A DNA stretch of 64,000 bases from Pseudomonadota bacterium. Lineage in GTDB: Bacteria; Pseudomonadota; Alphaproteobacteria; Micavibrionales; UBA2020. A program made the translations under genes and the position numbers. Within the stretch, counting starts at the first letter, position 1. The number at the start of each line of letters is the position of its first letter. The stretch lies in assembly GCA_021849295.1 (NCBI GenBank), contig JAJZTA010000014.1, positions 13,551 through 77,550 on the forward strand. Reading direction: 5' to 3'. The notes under the pieces are model-generated. The model saw only the letters and a program-made list of their open reading frames with translations. It had not been told where the DNA came from and did not search any database. Below are positions 1-64,000 of this stretch, one piece after another.

Positions 1-480
1 GTCTGGTGGATGATCAGCCCGCAAAATCCTTTGAAATCGACCGATGGCATGGCGCCGCTGACGGAGCGTCTGGCGAGCGCGGAAAAAATCGTCGACGGGC
101 ATCCGCGCATTTTCGTTACCGACATCGAGCAGCATCTGGGCACGCGCTACACCGCCGATACGGTCACCGCGCTGAAAAAGCGCTTCCCGCACACGCGTTT
201 CGTCTGGCTGATGGGCACGGACAACCTGCTGCAGGTCCACCGCTGGCAGGAATGGGAGAAGATCTACCGCAGCGTCCCCGTCGCCGTCCTCGACCGCCCA
301 CCGCGCGGCAACAACATCAAGTCCTGCCGCGCGCTGGAACGCTTCCGCGACCGCCTTTTGCCGCAGGACGAGGCCCGGCGCCTCAAAACCTCCCGCCTGC
401 CGGCCTGGACGATCCTGCACATCCCTCTGAACAGCCAGTCGGCGACGGCTATTCGGGAAACAAGGAAGTTGCGGACTTAA
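1..480 (+). CDS. nadD: Nicotinate-nucleotide adenylyltransferase (5'-truncated by window edge)
   Basis: Frame from base 1 reads VWWMISPQNPLK ... TRYTADT ... FVWLMGTDNL ... HRWQEW ... SATAIR; conserved nadD-rsfS-rlmH order. Confidence 0.95.
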   Translation, partial: VWWMISPQNPLKSTDGMAPLTERLASAEKIVDGHPRIFVTDIEQHLGTRYTADTVTALKKRFPHTRFVWLMGTDNLLQVHRWQEWEKIYRSVPVAVLDRPPRGNNIKSCRALERFRDRLLPQDEARRLKTSRLPAWTILHIPLNSQSATAIRETRKLRT

Positions 481-497
481 CCCGTGTACGCTATAAT
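469..497 (+). promoter_or_regulatory. Putative sigma70 promoter of rsfS
   Basis: TTGCGG (469-474), 17 bp, TATAAT (492-497); ATG follows 6 nt later. Confidence 0.6.
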
Positions 498-503
498 CCG
501 GCT

Positions 504-1016
504 ATGAAAGCGAAGAAGACCGCCATTAAAAAATCATCCGCGAAAAAAACCCGAAAGGCTCCCGCCAAAAAGGCTGTAGCCGCCAGAACCGTTAAAAAAA
601 CCGTAAAAAAACCTGCAACAAAAACCGTAAAAAAATCCGTCAAGTCCGCCGCCGTCAAAAAGCCAGCGGACTTGCAGGATTTCATCTCCGCCGCGCTCGA
701 CGCCGAAAAGGGACAAAACATCGTCTGCATACCGCTGAAGGGCAAGACGAGCATCGCCGATTACATGGTCATCGCCACCGGCACCTCCTCGCGGCACGTC
801 GCCTCCATGGCGCGGAACCTGCGCGAAAAACTCAATCACGACCGCCAGATCAAGGCCCGCGTCGAAGGGCTGGAATCGGGCGACTGGGCGATCATCGACA
901 CCGGCGACGTGATGGTGCATATCTTCCGCGCCGAAGTGCGCGCGTTTTACGACCTCGAAAAGCTCTGGGGCGGGGATTTTTCGACGGTGAACTATACGCG
1001 CTACCAGTCGGTTTAA
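504..1016 (+). CDS. rsfS: Ribosome silencing factor with Lys/Ala-rich N-terminal extension
   Basis: IADYMVIATGTSSRHV, DWAIIDTGDVMVHIFRAEVRAFYDLEKLW; start reassigned to ATG 504 inside ORF 6..1016. Confidence 0.95.
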   Translation: MKAKKTAIKKSSAKKTRKAPAKKAVAARTVKKTVKKPATKTVKKSVKSAAVKKPADLQDFISAALDAEKGQNIVCIPLKGKTSIADYMVIATGTSSRHVASMARNLREKLNHDRQIKARVEGLESGDWAIIDTGDVMVHIFRAEVRAFYDLEKLWGGDFSTVNYTRYQSV

Positions 1017-1469
1017 ATGAAAATCCGCATTATCGCCGTCGGGCGGCAAAAAGCCTCTCCGGCCAAAGAGCTTTGCGAGGAATACCTCAAACGCATGAAA
1101 TGGGACGTCAGCCTCAGGGAGGTCAACACCCCCAAAGGCGCGACATCGGCGCAGGAAGCACCGCTCATCCTGCAGGAACTCGAAAAGCAGCAATCCCTCG
1201 TCGTGGCCCTCGACGAGCGCGGCGAAACACTCACCAGCCCCGCCTTCGCCAAAAAGCTCTCCGGCTGGCAGGACAGCGCACCCGCCAACACCGTCACATT
1301 CCTGATCGGCGGCGCAGATGGTTTCGATAATAAGGTGCGCGAAAAATCAGGCTTTTTACTGTCTTTCGGCAAACAAACGTGGCCTCACATGCTCGTTCGC
1401 GTTATGCTGTTAGAACAGCTTTACCGTGCCCAGCAGATTATCGCCGGACACCCGTATCATAGACAATAG
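1017..1469 (+). CDS. rlmH: 23S rRNA pseudouridine-1915 N3-methyltransferase
   Basis: MKIRIIAVG, LDERG, FLIGGADG, TWPHMLVRVMLLEQLYRA, GHPYHR. Confidence 0.97.
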   Translation: MKIRIIAVGRQKASPAKELCEEYLKRMKWDVSLREVNTPKGATSAQEAPLILQELEKQQSLVVALDERGETLTSPAFAKKLSGWQDSAPANTVTFLIGGADGFDNKVREKSGFLLSFGKQTWPHMLVRVMLLEQLYRAQQIIAGHPYHRQ

Positions 1470-1481
1470 GCGACAAGTGGG

Positions 1482-2657
1482 ATGAACATAGCGAAAGGAC
1501 AACGCCTAACTTTCCTCCTCTGCACATGCCTTATGGCCGTTGTCCTGCTGCCGCCCGTTTCCGCACGCTGCAATATCGCGAGTTACGCCAGCAAGGCCGA
1601 CAATATCCGCAACGAGATCATCGCACGGCAAACGGCCCACGCCATGCTCGCCCACAAATCTGACGAGCTGAACGCACAGGTCTCCGATCTGAAGGAAAAC
1701 CTCGTCCGCGTTTCAAGAAACCTGCGCATCAGTCAGGACGACCTCACCCAGACGGGCGAGACACTGCAGAACCTCGAACAAAAAAAGCGTCTGGTCATAG
1801 AAAAATTATACAAGGACCAGCAGGCCATGGGCGGGCTTGTTTCCGCGATCAGGAAGTACGCGCAAATGACGACTCCGGACATGCTGATGCAGACAAATCC
1901 GGTCGATGCCGCCCGCGCATCTCTGGTTATGAAATCGGTCATGCCGCGCCTGCAAAAACAGGCCAGCCTTCTCAAGGCGGAGCTTGCTGAAATCAAGACA
2001 CTGGAAGATTCCATCCAGCAACAAAAAGCGCTGCAAACGGCGCAAACGCAAAGACTGAACAAACAGCAGAATACCCTCACCCTTTTGCTGGCGGCACGAC
2101 AAAAGCTTTATAATAGTACGGAAAATCAACGCCGCGCGCAGGAAATACAGGTTGCTAAACTCACAAAAGAATCTAAAAATCTTGAAGACTTAGTAAGAAG
2201 ACTTAAACTTAAAGAGCAACATTACAAAAGCCTCCAGCATGCTCAAGAGGCTCAAAGAGCCCACCGGCCGGGTGATCTGATCATGCCCGTGAGCGGGAAA
2301 GTATTCATCGCCTTCGGCCAGAAGAACGAACTGGGGGCGCGCAGCGAAGGCATCACATTTTCCACAAGCCCCGGCGCAAGCGTTGTCGCGCCCCTTGCCG
2401 GAATCGTCCGCTTCGCCGGCCCCTTCCAGAAATACAAGCAAATCTTGATTATCGAGCATAAGGGCGGGTATCATAGCCTTATTACCGGACTGGCGCACAT
2501 CGACACTGTCGTTGGTGCGTCTCTCGCGGCCGGTGAGCCCGTCGGAGTGGCAAAGACGTCCGGCTCTCCCCGGATCTACTTCGAACTGCGCCATAACGGG
2601 AAACCCATCAATCCCCAGAGGTTATTGCTTGCACAACTGAAACAGGAAAAAAGCTAG
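1482..2657 (+). CDS. envC: Murein hydrolase activator EnvC family (coiled coil plus degenerate M23 domain)
   Basis: Signal peptide, long coiled coil, C-terminal LytM-like IYFELRHNGKPINP; lies between rlmH and the S41 protease. Confidence 0.85.
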   Translation: MNIAKGQRLTFLLCTCLMAVVLLPPVSARCNIASYASKADNIRNEIIARQTAHAMLAHKSDELNAQVSDLKENLVRVSRNLRISQDDLTQTGETLQNLEQKKRLVIEKLYKDQQAMGGLVSAIRKYAQMTTPDMLMQTNPVDAARASLVMKSVMPRLQKQASLLKAELAEIKTLEDSIQQQKALQTAQTQRLNKQQNTLTLLLAARQKLYNSTENQRRAQEIQVAKLTKESKNLEDLVRRLKLKEQHYKSLQHAQEAQRAHRPGDLIMPVSGKVFIAFGQKNELGARSEGITFSTSPGASVVAPLAGIVRFAGPFQKYKQILIIEHKGGYHSLITGLAHIDTVVGASLAAGEPVGVAKTSGSPRIYFELRHNGKPINPQRLLLAQLKQEKS

Positions 2658-2659
2658 CC

Positions 2660-4045
2660 ATGAATAAAAAGTCCTTCAAATTCGTCGCCGTCATCGCCGC
2701 TCTTATGCTGCTCGGCACTTCTCTCGCAGCCATCGCAGACGCAGGCAACAGCGGGAAGAACAATCCTGACTCAAGCACCGACACTTATAAGCAACTGAAT
2801 TTGTTCGGCGACGTTTTTGAAATGGTGCGCGCGGATTATGTCGATCCCATCAGCGACAAGAAGCTGATCGAATACGCGCTCAACGGCATGCTCTCCAGTC
2901 TCGACCCGCATTCCTCCTACATGAACGCCAAGGAAGCCAAGGCGATGGATGTCGAAAACACCGGCGAATTCGGCGGCCTCGGCATCGAAGTCACCATGGC
3001 CAACGGCGTCATCAAGGTCATCTCGCCGATCGACGACACGCCGGCGGCGCGCGCGGGCATGCAGGCCGGCGACCTGATCATCGAAATCGACGGCAAACCC
3101 GTCACCGGCATGAGCCTGAATGACGCCGTGAGCAAGATGCGCGGCAAGGTCGGTTCCAAAATCCTGCTGACCGTCATCCGCAAGGGCGAAAAGGCGCCGC
3201 TGAAAATCACCCTCACCCGCGCCGTGATCCAGATCAAATCGGTCAAATACCGCGTCATCAACGGCAACGTCGGCTATATCCGCATTACCATGTTCAATGC
3301 GCAAACGCAGCCCGGCATGCTCAAAGCCTTCAAGTCCATCAGGAAAAAGACCGGTAAAAAACTGATCGGATACGTTCTCGACCTCCGCAACAATCCGGGT
3401 GGTCTGCTCGATCAGGCCATCGCCGTGTCGGACGACTTCCTGAACAAGGGGGAGATCGTCTCGACCCGCGGCCGCAATTCCGACGACGACCGCGCCGACT
3501 ATGCCACGCCGGGCGACATGGCCGACGGCCTGCCCGTCGTCGACCTGATCAACGGCGGCTCCGCCTCGGCTTCGGAAATCGTTTCCGGCGCCCTGCAGGA
3601 CAACCACCGCGCCATCATCGTCGGCACGCAGTCCTTCGGCAAAGGCTCGGTGCAGACGTTGTTCAACGTTCCGGGCGGCGGCATGGTCCGCCTGACGACG
3701 GCACGCTACTTCACGCCGTCGGGCCGCTCCATTCAGGCGGAAGGCATCACGCCGGATATCGTGATCAAACCCGCCAAGATCGTGGCCGACCAGAATCCGT
3801 TCCCGACGATCCACGAAGCAGACCTGAAAGGCGCGCTCAAAAACCCGGACGGCACGCCTGTCAAGAAAAAGACGGACACCGCGGACGAGGACAAGAAACT
3901 GGAATCGGATTACCAGTTGCTGCGCGCCGTCGACCTTCTGCAGGGGATATCGCTTTACAAGTCGAACATCTCCGGCGGCACCCCCGCAAAATCGTCTCCG
4001 ACGCACGAGAAAGAGCACGCGCACGACCTGAATCTGAACAAATAG
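2660..4045 (+). CDS. ctpA: Carboxyl-terminal processing protease, S41 family
   Basis: LDPHS, PDZ GGLGI, LDLRNNPGG, SASASEIV, SFGKGSVQ. Confidence 0.95.
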   Translation: MNKKSFKFVAVIAALMLLGTSLAAIADAGNSGKNNPDSSTDTYKQLNLFGDVFEMVRADYVDPISDKKLIEYALNGMLSSLDPHSSYMNAKEAKAMDVENTGEFGGLGIEVTMANGVIKVISPIDDTPAARAGMQAGDLIIEIDGKPVTGMSLNDAVSKMRGKVGSKILLTVIRKGEKAPLKITLTRAVIQIKSVKYRVINGNVGYIRITMFNAQTQPGMLKAFKSIRKKTGKKLIGYVLDLRNNPGGLLDQAIAVSDDFLNKGEIVSTRGRNSDDDRADYATPGDMADGLPVVDLINGGSASASEIVSGALQDNHRAIIVGTQSFGKGSVQTLFNVPGGGMVRLTTARYFTPSGRSIQAEGITPDIVIKPAKIVADQNPFPTIHEADLKGALKNPDGTPVKKKTDTADEDKKLESDYQLLRAVDLLQGISLYKSNISGGTPAKSSPTHEKEHAHDLNLNK

Positions 4046-4052
4046 GGAGCGC

Positions 4053-5117
4053 ATGTTGAAAAGATGGACTGAAATATGGTCATCTTTTCCCGCGGCGCAT
4101 AAAAGGCGTTGCACTCAGGGACTGGCAGCCTACGCGCTGCTGACCACCTTATGCGTCCTGTGGATTTCGACGCAAGCCGGACGCACCCTTGAAAGCCTGC
4201 AGGCGGAGGTTCCTTCCGTGACGGCCACGGTCAGGAACGTTTACACGACGCCGCAGATCACGAGCGTTTCGGGCACAGCCGCGCCGCCGGCCAACCCGCT
4301 TCCGCCCGTCGTCGATGACGGCAGGACCTATATTTCCGTCATTATCTCCAATCTCGGCCTGTCTTCTCTCGAAACGCAAAGGGCCATTGAAGACCTGCCC
4401 GCGCAGTTCACGCTGGCGTTCTCGCCTTATACCGGAGACGTACGTTCATGGGTCAGCAAGGCGGTGGCCGCAAACCACGAAGCGCTCATGCTTGTGCCGA
4501 TGGAAACCGCCGACTACCCCGAGAACGACCCCGGCCCGCGCGCCCTGTCCTCGCGCCTCAGCGACAAGGCCAACAACGCCAATCTCGAGTGGCTCCTCTC
4601 CCGCGGCGACGGCACGGACGGCGTCATGAACATGATGGGCTCGCGCTACCTGACCGACAAGAAGAGGCTTTTCTCCACCTTCACGACCCTGCGCGGAAAC
4701 GATGCCATGTTCATTGAAACGCCCGGCATCGAAGATTCAACCGCCTCTGCCGCAGCCGCGCAAACCGGCTTGCCTTTCATGCAGGCGAACCTGCGCATAG
4801 ACAAGATACCCACGGACGATGCCATCAGCGACCAGCTCTCCAGACTGGAGAGCGATGCGCGCAAATACGGCTATGCCATCGGCATCGCCCAGCCCTATCC
4901 TGTCACGCTCAATATTCTGAAGGCATGGGCGGCCGGTCTTGCCGCAAAGGGAATCATTCTCGCACCGCTGAAGACCATCTGGAGGCATAAAAAGCATTAT
5001 ATTCCGAAGCCCTCCTCGCCCGCCACAGCCCCCGTCAAGGCCGCTGATGCGGCATCGCCCCCCGTCGCCGCGCCTAGTGCAGTGCCGCCCCCGCAATCGC
5101 AACTCAGGCAGCCCTGA
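4053..5117 (+). CDS. Divergent polysaccharide deacetylase family protein
   Basis: N-terminal TM, TLAFSPY, HEALMLVPME, DPGP, GYAIGIAQPYP; conserved position after ctpA. Confidence 0.85.
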   Translation: MLKRWTEIWSSFPAAHKRRCTQGLAAYALLTTLCVLWISTQAGRTLESLQAEVPSVTATVRNVYTTPQITSVSGTAAPPANPLPPVVDDGRTYISVIISNLGLSSLETQRAIEDLPAQFTLAFSPYTGDVRSWVSKAVAANHEALMLVPMETADYPENDPGPRALSSRLSDKANNANLEWLLSRGDGTDGVMNMMGSRYLTDKKRLFSTFTTLRGNDAMFIETPGIEDSTASAAAAQTGLPFMQANLRIDKIPTDDAISDQLSRLESDARKYGYAIGIAQPYPVTLNILKAWAAGLAAKGIILAPLKTIWRHKKHYIPKPSSPATAPVKAADAASPPVAAPSAVPPPQSQLRQP

Positions 5118-5118
5118 C

Positions 5119-5634
5119 ATGACGGAAAACGAAAACACTCAAACTTCCAGGATTTACCGGCAAGGCGTCGGCATTGTCCTGTTCAACGCCGAGGGACATG
5201 TCCTGATTGCCGAGCGACTCGACAACCCCAACGGCTGGCAAATGCCGCAGGGAGGCATCGACGAAGGCGAAGCGCCCGAAGCCGCCGTCTTCCGCGAAAT
5301 GGAAGAGGAAATCGGCACGCGCAACGCCGAGATCCTCGGCATGATGCACGACTGGATATGCTACGATTTTCCGCCCGCTCTCAGCGAGAGGCTCTGGGAC
5401 GGTAAATACTGCGGCCAGAGGCAAAAATGGATCGCCCTGCGCTTTCTCGGCACCGACGACGAGATCGACCTGACCACCCACGACGAGCCGGAGTTCGCCA
5501 ACTGGAAATGGGTTCCGTTCGACGAACTGACCCAATATGCGGTGCCCTTCAAGCGCACTGTCTACGCGCATGTGGTGAAAGAGTTCTCGCGCTACGCCAC
5601 GCCGCTACAAAAAGCCGCAGCGGAAAAAAACTGA
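5119..5634 (+). CDS. rppH: RNA pyrophosphohydrolase
   Basis: YRQGVGIVL, Nudix box WQMPQGGIDEGE-REMEEEIG, GQRQKW, PEF, VPFKR. Confidence 0.95.
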   Translation: MTENENTQTSRIYRQGVGIVLFNAEGHVLIAERLDNPNGWQMPQGGIDEGEAPEAAVFREMEEEIGTRNAEILGMMHDWICYDFPPALSERLWDGKYCGQRQKWIALRFLGTDDEIDLTTHDEPEFANWKWVPFDELTQYAVPFKRTVYAHVVKEFSRYATPLQKAAAEKN

Positions 5635-5635
5635 T

Positions 5636-6118
5636 TTATTTTACGTCATTGAAGTAAGGATGCAGCACTCTGTCGCCAACGGCGATGCCGAGCGCTTTTG
5701 CCCGTCCGCCGTTGATTTCAATGACGCCGCTGACCGGCCCGTCGGACGGAATCGCCGTCAGGTCTTTCGGGACCGCGTTCGCGTGAATATGCTTGATAAT
5801 GCCGTCAGGCGCGACAAACAGCATGTCGAGAGGTATCAGCGTGTTCTTCATCCAGAAGACGACCGGCGCCGTCTGGTTCATCTCGAACAGCATGCCGTGG
5901 TCCGGCGCCATTTTTGTGCGGAACATCAGTCCCATTTCCTGCTCCTGCGGCGTGGACGCGATTTCCACCTGAAAATCGTGTTTGACACCGTTCTTGCCGA
6001 CAATCACGAGCTTTTGGGTATGGATTTCGCCATCCGCCTTGTCGGAAAAATAAAACATCCCCGCCAGGGCGACGCAGAAGAAAAAGACGGCGTTCATCAA
6101 TATTTTCGATGTTTTCAT
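5636..6118 (-). CDS. DUF192 family exported protein
   Basis: VEIAST-GLMFR-GMLF-FWMKNTLIPLDMLF-VIEINGG; signal/TM after ATG 6118. Confidence 0.9.
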   Translation of the reverse strand: MKTSKILMNAVFFFCVALAGMFYFSDKADGEIHTQKLVIVGKNGVKHDFQVEIASTPQEQEMGLMFRTKMAPDHGMLFEMNQTAPVVFWMKNTLIPLDMLFVAPDGIIKHIHANAVPKDLTAIPSDGPVSGVIEINGGRAKALGIAVGDRVLHPYFNDVK

Positions 6119-6134
6119 GTGACCTCTCAAAAAA

Positions 6135-6956
6135 TCATGTTTCCGCAGGCAGCGCTTGCGACAATCTTCCGCCCATCCTGAAGGATTCGATGCCTTTGCA
6201 CAATCCCGTGGACGGATCGATATCAACCATTGTTCCACACAACGTCACCGGCCCCCCTTCAGCGGGGCGCAGCCGCTCGCCGGGCATCTTGCGCGTAAAC
6301 CTGTGAATGGCGATAGACGAATCCATGCCGATGACGCTGTCGTAATTGCCGCACATGCCGGCATCCGTCTGGTAGCCGGTGCCTTTGGGCAGGATTTGCG
6401 CGTCCGCCGTCGGGATATGCGTGTGCGTGCCGACGACAAACGATGCGCGGCCGTCGCAATATTGCGCCATGGCCATTTTCTCGCTGTTGGCTTCGGCGTG
6501 CATGTCGATGACGATGGCGTTCACCTGCACGCCCATGCGGTGCGTATTGCAGATTTTATCGACGGCGGCGAAAGGGTCGTCCAGCGCGTCCATGAACAGC
6601 CTGCCCATCGCGTTGACGACGAGAAGCTTGTGGCCGTGCGCCGTCCCGATAACATACGTGCCGCGCCCCGGCGTGCTTTCGGGGAAATTGACCGGACGTA
6701 GCAGTTTCGGATCGCCAGAAATGTAGGGGATAATCTCGCGTTGGTCCCAAATATGGTTTCCGGTCGTGATGCAGTCCACGCCCGCCTTGTAAAGATCGTT
6801 GCAAATCTGGGCGGTGATGCCGAAGCCGTGCGCCGCGTTTTCACCGTTGACGATGACGGCGTCCAGTTTGTATTTGGTGCGCAGCTCCGGAAGACGCGCC
6901 ATCACTTCATCGCGCGCGTCACGTCCGACAATGTCTCCCAGAAAAAGCAGTCTCAT
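6135..6956 (-). CDS. YmdB/TIGR00282 family metallophosphoesterase
   Basis: LFLGDIVG, VNGENAAHG, TTGNH, DMHAEANSEK, GTHTH, TDAGMCG. Confidence 0.95.
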   Translation of the reverse strand: MRLLFLGDIVGRDARDEVMARLPELRTKYKLDAVIVNGENAAHGFGITAQICNDLYKAGVDCITTGNHIWDQREIIPYISGDPKLLRPVNFPESTPGRGTYVIGTAHGHKLLVVNAMGRLFMDALDDPFAAVDKICNTHRMGVQVNAIVIDMHAEANSEKMAMAQYCDGRASFVVGTHTHIPTADAQILPKGTGYQTDAGMCGNYDSVIGMDSSIAIHRFTRKMPGERLRPAEGGPVTLCGTMVDIDPSTGLCKGIESFRMGGRLSQALPAET

Positions 6957-7528
6957 TTGTACATGTTTCCGTCCGTTATGATGACGTCCACCTTGATGTC
7001 GTTTCCGTCACGCGGCAGTCCTTCCTTGTAGTGCTGCATCTCGTAGGCCAGTCCGATTGTCCGCACAGGCTTCTGCTTCTTCAAACGGACGATCGTGCGG
7101 TCGTAAAAACCGCCCCCATAACCGAGGCGGTAGCCTTGCGCATCGAACGCCAGCACCGGCACCAGCAAAACATCCGGCATGACCGCTTCGTCGCCCGCCA
7201 CAGGCTCCTGAAGGCCATATTTTCCCGTGATCATCTGCACGTCCTCGTCCCAGTGGCGGAACAACAGCGGCGCGCCGTCTCCCACCACATGCGGCAAAGC
7301 GCAGTTATGCCCTTTGGCCAAAAGCGCGCGCAAAATCAGCAACGCATCCACCTCGCCCTTGACGGGCCAGTAGCCGGCGACGATAGCGCCTGTTTCCAGC
7401 TGCACATCCTTGAAAAACCTGTCGCAGATGGCTTCTGCCGCCGCGATCCTTTTGTTCGGCAGCATCTGCAGCCGCCGTTCGAGATACGACTGACGCAAGG
7501 CCGGTTTTGTAGGGAGGTGCAGTGTCAC
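6953..7528 (-). CDS. ygfA: 5-formyltetrahydrofolate cyclo-ligase
   Basis: LLVPVLAFDAQGYRLGYGGGFYDRTI; downstream of zapA and 6S RNA. Confidence 0.95.
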   Translation of the reverse strand: MTLHLPTKPALRQSYLERRLQMLPNKRIAAAEAICDRFFKDVQLETGAIVAGYWPVKGEVDALLILRALLAKGHNCALPHVVGDGAPLLFRHWDEDVQMITGKYGLQEPVAGDEAVMPDVLLVPVLAFDAQGYRLGYGGGFYDRTIVRLKKQKPVRTIGLAYEMQHYKEGLPRDGNDIKVDVIITDGNMYK

Positions 7529-7557
7529 GCGCGGCTTTCTCTTTAAACCAAAAGAAG

Positions 7558-7721
7558 CGGAAGACTGCCACCTGAGCCGTCGACGGGGTTATCCGCTAGG
7601 CCCTGTAAAACAGGGGGGTGCCATATAATCAGACCACGGTCTGAACAGGGACGGCTCCCGATCTAACGATCATCGGCCTCTGGGACAGTGCTGTCTTATC
7701 GAACTCTGCAGCAGCCTTCCG
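7558..7721 (-). ncRNA. ssrS: 6S RNA
   Basis: Canonical zapA-ssrS-ygfA position; minus-strand ends CGGAAGGCTGC and GCAGTCTTCCG pair; internal GGGAGCCGTCCCTG ... GGCACCCCCCTG resembles alphaproteobacterial 6S; ends approximate. Confidence 0.85.
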
Positions 7722-7727
7722 GAAATG

Positions 7728-7756
7728 AATATAGGCGTACAGGCGCCGAGAATCAA
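7728..7756 (-). promoter_or_regulatory. Putative sigma70 promoter of 6S RNA
   Basis: Minus strand TTGATT, 17 bp, TATATT, ending ~6 nt before the predicted 6S 5' end. Confidence 0.65.
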
Positions 7757-7763
7757 CAAACTC

Positions 7764-8150
7764 TTAAGAGGCCTGCATCACGCGGGTGGCAACCCCTTCA
7801 ATTCGCTTGGTTATCTGTTCCAGAACTTTCAGGACGGCCTGTTCTTCCTCGCGGTCGATGGCAGGCTGCGGCGCCACAGGCGCGGCTGCGGGCGCAGCGG
7901 CGGCGCTCCCGCGCGAGGCGCGCAACGCCGGCGCGGGAGCATGCCCTTCGCGGGAGTCAAAAAGCTCGTCGGCCAGCACCAGAGACGTCAGGACCATCAG
8001 GTGCGCGTCATTGTATGCGGCGCCCGCGCGCGAAATCTGTTGCAGTCTCTCGTCGATATAGGTCGCCAGATCGACAATGCGGCCTTCCTGTCCGTTATCG
8101 CAGGAAATGTCGTAGGAACGTCCGTTGATATAGATTGTTACCTCAGCCAC
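7764..8150 (-). CDS. zapA: Cell division protein ZapA
   Basis: MAEVTIYINGRSYDISCDNGQEGRI, LMVLTSLVLADEL. Confidence 0.93.
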   Translation of the reverse strand: MAEVTIYINGRSYDISCDNGQEGRIVDLATYIDERLQQISRAGAAYNDAHLMVLTSLVLADELFDSREGHAPAPALRASRGSAAAAPAAAPVAPQPAIDREEEQAVLKVLEQITKRIEGVATRVMQAS

Positions 8151-8154
8151 GGAT

Positions 8155-8373
8155 TTATGCCTCCTCGGTTAAAAGCATTTCAAGACGGTTGATCGTTTGG
8201 TCGAGCTTGGCGGCGATCTTGCGATTCACTTCGCGCTCGTTGCGCGCACTCAAATCGAGCTGCGGTTCCACCTTCTGTTTTTTAATGGACTGAAAGCGCT
8301 TTTCAACAGCTATCTCAAGGTGCCCCAAGGCCTTATCCAGATTCTCTAGGGCTGGTTTCAGTGCAGATTTCAT
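8155..8373 (-). CDS. Small coiled-coil protein upstream of zapA (ZauP/DUF4164-like)
   Basis: ALENLDKALGHLE ... IAAKLDQTINRLEMLL; conserved position before zapA in alphaproteobacteria. Confidence 0.7.
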   Translation of the reverse strand: MKSALKPALENLDKALGHLEIAVEKRFQSIKKQKVEPQLDLSARNEREVNRKIAAKLDQTINRLEMLLTEEA

Positions 8374-8583
8374 GGCGAATCCCTGTTCACTTCGATGGAA
8401 TGTTTTTTGTAATGATCTCAGCATAAAATTCCTGAAGCCTCACGTCAATTGATATAAAAATTTTAGAGCGCATTGATCACAGCCCTGTGGATAAAATTGA
8501 TCGATGATGCAGTCTATTCGTCCTCGCTCCTGTTTCATTTTTTAAAAATGTGATAAGAAAATAATATAACTCTTTATGCTGGA

Positions 8584-9417
8584 ATGGAAATGAGCGAAAA
8601 AGTGCCGAGCCCGAACCCTGAAGAGCTGATCCCCGCCGTCGAACAGATCGCAAGACAAGCCGGCCACGCCGTCATGGAACTCTTTGACCGCGCAAAAGTC
8701 TACGCGAAAGCGGACGGCAGCAGCGTGACGGACGCCGATCTTGCAGCGGAAAACATTATACTTCCGGCATTACAGAAAATTACGCCGCAGGTGCCTATCA
8801 TATCGGAAGAACGCGTCGCCGACGGAAACATCCCCGACTTCTCCGCAGGCACTTTCTGGACGGTCGACCCCATCGACGGCACGCAGGAATACATCGACAG
8901 AACAGACGGATTCGTGGTGGCGATAGGCCTTGTCAGCGGCAACAAACCCGCTCTGGGCGTCGTCTACCATCCGTCGCTCGACCTGCTTTACAGCGCCGCC
9001 GGCAGCGGCACAGCCAGCAAAACTGATGCAGACGGAAAAAGGACTCCCCTTACAGCCGACACCGCGAATGCTCCTGCGCCGCGCGTTTTACTGCAAAAGA
9101 AATACGCCCATTTGCCGCAGATCAGAGACTATCTCGCTAAGCGTTTCAAAGACCGGCCCATACGGGAGGACACGGAGACAGGCATTTTCCGCCCCTGCCA
9201 AATCGCGGAGGGACTGGCGGACCTGTTTGTCTTCTGTACGGCCAAACCGCAAGGCCGTATCGCCTTCTGGGACGTCGCACCGGGGCAGGCCATTATTGAA
9301 GCAATGGGTGGGCATGTCGAAACGCTGGACGGACAGCCGTTTCTCTACGATGCCTCGGACTGCCTCGTTCCGGCGCATATCGCTCTTTCACCTTTGCGTG
9401 CCGCTCAAGGTTTTTAA
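8584..9417 (+). CDS. cysQ: 3'(2'),5'-bisphosphate nucleotidase CysQ / inositol monophosphatase family
   Basis: KADGSSVTDADL, ISEE, WTVDPIDGTQEY, WDVAPGQAIIEAMGG. Confidence 0.8.
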   Translation: MEMSEKVPSPNPEELIPAVEQIARQAGHAVMELFDRAKVYAKADGSSVTDADLAAENIILPALQKITPQVPIISEERVADGNIPDFSAGTFWTVDPIDGTQEYIDRTDGFVVAIGLVSGNKPALGVVYHPSLDLLYSAAGSGTASKTDADGKRTPLTADTANAPAPRVLLQKKYAHLPQIRDYLAKRFKDRPIREDTETGIFRPCQIAEGLADLFVFCTAKPQGRIAFWDVAPGQAIIEAMGGHVETLDGQPFLYDASDCLVPAHIALSPLRAAQGF

Positions 9418-9425
9418 CATGCACA

Positions 9426-9456
9426 CAGGGCAGACCGCATAATACGGCCTGCCCTG
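9426..9456. terminator. Hairpin between convergent genes, possible terminator
   Basis: CAGGGCAGACCG ... CGGCCTGCCCTG inverted repeat; no clear U tract. Confidence 0.5.
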
Positions 9457-9475
9457 CAGCATTATATATAGGCTA

Positions 9476-9820
9476 TTATTCGCCTTTTTTAACTTCTTTG
9501 AAGAAGGTTCTGACGGTCGCGTTTCTCTGGCATATCTTTTCGATATCCGCATCCGTCATCATCGCACCGATCGGAATGAAGATAACCTTCGCATCGGCGC
9601 TTTGCATGGTCTCTTCAAGCTCCAGCAAAGTGCTGACAACGGAAACCTTGTCGTCACGCCTGATCGTCGTGCTTTCCCACCCCTGCTCGACTGGAAACAA
9701 CCGGCTGCCATGCGGCAGGAACTTGCATCCCCGCTCCATGGCATTCTGCTGCGCGGCAACAGACGCGGTTTTCTCCAGAAGATCGGCGGGGGGGGAGGTT
9801 TTACGTCCCTCACCCGTCAT
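9476..9820 (-). CDS. Hypothetical protein, third gene of the VWA-AAA operon
   Basis: Strong SD AGGAGG before ATG; starts 16 nt after the ATPase stop. Confidence 0.75.
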   Translation of the reverse strand: MTGEGRKTSPPADLLEKTASVAAQQNAMERGCKFLPHGSRLFPVEQGWESTTIRRDDKVSVVSTLLELEETMQSADAKVIFIPIGAMMTDADIEKICQRNATVRTFFKEVKKGE

Positions 9821-9836
9821 GTGATCCTCCTAAGCC

Positions 9837-12719
9837 TTAGATAGACGGCTTCTTTCTGTCTTTGACGACATACTTTTCGTACAGCATGCCCATTTTGTCA
9901 TCGACAAGCATCTCGGACAGCTTCGTCTTGTCGGCGAGTTGCGCAGCCGTGAGGACGCCCTGCTTGATCAGGACTTCATCCAGCTTTGCTTCCGGCTCGT
10001 TGCTGTTTTTCAGCTCTTCGCGCGCGGCTTTGAGTTCCGCCGGCGTGATGGCTTTCTTCGCAACAAGGAACTCGCCCAGATCGAAGTCGTTCCTGAACCT
10101 GAAGGCATCCGCAAGGTGACGCTTCGTCAGCTCGGGATTGCGCGTTCCGCGCGTCAGGTCGGTCAGAGCCGCGTCGACTTTGGCCTTCGCGTTCGGCGCA
10201 TGGCGGTCGACGTGGATGATACCGGCTTCCTTGAAGGCCGACAGCAGTTTGGTCGGAACCTTCTCGCCGACAACCAGAGCCTTTTTGCGGTTCTTGTTCA
10301 GGACGATGTGGACGGAGACATCACTCTCCTTGCCCGCAGCGTCTTTGAACATCACCCGCAGCGTGGTCGTGGCAAGACCTTGCTCGGAACGGTTTTCCGT
10401 GATCTTGAAGATTTCGTCCGCGCTGGACTTTTTCTCCGGCTCCGTGTCCTGCGGATTCTGTTCTTTCTCAATCTGCTCGGACAAAGTGCGGATATTCGTA
10501 TCCCAGATCGCGTCGAGGTTCTTCGCGCTCACCGTCGGCAGGGCCAGTGCCGCCATGAAGTCTTCATGGCTGACAATGTCGCTGACGGAAAGTTCGACCT
10601 CTTCCGTGCCTTCCGGATAAGCGGCCATATCTTCGATCTTGGCGCGCGCAAGCGGGAAAGCGCCAAGCGACTCATGGTCGCGGTTGACGATGAAGAGATC
10701 CTTGGTTTCCGCGGTGTTGTCGTCGCCGACGGTTTGCAGAGCCCGCTTCAGACGCGCGATCGTGATGATCTTGTCGTCATCGGCTTCGACGATCTGCGGA
10801 TCAACCTGACGGATGTAATCGCAGAACACTTTGCGTGCTGCGGCGGCTCTCTTGCCCACATCGGTGCTGTCGAAGACGCTGACGTTCAGGTCTTCTTCGA
10901 CCGAACGCTGGAAGCTGTGCGCCCCGTCCTGCAGGACGATGTCGCGCAAGCCGGCGTTGTCCATGGAGGCTTTCAGCTTCTCGTAGAGCTTGTGCTTGCC
11001 GATCGCTTCGGACTTCTCGAACACCATGCGGTCCAGCACGTCGACAAGGCGCGTACCGAAAGCCACGGACGGGTTTTCGTACTCCTTCTCTCCCAGCTTG
11101 GGCTGTTCCATGAAGTTTTTGAAATCGGCCTTGGTTTCCGCGTCTTCCGGCAGCATGCGGGGACGGATCGGAAGAGCCGCCTCGAGGTGCTGCTTGATTT
11201 TGCGGAAGTCGATGCCTTCCTTCTTGGAGTATTCTTCGTCCACTTCCTCGATCAGATCGGTGTTTCCGGTCGTCATGAGGTTTTCGGCATTGGTCATTTC
11301 GGACCATTCGCTGTAGAAGCGCGCCAGTTTGCGGGAAGAGTTAACGACGTTCCTCCAGTTCTCGAGCAGCGTTTCCTGCAGCTCGGGCACAGGCACGCCT
11401 TCGAGTTCGGCCTTGGTCTTTCTCAGTTGCATCAGCCACTGGCCGAATTCCTTCGGATTTTCGTCCGCCTGCTCTCTGAAGACGTTGTACAGCGTCGACA
11501 CAGGCACGCCGCACATCATCTGGCAGATACGGTGCTGCCAGTCGGCTTCCGTCGGGTCAGGCAGGGTTTGCGGCGACAGACGCGAGTAGACCGATTTGTT
11601 CAGGCTGCGCGTGGTCAGGCCATCTTCCGTCTTGTTACCCGTCAGGGTGACGAAGAAGCCCGCCTGCATGTCGTCACGGCGGAAGGTAAAGGACGACGGA
11701 CCGTTGGTCAGGTCTTTATTCTTCAGCGGGTTTTCGACCGTGCATTCGTTGGTTTCGCCGTTGAGGAATTGCCATACGGTTTGCAGACCGTTGTCCGACC
11801 CTTCCTTGGACTTGTTGTACTCGTCCAGAACGCCCTCGCGGCCTTCGATGAACCAGCGGATCAGCGGGCCGTATTGCGAGTTCATGCCCAGCATGTTGCC
11901 GCTGGCGTTGTCGAGGCCTTCGATCTGCGCGACATCCTTGAGGATGGAGAACGCGGCTTCAACGTCTTGGGGCTTGGCGTTGCCCTTGAAGTAGTTCCAG
12001 TCAATGGACTTGATGTTCTTGTCGTCGTCAAGCGTGACAGCGCCCGCCGGCAGCTGCTTCAGCTTCGCCAGAGACAGCGCTTCGAGAGAGCCGGCCTGCA
12101 GACGCTTGTCGACGGCCTTGGGCAGAGCGTCGCCCGCGCCGAAGTCGAGAACCATTTCGAACAGAAGCTCGTTCATGTTCTTGCCGCCGCAGTCGAACAC
12201 TTCGACGGGCTTCGTCGAACGCATACGCCCCTGCAGGGCGCCCATGAAGGATTTACCGGCACCCGGATCACCGATCATCATCTGCGTGCGGTTGGTGCTT
12301 TCCGGCTTGCGGCGCTCGAGACCGTCAAAGAACAGCGGCAGCATGCTCGGCACCGGCATGTCGCAATAGGCCATGGCGATGACTTCGCTGTACGGACGCT
12401 CGGAGTAGACCTTCATCGGGTTGCTGTCGTCCGCAATACGGGACAAAACCTGCTCCAGATTCGACTGACCTTTGTAGTCAACGCGCTGTGAACCCCACAT
12501 CGGGTACGGACGCGTCGTCGTGCCCAGCGGCCTGACCAGCTTTTCGGACAGTTCCTGCGCGCGTTCCATGCGGCGCTCCGTCTCTTTTCTGACGGCGGCT
12601 TCCGAGGCCTTCTCGCCCAGAAGTCTGCGGGCTTCCTTATGCTGGAAACCCTCATCAACGATCAAGTCCTTGATTTTTGTTTTAAGGAGCTGTGTGTCTT
12701 GTTCCATTTTTTTCGTCAT
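9837..12719 (-). CDS. Large MoxR/CbbQ/CobS-like AAA+ ATPase with C-terminal MshEN-like motifs
   Basis: Walker A GDPGAGKS, Walker B GVLDEYNK, sensor-1 LTGN, Arg finger YSRL; ATGA overlap with the upstream VWA gene. Confidence 0.8.
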   Translation of the reverse strand: MTKKMEQDTQLLKTKIKDLIVDEGFQHKEARRLLGEKASEAAVRKETERRMERAQELSEKLVRPLGTTTRPYPMWGSQRVDYKGQSNLEQVLSRIADDSNPMKVYSERPYSEVIAMAYCDMPVPSMLPLFFDGLERRKPESTNRTQMMIGDPGAGKSFMGALQGRMRSTKPVEVFDCGGKNMNELLFEMVLDFGAGDALPKAVDKRLQAGSLEALSLAKLKQLPAGAVTLDDDKNIKSIDWNYFKGNAKPQDVEAAFSILKDVAQIEGLDNASGNMLGMNSQYGPLIRWFIEGREGVLDEYNKSKEGSDNGLQTVWQFLNGETNECTVENPLKNKDLTNGPSSFTFRRDDMQAGFFVTLTGNKTEDGLTTRSLNKSVYSRLSPQTLPDPTEADWQHRICQMMCGVPVSTLYNVFREQADENPKEFGQWLMQLRKTKAELEGVPVPELQETLLENWRNVVNSSRKLARFYSEWSEMTNAENLMTTGNTDLIEEVDEEYSKKEGIDFRKIKQHLEAALPIRPRMLPEDAETKADFKNFMEQPKLGEKEYENPSVAFGTRLVDVLDRMVFEKSEAIGKHKLYEKLKASMDNAGLRDIVLQDGAHSFQRSVEEDLNVSVFDSTDVGKRAAAARKVFCDYIRQVDPQIVEADDDKIITIARLKRALQTVGDDNTAETKDLFIVNRDHESLGAFPLARAKIEDMAAYPEGTEEVELSVSDIVSHEDFMAALALPTVSAKNLDAIWDTNIRTLSEQIEKEQNPQDTEPEKKSSADEIFKITENRSEQGLATTTLRVMFKDAAGKESDVSVHIVLNKNRKKALVVGEKVPTKLLSAFKEAGIIHVDRHAPNAKAKVDAALTDLTRGTRNPELTKRHLADAFRFRNDFDLGEFLVAKKAITPAELKAAREELKNSNEPEAKLDEVLIKQGVLTAAQLADKTKLSEMLVDDKMGMLYEKYVVKDRKKPSI

Positions 12720-15715
12720 TTCTTTGGATCCATCTTGTTAAGGGCTTTTTTCATGTCTCGCCGTTTCTTGCTGCTCGGGATGGCTTTGAAGCTGCCACAT
12801 TTCCGAACCTTCTCGAGTAGTAGTCCCACAATCGCCATCGGCACCTCGTTGGGGTCTTTCCCCAGGACAACGCCGACCTGCTGGTGCGGTTTCTTTGCCC
12901 CGAGTCCTTTGGCCATTTTCTCCATGGAAGTGCCTTTCTGCGCCGTGATGATCGCGACGTCGAACGTCACCTTGTCCGAGTATCTGAACATGGTGGCGAT
13001 TTTGTCTTTGGACGGCAGTTCGTCAACCGCGTCCCCGTCGGAAATCACCAACACGTGCGTGAAACCGGAGAGGTTTCCACTTTTGCCCCTGTGTTCGCTG
13101 ATCGTCTCCGCGACCTTTGGAACGGCAGGTGCAAATTCCGTCCCGGAATTGAGGCCTTTGCGCATGGTTTCCATGGCCTGGCCGACCTTGACGCGGTCGT
13201 CTCCGGGTTTAATCAAAATAGGCGGTTTGTCGTTACCCCACATGCCGACATAGACATTCATGTGCATGTCCTTGCCCGCGGCCGCCTCATAAAGGATGGC
13301 GGCGGCCTGCAGCGCGCTTTGCAGCGGGGTGACGCCCTTCAGCGCGCCGGACGCCATGTCCATACTGCCGGAACCGTCGATCATGATGACGATATCGACT
13401 TCGGCAGGCGTGAGCTTGTTCTCGTCCCTGTGGAAGCGCTTCAGATCGTCTTCTTCGACGGATCCCATGGCCTTCTTGATCGTGAGATCCTTGTGCGCCT
13501 CGACATTGAAGCGGTCTTTCACTTCGCCGTCCTGCGGCAGGATTTCCAGCGACTTCGACTTGGTGATCGTCGTCTGCATCTGCATTTCCTGAATCTTCTT
13601 GAAGATCAGACGGACGCGGTTGATGTGGCTGGCCAGTTCCTTGATGCGCTCCGGATAGTTTGTCCAGTCCTGCTTGGCAAGATCGGCCAGGCTCTTGCCC
13701 TCGCCTTTTCCGGCGCCCTTGCTCGGCTTGCCGTTCTTGGTGCGCTTGTTGCTCTTCTTTTTCTTGCCTTTACCCTGACCTTGACCGTCGGCGTCTTCAC
13801 CGTCGGCGTCGTCGCCGTCGGCGTCTTCGCCGTCTTCGCCGTCTTCACCGTCCTGATCATCCTTGGCGCGGTCTTCGAGCTCGTCCATGTCCATGGCGTC
13901 GCCGTCGCCGTCGTCATTGGCGTCTTCAAGGTCATCAAGGCCTTCGCCATCCTTGCCTTCGCCGTCTGTATCCTGACCGTTGGCATCCGGATCGACTTCG
14001 TCTTCCGGATTTTCCGTCGGATTTTCAACGTTGGGCATATCGCCGGCGCCTTCGACGGGAACGGAGTCATCCTTTTCGGTGCCCAGCTTGCCTTCGGGGC
14101 TGTCGCCCTTCTGGTCGCTCTTTTCTCCGTCGGCGTCCTCGCTCTCGTCGCCTTCGCCGTCCTTATCCAGATCGTCCGGATCCTGCGGCTCGCCTTGCTG
14201 TTTGCCGTGTTCTTTGCTCTTTTTGCCTTTACCCTTGCCTTTGCCCTTGCCTTTACCCTGGCCCTGACCTTGACCTTGCCCCTGTCCGTCCTGTTCCTCC
14301 CCGTCTTGTTCCTCGCCGTCCTGCTCGTCGCCTTCTTCGCCGTCCTGACCTTGCTGCTGTTGCTTGTCTTTCGCATCCTTCAGCTGCTGGTCGACCTGAT
14401 CGTTGACCTGCTCCAGAATATTCTTGATCAGGTCTTCGGCATAAAGATCCCAGATAGTGTCGATGACTTCCTTGCGGCGCTCGTCCATGCTCTTAATACG
14501 GCCCATCATGTTGCTCCAGCCATACAGACGCTCGTGCGCCTTGGGCTGCAGGTTTTCGAGGCCGTCGGGGCCGCCGCAGAGTTCGCGCAGATGTTTGAAG
14601 TCCGCATGATCCACGCCGTCCGTATCTTCCTTCGCATTGGCCGGGCGACCAGCCAGCGTCGCGGTCTTGCGCACCATGTTCGGATCGACGCCGACGCGCT
14701 TCCAGCCCTTGTCCGTATCCTCGAACAAGCCGTTGTTCTGGAAGAAGCCCAGTTGCACCGCATTGCAAAGGTTCATGTAGCGGCGCAGCTCCTCCGAAGC
14801 ATTTTTGTCCGGCGGCAGACGGGTCAGACCCGTCGCGCGCTGCGTAACGGCGGTGTTGTTGATCGACACACTATAGTCTTGCAGTTCCTGCAGGCCGATG
14901 TTGGAAACAAACCTGTTGGCGACGTTCTCCTCCGCCGCATCGAACATCATGCTGCGCAGCTGCCATTCGGCGCTCAAAAGGCGCAGCTTCTTGTATTCGT
15001 CCGGCTTGAGCTCGGGGCCTTTTTTCGCCGCGGCCTTGCGCGACTTTTGCAGCAGCGGCTGCATCTGGTTGTATACTTTCTGCATCCGGCGCGGATAGCT
15101 CACCGTCAGCAGGGCGCGGCCGATTTCACGGTAGACGTCGGCACGGGCATGCTCGAAGCCTACGATCATCGTCTGCATCAGGTCAATATCAATGATGTTC
15201 TTCTGGCGGCGAAAGGCAAACCCGCTGCCCGGCTCGCCCCAGGCATATTTGGTATTCTTGTCGCGCAAGGCTTCGCGGACGTGCTGTGCGTGGAGCAGCA
15301 GTTCCTGATAAGCCGTCCTTGTGCCTGTAATCTGTTTCCAGAGACCGGTGCCGCCCAGCTCCCCCGTTTCCACGGCGGGATCCCATGTCTTTAGGGTATC
15401 GGGGTTCAGCTTAAGGAAAGCCATCCCCGCCCCCCAGAGCAACTGGGTTTCCGGCGTATTGAAGCGCGGCGGCTCTTGCGTCTTGCCCGTCTGGATGGCG
15501 TCTATGACGTTTTTGATTTCATCCTTGAACTCGGGATCTTTTGTCGGAATGCTATCGGCAAATTCCTTTAAATCGTCAAGCGTAAACGGCGTCGGATCTT
15601 CGGGCGCCTGCGCTGCGCGTATCTTGCTGTTCAGGAGAAACCTGTGACGCGTCAGCGGTTCACGCAGAATACTGTCAATATTTCTTCTATCTTCCATTCC
15701 AGCCATACGCGTCAT
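12716..15715 (-). CDS. VWA (MIDAS) protein with acidic low-complexity linker and degenerate N-terminal metallopeptidase-like domain
   Basis: IVIMIDGSGSM (DxSxS), SGTEF, VLVISDG; long D/E/G/Q-rich tract; REIGR ... FDAAEENVAN. Confidence 0.85.
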   Translation of the reverse strand: MTRMAGMEDRRNIDSILREPLTRHRFLLNSKIRAAQAPEDPTPFTLDDLKEFADSIPTKDPEFKDEIKNVIDAIQTGKTQEPPRFNTPETQLLWGAGMAFLKLNPDTLKTWDPAVETGELGGTGLWKQITGTRTAYQELLLHAQHVREALRDKNTKYAWGEPGSGFAFRRQKNIIDIDLMQTMIVGFEHARADVYREIGRALLTVSYPRRMQKVYNQMQPLLQKSRKAAAKKGPELKPDEYKKLRLLSAEWQLRSMMFDAAEENVANRFVSNIGLQELQDYSVSINNTAVTQRATGLTRLPPDKNASEELRRYMNLCNAVQLGFFQNNGLFEDTDKGWKRVGVDPNMVRKTATLAGRPANAKEDTDGVDHADFKHLRELCGGPDGLENLQPKAHERLYGWSNMMGRIKSMDERRKEVIDTIWDLYAEDLIKNILEQVNDQVDQQLKDAKDKQQQQGQDGEEGDEQDGEEQDGEEQDGQGQGQGQGQGKGKGKGKGKGKKSKEHGKQQGEPQDPDDLDKDGEGDESEDADGEKSDQKGDSPEGKLGTEKDDSVPVEGAGDMPNVENPTENPEDEVDPDANGQDTDGEGKDGEGLDDLEDANDDGDGDAMDMDELEDRAKDDQDGEDGEDGEDADGDDADGEDADGQGQGKGKKKKSNKRTKNGKPSKGAGKGEGKSLADLAKQDWTNYPERIKELASHINRVRLIFKKIQEMQMQTTITKSKSLEILPQDGEVKDRFNVEAHKDLTIKKAMGSVEEDDLKRFHRDENKLTPAEVDIVIMIDGSGSMDMASGALKGVTPLQSALQAAAILYEAAAGKDMHMNVYVGMWGNDKPPILIKPGDDRVKVGQAMETMRKGLNSGTEFAPAVPKVAETISEHRGKSGNLSGFTHVLVISDGDAVDELPSKDKIATMFRYSDKVTFDVAIITAQKGTSMEKMAKGLGAKKPHQQVGVVLGKDPNEVPMAIVGLLLEKVRKCGSFKAIPSSKKRRDMKKALNKMDPKK
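13690..14375 (-). repeat. Coding low-complexity repeats (EQDGE, GQ/GK runs, DGEDAD) in the VWA protein linker
   Basis: Direct translation, e.g. GQGQGQGQGKGKGKGKGKGKK and DGEDGEDGEDADGDDADGEDADG. Confidence 0.9.
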
Positions 15716-15950
15716 CTCGTTTTGAAGGTTAAAGCGTAGTCAATAAAAACAGTGATTTCGAAAACGGGGCCTTACGGCCGGAAAATACGTCGGGAATCGA
15801 AGCTGTTTTTATTCGACAAACATCCTATCATTTTGACGCAATAGGTAAATGGTGAATAATTAATATAAGATAAATATTTTTTTTATATGCTTATTATCCA
15901 TGTCATGGATATTTTTATAGTTTAATTTCAAGCTTATTTTTTTTATGTAA

Positions 15951-16922
15951 TTATAATCCAATTATCATAAAGAGAGAAATCATCACGGATATGTATAATA
16001 AAAAGATATATTGGACACGCGTTGCGCTCAATAAATCCTCCGGCATCAGGCGTGCCGTGCCGTCTTTCGGGCCAAGCCAGGGATTTTTTTCGACATAATT
16101 TTCATTGTATCGTACCGCCCCGCCGAGCGCGACGCCAAGGCCGTTCGCCATGGCCGCCATCAACCAATCGCGGTAAACAAAACCAGCCGCGCGGCTCTGC
16201 TGCAGGATCGATACGAACTCGTTCCATGGATTGACCCGCCGCACGAAGAGGCCGCTTGCCGCGATAAGGACAACGCTCAGCGCCGCCGGAACGATATTCA
16301 TCAATATGTCCGCGCCGCGCACGAACTGGCCGAAGTATTTCCGGCGTTTGTCGGGCAAGCCGAACGCGTGCTGCAAAGCCGAATACGTCACGTAGAGGGC
16401 CATGCCGATGGGCCCCGCCGCCAGAAACCAGAATACCGGCCCCAGCAGAAACCTGTTGAATGAAAACGCGATGAATTCGATCGTTCTGCGGATGACAGTG
16501 TGACCGTCAGCATTTTCCAGTGGCTCGTGCAGATAAGGCTGCAGCGAGGCCTTGGCCGTTGGCAAATCCCCTATGTTCTTCAGCACCTCGCGCGCGACCT
16601 TTATCGGCGTCATGAAATTGACGCAGCAGGCCAAAAACAAAAGCTGGGCAACAAAGCCGTATACGCTGCGTCCCAGATAATGCACGGCCAGCCCGATGAT
16701 GACGGCGGCAAGGCCCATCACCACTCCGACCATCGCGCCGCGCACGATGCGCACCGATTGCGGGCGCCCCGGCCGGTTCAGCCGGCGGTCAAGGTCGATC
16801 CCCGCGTCTTCCACCCAGCGGTAAAAAAGCGGCTTGTAACCTGCTTTATACGGTAATGAATATCCGACGCCAAACTGCAGGATAAGAAAAATAAAAACGA
16901 GCAGAGACGTCAGTTGCGCCAT
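15951..16922 (-). CDS. CobD/CbiB-AmpE family membrane protein
   Basis: LDRRLNR, RGAMV, IRRTIE, GPVFWF, FGQF ... DILMNIVPA, AAMANGLGVALGG. Confidence 0.75.
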   Translation of the reverse strand: MAQLTSLLVFIFLILQFGVGYSLPYKAGYKPLFYRWVEDAGIDLDRRLNRPGRPQSVRIVRGAMVGVVMGLAAVIIGLAVHYLGRSVYGFVAQLLFLACCVNFMTPIKVAREVLKNIGDLPTAKASLQPYLHEPLENADGHTVIRRTIEFIAFSFNRFLLGPVFWFLAAGPIGMALYVTYSALQHAFGLPDKRRKYFGQFVRGADILMNIVPAALSVVLIAASGLFVRRVNPWNEFVSILQQSRAAGFVYRDWLMAAMANGLGVALGGAVRYNENYVEKNPWLGPKDGTARLMPEDLLSATRVQYIFLLYISVMISLFMIIGL

Positions 16923-16924
16923 AT

Positions 16925-17368
16925 CTATTCACGCATGTCGCGTTGCGTGCGCTCCCTGCGTTCGTGACGCTCCTGCGCTTCGAGGCTGAGCGTGGCGATC
17001 GGCCGCGCCTCCAGACGCGCGACGGAAATCGGCTCGCCGGTTTCTTCGCAATAGCCATAGGTGCCCTCGTCGATTTTCTCGAGCGCGGCGTTGATCTTGG
17101 AGATCAGTTTGCGCTCGCGGTCGCGCGTGCGCAGTTCGAGCGCGTGGTCGGTCTCGGCCGAGGCGCGGTCGGCGATGTCGGGTTTTTGCAGGTTGTCCTC
17201 CTGCATTTCCTTGATCGTCTCGTTGGATTCCTCCAGCAGTTCCGAACGCCAGCGCAGCAGTTTTTGCCGGAAGTATTCCAGCATCACGGGGTTCATGAAT
17301 TTCTCTTTTTCCTTCGGATGGTAATCCGGCGGGAGAATGGTGGATGATGATTCCGGCAGAGAGCTCAT
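16925..17368 (-). CDS. dksA: RNA polymerase-binding transcription factor DksA (single-Cys alphaproteobacterial type)
   Basis: FMNPVMLEYFRQKL, DIADRAS, ELRTRDRERKLISKI, YGYCEETGEPI. Confidence 0.97.
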   Translation of the reverse strand: MSSLPESSSTILPPDYHPKEKEKFMNPVMLEYFRQKLLRWRSELLEESNETIKEMQEDNLQKPDIADRASAETDHALELRTRDRERKLISKINAALEKIDEGTYGYCEETGEPISVARLEARPIATLSLEAQERHERRERTQRDMRE

Positions 17369-17401
17369 GGCGAATTTCCTGTCTTATATAACGATTCAGA
17401 A

Positions 17402-17430
17402 ACTATAATGCCGCCTGCGCCATTGCACAA
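17402..17430 (-). promoter_or_regulatory. Putative sigma70 promoter of dksA
   Basis: Minus strand TTGTGC, 17 bp, TATAGT. Confidence 0.55.
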
Positions 17431-17490
17431 GCCGCCATAAATGCTTATGCCATAATGTTAGATGAATAATATAGGAACGGTCGAAAAACC

Positions 17491-17581
17491 TGCCCGCATT
17501 TGTCCGCAAACGCCCGCATTTGGCCGTATACGTCTATAAACCACCTGCATTTGTCCGCATTTGTCCGCATTTGACCGTAAA
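17491..17581. repeat. Degenerate tandem decamer array, consensus TGTCCGCATT, 9 units
   Basis: tgcccgcatt/tgtccgcaaa/cgcccgcatt/tggccgtata/cgtctataaa/c/cacctgcatt/tgtccgcatt/tgtccgcatt/tgaccgtaaa. Confidence 0.85.
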
Positions 17582-17623
17582 TTTTCGTGGGTCGAAACTG
17601 GCACGGATTTATCCCATAATGCA

Positions 17624-17656
17624 TGCAGCCCCGCCTCTTTACGGGGCGGGGCTGCA
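17624..17656 (-). terminator. GC-rich hairpin after the M48 peptidase gene
   Basis: TGCAGCCCCGCCTC ... GGGGCGGGGCTGCA inverted repeat 24 nt past the stop; weak U tract. Confidence 0.65.
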
Positions 17657-17680
17657 CTATTGCGCTTAGATAAAGTCCAG

Positions 17681-18703
17681 TTATGCGGCCTTCGGCGTTT
17701 CGGCGTTTCGGCTTTCGCGTCGGGCGCGGTTTGCTGCCGGGGGGGCCGGGATCGGGTATTTGGAAACCTTGTTGAAGGCCTTCGTCATGATGCCGGCGCG
17801 GATGCCGTAGGACGGGTGGTTCATCATCCTTTCCATGAGGAAGTTCGGCTTCTTCTCCGCCGTCGGGTCGATCGACGCCAGCGCGGATTTGCCGCTTTCA
17901 AGGTCACGGGTAATATAGAGTGCGTTGCGGTCCGCGCGGTTTTCAACCGTGCGCATCCCGAAATTGTTGATCACGCGGGCGCCGAGATAGCTGCCGAACA
18001 GGATGCCAATGCCCGTCAGCGCGCCACCGATGCCGCCCGCCGCCATGATGGGGAGCGATGCGCCGACTGCCGCAGCGCCGAGGCCGGCAAGCCCCGCCCA
18101 GAACAAAACGCGGGTCGCTTTCTTGATGACGCCTTCCATCCGCAGGCTGGGCGAACGGTTGTCTTTGGCGTGCAGGTGCATCATTTCATGCGCGGCAATA
18201 AAGCGCAGTTCCTTTTCCGACAGGCCGTTGTTGAGGGCCTCTTTGGTCGTGATGATCGTGTTCGCGCCGGTCAGCGCGGCAAATATGCCGGGCATCGCCT
18301 GATCGCGTATCGCATCTATCTTGAACAGCCAGCGCATGCCGAACGGCAAGGCGATTTTCACCACGGTTTTGTCGTCGACGGTGTAAATTTTCGGCGGTTC
18401 CTTGCGGCCAAGCTGTTTGCTGATCTGGGCGGTGATCCTGGAGGCAAGCGCGTCTTCCGGAACGGGTTGCCAGTTGCCTTTTTTGACCTGCCCTTTGATG
18501 ACCCAGTTTCTGAACGCCGGCACCGCCAGCAAAGTTGACGCCAATTGCGTGTAGGCCACGACGCCGCCCGCCACACCGAGCGCGACGGGGTTGAAGGCGA
18601 GGCTCAGGCCCCCGCCCAAAACGGCCAGACTGGCCAGAGCGGTCGGGGTGGTCACGAGACGGTCTTTCAGGGGGATTAATTTGTATTTCTTTGCTTTTGC
18701 CAT
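17681..18703 (-). CDS. M48 (HtpX-like) zinc metallopeptidase, membrane-bound
   Basis: ELRFIAAHEMMHL (HExxH), ENRADRNA, NHPSYGIR; hydrophobic segments. Confidence 0.85.
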   Translation of the reverse strand: MAKAKKYKLIPLKDRLVTTPTALASLAVLGGGLSLAFNPVALGVAGGVVAYTQLASTLLAVPAFRNWVIKGQVKKGNWQPVPEDALASRITAQISKQLGRKEPPKIYTVDDKTVVKIALPFGMRWLFKIDAIRDQAMPGIFAALTGANTIITTKEALNNGLSEKELRFIAAHEMMHLHAKDNRSPSLRMEGVIKKATRVLFWAGLAGLGAAAVGASLPIMAAGGIGGALTGIGILFGSYLGARVINNFGMRTVENRADRNALYITRDLESGKSALASIDPTAEKKPNFLMERMMNHPSYGIRAGIMTKAFNKVSKYPIPAPPAANRARRESRNAETPKAA

Positions 18704-18817
18704 GACAGAACATCTTATTACTTTATGTTAAATAAATTTGATTGCTAATTATGTATATACTAGGCCCAAAGGCCGTCAAACACAATTGCGTAAATCATGG
18801 CTATATAAAGTAAAGCG

Positions 18818-21469
<2,652 letters not shown>

Positions 21470-21594
21470 CGTTTTGTCCTTGTGGGTCTTCGTCCTCGGG
21501 TTATCTTTCAGAGTATTATTTGTAATAAAAATACCCCTGTTTTGAAACGGCTTTTATTGCCATTTCAAGGCATTTTTAATGATATGAAAAACAT

Positions 21595-22932
21595 TTACTT
21601 GTTCAGCGGCGACCATGCCGGATCGGACGCGTCCGTCGTCGACTTGATCATGTGCTCGTTGAAGCCGGTCAGGTCGATCGTGTAAAGACGCGACGAACGC
21701 CCGTTGCCGTGCGGCCCCGTCGGCACGACCTTGAAGAAGCAGAGCACGCGCCCGTTCGGCGACCAGGTGGGCGCCTCGACGTCGAAGCCGTGGGTGATGA
21801 GCCGCTCCCCCGTGCCGTCGGGGTGGATGACGCCGATGTAGAACTCGTTTTTATAGATGCGCGTGAAGGCGATCAGGTCTCCGCGCGGCGACCAGACCGG
21901 CGACGCGTAGCGCCCCGAGCCGAAGGTGATGCGGTGCGTGCCCGAACCGTCGGCGTTCATGACGTAGATCTGCTGCGAGCCGCTGCGGTCGGATTCGAAA
22001 GCGACGTATTTTCCATCCGGCGAATAGGTCGGGCTGGTGTTGATGGAATCGGTATGCGTCAGGCGGACGACGGCGTGGCTGTCGATGTCCATCGTGTAAA
22101 TGTCGCTGTTGCCGTCGTTGTCGGAGAGACTCATGATGACCTTGCTGCCGTCGGGCGAGAAGCGCGGCGCGAACGTCATGTTCGGAAAGTCGCCCAGCAC
22201 CCGCTGTTCGCCCGTGCTGATGTTGTAAAGATAAACGCGCGGCTTGTGATTGTAATAGGCCATGTAAGTGATCTGCTGCTGCGTCGGCGAGAAGCGCGGC
22301 GTCAGCACGATCGCGCTTCCGTCGGTGAGATAATGGACGTTGGCACCGTCCTGATCCATGATGGCGAGACGCCGCGTGCGGTCGCCGTAAGGCCCCGTCT
22401 CCGCGATATAGACGATGCGGCTGTCGAAATAGCCTTTCTCGCCGGTGATGCGCTCGTAAATGGAGTCGGCGATGATATGCCCGATCCGCCGCCAGTTGGT
22501 CGGCGTCGTCATGTAGGCCATGCCGACGAGCTGCTGCTCGGACTCGACGTCCCACAGGCGGAACTCGACGCGCGTGCGGTCGCCGCCCGTCGTGCTGACC
22601 GTGCCGGTGACGAGCGCCTGCGCGCCCACTGTGCCCCAGGACTTGAAGTCGGGGTTGGTCGCGGCGTCGCTCGCCTGCTGGATGAAGGATTTCGGGTCGA
22701 GCGTCTTGAACAGGCCGGAGCCGTTAAGATCGCCCGAGATGACGGTCACCAGATCATGCCCGAGGGTCGGATCGCTGCTCACGCTGCCCGCAAAATCCGG
22801 TATCGCGATCGGCAGCGGGTTGACCGTGCCCCTGTTGACGTTGAGATGAAGGTCGGCGCGCGCCGGCGCGATGCCCGCCCCTACAAAAACGAAAACGGCG
22901 AAAACGGCCAGCAGGCCACTGCGGAGTTTCAT
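21595..22932 (-). CDS. tolB: Tol-Pal system beta-propeller protein TolB
   Basis: PLPIAIPDF, IADSIYERITGEKGYFDSRI, PD40 repeats (PRFSPDG, PTWSPNG). Confidence 0.97.
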   Translation of the reverse strand: MKLRSGLLAVFAVFVFVGAGIAPARADLHLNVNRGTVNPLPIAIPDFAGSVSSDPTLGHDLVTVISGDLNGSGLFKTLDPKSFIQQASDAATNPDFKSWGTVGAQALVTGTVSTTGGDRTRVEFRLWDVESEQQLVGMAYMTTPTNWRRIGHIIADSIYERITGEKGYFDSRIVYIAETGPYGDRTRRLAIMDQDGANVHYLTDGSAIVLTPRFSPTQQQITYMAYYNHKPRVYLYNISTGEQRVLGDFPNMTFAPRFSPDGSKVIMSLSDNDGNSDIYTMDIDSHAVVRLTHTDSINTSPTYSPDGKYVAFESDRSGSQQIYVMNADGSGTHRITFGSGRYASPVWSPRGDLIAFTRIYKNEFYIGVIHPDGTGERLITHGFDVEAPTWSPNGRVLCFFKVVPTGPHGNGRSSRLYTIDLTGFNEHMIKSTTDASDPAWSPLNK

Positions 22933-23723
22933 TGAAACATATCCTTCGGGTTGAAAGTCACTGTCGTGTTGTTCCAGATATTATACTTATCAGGCGGAAG
23001 GTCAAATGGCGAGCATTTTGGGTTGCGCACCGCCCTGAGCGCGCTGTCCGCCACCGCGCGGAAAACCGGATCGGAATTGTAGCGCGCCTCGTCGACGATG
23101 CGCGCCGATTGCAGCGTACGGTCGCGGTTTATAACCATAAAGATGCTGACCGACATATCCTCTACGTCCTTTGCGCCAATCGGCACGTTCCAGCAGCTTT
23201 CCAGCTGCGTGCGCAGCGCGTCCTCCTCGCTCATCGTCATGCGCTCGCCCAGAGGGGCCTCCTGCCCCGTCTTCTCCACCGGTTTCGGCGTGCTGTCCTC
23301 GAGATTGCGCAGCACGGCGGCGAAATCCTGCGGCTGTTCCTTTTTGACGACCTTCTCTTTCTTTCTTTTCTTTTTGATTTTCTCCGGCAGCTTGTTTTTA
23401 TCCAGCACCACGGTCTTTTCCGGCGGGCGGTCTTGCGGCAGCGGCGGCGCGACGTCGGGCTGCACCGCTCTGGCGGACATGTTGGTCGGCGCGGGCGTCT
23501 TGTGCTTTGGCGGCGGCTTGTCGTTCTTCCGCACGGACGGATGGCGGGAGAATTCCTTCGTCCGCGTCGTTTTGGAGATGGTGACCAGATCGACCGTGAT
23601 CGGCGGCGGCATGTCCGGCACGACGGCGGGCAGAAACGGCAGGCCCATGATCACGATGGCGAAAATCACCACGTGAAAAGCCATGGATGCGTATACCGAT
23701 GTGCGCCGCATGTGCGTCACCAC
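22929..23723 (-). CDS. tolA: TolA-like energy transducer
   Basis: N-terminal TM with SxxxH, Pro/Lys-rich linker, CWNVP ... ALRAV ... PFDLPPDKY; between tolR and tolB. Confidence 0.85.
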   Translation of the reverse strand: MVTHMRRTSVYASMAFHVVIFAIVIMGLPFLPAVVPDMPPPITVDLVTISKTTRTKEFSRHPSVRKNDKPPPKHKTPAPTNMSARAVQPDVAPPLPQDRPPEKTVVLDKNKLPEKIKKKRKKEKVVKKEQPQDFAAVLRNLEDSTPKPVEKTGQEAPLGERMTMSEEDALRTQLESCWNVPIGAKDVEDMSVSIFMVINRDRTLQSARIVDEARYNSDPVFRAVADSALRAVRNPKCSPFDLPPDKYNIWNNTTVTFNPKDMFQ

Positions 23724-23729
23724 CCCATG

Positions 23730-24172
<443 letters not shown>

Positions 24173-24173
<1 letters not shown>

Positions 24174-24925
24174 CAGCGTTTCCCTTGCTGCTCGAGGTGG
24201 CGGCTCAAAATAGAGCCGAATTCGGCGGAGAAGGCCTCCAGCCTGTCGCCGTAACGGCCAAGATCGGTGGAAAACTTGTTGTAGGCCACGACAGCCGGAA
24301 TGGCGGCGACGAGGCCGAGCGCGGTCGCGAACAGCGCCTCGGCGATGCCGGGCGCGACGACGGCAAGGCTGGTGTTGCGCTCGCCCGCGATGGCGGAAAA
24401 GCTGTTCATGATGCCCCACACCGTGCCAAACAGGCCGATGAACGGCGCGGTCGAGCCGACGGTGCCGAGGAAGGTCATGTATTTTTCCAGCAGGTTGACC
24501 TCGCGGCTGATCGTGGTCGCCATCGCACGGTCGATGCGCTGCTGCAGGCCGGCGCGCAGGTCGCCCGCGGCAAGGTTCGGGCCGCCGCTTTCCACCGTCA
24601 GGTTCCACTCGTTCATGCCCGCGCAGAAGGTGCGCGCCATCGGGTCGCCCGGCTTGGCCTGAATGCGCTTGTAGAGTTTCTCCAGCGCCTCGCCCGACCA
24701 GAAGGAGTTCTCGAACTTGTTGGCCTTGGAATTCAGGCTCTTGAACGTCGCCCATTTGTCGAAGATGATCGCCCAGCTCCAGATCGACGCCGAAACGAGG
24801 ATCAGCAGAATGCACTTCACGATCAGGTCGGCCTGCAAAAACAGCCCCCAGACCGAAAGGTCATGCGCCGCGTGCGACCCCGCAAGCACCACGGAACTCG
24901 TGCCCGCAACCGGTAATGCCACCAT
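24173..24925 (-). CDS. tolQ: Protein TolQ
   Basis: [51 protein letters not shown]. Confidence 0.97.
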
Positions 24926-24937
24926 CGTTTTTTCTCC

Positions 24938-25357
24938 CTAAGATTTTGAACGGTATATCTTTTTGATCTCCGCAGGTAATCTGGCAGCTTTGAAACTGCT
25001 GTCAACACAAACGAGCGTAACTTTGATTTCTGTCAACAACCTGTCAGCGCAAAAAATATCCTGCTTGATTTCCATACTCGCGCCGCCGACCCGCGTAATC
25101 TCCGACCGGACGGTCAGCTCGTCGTCGAGCTTGGCGGGCGCCTTGTATTGCAAGTTCGCCGAAACGACGGCGAATGCCTTTCCGCCCTCTTTGAGCAACG
25201 GCGCGTGTTCGTAGCCCGCCGCGCGGAGCATTTCGGTGCGTCCGCGCTCGGCGAAGGCAAGATAGCGCGCATGGTAGACCACGCCGCCGGCGTCGGTGTC
25301 TTCGTAATACACGCGGATTTTCAGTTCATGGGAAGCCACGGCGTTATAGTTCCTCAC
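24938..25357 (-). CDS. ybgC: Tol-pal associated acyl-CoA thioesterase
   Basis: [28 protein letters not shown]; start uncertain. Confidence 0.93.
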
Positions 25358-26414
25358 CCGCTGGCAGGTCGATCATCAGCGCCATCTGGCGGTCTTTGGC
25401 GTTGGCGGGCGGCGGCAGGCCGAGGTATTTGTAGCCGTTGTCGGAAATCATGCGCCCGCGCGGCGTGCGGATGATCAGCCCGCACTGGATCAGGTACGGC
25501 TCGACCGTTTCCTCCAGCACGTCGCGCTGTTCGGAAAGCGCGGCGGAAATCGTCTCGATGCCCGCGGGCCCGCCCGCGTAATTGTCCGCGATGCACTGCA
25601 TGTAGCGGCGGTCCATGGAATCCAGCCCCTGCTTGTCGACTTCGAGCTTAAGAAGCGCGGCGTCGGCGATTTTGGCGTCGACCTTCTTCACTTTATCGAC
25701 AGCGGCGAAATCCCGCACGCGCCTTGTCAGCCTGCCCGCGATGCGCGGCGTGCCGCGGGAACGGCGCGCGATCTCGAACGCGCCCTCCGGCGTGATGTCC
25801 ATGCCGATGATGTTGGATCCGCGCAGGACGATCTCCGCCAGTTCGTCGGCGGCATAAAATTCCAGCCGCAGCGGAATGCCGAAGCGCTCGCGCAACGGGC
25901 GCGTGATCAGGCCGGAGCGCGTCGTCGCGCCGACCAGCGTGAAGGGCGGCAGGTCGATGCGCACCGAGCGCGCCGCGGGCCCCTCGCCGATGATGAGGTC
26001 AAGCTGGCGGTCTTCCATGGCGGGATAGAGAATTTCCTCGACCGCCGTATTGAGACGGTGGATTTCGTCGATGAACAAAACGTCGTGCGGCTGCAGGTTG
26101 GTGAGAATGGCGGCGAGATCGCCCGCCTTGGAAATCACCGGCCCCGAGGTGGCGCGAAAGCCGACTTTCATCTCGCGGCTGATGATCTGCGCCAGCGTCG
26201 TTTTGCCCAGCCCCGGCGGGCCGAAGAGCAGGACGTGGTCGAGCGGCTCGTTGCGCGCGCGCGCCGCCTCTATAAACACCTTGAGATTTTCGCGCGATTT
26301 TTTCTGGCCGATGAACTCGTCGATCGACAGCGGACGGATGGACAACTCGTCGCTATCCTTTTCCGGCTGGTAGGCGGGCGCGATTTCGCGCTGGGCTTGC
26401 ACCTCGGAGGTCAT
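25344..26414 (-). CDS. ruvB: Holliday junction branch migration helicase RuvB
   Basis: [36 protein letters not shown]. Confidence 0.98.
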
Positions 26415-27058
26415 GCGCTCAACTCCTTCAGGCTTTCACGGATCAGATCGCCGAGCGGGAGATTGTCGCCCTTCTCACGCAGCACGTCGGCGACGGCGCT
26501 GAAGGCCTCGCTGCGGCCATAGCCGAGATTGATCAGCGCGGAAACGGCGTCGTTGCTGGCGGTAATCGGCAGTTCGGCGACGGGCGCGGAGCCCTTGCCT
26601 TTTTTGCCGGTGGCGGATTGCGCCTGCTCTGTCGCCGCCTGTCCGAGCGCCATCTTGCCCGCCTTCTCTTTCAGTTCGGTAATGATGCGCACGGCAAGTT
26701 TCTCGCCAACGCCGTCCGCCATCTTGATCGCCGCCTTGTCCTGCGAGGCGATCACCACCGGCAAACGGTCGGCAGGCACGGCGGCCAGAATGGCCTGCGC
26801 CACTTTCGCGCCGACGCCCTGCACGGTGCACAGGATCAGGAACCATTCCTTTTCCGCCGCGTCGGCAAAGCCGTAGAGCGTGATCTGGTCCTCGCGCACG
26901 ATGGTCTCGATCAGCAAACTGACGGGCGTGCCTTTCTTGGAGCCGATCTTGGCCAGCGTGCGGCTCGACGCATAAACCAGATAGCCGACGCCGTTCACGT
27001 CGATAATGACGTAGTTCGTGCCGACGCTGTCGATCAAACCGGAAAGTTTCGCGATCAC
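26411..27058 (-). CDS. ruvA: Holliday junction branch migration protein RuvA
   Basis: GTG start 27058; [48 protein letters not shown]. Confidence 0.96.
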
Positions 27059-27561
27059 CTGACGCCCCCGCTCATGATCCCGCCCATCTTCACGCGGCTG
27101 GACGAGTGGTTGGCGTGGCAGATGGCGACGGCGAGCGCGTCCGCCGCGTCGGGCGATGCCTCGACGCCAGGGAGCAGCGTGCGGATCATCATCTGCACCT
27201 GTTCCTTTTCCGCGTGACCCGCGCCGACGACGGATTTCTTCACCAGATTGGCGGGATATTCCGACACCGGAATGCCGAACTTCGCGGGCGCGAGCAGCGC
27301 GATGCCGCGCGCCAGACCCAACTTCAACGAAGATGCGGGATTTTTGTTCACGAACACTTCCTCGACCGCTGCTTCTTCCGGCAGCCAGATTTTCATTTGC
27401 TGCATCAGGCCGTCGAAGATCTCCGCCAGACGGCGCGCCGACGGCGATTTCGCCCCAGTCGCCACCACGCCATGCGAGATATGCGAGATTCTGTTGCCCT
27501 GCACGTCGATCAGCCCCCAGCCCGTGCGCTGCAGTCCCGGATCGATACCAATAATTCTCAT
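27055..27561 (-). CDS. ruvC: Crossover junction endodeoxyribonuclease RuvC
   Basis: MRIIGIDPG, AVEEVF, LKLGLARG, VKKSVVG, DAADALAVAICH. Confidence 0.97.
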   Translation of the reverse strand: MRIIGIDPGLQRTGWGLIDVQGNRISHISHGVVATGAKSPSARRLAEIFDGLMQQMKIWLPEEAAVEEVFVNKNPASSLKLGLARGIALLAPAKFGIPVSEYPANLVKKSVVGAGHAEKEQVQMMIRTLLPGVEASPDAADALAVAICHANHSSSRVKMGGIMSGGVR

Positions 27562-27659
27562 AATCCACACCCCAAGATGAACGAGCGACGCATTTGAGTA
27601 TAAACCGTGAACAGACGGGAATGCACGCGAATATTTATAGCTCGCCCGCATCTCTCCAC

Positions 27660-28130
27660 TTAGGCCTCCAGCTTCGCGACCTTGCGGATATAAACGACAA
27701 AATCGGGATCTTCACCGGGCAGCAACTCGGGCAAAAAGGCGCGGAAATCCGGCCGCGTGCACCAGAAGAGGATGTAATCCTCCCACGTCGACCAGAGGCG
27801 CTGCGCGTCCCTGTCCATCTTCTGCTCGTAGACGAGGATAAAGGCCTGCTCGAACAGCGAAATCAAGGAGTCGAAAATGATCCTCTTGCGCTCTTTTTGC
27901 TCCAGCGTGAGTTCGCGGTCGGGAACGGGATTGGTGCGCAGACGAAGATCGGCGTTGCGGATGAGCAGATCGTTGAACTTCGCGTATTCCTCGGCGAGTT
28001 CCTGATACATCTCCTCGTTCTTGACCTTTCTCTCCCTGCTTTGCTCGTACATGAAAAGCGCGATGGCATAAGGTGCGGAAAGAGCCAGCGCGATGTTTGC
28101 CGCCACTGCCCAGAATTCCGAAACGGTCAT
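27660..28130 (-). CDS. Hypothetical protein with N-terminal TM helix
   Basis: ATGA overlap with the yebC stop; TM helix followed by a helical domain; no family assigned with confidence. Confidence 0.7.
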
Positions 28131-28882
28131 GATGCCATCAACTCTGCCATAACGGAGTCGTCCACTTCGAAGTTGGCGAAGACGTTCTGCACGTCGTCGC
28201 TGTCTTCCAGCGTTTCTATCATCGCGAGCAAGCTTTTCGCCTGATCGGGCGTGACGGCGACGGTGTTGTTGGGCTTCCAGATAATGCCGGATTCCTGCGC
28301 TGCGCCGAATTTCGCCTCCAGCGCTTCCTTGACGGCGATGAAATCCGACGGCTGGGTCGTGACCTCGTGCGCGTCGCCCGAGGATTCCACGTTGTCCGCC
28401 CCCGCCTCGACGGCGGCCTCGAACATTTTATCGTCCGCCGCGACACTGGCCGGAAAGGTGATCGACCCTAGCCTAGCGAACATGAAGCTGACCGAATTCG
28501 TCTCGCCCATCGCGCCGCCGTTTTTGGAGAAAGCGACGCGAACGTCGCCCGCCGTGCGGTTGCGGTTGTCGGTCAGCGCCTCGACGATCACCGCGACGCC
28601 GCCGGGGCCGTAGCCCTCGTAGCGGATTTCCTCATAATTCGAGGCGTCGCCGCTGTTGGGGTTGCCGAGCTCGATCGCCCGTTTGATGCGGTCGTTGGGC
28701 ATATTGCATTTGCGTGCCTCGACGATGGCGTTGCGCAGGCGCGGGTTGGCGTCGGGATCGGGCTGCCCCGTCTTCGCCGCCACTGTAATTTCGCGCGCCA
28801 GCTTATTGAAAACCTTGGCTTTCTTTTTATCCTGTGCACCTTTGCGGTGCATGATGTTCTTGAACTGGGAATGACCGGCCAT
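28127..28882 (-). CDS. yebC: YebC/PmpR family protein
   Basis: [45 protein letters not shown]. Confidence 0.97.
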
Positions 28883-28981
28883 GCCGCGACGCCTCTTTTA
28901 TTGATTGGAGTGGCTTGTTTTTAGCATAAGCCACGCTTTTGAGAAAGGATGTTTCTCTTTTGTACCGTATCGCTATTATGA

Positions 28982-30175
28982 CTATTTTGTTAAGTCTTTC
29001 AGCCCCGCGCCAAGCTCCGCCCGCTCCTTCTTCGTCATGTGCGTGGCGTTGCCGAGCGGCATGGTGTCGTGGTCGACCGCCTGCGCCTCGATCAGCGGCG
29101 CGTATTTTTTGATTTCCGGCATGGTGTCGAATTCGATGCCTTTCGGCGCGGTGGTGAAGCCCGCTTCGGTCGGCATGTCGCTGTGGCAGGCGCTGCAGCG
29201 TTCGCGGACGATCAGCCGCACTTCTTCGGGCGAAACCTTGCCGACATGCGCGGCGACGACCGGATTGCCGTTATGCGCGGAAACGAACAGCGCGACGATG
29301 ACAATGCCCAATGCGCCCGTGACCGGATACCAATAGTTGACGTTGCCCTTGTGCTTGAGGTTGAAAAACTGCCGGATCGGCCACGCCGCCGCCGCCAGCC
29401 CCGCCAGCACCAGCCAGTTGTGCGGCACGCTGTAGAGCATCGGGTAATGGTTGCTGATCATCACCAGCAGTACGGGCAGAGTCATATAATTGTTATGCAC
29501 CGAGCGTTGCTTGGCCTCCGCGCCGAGGCGCGGGTCCGGCTCTTTGCCCGCCAGCAGCGCGGCGACGACCTTTTTCTGATTGGGAATGATGACCCTGAAG
29601 ACGTTCGCCACCATCACCGTGCCGAGCATCGCGCCGACGTGGATGAACGCGCCGCGGCCCGAGAAAATATGGCACAGCGCATAAGCCCCCGCCGTGACCG
29701 CAAAGAACCACACATACCCGAACAGCTTGTTGTTGCGGCCGATGGCGGAACGGCACAGCTCGTCATAGAAAACCCAGCCGCCGAAGATGAACGAGAGGCC
29801 GATGAACGCCGCCTGAAACGGCGTCAGCGCCATTTTCGAAGGATCAATCAGGTAAAGGTTCGCGTTGTAATAATACATCAGGCAGAGCAGAGAAAAGCCG
29901 CTGATCCACGTGAAATAGGCCTCCCACATGAACCAGTGCAGGTGCTTGGGCATGTGCGCGGGCGCGACGGCATATTTCTTGGGATTATAAAACCCGCCGC
30001 CGTGCACGGCCCAGAGCTCGCCCGTGACGCCGGCCTTTTTCTCTTCAGCAGAAGGCGCTGTCAGGCTGTTGTCCAGCCAGACGAAATAGAACGACGCGCC
30101 GATCCAAGCGATGCCCGTGATGACATGCAGCCAGCGGAGCGCGAGATTCAGCCATGCGGCGTAGTCGATGATCAT
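28982..30175 (-). CDS. puuD: Membrane urate oxidase PuuD with C-terminal cytochrome c
   Basis: RWLHVITGIAWIGASFYF, LWAVHGGGFY, HWFMWEAYFTW, RSVHNNYMTLPV, MISNHYP, CSACH. Confidence 0.92.
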   Translation of the reverse strand: MIIDYAAWLNLALRWLHVITGIAWIGASFYFVWLDNSLTAPSAEEKKAGVTGELWAVHGGGFYNPKKYAVAPAHMPKHLHWFMWEAYFTWISGFSLLCLMYYYNANLYLIDPSKMALTPFQAAFIGLSFIFGGWVFYDELCRSAIGRNNKLFGYVWFFAVTAGAYALCHIFSGRGAFIHVGAMLGTVMVANVFRVIIPNQKKVVAALLAGKEPDPRLGAEAKQRSVHNNYMTLPVLLVMISNHYPMLYSVPHNWLVLAGLAAAAWPIRQFFNLKHKGNVNYWYPVTGALGIVIVALFVSAHNGNPVVAAHVGKVSPEEVRLIVRERCSACHSDMPTEAGFTTAPKGIEFDTMPEIKKYAPLIEAQAVDHDTMPLGNATHMTKKERAELGAGLKDLTK

Positions 30176-30176
30176 G

Positions 30177-31787
30177 TCAAGCCTGCTTCGCCTTGTTCGC
30201 GGGTTCCTTCTCATAGGCCAGCACCATCTCGTAGGCCTTGGTGGTGAGGAACTCGTCGAGCTTTTCCGCCATCACCATGTCGCGGAACAGCAGCGAGGCG
30301 TCGTGCAGGTGCTTGTCGCGGCCGAGTTCGCCCGTCAGCTTCATGGTTTCCTGCTTCATCAGCTCCAGCATCAGCTCGTCGTTCAGCACGCGGCCGTCTT
30401 TCATCATGACCTTGTGATGCCGCCACTGCCAAAGCTGGGTGCGGGAGATTTCCGCCGTCGCCGCGTCTTCCATCAGGTTGTAGAGCGGCACGCAGCCGTT
30501 GCCGCCGAGCCAGGCGCGCATATAGAGGATGCCGACGTTGATGTTTTTCCGCACGCCCGCCTCGGTCACCTCGCCTTGCGGCACGGTCAGCAGGTCTTGC
30601 GCGGTGACGTTCACGTCCGTGCGCAGTTTGTCGAGCTGGTTCGCCATCGGCATGTAGCGGTCGAACATCGCGCGCGCCACGGGCACCAGACCCGGATGCG
30701 CGACCCAGGTGCCGTCGTGGCCGTCCTCGGCCTCGCGCTTCTTGTCCGCGCCGACTTTTTCCATCGCCATCCGGTTCGCGGCTTCGTCGTTCTTGATGGG
30801 GATTTGCGCCGCCATGCCGCCCATCGCAAAGGCCTTGCGCTTGTGGCAGGTTTTGATGAGCAATTGACTATAAGAGCGCAGGAAGTGCGATTGCATCGTC
30901 ACCGTGTCGCGATCCGGCAGCACGAAGGATTTATGCTGCGAGAACCGCTTGATGAAATTGAAGATATAATCCCACCGCCCGCAATTGAGGCCGACGATAT
31001 GATCGCGCAGGACGGAGAGGATTTCATCCATCTGGAAGGCGGCGGTGATCGTCTCGATCAGCACCGTCACGCGCACCGTGCCGCGCGGCAGGTTCAGCGC
31101 GTCTTCGGCGTGGCTGATGACCTCGCTCCACAATTGCACCTCGTGATAGCTCTCCATCTTCGGCAGGTAATAATAAGGCCCCGTGCCGCGCTCGCGCAGC
31201 ACCTTGGCGTTGTGGAAGAGGTACAGCCCGAAATCGAAGAACGATGCGGAGAGCGGCTCGCCTTCGAGCAGCAAATGTTTTTCCTCCATATGCAGCCCGC
31301 GCGGGCGCACCATCAGCACGGCGGTTTTGTCGTTCAGCTTGTATTCCTTGCCGTTCGACGGGTCGAAGAACGAGATGCGGCGGGTGTTGGCGTCCATCAG
31401 GTTGATCTGGCCTTTGACGAGATTCTCCCACGTCGGCGTGCTGGAATCCTCGAAATCCGCCATAAAGACGTTCGCGCCGGAATTGAGCGCGTTGATGATC
31501 ATCTTGCGGTCGACGGGGCCGGTGATTTCCACGCGGCGGTCGAGCAGGTCCTCCGGCGCGGGGCGCACCGTCCAGTCCGCGGCGCGGATGCCCGCCGTTT
31601 CGGTCGGGAAATCGAGCTTGCCGGTTGCGTCCAGCTCTTTCTGGCGCTGCGCGCGGTCTTCCATCAGCTCGCGGCGGCGGTGGCCGAAATAGTCCTCGAG
31701 GTCGAGAATGAAATCCAGCGCCTCGGGCGTGAAAACGCGCTCCTGATCGGGGATTTTCTCCGCTTCGACTTTCAATCCGTATTTCAT
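30177..31787 (-). CDS. aceB: Malate synthase A
   Basis: DRRVEITGP, FMADFEDS, VRPRG, YLPKMES, LNCGRWDY, AMGGMAAQIP, DGTWVAHP, NLMEDAATAEISR; start ATG 31787. Confidence 0.96.
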   Translation of the reverse strand: MKYGLKVEAEKIPDQERVFTPEALDFILDLEDYFGHRRRELMEDRAQRQKELDATGKLDFPTETAGIRAADWTVRPAPEDLLDRRVEITGPVDRKMIINALNSGANVFMADFEDSSTPTWENLVKGQINLMDANTRRISFFDPSNGKEYKLNDKTAVLMVRPRGLHMEEKHLLLEGEPLSASFFDFGLYLFHNAKVLRERGTGPYYYLPKMESYHEVQLWSEVISHAEDALNLPRGTVRVTVLIETITAAFQMDEILSVLRDHIVGLNCGRWDYIFNFIKRFSQHKSFVLPDRDTVTMQSHFLRSYSQLLIKTCHKRKAFAMGGMAAQIPIKNDEAANRMAMEKVGADKKREAEDGHDGTWVAHPGLVPVARAMFDRYMPMANQLDKLRTDVNVTAQDLLTVPQGEVTEAGVRKNINVGILYMRAWLGGNGCVPLYNLMEDAATAEISRTQLWQWRHHKVMMKDGRVLNDELMLELMKQETMKLTGELGRDKHLHDASLLFRDMVMAEKLDEFLTTKAYEMVLAYEKEPANKAKQA

Positions 31788-32575
31788 GCCGCGTTCTCCT
31801 CTTGTTGTTCTTCCACGCAGGGCGTGAGGCCGCGCGTGAGCAATTCCGCCGCCAGAGCGATCGCGATCTCGCGCGGATGCTTGCCCATGACGCCTTTGAT
31901 GCCGATCGGGCAGACCAGCCGTTGCGTGTCCAATTTTAATGTTTGCAATCTTTTTCTGAACCGTGCCGATTTCGTTTTCGAGCCGATCATGCCGAGGTAG
32001 GCGAATGTGCCGTGTTCCAAGGCCGCCTTGACGATCTCGAAATCGAGCGCGTGGTTGTGGGTCATGACGACGATGTAGGTCGCGTCCGTCGCGTCTTTTA
32101 TCTTGTCGGTCAGGCGCGTGGTGACGATCTTTTTGCAGTTCTGCGGAATGTCTGCGGGGAATTCGTCCGCGCGCTCGTCCACCCATGTGACGCCGACCGG
32201 CAAGCCGTCCAGCACCTTCACCACCTCGCGCCCGACGTGCCCCGCCCCGAAAAGCAGCACCTTCTTGCGTTGCGTGGTGAACGGCTCTAGCAGCACCGTC
32301 ACATGCCCGCCGCAGCATTGCGCCAGCGCGGGGCCGAGGGGATAATCCTTGGTTTGCGGCCCTGCTGTCGCGGCCGACAAAAGCTTCCGTGCCGCCGCGA
32401 CGGATTCAAACTCGAGAGCGCCGCCGCCGATGGTGCCGAACTGTTTGTCCGCCGTGACGACCATCTTCGTCCCCGCCTCGCGCGGCGTCGAGCCTTTGGC
32501 CTCCGTCACCGTGATGAGAACGCAGGGCGTTTCGCTCGCGCGGAGATCGGTCAATACGTCCAACCAGTCGTTCAT
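31784..32575 (-). CDS. xdhC: Xanthine dehydrogenase accessory protein XdhC
   Basis: GSTPREAG, GTIGGGALE, LGPALAQCCGG, FGAGHVG, MTHNHALD, GMIGSKTK. Confidence 0.95.
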   Translation of the reverse strand: MNDWLDVLTDLRASETPCVLITVTEAKGSTPREAGTKMVVTADKQFGTIGGGALEFESVAAARKLLSAATAGPQTKDYPLGPALAQCCGGHVTVLLEPFTTQRKKVLLFGAGHVGREVVKVLDGLPVGVTWVDERADEFPADIPQNCKKIVTTRLTDKIKDATDATYIVVMTHNHALDFEIVKAALEHGTFAYLGMIGSKTKSARFRKRLQTLKLDTQRLVCPIGIKGVMGKHPREIAIALAAELLTRGLTPCVEEQQEENAA

Positions 32576-34783
32576 TTCGTCACCGCCTTTAAAATGCGCT
32601 CGGGCGTGGCGGGCGCGTCGAGATGGCCCTGCGGATTGACGGACAGGACGGCATCCTTGATCGCCAGAAACACCGCCGTGCCAAGCATCAGCGGCGGCTC
32701 GCCCACCGCCTTGGAATTGTAAATCGTGTCTTCCTGATTGACGCCGTCATAGAGAGCAACGCGGAAATCCTTGGGAATGTCGCGGCCGGTGGGAATCTTG
32801 TATGTACTTGGCGCGTGGGTTTTGAGAACACCTTTGTCGTCCCACCACAATTCCTCCGACGTCAGCCAGCCCGCGCCCTGCACGAAGCCGCCCTCGATCT
32901 GCCCGATGTCCACGGCGGGATTGATGGAGCGTCCGACATCGTGAAGAATATCCGCGCGGAGAATATTGCTCTCGCCCGTCAGCGTATCAATGATAACTTC
33001 CGCGATTGCCGCGCCGTAGGCGAAATAATAGAACGGACGGCCTTTCGCCGCCGGTCTGTCCCAGTCGATCTTCGGCGTCTTGTAAAAACCCGTTGAGGAA
33101 AGCGAAATCCGCTCCGCATAAGCCGCCATCACCAGTTCTTTCCACGGCAGGTTGCGGCCCGCGTCGAATTTATCCAGCCGCTCTTTGATCGTCAGCGCAG
33201 CAGCTTCCGCTGCCTTGCCGTTCATGTCCACGCCGCTGGAGGCCGCGGTCGCCGAGGTGTTCGGCACTTTGCCCGTGCTGGTCGCGGTGATTTTGACGAG
33301 GCCGAGCGGGATGCCGAAGGCATCCGCGACGATCTGGCAGACTTTGGTGTGCAGGCCCTGCCCCATCTCCGTGCCGCCGTGGTTGACCTGCACGCTGCCG
33401 TCTTTATAGACATGCACGAGCGCGCCCGCCTGATTGAGCATGGTGAGCGTGAAACTGATGCCGAACTTCACCGGCGTGAAGGCGATGCCTTTTTTGAGGA
33501 TCTTGCTTTTGGCGTTGAAGGCACGAACCTCCCGCACACGCTTGGCGTAATCGCCGGATTTTTCCAGTTGCGCGAAAATCTCGTGCGTGATGCTGTCCTC
33601 GACCGTCATGTAATAATGCGTGGTGCAGCGTTTGGCCAGTTTTCCCTTCGGGTCATAAAGGTTGATCTTGCGCACGTCGAGCGGCTCTTTGCCGAGTTTG
33701 CGGGCGATTTCATCCACGATATATTCGATCAGCAGCAAGCCCTGCGGCCCGCCGAAGCCGCGAAACGCGGTGTTGGAAACTTTATTCGTTTTGCAGCGGT
33801 AGCTGGTCACCTTCGCGTTGCCGAGGAAGTAGGCGTTATCAGCATGGAACATCGCGCGATCGGCGACGGCGTTGGACAAATCCGCCGAATAGCCGCAGTT
33901 GACCATATGCGTCATCTCGATGCCGCCGATCAGGCCGTTGCCGTCGAAACCGACCTTATACGTGCAGTGCAGATCGTGCCGCTTGCCGGTCATGATCATG
34001 TCGTCGTCGCGGTCGAGGCGCAGTTTCACCGGACGCCCTGTTTTGCGCGCCAGCAACGCCGCCGCGCAAGCGAACAGCGAGGCCTGACTTTCCTTACCGC
34101 CAAATCCGCCGCCCATGCGCCGGATGTCCACCGTCACCGCGTGGTCGGCAAGGCCGAGAACCTTGGCGATCAGGTGTTGCACTTCAGAGGGATGCTGGGT
34201 CGAGGACCAGCAATGCATCTCGCCGTTCTCAAGCGGCGTGGCGAGCGCCACCTGTCCTTCGAGGTAAAAATGCTCCTGCCCGCCGATGTCGAACGCGCCT
34301 TCCAAAACATGCGCGGATTTTTTAATGCCCGCGGCAGCATCGCCGATCTGCATGACGTACGGCTCGCCGACGAAAGATTTTTCCCGCACTGCGGTTTGCA
34401 CATCGAGGATGGCAGGCAGAACTTCGTATTCCACCACGGCCTTGCGTGCGGCGGCACGGGCAATCTCTATCGTTTCCGCCGCGACCGCCAGCACGGACTG
34501 TCCCGCGAACATGACTTCATTTTCGGCGAAAACCGGATCGCCGCCGAACACGGGCGCGACATCGTTCACGCCCGGAACATCTTTCGCCGTCATCACTGCA
34601 TGCACGCCGGGGATGCGGCAACCGGAAATATCGATCTTTTTGATCTTCGCGTGGGCGTGCGGGCTTTGGAGAATGTACGCCTGCAGACAGCCCGCCGGTT
34701 CGCGAATGTCGTCCGTGTAGGTCGCGCCGCCGGAGACATGCATCTCCGCGCTGTCGTGCGGCAGGGCTTCGCCCATGGATTTT

Positions 34784-34800
<17 letters not shown>
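32572..34800 (-). CDS. xdhB: Xanthine dehydrogenase molybdopterin-binding subunit
   Basis: GGQEHFYLEGQ, RMGGGFGGKE, TAFRGFGGPQG, GTEMGQG, TAASSG, GQIEGGFVQG, KAVGEPP. Confidence 0.96.
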
Positions 34801-39523
<4,723 letters not shown>

Positions 39524-39563
39524 TTATAAATCAGTTATTTAAATGACATGGCGACATTGTGTA

Positions 39564-39591
39564 TTGACACTATGTAAATAAAATTTATTAT
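39564..39591 (+). promoter_or_regulatory. Putative sigma70 promoter
   Basis: TTGACA (39564-39569), 16 bp, TATTAT in an AT-rich intergenic region. Confidence 0.45.
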
Positions 39592-39622
39592 GTATATATC
39601 TGGAGAGGCAGAGGAAATTTTC

Positions 39623-40543
39623 ATGGCCTTCGGCAAAAGCAAAAAAGAGACGGCGGCAGCGCCCGCGGCAGAACAAGCCTATGAGACAGGCCTGCACGGC
39701 ACCGTTGCAGAGTTGCGTGCGTTCAACGCCGCCGCCAAGACCTACGTCGAGACCAAAAAAGCCATATTCGATGCCTATGATAAAAAATCCAACAGCGGCA
39801 TGTCTCTCATGCACAGCCTTTCAAAATACTTTCAGCTCAGCGCAGCGTGGGAGGCAGCGGTGGATGTGCCTTACCAAATGCATCGGGAACTGAAAAAAGG
39901 CGCTATCGAGGCCTTCCTCGACGGGCATCCGGAAAACCTGCAGGAAATGCTTGCCCAGCCGCAAGAGTTTCTCGAAGACCGGTACCAGAATGAAAAAGAG
40001 TTTCGCAACAGGTTGCTCATACAACTGGCGGACAAAATGCCCGATGCCGGTGTTCCGCTGCTCGCCCTCGCCAAAGTGGGGAAAGAAGCCCGGCAGGAAA
40101 TACTTAACGATGCGCTCTATACGCTGGTGAACGACTATGACGACGTCGAAAAAGAGACTTCCGCCCTGCTCGCAGCGGGTGCGGACGCCTCTTACAGCTC
40201 CAGTATCACCCTCGCCGCCGCCATTCACAAAGGCAAGCCCGCCGCCGTCATCGACATGCTGCTCGAAAACGGCGCGAGCTATCAGGCGGCGCTTGAAAGA
40301 ATGCAGGCCCACTCCGACTATTACGGCGACAAGACGCAGAAAATCGCCTACGACGAATACCGGCGCGAGACCGAAGCCCGCCTAGAGGCGCAGGAAAAGC
40401 GCATCAGGGAGCTGGAAGAAACCGTCGCGGAACTGACAAAGAAAAAAGATAAAGCCTCCGCCCCGGAAACCGGAGCAGCACAGAAGCCCGCAGGCCCGCA
40501 ACCGCATGCGGCGGTCTTCGTCGAAAAATTCCGGAAGTTTTAA
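39623..40543 (+). CDS. Hypothetical protein with ankyrin-like repeats and coiled coil
   Basis: SD GAGGA before ATG 39623; ALLAAGADAS, LAAAIHKGK ... IDMLLENGAS; coiled coil RLEAQEKRIRELEETVAEL. Confidence 0.7.
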   Translation: MAFGKSKKETAAAPAAEQAYETGLHGTVAELRAFNAAAKTYVETKKAIFDAYDKKSNSGMSLMHSLSKYFQLSAAWEAAVDVPYQMHRELKKGAIEAFLDGHPENLQEMLAQPQEFLEDRYQNEKEFRNRLLIQLADKMPDAGVPLLALAKVGKEARQEILNDALYTLVNDYDDVEKETSALLAAGADASYSSSITLAAAIHKGKPAAVIDMLLENGASYQAALERMQAHSDYYGDKTQKIAYDEYRRETEARLEAQEKRIRELEETVAELTKKKDKASAPETGAAQKPAGPQPHAAVFVEKFRKF

Positions 40544-40938
40544 GGTTTCATTTTCCCGCGGAAATAATCGCAGGCCGGCGCGTCGCCGGAATAAACCGCG
40601 CTCGCAATGCTGCCTTTATCGACGCTGACCACCAGACGGCATTCCCAGGTATAGGTTTGCACGTCCCTGCCCCTCATCCCCGGACGATAGACAACGTTTT
40701 TGCCGACGACGGAAACGCTCGGTCCCTGCTCCGGCAGATTGCTCTGCCATGCCACATCATGCGTCCAGACATAAACGTCATTCATGCCGTGCTGCCGGAT
40801 CGTTTGTTGCGGGCTGCCGAAATGCCCGACGGCGGCCGACAGCGGCTGCCCTCTCAACTGCGGCAACTCCGCGGTGCGCGGGGCGGAAGCGCACGATGCC
40901 AGCAGCAGCGCCGCGAAAATGGGAAACGCTTTTTTCAT
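40540..40938 (-). CDS. Hypothetical lipoprotein
   Basis: [16 protein letters not shown] lipobox; FGSP, YVW, Cys pair. Confidence 0.75.
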
Positions 40939-41140
40939 CTTGCTATCTTCACCCCCATCCCTTCCGGCGGCTTTGATTGTCATCAAAGCGAATTTTCCCT
41001 TTATCTCCGCGGCACGTCAATCGCGCCTGAAAAATAACGGCCATATTTTCCAGATCGTGTGTTTCAACCCGCAAACGCCATTGATTTTAGCGGACATTTT
41101 GCACAGAATGAGGGCCAAAAGCAAAGAAGGATACATCAGC

Positions 41141-42532
41141 ATGAACACGCGTACCGAAAGCGACTCCATGGGCGAAGTCAAAGTCCCCGCCGACAAATAC
41201 TGGGGCGCGCAGACGCAACGCTCGTTCGAGAATTTCAAGATCGGCACGGAAAAAATGCCCCTGCCCCTGATCCACGCGCTCGGCGTGCAGAAAAAGGCCG
41301 CCGCGCTGACCAACATGGAACTCGGCGTGCTCGACAGGAAAATCGGCGACGCCATCGTCAAGGCGGCGGACGAAGTCATGCAGGGCAAGCTCGACGACCA
41401 CTTCCCCCTCGCCGTGTGGCAGACGGGCTCGGGCACGCAGACCAACATGAACGCCAACGAGGTCATCGCCAACCGCGCCATCGAAATCCTCGGCGGCGAG
41501 ATCGGCTCGAAAAAACCGGTGCACCCGAACGACCACGTCAACATGGGGCAGTCGTCGAACGATACTTTTCCGACCGTCATGCACATCTCCGCCGCGGGGC
41601 AGATGCAAAAAGAACTGATCCCCGCGCTTGAACATTTACATGGCGCGTTGCAGGCCAAGTCCGATGCGTTCAAGGACATCATCAAGATCGGCAGGACCCA
41701 CTTGCAGGACGCGACGCCCGTGACGCTCGGGCAGGAATTTTCCGGCTATGCCTGCCAGGTGAAATACGCCATTGACAGGGTCAAATCCTGCCTGCCGCGT
41801 TTGAGCCAGCTCGCGCAGGGCGGCACCGCCGTCGGCACGGGGCTCAACTGCAAGAAAGGCTTCCCCGAACTCTTCGCCAAAAAAGTCTCGGAGATCACCG
41901 GCCTCCCCTTCATCACGGCGGAAAACAAATTCGAGGCGCTCGCCGCGCACGACGCGGTCGTCGAGGCCTCGGGCGTCGCCAACACCATCGCCTGCTCGCT
42001 GATGAAAATCGCCAACGACATACGTCTTTTGGGCTCCGGCCCGCGCTGCGGCATCGGCGAGATCCACCTGCCCGAGAACGAGCCCGGCTCCTCCATCATG
42101 CCCGGCAAGGTCAACCCGACCCAGTCCGAAGCCATGACGATGGTCTGTGTGCAGGTGATGGGCAACCACACCACGGTTTCCATCGCCGGCTCCAACGGGC
42201 ATTTCGAACTCAACGTCTTCAAGCCGGTTTTGATCTTCAACCTGCTGCAGTCGATCCGCCTGCTCGCCGATGCAAGCCGCAGTTTCACCGACAACTGCGT
42301 CGTCGGCATCGAGCCGAACACAGCGCGCATCACCAAGCTTTTGAATGAAAGCCTGATGCTGGTCACCGCGCTCAACCCCGTCATCGGCTACGACAAGGCG
42401 GCAAAAATCGCCAAGAAAGCGCTGCACGACGGGCAAACGCTCAAAGAAGCCGCGGTGGAGCTGGATTTCCTCAGCGCCAACGACTTCGACAAGGCCGTAC
42501 GCCCCGAAGCCATGATCGGAATGAAAGACTAA
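41141..42532 (+). CDS. fumC: Class II fumarate hydratase
   Basis: [42 protein letters not shown]. Confidence 0.98.
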
Positions 42533-42552
42533 ACTAAAGGACTGGAACCGAA

Positions 42553-42774
42553 ATGCCCGACAACAATATCAAACGTTCGGTGACCGTCGCGGGCCACCGC
42601 ACCAGCATCACGCTGGAATCCGCCTTCTGGGAGGCGCTGAAAGAGATCGCCGTCGCCCAAAACAAATCCGTCAACGGACTGATCGCTGAGATAGACAGCC
42701 TGCAACCGGTCAACCTGTCGAGCGCGATCAGGGTCTTTATCCTGAAATTTTACAAAGAAAAATCAAATAGTTAA
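42553..42774 (+). CDS. Ribbon-helix-helix protein (RHH_4)
   Basis: KRSVTVAGHRTSITLESAFW, NLSSAIRVF; commonly follows fumC in alphaproteobacteria. Confidence 0.9.
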   Translation: MPDNNIKRSVTVAGHRTSITLESAFWEALKEIAVAQNKSVNGLIAEIDSLQPVNLSSAIRVFILKFYKEKSNS

Positions 42775-42852
42775 AATTGCATCGAGTTTATTATTGATAT
42801 AATATGGAAACAAGATTAGTGTGGCCTTTTATTTTAATTGGGGCTTCACGGT

Positions 42853-43495
42853 ATGGAATCTGCAGCTTTTCATTTCAATCAAGCCGTCATGCAGGCACGG
42901 CGCGATTATCCCGAAGAAACGGCGAATACTGTTTTCGCGGACACGTCTACCTTTCACGGCAGACGCACAGTAAAGAAATTTTTTAAGAAAAGCATCCCCG
43001 CTTGGTGGCAATTCAACAAGCAAGCCCGTCAAAGCAGAAAACATTTCAACAGAGAGATTTTTTATGCCGGAGCATGGAAAGAAAAAGACAAATCTCTTAT
43101 CTGTATCAACCCGACAAACATTGAAAGAGAGCTTAAAGGCACGCTAAAAAATCTCTATTTCGTTTTTAATCATGAACTTGGCCATATCATTCTCCCCAAC
43201 GCGTATCATAGAAGCTGGGTCTTCGATCCGCCCACGCCTGAACAAAAAAAATCATGATGAAAACGTTGCCGACTTCTTCTCTTTACTGCGCTGCATCAAT
43301 CTAGGTGTCGCGCATAACGAAACCGCTATAATACTCTACAAGGAAAGAGCGCAATACGCTTCAGATCCCGCCATCAAGGACGATCGGCATCGCATGACAT
43401 CCGAAACGTTCGCCAAACTGAAAGAAGTTTTGAAAAGTCATAGCCCTGCAAAGTTCACGCCGCAAACTGTCAAAAAAATCGCCATGAAAATTTAA
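42853..43495 (+). pseudogene. Frameshifted low-GC zinc metallopeptidase-like gene
   Basis: FNHELGH in frame 1; third-ligand motif ENVADFF in frame 2; the frames join at A8 (43244-43251) if one A is removed. Confidence 0.7.
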
Positions 43496-44394
43496 GGCCG
43501 CGCCTTGTCGTCCGTGGACATCTCCGACGCCTTCAGCGCCTCGGCCAGCCTGTTTTGCGCAGCTCCGGGCTTAAGCGGCTTTTGCTGACTCTCATCCGGC
43601 GCCCAGCCGATCGCGTAGATGACATGGAACGTCGCGGGCACGGTGCCCTCCGCATCCGCGAACCTGTCGTGATAGATCTTTGCCGCCTGCAGCAAAACCC
43701 CGCGCCGCGTCGGCTTCGTCAGGCGGTTATAGGTCGCGTTGCTCGCGCCCATGCCGCGCAAGTCCTGCATCAGCTTTAAAGGATGGGCGTAGCGCACGAC
43801 GATTTTGTCGCTGTCCACCACGGGCAGCGCGAAGCCCGCCCGCTGCATCAGCGCGCCGACGTCCTGCGAATCCGCGAAGGGCGACACGCGCGGGCTCGCC
43901 CCGCCGGTCACGGCCAGCTCGGCCTCCATCAGGCACTGGCGCAGTTCGTAAAGGCTCTCGCCGCCGAGCAGCGCCGCCATGAACATGCCGTCCGCTTTTA
44001 AAGCCTGCTTCATTTGCAAAAGCGCCCCCGGCAGATCGTTGACCCAGTGCAAATGCAGATTGCTCACGATGGCATCGACGCTGCCCTTGGCCAGCGGCAA
44101 AAACTCCTCGTCCATCACCACGTCCGGCCGCATGCCGAAGGCCGCATCCATGCGGATGATATGCTCCGTTCCCTTGCGCGCCTGCAGATGCGCCGCGGGC
44201 GCGCCGCCGAGACTGACCATCAAGGGAAATTCCCGTTTGACGAGATCAAGGCGCTCGTCCAGCCTTTCCGCCACTTCCCTGTAAAGAAAATCATATTGCG
44301 CAATGCTATGCGCCGCGCGCTCGCGGCGACGCCGCAACAGGTTGCGGTCGAAGACTTCGATCGATGAAGCCGGTCCGGATTTCTGCTGCGTCAT
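43492..44394 (-). CDS. SAM-dependent methyltransferase, BioC/NDUFAF5-like
   Basis: FDRNLLRRRRERA, LHWVNDLPG, GGASPRVSPF, LMQRAGFALPVVD, LMQDLRGMG. Confidence 0.92.
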   Translation of the reverse strand: MTQQKSGPASSIEVFDRNLLRRRRERAAHSIAQYDFLYREVAERLDERLDLVKREFPLMVSLGGAPAAHLQARKGTEHIIRMDAAFGMRPDVVMDEEFLPLAKGSVDAIVSNLHLHWVNDLPGALLQMKQALKADGMFMAALLGGESLYELRQCLMEAELAVTGGASPRVSPFADSQDVGALMQRAGFALPVVDSDKIVVRYAHPLKLMQDLRGMGASNATYNRLTKPTRRGVLLQAAKIYHDRFADAEGTVPATFHVIYAIGWAPDESQQKPLKPGAAQNRLAEALKASEMSTDDKARP

Positions 44395-47066
44395 CAGTTT
44401 TTCGGCGGCGTGTTATCGCCCATCGTCGGCGCGGGCGGCTTGAGCTCCGGCGCGCGCGGTTTCAGTTTCGGCAGAGATTTTCCGATCATGCCGATGCTCT
44501 TGTCCACCTTCTTGATCCCCGCCGTTCCCTTGACGTTGACCTTGGCCTGCGCATAGCTCTGGCGCAGGCGTTTGCCGGACGGCACAACCGGCTGTTGCGG
44601 CAGCGGCGCGCTATCGCCCTGCTTGCCGCGCTGTCCCAGAATGCGCGACGGGATCGCCGAATAGCCCGCGTGCGTCGCTTCGATGGCAACCTTCTCCGTG
44701 GAAAGCGAAAAGCCCTGATATTTCTTGTGCGCGTCGTCCCTTGTCATGCTCGCGCTCATGTCGTGATTCAGCTCCTTCATGTGGCGCATGTGGAACGTCG
44801 CGATCGACTTCATCGTCGCTAGGCCGATATTATAGTTTTTGCCGAACATGAAGATCATGGTCGCGACGACGCTTTCGAGCATATAGGTGACGTTCCATTT
44901 TTCGGCGTCCTCGCCCGACGCGACCGTAAAAGGATAAATCCGCTGCGGCATCACCCCGAGGTGGGTGAAGAAGCTCGGCCCCAGCGGCGACACCAGATCG
45001 ACGTCGACGCGGAACTGCAGCGCGACGTAGGCGCGCGCCTCCTCCATGCTGCGCACGTCTTTCGGCAGCGGGAAGCTCGGCGCGTTGAGCGTCGCGCCGG
45101 TGCCGCCCATGCGGTTCGGCACCGGCATGATCTTGGGCTCCAGCGCGACCAGCAGGTTATTGTCCCAGTCCCGCGTGATCGGCAGGACGAGCGCGATGTT
45201 CTCCACGCCGTCGTCCGCCGTGATATATTCGACGTCCCGCGCGGAGAGGCTGCGCGTCTGGTTGCCAACCTTGCCTTCCTCGATGAAGACGGCCTTGACG
45301 GGCTTGAGGCGGACGGCCGTGCCTTTTCTTTCCTCCTCGAATTCGGCGGGCTCGGCCTTTTTCAGGACTTCCTCCGGATCGGCGGCGCGGACCGATTGCC
45401 GCACCGTCTTGGGCATGACCTCGCCGATCCACTCCGGCACCGGAATGTTGCTGCGGCGCATCAGGTCCATGACGTGCAGCTCCAGCCGCGGCTCCGGCAG
45501 AAGGCCGACCTGCGCCGCGAGCATGATGTCGGCGGCGTCCAGCTCGGTGATCGTGCCGAGCTCGGTGAAGAGCGCGTCCTTGTCGCTATGGATCGGCCAC
45601 GACGTCTTGCCCGGATTTTCGACCTCCAGAAAGACGCCCTCGATCGCCTCGTCGATCTGGTCGGGCGCGGGGAAATAGGTTTCGCCGACGAACCAGTTCT
45701 CGTCGTTCTTCGCGCGCAGCCCCGCGTAGGAGCGCACATAATCGAAAATCATCTTGCGGTTGTCCTCGACATCGTCCGACATGCTGACGGTCGCCATCGA
45801 GATCGGCTCGATCAGGTGGCCGGACCATCTCTTGCCGTCGAGGTTGTGCCGCCCGTGCAGTCCGGCGTTGATGATCGGACGCGGATAGCCGCTGCGCACG
45901 TAGATCATCAGCCTGTTGTCGGGCGTGATCCGGTAGGGAATGACGTCGCAATATTCTCCGGGGCGCTTGACCAGTTCGTGCACGGTGCCGGACTTTTTGT
46001 CGCGCACCACCATCACCTGCAAATCGCCGAGCGGCGCCGGCGACGGACGGCGTTCCTCCAGCAGGAGGCTTTGCTTGTCCGCCACTTTCTGCGTGATGAT
46101 GAAGTGGTTGGTCGACGGATACCCCATCGGCCTGCCGTCCACGGAATAAAACTGGAACTGCCCCTTGAAGCGGTTATTGACCACCCACGGGTTCGCGTAA
46201 GGCGACGAAAACACCATGCGCATGCCGATTTTCGAGCATTCGCGCGCGTAATCCTGCGCCGTGAAGAAGGTATATTCCTCGCGGAGCGTCTTGTTCCAGT
46301 TGGCGCGGGAATCCTTGCGGTGGACGAACTCGATCGCCCACTTGTGCGGCAGGCGGAACAGGCGCGTGTTGGGGCGCAGCGGCTTGATCTCCTCGAGCCG
46401 GAAACCCTCCGCGCCGCCGTTGGGGAGCGGGCGCGCCGTGTGCGCGAAGCGTATCAGCAGATCCGCGTCCGACAACAGCGCCACGTCCTTGCCCTTGCTG
46501 CGAATGTTGGGAAATTCCAGCAGGACGTTTTCGTCTTCCGGCGGCATCATGTAATCGCGGATTAGCATCGTGCCGCCGGTTTTGAGCTTCTTCACCTGTT
46601 TTTCGAGCAGACGGCCGATCTCGTCCGGATTGTAGCCCGCGTCGGAATAGATGCCGTGCAGGATGTTCGAATTGACTATGCCGTCGATGGATTCATCCTC
46701 GAAATCGGGAATGTCGATCCCCGACTGGACGAACGACAGGTTCGGCAGGCGGAACGTCTTGCGGGCGAAGGCGATCACCGACGGATCGCGGTCCACGCCG
46801 ATCACTTCCAGCCGCGGATTGAGCCGCGCCAGAACGTAGGTCACCTCGCCCGTCGCGCAGCCCATGTCGACGATGCGCGCGCCCGCGGGCAACAGAAAGT
46901 GCGCGGAAATCCGCGCCGCCTTTTCCTCGATGAAATCCGGCAACTGGATGAAGGTGCGCGGACGCAACGGATCATCCTTCGCACGCGCGGAGAAATTCCG
47001 GATGCTCTCGGCAACCTGCCGGTCAATCTCCGATTTGCCGTTCTCTGTTTTGTCGTTCTCTGACAC
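44394..47066 (-). CDS. 890-aa class I SAM methyltransferase fused to degenerate Nudix-like domains
   Basis: IVDMGCATG, VIGVD, NILHGIYS, LKTGGTMLIRD; C-terminal half has two Nudix-like segments; GTG start; stop overlaps the next ATG. Confidence 0.75.
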   Translation of the reverse strand: MSENDKTENGKSEIDRQVAESIRNFSARAKDDPLRPRTFIQLPDFIEEKAARISAHFLLPAGARIVDMGCATGEVTYVLARLNPRLEVIGVDRDPSVIAFARKTFRLPNLSFVQSGIDIPDFEDESIDGIVNSNILHGIYSDAGYNPDEIGRLLEKQVKKLKTGGTMLIRDYMMPPEDENVLLEFPNIRSKGKDVALLSDADLLIRFAHTARPLPNGGAEGFRLEEIKPLRPNTRLFRLPHKWAIEFVHRKDSRANWNKTLREEYTFFTAQDYARECSKIGMRMVFSSPYANPWVVNNRFKGQFQFYSVDGRPMGYPSTNHFIITQKVADKQSLLLEERRPSPAPLGDLQVMVVRDKKSGTVHELVKRPGEYCDVIPYRITPDNRLMIYVRSGYPRPIINAGLHGRHNLDGKRWSGHLIEPISMATVSMSDDVEDNRKMIFDYVRSYAGLRAKNDENWFVGETYFPAPDQIDEAIEGVFLEVENPGKTSWPIHSDKDALFTELGTITELDAADIMLAAQVGLLPEPRLELHVMDLMRRSNIPVPEWIGEVMPKTVRQSVRAADPEEVLKKAEPAEFEEERKGTAVRLKPVKAVFIEEGKVGNQTRSLSARDVEYITADDGVENIALVLPITRDWDNNLLVALEPKIMPVPNRMGGTGATLNAPSFPLPKDVRSMEEARAYVALQFRVDVDLVSPLGPSFFTHLGVMPQRIYPFTVASGEDAEKWNVTYMLESVVATMIFMFGKNYNIGLATMKSIATFHMRHMKELNHDMSASMTRDDAHKKYQGFSLSTEKVAIEATHAGYSAIPSRILGQRGKQGDSAPLPQQPVVPSGKRLRQSYAQAKVNVKGTAGIKKVDKSIGMIGKSLPKLKPRAPELKPPAPTMGDNTPPKN

Positions 47067-47180
47067 GGTCCTGCCTTTGCGCCTGCCTCCAATATTCTAT
47101 ACTAATACGGAAAAAGAGTGTTTTCAACAGGCTACGCCCTGTTTTTTACACGAACAGACACCGGCTTGGAACAGGCGGAC

Positions 47181-48005
47181 CTAGCTTTTTGTGTGTTTCG
47201 GGCCCTTTTTGGGCTTTGCGGCCTTTTTGGACGGCGCGGGGGTCATCAGGCTTTCCAGCCCCTTGCCGGTGGAAATGTCCGCCGGCGTCTTGCCGGGCTT
47301 GAAAACCTTGGCCGGCTTGCCGCCAAGCAGTTCGATTTTGCTGCCGCGGATCAGCAGCGCCGAGCCTTCGCGCAAGCCGACGATCGGCGTGGCGTTGTCC
47401 TCGTGGTACTGGACGAGCCTGTCGGTGCGGGTCTCCCCCGCATAAGGCACGCGCTTGCCGTCGGAATCGTCGTAATAGAAGTCCCCCTCGAAATAATGGG
47501 CGTTGATCTGGAACGGCACCAGCCCCATCGCGGCGAAGGATTTCGGCGCGACGATCGGCATGTCGTTGGTGGTCATGATCGTCGGACAGGCGACGTTGGT
47601 GCCGGCGCTGCTGCCCATGTAGGGCATGCCTTTTTTGACCTTTTTAGCGATGGCCTTGCCGAGGCCGGTCTTTTGCAAACGGTCGACAAGGCGGAAAGTA
47701 TTGCCGCCGGAAACGAACACGCCGTCGACCTTATCCAGAACCTTGGCGGGATCCTTGACGCTGTGGGCGGGAATGATGTTGATGCCGAGCGGCGCCAAAG
47801 CCTGCGCCCAGCGGTCGGCGGCATGCGCCTCGTCTTTTACGGCATAGGCGACATAGAGGATGGTTTTTGGTTTTTCCGGTGATGCATCATAGAGTTCCGA
47901 GACTTTATTCGCAAATCCCTTGAAGCCGGTGCTCAGCAGTAGCAAGTTTAAATCTTTTTCCTGCGCGGAAGACGCTTTCTTGAAAGCCGCATTCATTTTT
48001 TTCAT
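47181..48005 (-). CDS. pepE: Dipeptidase E (peptidase S51)
   Basis: VSGGNTF, YMGSSAGTN, TTNDMPIV, LVPFQINAHY, GETRTDRL, GLREG. Confidence 0.93.
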   Translation of the reverse strand: MKKMNAAFKKASSAQEKDLNLLLLSTGFKGFANKVSELYDASPEKPKTILYVAYAVKDEAHAADRWAQALAPLGINIIPAHSVKDPAKVLDKVDGVFVSGGNTFRLVDRLQKTGLGKAIAKKVKKGMPYMGSSAGTNVACPTIMTTNDMPIVAPKSFAAMGLVPFQINAHYFEGDFYYDDSDGKRVPYAGETRTDRLVQYHEDNATPIVGLREGSALLIRGSKIELLGGKPAKVFKPGKTPADISTGKGLESLMTPAPSKKAAKPKKGPKHTKS

Positions 48006-48128
48006 TTTATCCCTGCCTGTTTAACAATTCGTGTGAAAATCCGCACAATATTATTCCTTATGTCAATGCGCGTCAAGATGGTGAAACGGCGGGTGACAGG
48101 CGTGCGTATTCGAGATAATGTCCCTTTT

Positions 48129-48893
48129 ATGCAATCAGTCCTCAGGAAAAAGAGCGCCTTTTCACGGGTTCTCACGGCCACCGTCGATATTCTGCTGCCG
48201 CCGCGCTGCCTTGCGACCGGCGTGATCGTCGACGCCCCCGGCATGGTGAGCGCGTCCGTCTGGCCGCAATTGCAGTTCATCGAAGCGCCCTTTTGCACAA
48301 CCTGCGGCATGCCCTTCAGCTTCGGGCTCGCGCCCGGCAACGATATCCTCTGCGCCGCCTGCATGGAGCGCGAACCCGTCTTCGACGCCGCGCGCGCCGC
48401 CGTAGTTTATAATGATGCCAGCCGCGCCATGATCCTCTCCTTCAAATACGGCGACAGGCTACATGCCGTCAAAACCTTCGCGCCGTGGATGACGCGCGCC
48501 GGAAAACCCCTGATAGACAGGGCCGATTGCATCATCCCCGTGCCGCTGCACAACAGACGCCTGCGCGAGAGGCGCTTCAACCAGTCGGCCCTGCTCGCGC
48601 GGGAAATCGCCAAGGCCAGCGGGAAAACGTTCGTCCCCGACATGCTGCTGCGCACGCGCCACACCGTTCCGCAGCAGGGACTAACCTACAAAGAGCGCGG
48701 ACAGAACGTGAAAGGCGCCTTCGGCATCGGCAAGAAACATCTGCACACGCTCGAGGGCAAAAACATTCTGCTCATCGACGACGTTTATACCAGCGGCGCG
48801 ACGCTCAACGAATGCGCCCGCGTCCTGAAAAAGGCCAAGGCCGCCAGCGTCAGCGTCCTGACCGTCGCCAAGGTGACGCGGGACGACTTTTAA
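48129..48893 (+). CDS. comF: ComF family double zinc ribbon / phosphoribosyltransferase
   Basis: LLPPRC, CTTCG, CAAC, FKY, PVPLH, RRFNQS, LIDDVYTSGAT. Confidence 0.93.
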   Translation: MQSVLRKKSAFSRVLTATVDILLPPRCLATGVIVDAPGMVSASVWPQLQFIEAPFCTTCGMPFSFGLAPGNDILCAACMEREPVFDAARAAVVYNDASRAMILSFKYGDRLHAVKTFAPWMTRAGKPLIDRADCIIPVPLHNRRLRERRFNQSALLAREIAKASGKTFVPDMLLRTRHTVPQQGLTYKERGQNVKGAFGIGKKHLHTLEGKNILLIDDVYTSGATLNECARVLKKAKAASVSVLTVAKVTRDDF

Positions 48894-48970
48894 GTTTTTA
48901 TTGCACCGCACAAAAATTTTCTTGCCGTAAATCGGAATATATGTTCAACTATAAGGAAAGAGGAACAGTT

Positions 48971-49069
48971 ATGATGAAACCGTGCTCATATTGCAATCTT
49001 GCGATGATTACCGGTGTCGAACCGGCAACAGCGATGACCGGTATTGAACCGGTTGGACGGCACGGCTGA
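48971..49069 (+). CDS. Putative 32-aa peptide MMKPCSYCNLAMITGVEPATAMTGIEPVGRHG
   Basis: Purine-rich SD (AAGGAAAGAGGA) just upstream; internal direct repeat; followed by a hairpin. Confidence 0.5.
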   Translation: MMKPCSYCNLAMITGVEPATAMTGIEPVGRHG

Positions 49070-49079
49070 CTCTTTTCGA

Positions 49080-49109
49080 CTGTCAGCCCTTTCAACCGGC
49101 GGCTGACAG
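49080..49109 (+). promoter_or_regulatory. Hairpin downstream of the small peptide ORF
   Basis: CTGTCAGCC / GGCTGACAG perfect 9-bp stem; no U tract. Confidence 0.5.
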
Positions 49110-49182
49110 CATCTCCCCCGAAAATTCCAAAAAGTTTTTGTGTGATGTTCTGCCAGCGGCCACAATGTACTGCGAGGCGAAA

Positions 49183-50382
49183 ATGCGCATACAACGAAAC
49201 CTGAGACTGATCGACGCCTACACGCTGGGCACAAACATGATTTTCGTGCTGCCGGTGCTGGTGCCCTATTACCACGACCGGATCGGCGTCGACTTCCACG
49301 GCTTCATGGTCGGTGAGGCCGCCTTTGCCGCGGCCGCCATCCTGTGCGACGTTCCCGCCGGATGGCTCGCGGACATGTGGCAACGCAGGCATGTGGAAGC
49401 GCTCGGCATTTTCACCGAGCTGGCCGGATTCGCCATCCTGCTCTTCGCCCGCAGCTTCGCGGATGCCGTGACGGCGCAGGCCGTGATCGGCGTCGGCATC
49501 AGCCTCTGCACGGGCACGAACACGGCGATCCTTTACGACTCCCTGCTCTCCGTCGACCGCCAGCGGGAATACCGCCGGCGCGAAGGACGGCGTCTGGCCA
49601 TGGGCTTTTATACGATGGCCGTCGCGGGCGTCATCGGCGGATTCATCTACCCGCTCGACCACAGGCTGCCGCTGATCCTCACCATCGCCGCTTTCGCGGT
49701 CGCGGGCGTGGCCACGCTGCTGCTCGACGAGCCGCTGCGGCGCAAGCCTCCGCGCGTCCGGCATCCGCTGAAGGACATCTTCGCGACGATCAAATACGCG
49801 CTGCACGACCATGCCGGGATCGGCTTCGCCATCATGTCGGCGGCGGCGCTGTTCTCGGCGACGAAGATCGTCATGTGGACGCAGCAGCCCTACTTTATGT
49901 TGCTGCACGTGCCTGAAAAATGGTACGGCGTGCTGATGGCCGTGGGCTTTCTGCTCGGCGGCGCGGCGAGCCACGCCTCGCACCTGCTCGACGGAAAGAT
50001 CGGCGCGCCGCGTGCGCTGGCGCTCATCTGGGCCGCGGCCATACTTGTCTGCGTCTGCGCGGCCTGGCAGCCCGGCTGGCACGGCATCGCCCTGCTCATG
50101 CTTGGCGGCACCTGCATCTTCGGCATGGCCAGCCCCCGCATCAACGAGGTGATCAACGACCATGTCGATTCCGCGCGCCGCGCGACGGTGCTTTCGACGC
50201 AAAGTCTGATGGTGCGGACGGTGTTCATCCCCTTAAGCGCCGTCATGGGCGGTCTGTCGAAGCACTGGGGCGTGACGGGCACGCTGCTCGGGCTGGCCCT
50301 GTGGCTCGGCGTGACGGGCGGTTTTCTGGGATTGCTGGCTTTGCGGCAACGCAAAAAGCAGGCCGCTTCACAAGCCGTCTAG
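49183..50382 (+). CDS. MFS transporter
   Basis: About 12 hydrophobic segments, DVPAGWLADMWQRR, LYDSL, RRATVLS; SD GAGG before ATG 49183. Confidence 0.9.
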   Translation: MRIQRNLRLIDAYTLGTNMIFVLPVLVPYYHDRIGVDFHGFMVGEAAFAAAAILCDVPAGWLADMWQRRHVEALGIFTELAGFAILLFARSFADAVTAQAVIGVGISLCTGTNTAILYDSLLSVDRQREYRRREGRRLAMGFYTMAVAGVIGGFIYPLDHRLPLILTIAAFAVAGVATLLLDEPLRRKPPRVRHPLKDIFATIKYALHDHAGIGFAIMSAAALFSATKIVMWTQQPYFMLLHVPEKWYGVLMAVGFLLGGAASHASHLLDGKIGAPRALALIWAAAILVCVCAAWQPGWHGIALLMLGGTCIFGMASPRINEVINDHVDSARRATVLSTQSLMVRTVFIPLSAVMGGLSKHWGVTGTLLGLALWLGVTGGFLGLLALRQRKKQAASQAV

Positions 50383-51452
50383 TTGAACATATCGGGAGAC
50401 GGCGCTTCGTCATCGTCCGGCGCTTCTGCGGCGGCGGGCGGCGGGGCGCCGTCGTCCGGCGCTTCCTCAGTGACGGGCGGCTCCTCTCCCGCGACCGGCG
50501 GCTTGTATGCATCCAGCTGATCGACCAGAGCGAGCATGGACTTTATCTCTGTCTCGATCTCGGCGATGGCATGCACGTCCAGCGCAGACGTCCACATGCT
50601 GGGCGGCCTAAAAAAAGTGTGCATCATCGTGGGATATAGAATAAAAACGCGGTTTCCCTGATCATAGGAAACGGTTAGGCCATGGGAAATAGCCTCAAGC
50701 CGCTCCATCATGACCGGATCGAGAATATAGCGCGACTCGACCTGATCGTTGGAATAGACCTGCTATTTTTGCTCGAAGAGAGTGTCCTCGAGGTGCACTC
50801 TTGCCATGTCGCTCGATAATTTTGCATCGATGATGTCAAAAAGAGGACTCTGCGTCATGGCGAGGACGGTATGCGCGGAAAACTTTTCCCTCGGGATGTA
50901 TATAAGGAGCGCGATGCCGTAGAAAAGATCTGCTTGATTATTGTTGAGTTTATTTTTCCGCTGGAAATTCACCTGACAAAAACTGACCTTCGACCCTTTG
51001 TAAGTTCGCTAGAAATAATCCGTTGTCGCGTATCGATTGTAAAACCTCGGCAGGATTTGTGTCGATTTCATGTCATCCATATTGATACCGCCGCTCCGGT
51101 TATAGCCGTCCAGCCCCATCAGTCTGGCGATCATGGGGATAACGGAGCTTTTATAACGTCTGCCGTAGAATACGCCCGGAAGGCTCATCACGTAGCACAT
51201 GCCCGTAATGCACAGAAGCGGTCCGCCGAGAATGATATCCACGCCCTGATCGGTATGCGGAAAGGTGGCATTCAGATGAAGAAAGAGGCGATACGTGAGC
51301 GGCAGGCCGATAATCGCCGCCAATAGCGACAGCGCCTTGAAGATAATAACGTATTGCTTGCGAAGCCCTTCGCAATGCTTGAGAAGCGGCTGAATCCTTT
51401 TGCGAAAATCCGCATCGGATTCCGTCTGCGGGATATCGGCATTATCCTGCAC
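50379..51452 (-). pseudogene. DUF3137 family paralogue 3, interrupted by two in-frame TAG codons
   Basis: ORFs 51009-51452, 50763-50972 and 50379-50711 share one frame; continuous homology (VHLED ... DQVESRYILDPVMMERL). Confidence 0.85.
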
Positions 51453-51453
51453 T

Positions 51454-52433
51454 CTAGGCTCCTGCAGTTTGCGGCTTGTACAAATCCAGCTGCTCCACCA
51501 GCGAAAGTATGGATTGCACCTCTTTCTTCATGCCCTCGACGGCCTCGGCGTCGGTCGGCGACCAGACGCTCGGCGCGCCGAACAGTTCCCGCGTCGTGGG
51601 AAGAAGGGCGAACACGCGGTTGCCCCGATCATAGGAAATATTGATCCCTTGCGAAAAATACGTGCCGGAGACGGCTTCGATCCGCTCCATCATGGCGGGA
51701 TCGAGCAGAACGCGCGACTCGACCTGATCCGTGGCGAAAACCTGATATTTCTTCTCGAATTCAGGATCCTCCAGATGCACCTCCTGCAGTCCCGCAACAC
51801 CTGTCGCCTTGAACGCGTTGATGTTCGCCAGCGTATTCAAAATGTTTTTCCGGCGCACAACGGTATGCCTAGAGAATTTATTCTGCGGAATGACGATCAG
51901 AAGGGCGATGCCGGAAAAACGGTTTCCTCCTGATTGTTCCGCGAGTTCCAGTCCTTCTTCTTGAGCACGAGCCTGCAAAAGCTGATCTCCGCGCCCTTGT
52001 ATGTCCCTTCGAAAAGGTCCCGCGCATACAGCTTGTCGTGGCTCGGGACGATTCCCGTCGGCTCGAACTGGTCCACGTAAATTTCGCCATGCGGGTTGTA
52101 TCCGCTCAAGCCCACCAGCTTCACGATTTTGGGAAGCACGCTGTTTTTATAGTCGACATGATAGCGCTCCGCCGGCATATAGACCCATCCCCCGATGGCG
52201 AAAAGACAGGCGGCGGCGCCGATGCCGTAGTACGTCCAGTTGCCCTGCACCGCGTGGTAAGCGAAATAGCCAAATACGCCGATGACGGCCAGACCGGCAA
52301 TGCCGCCGATGATCATGCGGCGGTAGAGCTTCCAGCTATATTCCTCCCGCGTCACTTCGAGCGCGTCGAGCGCCGGCTGGATCTCCTTGTAAAAATCCGC
52401 GTCGGATTGCTGCTGCGGCACAGTTTCAATCAT
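51454..52433 (-). pseudogene. DUF3137 family paralogue 2, single frameshift
   Basis: ORFs 51897-52433 and 51454-51978 join if the homopolymer at 51915-51919 gains one base (VFSGIALLI); HLEDPEFEKKYQVFATDQVESR. Confidence 0.85.
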
Positions 52434-53416
52434 GCGGTTTTCTCCTCTGTCTTGGCGGAAGGCCTGTATGAATCGAGATGGTCCACAAGCGCAATCATGG
52501 ACTGCACTTCCCGCTTCAGTCTCGCGACGGAATGAATATCGGTTGCAGGCCGCCAGATGCCTGGCGGATTGAAGAACCTGCCGCCCGAGGGGATGAGAGC
52601 CAACACGCGATTGCCTCCATAGTAGGATACAGTCACTTCTTTGGAAAAATACATGTTGGAAATGGCTTCAATCCGCTCCATCATGACCGGATCGAGGATG
52701 CAGCGCGCCTCAATCTGGTCGTTCGCGTAAACCTGATATTCCCTTTCGAAAGCCGGATCCTCGAGATGCACCCTCTGCAGCCCTTCGGGGAACGTATCAA
52801 CGAGCCATCCATAAGAACGGTTCTTTCTCTTTATCAAAACGGTGTTTCCCGAAAATTTATTCTGCGGAATTTTTATCAAAAGGGCGATGCCCTCGAAAGT
52901 CCGCTTGAACGAGTTGTTCTCCTCGTGCACCAGCGTCAATTTGCAAAAGCTGATCCTTGCGCCCTTACGGATTCCCTCGAAATAATCCTTCGCGTCGTAC
53001 CTGTCATACGGAGGAAATATGCAGGCCGCCCTCGCCTCGTCCAGAGATATCACGCCACTCTCGTCGTAGTGGTCAAGCCCCGCCGATCTTACGATTTTCG
53101 GAATAACGGTATTCTTGTAGATTCTCTGGTAAGTCATGACCGGCCAGTAGATAAAAATCAGCATCACACCGAAACAGCCGGCCGGAGGGCCGATAATCCT
53201 CGCCGTTCTATTCGCCGCAGCGGGCGGAATGGTAAGCTCCAGATGATGAAAGAGATGGTAAAGGGCAGGCAGGCCGACAAAAATCCCCAGAAGCAGACAT
53301 GCGGCGAAGATATAGCTGCATTTCCTCCTGACAGACTCAAGCAAGCCGAGAGCCGGCTGGAGATCTTTGTAAAGATCCGCGTCGGATTCCTGCAGCGGGA
53401 TGTCCGTGCCCGCCAT
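52430..53416 (-). CDS. DUF3137 family membrane protein, paralogue 1 (intact)
   Basis: Two N-terminal TMs; VHLEDPAFEREYQVYANDQIEARCILDPVMMERI. Confidence 0.85.
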   Translation of the reverse strand: MAGTDIPLQESDADLYKDLQPALGLLESVRRKCSYIFAACLLLGIFVGLPALYHLFHHLELTIPPAAANRTARIIGPPAGCFGVMLIFIYWPVMTYQRIYKNTVIPKIVRSAGLDHYDESGVISLDEARAACIFPPYDRYDAKDYFEGIRKGARISFCKLTLVHEENNSFKRTFEGIALLIKIPQNKFSGNTVLIKRKNRSYGWLVDTFPEGLQRVHLEDPAFEREYQVYANDQIEARCILDPVMMERIEAISNMYFSKEVTVSYYGGNRVLALIPSGGRFFNPPGIWRPATDIHSVARLKREVQSMIALVDHLDSYRPSAKTEEKTA

Positions 53417-53420
53417 CCGG

Positions 53421-54221
53421 CTAACCGCCCAGAGCGGCTGCGGCGGATCCGTAGCTCTGCACCAGAGAGCCGGCGATGAGATACCACCCGTCCACCAGCA
53501 CGAAGAAGATGATTTTGAACGGCAGGGAAATCATCACCGGCGGCAGCATCATCATGCCCATCGACATGAGGATCGACGACGTCACCATGTCGATGATCAG
53601 AAACGGCAGGAAGATGAGAAAGCCGATCTCGAAGGCGCGCCTGAGCTCCGAGATCATGAAGGCCGGAATGACCACCTGCAGCGGCACGGCCATCGGGTCA
53701 TTGACCTTCGGCGTCTTGCTGAGGTTCATGAAAAGCTCGAGGTCTTTCGCGCGCTCGTGCAGGAGCATGAATTTTTTGAACGGCACGACAGCCTTTTCCA
53801 CCGCCGTCACCTCGTTCATCTTGCCCGCCATCAAAGGCTGGATGCCTTGGCTGTAAGAGGCCTGAAAGGTCGGCGCCATGATGAAGAAGGTCAGAAACAG
53901 CGCGAGGCTGAGCAGCACCGTGTTGGGCGGGGTCGTCTGCGTGCCGAGCGCCGTGCGCACGAACGACAGAACGACGACGATGCGCGTGAACGACGTCATC
54001 ATCATCAAGATCGCCGGCGCGACCGAAAGAACAGTCAGCAGCAAAACGAGCTGGATGACGCGCCCCGCGACGGAGGTGCTGCCGCCGCCCGCATCCGCGC
54101 CGCCGCCCCCGCCGCCCAGATTGAGCGTCAGGCTCTGCGCGAAGACATGGTGCGGAACGAGAAACAGCGTCGCGCCGAACAGCACGGCGGCCGCAAGCGT
54201 GAAAACCTTAAACTTTGACAT
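53421..54221 (-). CDS. fliP: Flagellar export protein FliP
   Basis: MMTSFTRIVVVLS, QTTPPN, PAFMISEL, PFLIID, MGMMMLPP, KIIFFVLVDGW. Confidence 0.97.
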   Translation of the reverse strand: MSKFKVFTLAAAVLFGATLFLVPHHVFAQSLTLNLGGGGGGADAGGGSTSVAGRVIQLVLLLTVLSVAPAILMMMTSFTRIVVVLSFVRTALGTQTTPPNTVLLSLALFLTFFIMAPTFQASYSQGIQPLMAGKMNEVTAVEKAVVPFKKFMLLHERAKDLELFMNLSKTPKVNDPMAVPLQVVIPAFMISELRRAFEIGFLIFLPFLIIDMVTSSILMSMGMMMLPPVMISLPFKIIFFVLVDGWYLIAGSLVQSYGSAAAALGG

Positions 54222-54540
54222 TGCGCGGATCCCTCGAAAACGACACGACACGTTCCTGCTCTTCCTCCGCATCATCCTGCGAAGGAAGCCCCGTCTCGAT
54301 CACTGTTTCGCTCTCCTGCCCCAGCAGCAGCAAATGCTCGCGGTCGTCGCAGCGCACCAGCACGAGGCGGCGCTTGTGGTCGACCGGCAGAAACTCGACG
54401 ACTTTCAGGCGGCGTTTGGAAGGCCGCGTCAGCACCGGCCCCGCGAGGCCCGACCGCTTGACGATATGCGACAAGAACAGCATCAGGGAGATGACGAAGA
54501 TGAAAACGGCGACAAACTTGACGATTACCAGCGTGTCCAT
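54208..54540 (-). CDS. fliO: Flagellar protein FliO
   Basis: N-terminal TM, RRLKVVE ... DHKRRLVLVRCDDREHLLLLG; precedes fliP. Confidence 0.9.
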   Translation of the reverse strand: MDTLVIVKFVAVFIFVISLMLFLSHIVKRSGLAGPVLTRPSKRRLKVVEFLPVDHKRRLVLVRCDDREHLLLLGQESETVIETGLPSQDDAEEEQERVVSFSRDPRNVKV

Positions 54541-54541
54541 G

Positions 54542-54814
54542 CTAATGGCCTCCCGCCTGGCCGTGCTGGTCCTTCATCGCCTGCGCCAGCGCTTCGAGGG
54601 AGTCGATCAGGCCGCTCATCCGCCCTTCCAGCGCGCGGCTCTCTTCTTCGGGCAAATTGGCGATGTCGTCGCACAGGCTGATGACGTTCTTGTCCAGCCC
54701 CTGCAGATCCATAATTTCCCCCTTGTTCACGCGCGCCTGACAATCGCGCACATAGTCCACGATCGTCTGGAGACGCTTGCCGACTGCCGCCGCTTCGGTA
54801 GATTGATCTGTCAT
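54542..54814 (-). CDS. Hypothetical helical protein in the flagellar operon
   Basis: Coupled to both neighbours (ATGA overlap upstream); DLQGLD ... LC. Confidence 0.7.
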   Translation of the reverse strand: MTDQSTEAAAVGKRLQTIVDYVRDCQARVNKGEIMDLQGLDKNVISLCDDIANLPEEESRALEGRMSGLIDSLEALAQAMKDQHGQAGGH

Positions 54815-55155
54815 TGTTTTTCTTTCGCTGGCTGATAGCTGCTATTAACTTTATAGACGTAGGAGAGAATTTCGGCAATGGCGACAAGCGCTTCGGAGGG
54901 AATTTCGCTGTCCAGCTCGATGGCGGCAAGCATTTGGGCGAGGTCCTTGTCCTCGCGTACCTTCACGCCGTTTTCAAACGCGAGGCGGACGATTTCCTCC
55001 GCCAGTTTGCCGTAACCTGCGGCGACAACCTTGGGGATCGCGCCTTCTTCGATGCCGAATTGCTTTAAAGCGACGGCGGCCTGACGTCTGATTTTCGCCT
55101 GTTCGTTTCGGTCTTTTTCGGCATTTTCCGGAGAATCATCGAAAATATCAACCAT
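54811..55155 (-). CDS. FlhB C-terminal-like protein (EscU/YscU/FlhX family)
   Basis: AAVALK ... PKVVAAGYGKLAEEI ... GVKVREDKDLA ... IAEILSYVY. Confidence 0.88.
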   Translation of the reverse strand: MVDIFDDSPENAEKDRNEQAKIRRQAAVALKQFGIEEGAIPKVVAAGYGKLAEEIVRLAFENGVKVREDKDLAQMLAAIELDSEIPSEALVAIAEILSYVYKVNSSYQPAKEKQ

Positions 55156-55188
55156 AACAACCCCTTTTCGCCTCAAGTGTAGCAAAAG

Positions 55189-55204
55189 TTTACGAGATGT
55201 TAAC
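55189..55204. promoter_or_regulatory. Candidate CtrA box between divergent flagellar operons
   Basis: TTTA-CGAGATG-TTAAC, one mismatch to TTAA-N7-TTAAC. Confidence 0.5.
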
Positions 55205-55271
55205 GGGAATAATGCCAAAATAATACTTGGAATGCCCATTTTGTGCTATAGTCCACGTGGGGAGTTTAGAT

Positions 55272-55697
55272 ATGACCACACAAGACCTGACAATGCTTCA
55301 GGCCGCCATCATGAAGATGAAATGGACGGAAGACCGGCAGCGCGTTCTCTCGCGGAACATCGCCAATGCCGACACGCCGGGCTATAAGGCGCGCGACCTC
55401 TCTCCTTTGGATTTCAAAGGATTGCTCAAGAATTCTTCGAGCGCGCTTTCACTTTCCGGCGGCATCACGCTCGCCACCGACAACCCGCAGGATATCGGCG
55501 GCACGACCGGCGGAACGAGCGGCCTGCCCGCGTCGCACGTCGAGCAGCACCCCTATTCCGTTTCGCCTTCGGGCAACTCGGTCGTCCTGGCGGAACAAAT
55601 GTTGAAGATGAACGAAACCTACGAGCAGCACCGTCTGGCCACAGCCATCTACCAGAAGAGCATCGACATGCTGAAGGCCGCGCAGAAAGCTCCGTAA
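55272..55697 (+). CDS. flgB: Flagellar basal body rod protein FlgB
   Basis: RQRVLSRNIANADTPGYKARD, SGNSV ... EQM. Confidence 0.93.
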   Translation: MTTQDLTMLQAAIMKMKWTEDRQRVLSRNIANADTPGYKARDLSPLDFKGLLKNSSSALSLSGGITLATDNPQDIGGTTGGTSGLPASHVEQHPYSVSPSGNSVVLAEQMLKMNETYEQHRLATAIYQKSIDMLKAAQKAP

Positions 55698-55723
55698 CAG
55701 GATTAGCTGAAAGAGGTAACTAA

Positions 55724-56134
55724 ATGCAATTATTCGATTCAATGTCAGAAGCCGCAAAGGGCATGAAGGCGCAGAGCACGCGCATGCGCGTTATCTCTGA
55801 AAACCTCGCCAACGCCGACACCACATCCACGACCAAGGGCGGCGATCCCTACCAGCGCAAGATGGTGACCTTCAAGGACGTTATGGACCAGTCCACCAGG
55901 CAAAAGGAGGTCGAAGTCGGCAAGATCGTCACCGACAAAACGCCCTTCACGCTGAAATTCGACCCCAGCAATCCCGCGGCGAACAAGGACGGTTACGTCA
56001 AAATGCCGAACGTCAATCCGCTGATCGAAATGATGGACATGCGGGAAGCGCAAAGATCTTACGAAGCCAATCTCGGCGTGATCGACATCTCCAAAGCGAT
56101 GATGAACGACACGATCAGCCAGATTCAACGTTAA
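55724..56134 (+). CDS. flgC: Flagellar basal body rod protein FlgC
   Basis: SENLANADT, DPYQRK, GYVKMPNVN, AQRSYEAN. Confidence 0.97.
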   Translation: MQLFDSMSEAAKGMKAQSTRMRVISENLANADTTSTTKGGDPYQRKMVTFKDVMDQSTRQKEVEVGKIVTDKTPFTLKFDPSNPAANKDGYVKMPNVNPLIEMMDMREAQRSYEANLGVIDISKAMMNDTISQIQR

Positions 56135-56150
56135 TATGGAGAGCTAGAGC

Positions 56151-56459
56151 ATGACCAACATCACGCAAGCCGCAGGCGCCTATTCATCAGCCCTCAAAAA
56201 CGCGCTCGGAACGGGCGGCGGAACGGACAATAAATCCGGCGACGCCTCTTTCAGCAATCTGGTCAAGCAGTCTCTCGAAGACGCCGTCAAGCTGCAATAC
56301 AAGAGCGAGCACGTCTCCGCCGCCGCGCTGGCGGGCAAAGCCAGCATGACCGACGTCCTGCAGGCCACGACGGAGGCGCAAATGGCGCTGAACACCGTCC
56401 TTGCCGTTCGCGACAAAGTGGTGCAAGCTTACAACAGCATCATGAGCACACCAATGTAA
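56151..56459 (+). CDS. fliE: Flagellar hook-basal body protein FliE
   Basis: SFSNLV, AVRDKVVQAYNSIMSTPM; follows flgC. Confidence 0.92.
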   Translation: MTNITQAAGAYSSALKNALGTGGGTDNKSGDASFSNLVKQSLEDAVKLQYKSEHVSAAALAGKASMTDVLQATTEAQMALNTVLAVRDKVVQAYNSIMSTPM

Positions 56460-56476
56460 GGGGCTCCCCTTTCCTT

Positions 56477-56743
56477 ATGAACCAGGGCCAGATTATAGAT
56501 TTCACCCGCGAAACGATCCTCCTGACGATCGAGATATCGATGCCCGTCATGCTGGTCGGCCTCGTCGTCGGCGTGATCATCTCGCTGATACAGGCCCTGA
56601 CGCAGGTGCAGGAAATGACACTGACCTTCGTGCCAAAGATCATCGCCATCTTCGCCACGATGTTCCTGCTCTTTCCGGTGATGATCACCCTGCTCACCGA
56701 ATTCATGGACAAGATCGCCAACCAGATCATCCATATCGGCTAA
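56477..56743 (+). CDS. fliQ: Flagellar export protein FliQ
   Basis: GVIISLIQALTQVQEMTLTFVPKI. Confidence 0.97.
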   Translation: MNQGQIIDFTRETILLTIEISMPVMLVGLVVGVIISLIQALTQVQEMTLTFVPKIIAIFATMFLLFPVMITLLTEFMDKIANQIIHIG

Positions 56744-56745
56744 AT

Positions 56746-57620
56746 CTATTTTTTTATAGCGATCCCCTCGGCCTTCCACATGCCCGGCCAGACTTCGCCC
56801 GTGCCGCCGCGGCGCATGGCGCGGATGTCGTCCAAAGGCACATCGCGCGCCAGCAGCGGCCCCGCGCCCTCCGCCGTATAAGACGGCTCCATGCCCGCCA
56901 GCACGCCGGTATGGCCGAACCGCTCCTCCGCTGGCAGAAAGAAGCTTGCGCCTGAAATCTTCTGCTCGCACTCCGGCGCGCCGGCAATGCAGCCGACGAC
57001 GGCCACGGCGACGAGCAGTTCCACCGCCCGCGCCCGCGCGCAGCTGAAAACGCGGTGATACCCCGCGAGCTTCGACGTCATCGACGGCACCAGGATCATG
57101 TCTATGTCCTGCCCGGCCAGACGCGCGCTCAAGGCCGGAAGCTCGATATCGAGGCAGACGACCACCGCCATCCGGTATCCCCTCCATTCAAAGATGTTCA
57201 GCGTATCGCCGCAGGACAGGTTCCAGTTCTGCGGGTCTTTTTCGACCGGCGTCAGGCAGAGCTTGTTCTGCGTCGCCATCTTTCCGTCGGGAAAGAAGAT
57301 GTGCGCCCTATTCTGGAACGGCGGGGCGAGATCCGCCCGCTTCACAGGGAACGTTCCCGCAACCAGCAGCAGGTCATGCCGCGCCGCCACGCCCGCCATG
57401 CGCTCTATGGCTTCCGCTGAAAGACCGGCCAGTTGCCAGTTGCTCCGGCCTGGACAGCGTGTGCGGTACGAAATTCAGCCAGTGCGCGGCTGTATATTCC
57501 GGCATCAGGAAAACTTCCGCCCCATCCGCCGGCTTTGACCTGCGCTTCCACCAGATCCGCCCATGCCGCGACGGACGCGACCGGATACGCCAGATTTTCC
57601 GCCCATAAGGCCACTTTCAT
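56746..57620 (-). pseudogene. Nitrilase / carbon-nitrogen hydrolase family gene with two frameshifts
   Basis: N-terminus MKVALWAENL, Glu motif FLMPEY and the K/C region (QNKLCLTP, CLDIE) lie in three different frames; 7-bp duplication at 57430-57443. Confidence 0.8.
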
Positions 57621-57656
57621 TGTTGTCTCCCGTAAAACCGCTTTATACGGCAATCC

Positions 57657-58301
57657 CTATAAAGCGATCAAGGGTCGCGGATCGGGAAAGTCCGTCGCGG
57701 GCACAGGCGGCGACATATAGCCGTCCACGGCTTCGGGATTGCCCTTGGCCTTGTCCATCTGCCCCTGCGAGACAAGCTGAACATGAAGATGGGGAAACCA
57801 CTGCCCGTTCTGGTGCGGCTTGCCGGTGTGGCCGACGATTTCGCCCGCCTCAACATGCTGCCCGACTTTAACGATGTCCTCCCAGGCGAGATGGCCGTAA
57901 TAGAGATAATCCGCCCCCGCGACAGGCGGCGCATCGAACCTGAAGACCAGCATGCCGCCCCATCCGCCGAAAGAGCCGTCCCGCGCGGTATGCGTGACCG
58001 TGCCGGAGCAGCAGAGCGCGACGCGCGTGCCGTCCGGCACGTTATAATCGACCCCGAGGTGCGCCTGCGGCCCTGCCGGCAGGTAATGCCCGCGCCAGAG
58101 ATGCGAGCGGTCCTCAAGATAGCCGCCGTAGGTATGGTCCGCGCCCTGCGCGCGGGCGACTTTTTGCACCCACGCGTTGCACTTTTCAGGATCGAGCAAG
58201 GGATTTTCCGCGCCCGTAAAGTCCCGCCGCGCCAGAGAATCAAGATTGACTTCAGCCCATGTCTTTCCTTTTAAATCAGGGAAAAGGTATTCTTTTTTCA
58301 T
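57657..58301 (-). CDS. M23 family zinc metallopeptidase, no signal peptide
   Basis: GGYLEDR, HLGVD (HxxxD), YYGHL, PHLHVQ (HxH). Confidence 0.88.
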   Translation of the reverse strand: MKKEYLFPDLKGKTWAEVNLDSLARRDFTGAENPLLDPEKCNAWVQKVARAQGADHTYGGYLEDRSHLWRGHYLPAGPQAHLGVDYNVPDGTRVALCCSGTVTHTARDGSFGGWGGMLVFRFDAPPVAGADYLYYGHLAWEDIVKVGQHVEAGEIVGHTGKPHQNGQWFPHLHVQLVSQGQMDKAKGNPEAVDGYMSPPVPATDFPDPRPLIAL

Positions 58302-58309
58302 GTTAAAAA

Positions 58310-59023
58310 TTAAGGATGCGGAGGCTTCCGGGTCGAGGGATGGCCTGCCTTGTCGGCGCCTTTCGCGTTTTGCCCGTCCGCCCCGCCAAGACCGAGTTTC
58401 TTGTTGAGGTCGGGAACCACGTGCTCTTCGCAGTCAATGGGATAGGCCGAGTTTTTCCACAGATAGCCTTTGTCGGCTTGCGGGTCCGTGCTGCGGGAGA
58501 ACACGACGACCATTTTTGCCGCATCCGTCGCATCCGGTTTGTAAGGTTCTTCGACGAACCCCATCTTTTTATAGAGAGAACGCGCTTTATCGTAATCTTC
58601 TTCAATCGTCGTCCAGATGCGCAGCGTTTTCACGTCCGGCTTCGCCTTGTCGATAAAACCATGCTGGACGAGTTGCGTTCCGATGCCGTTCTCGCGGTAT
58701 TGGGGCAAGACCCCCATCCAGTCGAGCCAGATGTCCTCCGGATGGCCCGGAATGGAGTAGTACCCTGTCACGCCGACGGGGTGTTCATTCTTGAAAACGA
58801 GGAAAAACTGGGAAGATTCGATAAAGGGAAGCTTGCTGTCGGGATCGAGCGAACCTGAAAATTCCTCGGTAATCGCCTCTCTGTCGCCATCGCCGAAAAT
58901 GGCGACGGCAAGATCGATGGCCTGCTGCAGGTTTTCTTTGTTAACCGGCTCGAAATCAAGGATGCGGGCGTGCCTGTCGAAGTCCTTCTGAATGCGATCC
59001 GCTGGTGCGCCGTCCTTTTTCAT
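58310..59023 (-). CDS. GNAT family N-acetyltransferase
   Basis: WLDWMGVLPQYRENGIGTQL, ARSLYKKMGF. Confidence 0.85.
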   Translation of the reverse strand: MKKDGAPADRIQKDFDRHARILDFEPVNKENLQQAIDLAVAIFGDGDREAITEEFSGSLDPDSKLPFIESSQFFLVFKNEHPVGVTGYYSIPGHPEDIWLDWMGVLPQYRENGIGTQLVQHGFIDKAKPDVKTLRIWTTIEEDYDKARSLYKKMGFVEEPYKPDATDAAKMVVVFSRSTDPQADKGYLWKNSAYPIDCEEHVVPDLNKKLGLGGADGQNAKGADKAGHPSTRKPPHP

Positions 59024-59151
59024 GCCCAAACCCTGTTCTGCAGCAAATTACTTTTATATAGTAACATAATACATAATTACGAAAAAAATATCAACTAATA
59101 ACTTCATTTTGCTGAACATTTGGGCAATATTGTGAAAAAACGGGATTTCAC

Positions 59152-60753
59152 ATGGATAAACTTGCGCAAAAACCGACCGTCACCACAACGACAGGCACCC
59201 TCGCCGGCCTACGGGACGAGGCGGAGGTCTTTTGCGTTTTCCGGGGGATCCCCTATGCCGAGCCGCCTGTCGGCGCTTTGAGGTTTATGCCTCCCGTGCC
59301 AAAAAAACCCTTTTCCGGCGTTTTTGACGCCGGCCGGTTCGGACATGCCGGTCCGCAGCCCTTTGACGAAACGGAAGGCAGCTACGAAGAATTCACGGAC
59401 GAAAAGCCCGGCAAGCCTTGGGTCGGCAACGAGGACAACCTGACCCTCAACGTCTGGACGCCCGACCCCGACGGCAAGAGGCGCCCTGTGATGGTCTGGA
59501 TCCACGGCGGCGCCAACTGGCTGGAAAGCAGCCGCCTGTCCACCTATCACGGCGACCGCTTCGTGGCGCGGGGCGACGTCGTTTTCGTGTCGCTCAACTA
59601 CCGTCTGGGGATTTTCGGCCATCTCGACATGAGCGTTCTGGGCGGCGACAAGTACAAAGGCAGCCACATGAACGGCCTGCGCGACCAAATCACCGCCCTG
59701 CGCTGGATCAAGGAAAATATCGCCGCCTTCGGCGGCGATCCCGAAAACATCACCGTCATGGGCGAGTCTGCGGGCAGCATCGACATCAGCTGGCTGCTGA
59801 CCGCCGGACATCTCGACGGCCTTGCGAAGCGCGTCGTCATGATGAGCGGCATCGCGGGACTCGTGGGGCTGAGCGGCGACCTGAAAACAGGGTTTACGCC
59901 AGCCTACGGGCAGGAACTGGCGCGGGATTTCCTCGCCAAAATGAATATCGGCTCCATGGAGCAGCTCCTCGCCCTCTCCACGGACGAGATCATGACGCGC
60001 GTCATGGCGGTCATGAAGAAGGTGGACATGCTGACTTACATGGACTCGCTGTTCTGGGCGCGCGTGGATGAAACGTTCGCGCCCGACGACCCTTTCCGCG
60101 CCGCCGCCAAGAGAAGCAACAACCCCATCGACATCATGATCGGCTATACGGCCTATGAGATGGGCCTATGGCTTTTCTGGGATGAAACGCTTGACCAACA
60201 TGCCTGCGACTGGGCGGCCGCCAGGATTATGGACTTCTCCCCCGCGCAACAGGCGGCCGCCGTGAAAACCTACGGGGAGAGCCTGCCGCAGGAAACAAGC
60301 GGCGTGCAGGGCATGTATCTGCTCGGAGATTCCATTTTCACCATCCCGTCCTACTGGTTTGCGGACGAATATGCCCACCACGGCGGAAATGTCTGGATGT
60401 ATCAGTTCGACTGGCAGTCCAACGACCGCCAGCGCGCGCTGCATGCAGCGGATCAGGCCTTCATGTTCGGCAAGCTGGAAACGCACGCCGCCAGCCATCT
60501 GATCGGCCTGCCCGCAAATCAGGCAGACCGCGAAAAAAGAGCGGCGTTATCGCGGGCCATGCAGGATTCCATCCTTGCCTTCGTCCGCGGCGGCGACCCG
60601 AATACCGGCGCTCTTCCCGCGTGGCCGAAATATGACGCTGAAAAGCGCTCCGTCATGCTCTTCAATACGGAATCCGAAATCAAAAAGGATCCTGTCGGGC
60701 CCCGCCGCCGGTGGTGGTACGACGCCGTTTACAAACCGGCCCTCGACGCCTGA
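59152..60753 (+). CDS. Carboxylesterase type B (PnbA-like)
   Basis: FRGIPYAEPP, EDNLTLNVW, VMVWIHGG, NYRLG, GESAG, LHAAD. Confidence 0.93.
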   Translation: MDKLAQKPTVTTTTGTLAGLRDEAEVFCVFRGIPYAEPPVGALRFMPPVPKKPFSGVFDAGRFGHAGPQPFDETEGSYEEFTDEKPGKPWVGNEDNLTLNVWTPDPDGKRRPVMVWIHGGANWLESSRLSTYHGDRFVARGDVVFVSLNYRLGIFGHLDMSVLGGDKYKGSHMNGLRDQITALRWIKENIAAFGGDPENITVMGESAGSIDISWLLTAGHLDGLAKRVVMMSGIAGLVGLSGDLKTGFTPAYGQELARDFLAKMNIGSMEQLLALSTDEIMTRVMAVMKKVDMLTYMDSLFWARVDETFAPDDPFRAAAKRSNNPIDIMIGYTAYEMGLWLFWDETLDQHACDWAAARIMDFSPAQQAAAVKTYGESLPQETSGVQGMYLLGDSIFTIPSYWFADEYAHHGGNVWMYQFDWQSNDRQRALHAADQAFMFGKLETHAASHLIGLPANQADREKRAALSRAMQDSILAFVRGGDPNTGALPAWPKYDAEKRSVMLFNTESEIKKDPVGPRRRWWYDAVYKPALDA

Positions 60754-60842
60754 TTTGTGACTCGCCAATAAGTCGCCCTGCCTATAGAATGGAAGATGGT
60801 ATGGGTGCCACTTTAATATATAGGCAATTGGTTTTCATATAG

Positions 60843-61616
60843 ATGCAAAATCTTCTGCAGGATATCATCGTCCATAATATCTTTGCGTTTCTGCTGATCT
60901 TCCTGCGCTTCGGCGTGGCGCTGATGATCATGCCCGGCATCGGCGACACGTTCGTTTCTCCCAAAATCCGCCTGCTGTTCGGGGTCGCGGTCAGCTTCGT
61001 CCTAACGCCCGTGCTCCTGACGCACCTGCCCGCAATCCCGGCCAACAACATCGCGCTGCTCATGCTGATGGTCTCCGAACTCGTCACCGGCATCTTCATC
61101 GGCACGGTGATGCGCATTCTCATCTCGGCGCTGGACACGGCGGGGACGATCGTCTCCGTGCAGGCCGGCCTCTCCACGGCCACGATGTTCAACGCCCAGA
61201 CCCACGCCGAAACGCCGATCATGAGCGCGGTCTATTCCGCGCTTGGCGTGACGCTGATCTTCGCGACGAACATGGACCACCAGATGATCTCCGCCGCGGC
61301 GAACAGCTACGCGCTTTTCCCCGTCGGCGCCTTTCCCGACGTGGGCTCGATGTCCGAGGTCATCACGCGCGTCACCTCCCTCGCCTTCCAGGTCGGCGTG
61401 CAGATCACGCTGCCCTTCATCGTCGTCGGCCTGCTGCTGCAGCTCGGCCTCGGCGTTCTCAGCCGCCTGATGCCGCAATTGCAAATCTTCTTTATCGCGC
61501 TGCCGGTGCAGATTTTCCTCAGCCTGCTGCTGTTGATGATGACCATGTCCGCCGGCGTCCTCTACTGGCTGGACAGCTACGGCAACGTTCTCTCCAATTC
61601 AATTCTATCGCAATAG
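60843..61616 (+). CDS. fliR: Flagellar export protein FliR
   Basis: FLRF ... MPG, ELVTGIFIG, AGTIVSVQAGL, SRLMPQLQIFFIALP; precedes flhB. Confidence 0.95.
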   Translation: MQNLLQDIIVHNIFAFLLIFLRFGVALMIMPGIGDTFVSPKIRLLFGVAVSFVLTPVLLTHLPAIPANNIALLMLMVSELVTGIFIGTVMRILISALDTAGTIVSVQAGLSTATMFNAQTHAETPIMSAVYSALGVTLIFATNMDHQMISAAANSYALFPVGAFPDVGSMSEVITRVTSLAFQVGVQITLPFIVVGLLLQLGLGVLSRLMPQLQIFFIALPVQIFLSLLLLMMTMSAGVLYWLDSYGNVLSNSILSQ

Positions 61617-61622
61617 GGCTTC

Positions 61623-62702
61623 ATGGCTGACGAAGACGATACAACAGACGAGTCGCAGAAGACAGAAGACCCGACCCCCCGACGGCTCGAGGAGGCGCGC
61701 AAGCGCGGACAGGTCGTCTACAGCCGCGAGGTCAACAACTGGGTCATCCTCTTTACCGTGACGATGATCGCGGCGCTGGAGCTGCCGCACATCATGTCAG
61801 ACATGGCCAACGTCATGGGCAATCTGATCGCGCAGTCCTACGACGTGCCGGGCGACCCCGCCAGCCTGCTTCACGCCGTGCGCGCCATCGCCGTGCGCGC
61901 CGCCAAAGACCTCGTCCTGCCGCTGCTGCTGCTCGCGCTCGCCGGCGTTCTCTCCGGTTTTTTGCAAACGGGCCCCATCTTCTCGTTCGACCCGATCACG
62001 CCGGATCTTTCGAAAATATCCCTCGCCAAAGGCTTCGAGCGGCTTTTTTCCGCGCGGTCGGTGGTCGAGCTGCTCAAGGGCGTCTTCAAGCTCATCCTCG
62101 TGTCCGCCGCCATCATCATCGTCCTCAAGCCCTATTTCGCGGGGCTCGGGCACTTCGTCGGGCTCGACCTGTCGCAGGCCCTGTCCGAAATGATGACGCT
62201 GTTCCTCAAAATGATGATCGCCGTTTTGAGCGTCCTCTTCTTCCTCGCCATCATCGACTATATGTTCCAGCGGCACGAGTTCATGCAGAACATGCGCATG
62301 AGCAAGCAGGACATTAAAGAAGAATTCCGCCAGACGGAAGGCGATCCGCAGGTCAAAGGGCGCCTGCGCCAGCTGCGCGAGCAGCGCGCCCGCCAGCGCA
62401 TGATGCAGGCCGTGCCCAAGGCCGACGTCGTCATCACCAACCCGACGCACTACGCCGTCGCCCTCAAATACGACACCCTGCAGATGGACGCGCCGGTCAT
62501 GGTCGCCAAAGGCGTGGACCTCGTCGCCGAGCGTATCAAGCAGGTGGCGAAGGAAAACCAGGTGCCGGTCGTCGAAAACCCGACGCTGGCGCGCGCGCTT
62601 TACGATTCCATGCAGATCGACCAGATGATCCCGCAGGACCATTACAAGGCCGTGGCCGAAGTTATCTCCTACGTCTTCAAGCTGAAGGGGAAGAAGCTCT
62701 GA
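61623..62702 (+). CDS. flhB: Flagellar export protein FlhB
   Basis: KTEDPTPRRLEEARKRGQV, EGDPQVK, ITNPTHYAVAL. Confidence 0.98.
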   Translation: MADEDDTTDESQKTEDPTPRRLEEARKRGQVVYSREVNNWVILFTVTMIAALELPHIMSDMANVMGNLIAQSYDVPGDPASLLHAVRAIAVRAAKDLVLPLLLLALAGVLSGFLQTGPIFSFDPITPDLSKISLAKGFERLFSARSVVELLKGVFKLILVSAAIIIVLKPYFAGLGHFVGLDLSQALSEMMTLFLKMMIAVLSVLFFLAIIDYMFQRHEFMQNMRMSKQDIKEEFRQTEGDPQVKGRLRQLREQRARQRMMQAVPKADVVITNPTHYAVALKYDTLQMDAPVMVAKGVDLVAERIKQVAKENQVPVVENPTLARALYDSMQIDQMIPQDHYKAVAEVISYVFKLKGKKL

Positions 62703-64000
62703 TGAACGACAAACCCGTCCATGACAGCTTCTTCCGCGAAAGGGCGTCCCAGAAAAAAGAGGCCGTCGTCCGCGAGAAAAACGTAAAGGCGATCATTCTC
62801 TTCTCCGCCAGCGCCGCATACGTCCTGTTCTCGCTACTTGTCATCCTGATGAGCGCCCACGGCTACCACGGTCTCTCCATCGTCGCCCTTTACACCTACG
62901 GCGTGATCGGCGGCATCGTCTTCCTGCTGCTCAAGCAGCACTACACCGATACCGACCGCAGCCACAAAATCCTCACCGAAGTCCTCGAAAAAAACGCGGA
63001 AGCCCGCGCCATCACCGATCCGGAAGGCGAAACCATATACAGCAACCAGCGGTTCAACGATCTAGTGGACAGCGCGGACATGCCGTCGCTCGCCAGCTTC
63101 TGCCGGCTTTTCGACAACCCCGCAAAAATCGAAAAAGCGCTCAACAACCTGCGCATCAAGTCCGCGCCCGACGGCAGCGCCACCACCGAATTCCAGCCCC
63201 AGGCCAAAGACAAGCCGCTCTGGGTCCAGGTCACCTGCCAGCACGTCGCGGGCTGGCCGGGCTTCGTCCACTGGCGGTTCGACGATATTTCGCCGCGCTA
63301 TCACATGGAAGCCGCCATCCGCGAAGAGCGCGAAAAGCTCCGCGACTTCACCGACAACGCGCCTGTCGGCTTTTTCTCCATCGGCGCGGACGGGCGCTTC
63401 ATCTTCGCCAACGACACGCTGCTGCAATTGCTGAAGGTGGACCGCGAAACGCTGATGACGCGCAAGACCCTGCACGACTTTCTCGTCACGCCGCCCGCGA
63501 ACGCCCGCCCCTGCGACGTTTTCGAGGGCGGCGGCCTGCACCAGTACGACGAACTCGCCATGAAAACCGCCACCGGCCACGTTTTCAAGGCCGCCATCAC
63601 CCACTCCATCACCCTCTCCGCCGACACAGGGCTGATCTCCCGCTCTATCATCTACGATCTGACCTCCGAGCAGAACATGGAAGAGGCCTTGCGCGAATCC
63701 GAAGACCGCTTCCAGCGGCTGTTCGAAGAGGCGCCGGTGGGTATCTGCATGCTCAGCGCGGGCGGCACGATCAGCGACGCCAACCGCAAGCTCGCCGCGA
63801 TGCTGCGCCAGCCCGCCGCCGTCCTCAACGGCCAGCGCCTGACCGAATACATAGGCCCCGACGCGCAAAAGCGCACCGGCGAGTGGCTCGAACGCATCGC
63901 CAAGGGAGACAGATCCATCCCCTTCATCGAGGTGCCGCTCAAAGCCGACGCGGACATCATCACGCAGCTTTACGCCCGCCGCTTCAGCGGCAGCGACAGC
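62702..64000 (+). CDS. cckA: TM-PAS sensor protein, probably hybrid kinase CckA (runs off the window; absent from the ORF track)
   Basis: ATG overlaps the flhB stop; open to the window end; two TMs then PAS domains (DFTDNAPVGFFS, RFQRLFEEAPVGI); flhB-cckA adjacency is common in alphaproteobacteria; kinase domain not visible. Confidence 0.75.
   Translation, partial: MNDKPVHDSFFRERASQKKEAVVREKNVKAIILFSASAAYVLFSLLVILMSAHGYHGLSIVALYTYGVIGGIVFLLLKQHYTDTDRSHKILTEVLEKNAEARAITDPEGETIYSNQRFNDLVDSADMPSLASFCRLFDNPAKIEKALNNLRIKSAPDGSATTEFQPQAKDKPLWVQVTCQHVAGWPGFVHWRFDDISPRYHMEAAIREEREKLRDFTDNAPVGFFSIGADGRFIFANDTLLQLLKVDRETLMTRKTLHDFLVTPPANARPCDVFEGGGLHQYDELAMKTATGHVFKAAITHSITLSADTGLISRSIIYDLTSEQNMEEALRESEDRFQRLFEEAPVGICMLSAGGTISDANRKLAAMLRQPAAVLNGQRLTEYIGPDAQKRTGEWLERIAKGDRSIPFIEVPLKADADIITQLYARRFSGSDS

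Follow-up and report, generated by a model that had tools for sequence, protein, structure and literature searches.

The MoxR-class AAA+ ATPases that act together with a VWA partner are widespread motors, and their mechanism is understood for few clients (NOR, Rubisco, and chelatases). NorQ-NorD, which serves cNOR maturation, and CbbQ-CbbO, the Rubisco activase, both combine a MoxR AAA+ protein of the 'CGN' type with a VWA partner encoded by an adjacent gene, and in the partner an N-domain precedes a linker, a finger, and the VWA domain with its MIDAS. The same order, with an acidic linker, is found in CobT, the partner of CobS in the aerobic cobaltochelatase motor. The reports on NorQD (PMC13036017) and CobST (bioRxiv 10.64898/2026.10.09.757910) describe for both a finger-in-pore mechanism and an N-domain docked on the lid. 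Two further groups are relevant. In midasin (Rea1/MDN1), an extended MIDAS comes after a D/E-rich tether. The vWA-MoxR ternary conflict systems have a MoxR-like ATPase and a vWA protein at the core of their three components, the third being a VMAP or iSTAND protein (PMC7159879).

The locus presented here lies within a window of 64 kb, that is, the whole stretch of DNA that was analysed, from an uncultured Micavibrio-like alphaproteobacterium, and its three genes represent an undescribed family within this known class of protein-remodelling machines. As in NorQ-NorD and CbbQ-CbbO, the ATPase gene adjoins that of the VWA partner, the partner has the same succession of parts, and members of these two systems are among the solved structures that match the two proteins best. 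The differences concern every component. Whereas NorQ and CbbQ measure about 270 aa, the ATPase described here has 960, with an N-domain, an insert of about 115 aa, an expanded lid, and a C-terminus of about 370 aa, and it shows no sequence-level similarity to them in PDB profile and Pfam AAA searches. Unlike NorD and CbbO, the partner harbors an N-domain of 456 aa, whose zincin motif is dead, and an acidic linker of 219 aa. A conserved third subunit of 114 aa is present, and there is neither a NOR nor a Rubisco client; no nor gene was found among the 18 neighbouring proteins scanned.

Identity with CobST was considered and rejected: PF06213 does not match gene 1, canonical CobS and CobT are encoded elsewhere in the same genome, and a CobN/BchH-type subunit was not found in this 88%-complete genome. 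The genome's own CobT fits an N-domain, an acidic linker, and a VWA domain, in this order, into 617 aa, and hhalign aligns with it just the pre-VWA and VWA parts of gene 1 (probability 48%). An earlier note on this DNA, which had proposed a MoxR-like AAA+ protein paired with a VWA/MIDAS protein, had left room for the proteins being full-length orthologues of CobST, NorQD, or RavA-ViaA. They are not, as shown by the lack of a family match and by the separate CobS and CobT. The proposed pairing itself is supported by the structural comparisons given below.

The operon and its conservation

Three co-oriented ORFs on the minus strand encode proteins of 999, 960, and 114 aa. Gene 1 (12716..15715, minus strand; P0001), identified by a VWA_2 match and its model, encodes the VWA/MIDAS partner; gene 2 (9837..12719, minus strand; P0002), assigned from its model, encodes the AAA+ ATPase; and gene 3 (9476..9820, minus strand; P0003), recognized through its homologues, encodes the small subunit. 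Genes 1 and 2 are joined by an ATGA stop/start overlap at 12716-12719, and the ATG of gene 3 is preceded at a distance of 5 nt by an AGGAGG ribosome-binding site (9826..9831, minus strand). Upstream of gene 1 on the minus strand, the spacer at 15716..15950 has a GC content of 30.2%, compared with 58.6% in the window, and presumably contains the promoter; a promoter scan found no sigma-70-like minus-strand match in it. At the other end, a hairpin (9419..9462; -33.4 kcal/mol, z -5.56) separates gene 3 from a convergent gene of the inositol-monophosphatase family. None of 200 shuffled sequences folds as well, and the hairpin is absent from the list of a simple terminator scan because it has no T run. 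The three genes are probably co-transcribed. Coupling by the ATGA overlap and then a strong Shine-Dalgarno sequence, the AT-rich upstream boundary, and the downstream hairpin had all been pointed out in the earlier note, and each was found again.

On the plus strand, two long ORFs of 850 and 836 aa were rejected as shadows. The codon-position GC of genes 1 and 2 (0.60-0.63 / 0.37 / 0.73-0.77) and the homologues of the minus-strand products, which extend down to 27-30% identity, identify the minus-strand frames as the real genes. Overall, the GC content of the operon resembles that of the genome, and the products have a soluble character, with no hydrophobic 19-residue window above 1.45.

The operon is syntenic across Micavibrio-like MAGs. 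Species genomes provided 39 loci; in 36 of them the VWA gene lies 5' of the ATPase gene, the three misses being contig starts, and in 34 the small gene lies 3' of it. Seven of the eight misses for these two genes fall at contig ends; only L063 has no small-gene match although its contig continues. The neighbourhood survey thus recovers a conserved trio, which is moreover kept in a second, paralogous (type-2) operon of relatives that includes an ABC exporter. DksA is encoded upstream in 26/39 loci and the IMPase downstream in 23/39. Relatives normally carry a fourth gene in the operon, encoding an ankyrin-like repeat protein, which was not found in the sublineage of this window. Relatives also show an expansion of the ankyrin-like module. 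The claim that no client is encoded nearby consequently applies to this sublineage, with no client gene in the window, but not to relatives, given their fourth gene and the exporter of the paralogous operon.

The small subunit had been taken for an orphan, which it is not: a database search yielded 70 homologous proteins, and the gene is present in 25/41 genomes, where it travels with the ATPase gene and adjoins it in both paralogous loci. Its invariant residues include H37, W48, E69, R99, and E109.

Domain architecture of the partner and the ATPase

The predicted model of gene 1 has a pLDDT of 76. Its N-domain (residues 1-456; 14348..15715, minus strand; pLDDT ~90) is helical, as previously claimed, and also has a small sheet and a degenerate HExxH motif that the claim had missed. 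No Pfam family matches this domain. The Atlas gave CobT (0.90) and DUF2201_N (0.85) as leads only, and hhalign against the DUF2201_N alignment returned nothing (probability 8.7%). The N-domain is followed by an acidic, glycine-rich, disordered linker (residues 457-675; 13691..14347, minus strand), whose pLDDT is below 50 over most of its length. With 219 aa, a D+E fraction of 0.35, a glycine fraction of 0.21, and a net charge of -47, it corresponds well to the acidic tether of about 230 aa noted before. Across the family the linker measures 194-318 aa with a D+E fraction of 0.20-0.36. Within it, a conserved island (residues 540-566, KLG...VPVEG.GDMP; 14018..14098, minus strand) is kept among type-1 sequences and is predicted to form a beta-hairpin (strands 546-554 and 558-563, pLDDT 68-89).

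Residues 713-770 (13406..13579, minus strand), modelled as a pair of long strands whose tip is helical, sit immediately before the MIDAS strand, and K747 and D757 are invariant in a 32-sequence alignment. In the CobST preprint, the CobT finger spans residues 362-403, ahead of MIDAS D410 (bioRxiv 10.64898/2026.10.09.757910). The matching place, read from secondary structure, suggests that residues 713-770 are a finger equivalent. The remainder of the protein is an extended VWA/MIDAS domain with a basic C-terminal tail (residues 676-999; 12719..13690, minus strand; DxSxS at 13364-13378), delimited by structure matches. VWA_2 matches residues 775-894 (E 1.3e-5) and is detected in 32/32 family members. 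The MIDAS had been described as complete, in agreement with the 32 family sequences, in which D780, S782, S784, and D893 never vary and T859 hardly does. The best solved match of the modelled domain is the Rea1 MIDAS (6qta_A; Z 21.0, rmsd 2.7, 216/258 residues aligned over model residues 682..975), followed by MDN1 (8ql1, Z 18.1) and NorD (9qh8_G, Z 17.9), and generic VWA domains score Z <=15.5. The top Foldseek match of the domain is NorD in the NorQD complex, and over the full length of gene 1 phage CobT-like models are the best structural matches (E 7e-11, ~900 aligned columns).

The gene 2 model (pLDDT 83, pTM 0.75) contains an AAA+ module with its lid at residues 120-590 (10950..12362, minus strand), delimited by structure matches and invariant motifs. 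The Walker A motif GDPGAGKS occupies residues 150-157 (12249-12272, minus strand) and the Walker B motif VLDE residues 297-300 (11820-11831, minus strand). D151, P152, G153, G155, K156, S157, D299, and E300 are invariant in 28 aligned sequences, as are T360 and N362 of TLTGN (358-362), the likely sensor-1, and R380 of SRL, the probable arginine finger. One AAA+ module per chain, with a very long insert, had been recognized before, and this is what the 960 aa hold: one Walker A/B pair, its motifs 143 residues apart. Between them lies a large, mainly helical segment, partly of low pLDDT (residues 177-292; 11844..12191, minus strand), whose predicted secondary structure suggests a helix-2 (H2) insert. 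In the clade named for this insert, which covers MoxR (Pfam AAA_5/AAA_3), dynein, and midasin modules, it is paired with a pre-sensor-1 insert, and the secondary structure of the model hints at both. The best Foldseek matches of gene 2 are HslU proteins, which also have an insert at that site. The matches closest to the module are NorQ (9qh4_A; Z 14.6, 248/254 aligned, model residues 120..590), dynein modules (Z 14.6 and 14.1), and CbbQ2 (Z 14.4), about 3 Z above classical AAA proteins, although Z values of 14-15 are moderate and are said to be reached by chance for some helical models. The remaining matches have Z <=11.8.

No AAA family model was found for P0002 at E <= 1, Pfam AAA models detect 0/28 family members at E <= 0.1, and a search of the family profile against PDB was empty. 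Because there is no sequence-level link to any AAA family, the assignment to the MoxR class is a tentative one that rests on the predicted fold and motifs. The family is also small, with only 294 representatives among 1.84 billion proteins. The region beyond the lid (residues 591-960; 9840..10949, minus strand) is a confident alpha/beta model for which no family or PDB sequence match was obtained, the matches of the structure searches being filled by the AAA+ module. Since the AAA+ module and lid reach about residue 590, the unassigned C-terminus amounts to about 370 aa, and not to the approximately 550 aa first proposed. It includes a sublineage-specific insertion with an MshEN-like tandem motif (residues 883-935; 9915..10073, minus strand), found in only 2/28 aligned ATPases (P0002 and P0006). 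For MshEN, a c-di-GMP-binding domain, the match to NF053729 (E 1.1e-7, 31.6 bits) stays under the cut-off of 38 bits, and the leading Arg is replaced in both half-motifs (by D and K).

A putative remodelling motor and the competing readings

The trio is probably a soluble, lineage-specific, and derived MoxR-class AAA+/VWA remodelling motor of the finger-in-pore type, built on the CobS-CobT/NorQ-NorD plan at roughly three times the size. The ATPase would assemble into a hexameric ring, at whose periphery the N-domain of gene 1, presumably zincin-like but devoid of the metal-binding histidines, may anchor or hold the client. The finger preceding the VWA domain would insert in the central pore and touch the enlarged helix-2 insert, while the MIDAS would clasp an acidic residue of the client. 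ATP hydrolysis could then rotate or tug the VWA domain against the acidic tether of about 220 aa, with remodelling of the client as the outcome, and the 114-aa protein may be a third subunit or an adaptor. Candidate clients in relatives are the products of the fourth genes, the ankyrin-like repeat protein for type 1 and the ABC exporter for type 2, in which the HExxH motif is intact.

The nearest solved relatives, NorQD, CbbQO, and the CobT-like design, act on enzyme active sites. This could point to a stricter counterpart of CobST, NorQD, or CoxDE that inserts a metal or cofactor into a metalloenzyme or serves a neighbouring membrane protein. Such a protein is indeed encoded directly upstream of the operon, across the 235-bp AT-rich spacer: a member of the CobD/CbiB family (PF03186, 98.6 bits), found in 20/39 loci. 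However, this gene is fast-diverging, and several loci (e.g. L038-L041) lack it, with DksA standing immediately before the VWA gene. The operon has no metalloenzyme gene linked to it, and both the canonical CobS and CobT of the genome and the failure to find CobN/BchH speak against an insertion motor, which is an unlikely reading.

Slightly less likely is an ATP-regulated protease or processing machine, in which the MIDAS would capture the substrate, the ring unfold or present it, and the zincin-like N-domain cleave it. At the aligned position where gene 1 has REIGR (195-199, within the degenerate motif at residues 184-200, IVGFEHARADVYREIGR; 15116..15166, minus strand; delimited by alignment columns), type-2 paralogues hold HE[IE]GH, in 10/10 loci with coverage, and an intact motif occurs in 5/32 aligned members of the gene 1 family. 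About 63 residues C-terminal of the motif position there is a conserved AEENVxNRF helix, and the model places strands at 156-178 ahead of the motif-bearing helix 187-203, which also counts in favour of this reading. The protein of the window, by contrast, lacks an HExxH zinc-binding motif. Because Arg replaces the first His in all 28 type-1 loci with a regex match (R-E-x-G-x), zinc binding by its N-domain is, judging from these sequences, very unlikely. Besides, even the type-2 paralogues with the intact motif gave no match to a peptidase family, and the null hhalign result with DUF2201_N also weighs against a protease.

A biological-conflict system, whether anti-phage or abortive, or a predation weapon is considerably less probable, although the earlier note had entertained a conflict role. 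The ternary layout of MoxR-like ATPase, vWA protein, and third protein recalls the systems of Kaur et al. 2020 (PMC7159879), family members carry Micavibrio labels, Micavibrio is described as an epibiotic predator (PMC3189940), and the expansion of the ankyrin-like module in relatives would also fit. On the other hand, the context is fixed and of housekeeping character (DksA, IMPase), the neighbourhood is not variable, no variable effectors occur among relatives, the GC content is that of the genome, and no effector domain follows the VWA domain, which is C-terminal. PADLOC gave no significant match; genes 1 and 3 had no match at all, and gene 2 matched only PD-T4-6 (E 0.0045, 13.8 bits). The ternary systems described have MoxR proteins of standard size, and the 114-aa third component is set apart from VMAP and iSTAND by its size or by the way these are characterized (PMC7159879).

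Least credible is a bacterial functional counterpart of midasin that strips factors from ribosomal or other large ribonucleoprotein assemblies, for in spite of the D/E-rich tether, the Rea1-like MIDAS, and an AAA module from the same broad clade (Rea1 and Mdn1 rings, Z 11.8 and 11.1), the ATPase and the MIDAS are here on separate proteins, each chain has one AAA module and not six, the ATPase scores higher with NorQ, CbbQ, and dynein, no UBL-type ligand was identified, and the narrow bacterial distribution (7/301 sampled alphaproteobacterial genomes) does not fit core ribosome assembly. The split midasin-like machine envisaged in the earlier note accordingly retains its domain-level likeness, which is real, but its overall design is that of enlarged CobT/NorD partners.

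A paralogue pair as a built-in comparison

A doubtful elaboration of the preferred MoxR/VWA motor, though one a little less unlikely than the insertion motor, would regard the family as a split, tethered mini-midasin derived from an AAA+-controlled zincin protease. One paralogue would still combine a live protease with the ABC exporter, whereas here the dead protease would have become a client clamp, leaving the ring, the acidic tether, and the MIDAS as a mere force generator that acts on ankyrin-like proteins or, within this sublineage, some new client. As the family occurs mainly in Micavibrio-like predators or symbionts with small genomes, it may handle proteins for contact with prey or host.

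Independently of that elaboration, the family is an extreme and readily recognised version of MoxR/VWA motors in which every part is enlarged, and it adds a bacterial case of a D/E tether combined with a Rea1-like MIDAS. It also brings four protein families that no database model covers, namely the ATPase, the N-domain, the small subunit, and the repeat protein. Since the HExxH motif is live in one paralogue and dead in the other, the two constitute a natural comparison, and the fourth gene exists in three states, encoding an ankyrin-like protein, encoding an ABC exporter, or being absent. Together, the paralogue pair and the variety of fourth genes provide built-in comparisons for how such motors choose their clients and act on them.

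The operon and its genomic setting

The operon lies on the minus strand and comprises gene 1 (12716-15715, 999 aa), encoding a VWA/MIDAS partner protein, gene 2 (9837-12719, 960 aa), encoding a AAA+ ATPase, and gene 3 (9476-9820, 114 aa), encoding a small subunit. The ATG of gene 2 is overlapped by the TGA of gene 1 (ATGA at 12716-12719), and an AGGAGG sequence is found 5' of gene 3. The spacer 5' of gene 1 (15716-15950) has a GC content of 30%, versus 58.6% window-wide, and a hairpin (-33.4 kcal/mol, z -5.56) follows gene 3, before a convergent gene of the inositol-monophosphatase (IMPase) family. Simple terminator and promoter scans flagged neither this hairpin nor any minus-strand promoter. 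The minus-strand frames are taken as the genes because of their codon-position GC and because a database search returned hundreds of homologues of their products; plus-strand ORFs of 836-850 aa were rejected as shadows. None of the three proteins contains a hydrophobic stretch suggestive of a membrane helix.

The host genome (2.2 Mb, 34 contigs, 88% complete) carries the operon among housekeeping genes, those for DksA, a CobD/CbiB-family protein, ValRS, TolB, ExbD/TolR, and RuvAB. The gene for the CobD/CbiB-family membrane protein is directly upstream (15951-16922, minus strand; PF03186, 98.6 bits), and its score is far under the NCBIfam CbiB cut-offs. Two other minus-strand neighbours would have long N-terminal extensions if the longest ORF is taken: the ExbD/TolR-family protein (23730-24815; 361 aa, domain at residues 232-355) and RuvA (26411-27568; 385 aa, RuvA_N from residue 172).

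Homologues are labelled Micavibrio sp., Alphaproteobacteria, Rhodospirillales or Rickettsiales bacterium, and every one comes from a MAG. The ATPase was found in 26 of the 41 genomes of the order sample, the window's genome counted. Leaving that genome aside, it is present in 20/24, 3/3, and 2/2 genomes of families f1, f4, and f8, respectively, and in 0/11 across five other families. Class-wide, 7 of 301 sampled genomes encode it (the window's included), one of which, G080, is unpublished. Searching 1.84 billion representatives with a profile retrieved only 294 ATPase proteins, most of them full length.

Across 39 loci of species genomes, the gene order is DksA - (CobD-like) - VWA - AAA - small - ~500-aa protein - IMPase (convergent). 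The VWA gene is present in 36 of these loci, the small gene in 34, the ~500-aa fourth gene in 32, DksA in 26, and IMPase in 23; the CobD-like gene, which diverges fast, is syntenic in 20, and its candidacy as a fixed partner was dropped since several loci do not have it. Absent VWA or small genes correspond to contig ends, except at locus L063, where the contig continues with no match to the small gene. The three-gene operon that the earlier note had described is confirmed: the trio is real and conserved.

The fourth gene of the relatives is translationally coupled and encodes a protein of ~490-530 aa (for example at L022:7080-8558, L025:6492-8018, and L020:11623-13116). This protein matches no Pfam family and is internally repetitive, with ankyrin-like repeats as a lead: a PDB profile search gave no significant match, the best being ankyrin proteins (E 0.07-1.2). 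Other genomes of the family hold many weaker copies of its repeat module. No fourth gene was detected in the window's genome (88% complete) or in the genomes most closely related to it, G004, G006 (98% complete), and G008 (96% complete), and it is missing from loci L026, L027, and L029.

Many relatives harbor a second, paralogous operon (type 2, the window's being type 1), 26-30% identical, of which no copy was detected in the window's genome. Its order, VWA2 - AAA2 - small2 - ABC exporter, is seen in 11 of 12 loci (L019, L023, L065-L074), and the exporter is MsbA-like with scores under every cut-off.

The ATPase

Not one of 28 gene 2 family members matches a curated family, and a PDB search with the family profile returned nothing significant. 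The structural model of the protein (pLDDT 83, pTM 0.75) was compared with PDB chains by a method other than Foldseek, which ranked NorQ (Z 14.6, 248/254 residues, model residues 120 to 590), dynein AAA modules (Z 14.6 and 14.1), and CbbQ2 (Z 14.4) ahead of Rea1 (11.8), HslU (11.7), and McrB (11.4), with classical AAA proteins ranked lower still. Across the family, no variation is seen at the Walker A and Walker B residues or at T360/N362 and R380. The two Walker motifs are 143 residues apart owing to a mainly helical insert (residues 177-292), which in the model would sit at the helix-2-insert position, and the hairpin at residues 325-347 would correspond to a pre-sensor-1 insert. Residues 1-119 and 591-960 are confidently modelled folds; in the whole-model structure searches, the match lists were taken up by the AAA+ module for gene 2 and by the VWA domain for gene 1.

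Close to the C-terminus, an insertion at residues 883-935 (window 9915-10073) has a tandem motif that weakly resembles the MshEN c-di-GMP-binding motif (NF053729, E 1.1e-7; 31.6 bits for a cut-off of 38). It is present in 2 of the 28 aligned sequences, the window's protein (P0002) and P0006, and in this set it is confined to the sublineage in which no fourth gene was detected.

The partner protein and the small subunit

The gene 1 model (pLDDT 76) consists of a confidently modelled N-domain (residues 1-456), a disordered linker (457-675; D+E 35%, G 21%, net charge -47), an extended VWA domain (682-975), and a basic C-terminal tail. Within the linker, a conserved island predicted to form a beta-hairpin (residues 540-566, window 14018-14098, KLG...VPVEG.GDMP) may be a docking element. 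D780, S782, S784, and D893 are invariant in the family and T859 is nearly so; the MIDAS is therefore complete. The top solved match of the VWA domain is the Rea1 MIDAS (Z 21.0, rmsd 2.7, 216/258 residues), followed by that of human MDN1 (Z 18.1) and the NorD VWA (Z 17.9, rmsd 7.6), the remaining VWA domains scoring at Z <=15.5. Foldseek with the gene 1 model placed NorD within the NorQD complex at rank 1. Immediately before the MIDAS strand lies a pair of long strands, helical at the tip (residues 713-770); they occupy the place of the CobT finger as described in the CobST preprint (bioRxiv 10.64898/2026.10.09.757910), and by this analogy they would be its equivalent. In a viral structure library, the best matches of the gene 1 model are phage CobT-like proteins over ~900 columns (E 7e-11), which indicates that its overall design is that of an enlarged CobT. 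At the profile level, hhalign of the VWA family with the genome's own CobT aligned the pre-VWA and VWA part alone (probability 48%), and a PDB profile search with the family found nothing significant.

The N-domain matched no family. Atlas gave CobT (0.90) and DUF2201_N (0.85) as leads, and hhalign of the N-domain with a 5-sequence DUF2201_N alignment aligned nothing. Column analysis places REIGR (residues 195-199) at an HExxH position, R-E-x-G-x being found in 28/28 type-1 loci with a match. HE[IE]GH occupies this position in 10/10 type-2 loci with coverage and in 5/32 aligned family members, and a conserved AEENVxNRF helix follows ~63 residues later. The motif columns, this helix, and the sheet-then-helix arrangement of the model suggest a putative zincin-like domain that would be inactive in the window's protein. 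A proteolytic role is plausible for the type-2 paralogue and not for the gene 1 protein. Pfam and NCBIfam searches with paralogues carrying an intact HExxH found no peptidase family.

The gene 3 product matches no family. Its homologues comprise 70 database proteins, are found in 25 of 41 genomes, and share the invariant residues H37, W48, E69, R99, and E109; the gene adjoins the ATPase gene in both paralogous loci. Co-folding of VWA residues 675-999 with the ATPase C-terminal residues 595-960 and the gene 3 product gave a score of 0.00, which, without controls, is uninformative on binding.

A probable derived family of MoxR/VWA motors

NorQD (PMC13036017) and CobST (bioRxiv 10.64898/2026.10.09.757910) are described as finger-in-pore MoxR/VWA motors. 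Because its parts match those of these motors, the operon can be read as encoding a MoxR/VWA motor, greatly enlarged and with a third subunit, a class assignment that rests on predicted structures. The MoxR-type AAA+ modules would form a ring on which the N-domain of the partner would dock, followed by the flexible linker; the finger would occupy the pore, and the MIDAS would grip the client. The proposal of a split midasin-like chaperone in the earlier note is broadly right at the domain level.

Replacement of CobST by the trio was dropped, since the genome carries, outside the window (contig C27:92268-95400), a canonical CobS-like protein (328-aa ORF) and CobT (617 aa, PF06213 E 7e-74), and since a CobN/BchH-type gene was not found in this 88% complete genome. 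A conflict system, the other option of the earlier note, is unlikely given the fixed housekeeping context, the absence of effector domains, and a PADLOC search without significant match (one weak, E 0.0045).

No description of this operon family was found in the literature searched, which covered few subscription journals. The most likely clients of the proposed motor in relatives are the products of the variable fourth genes. The operon represents a new, highly derived, and uncharacterised family inside the known MoxR/VWA class.
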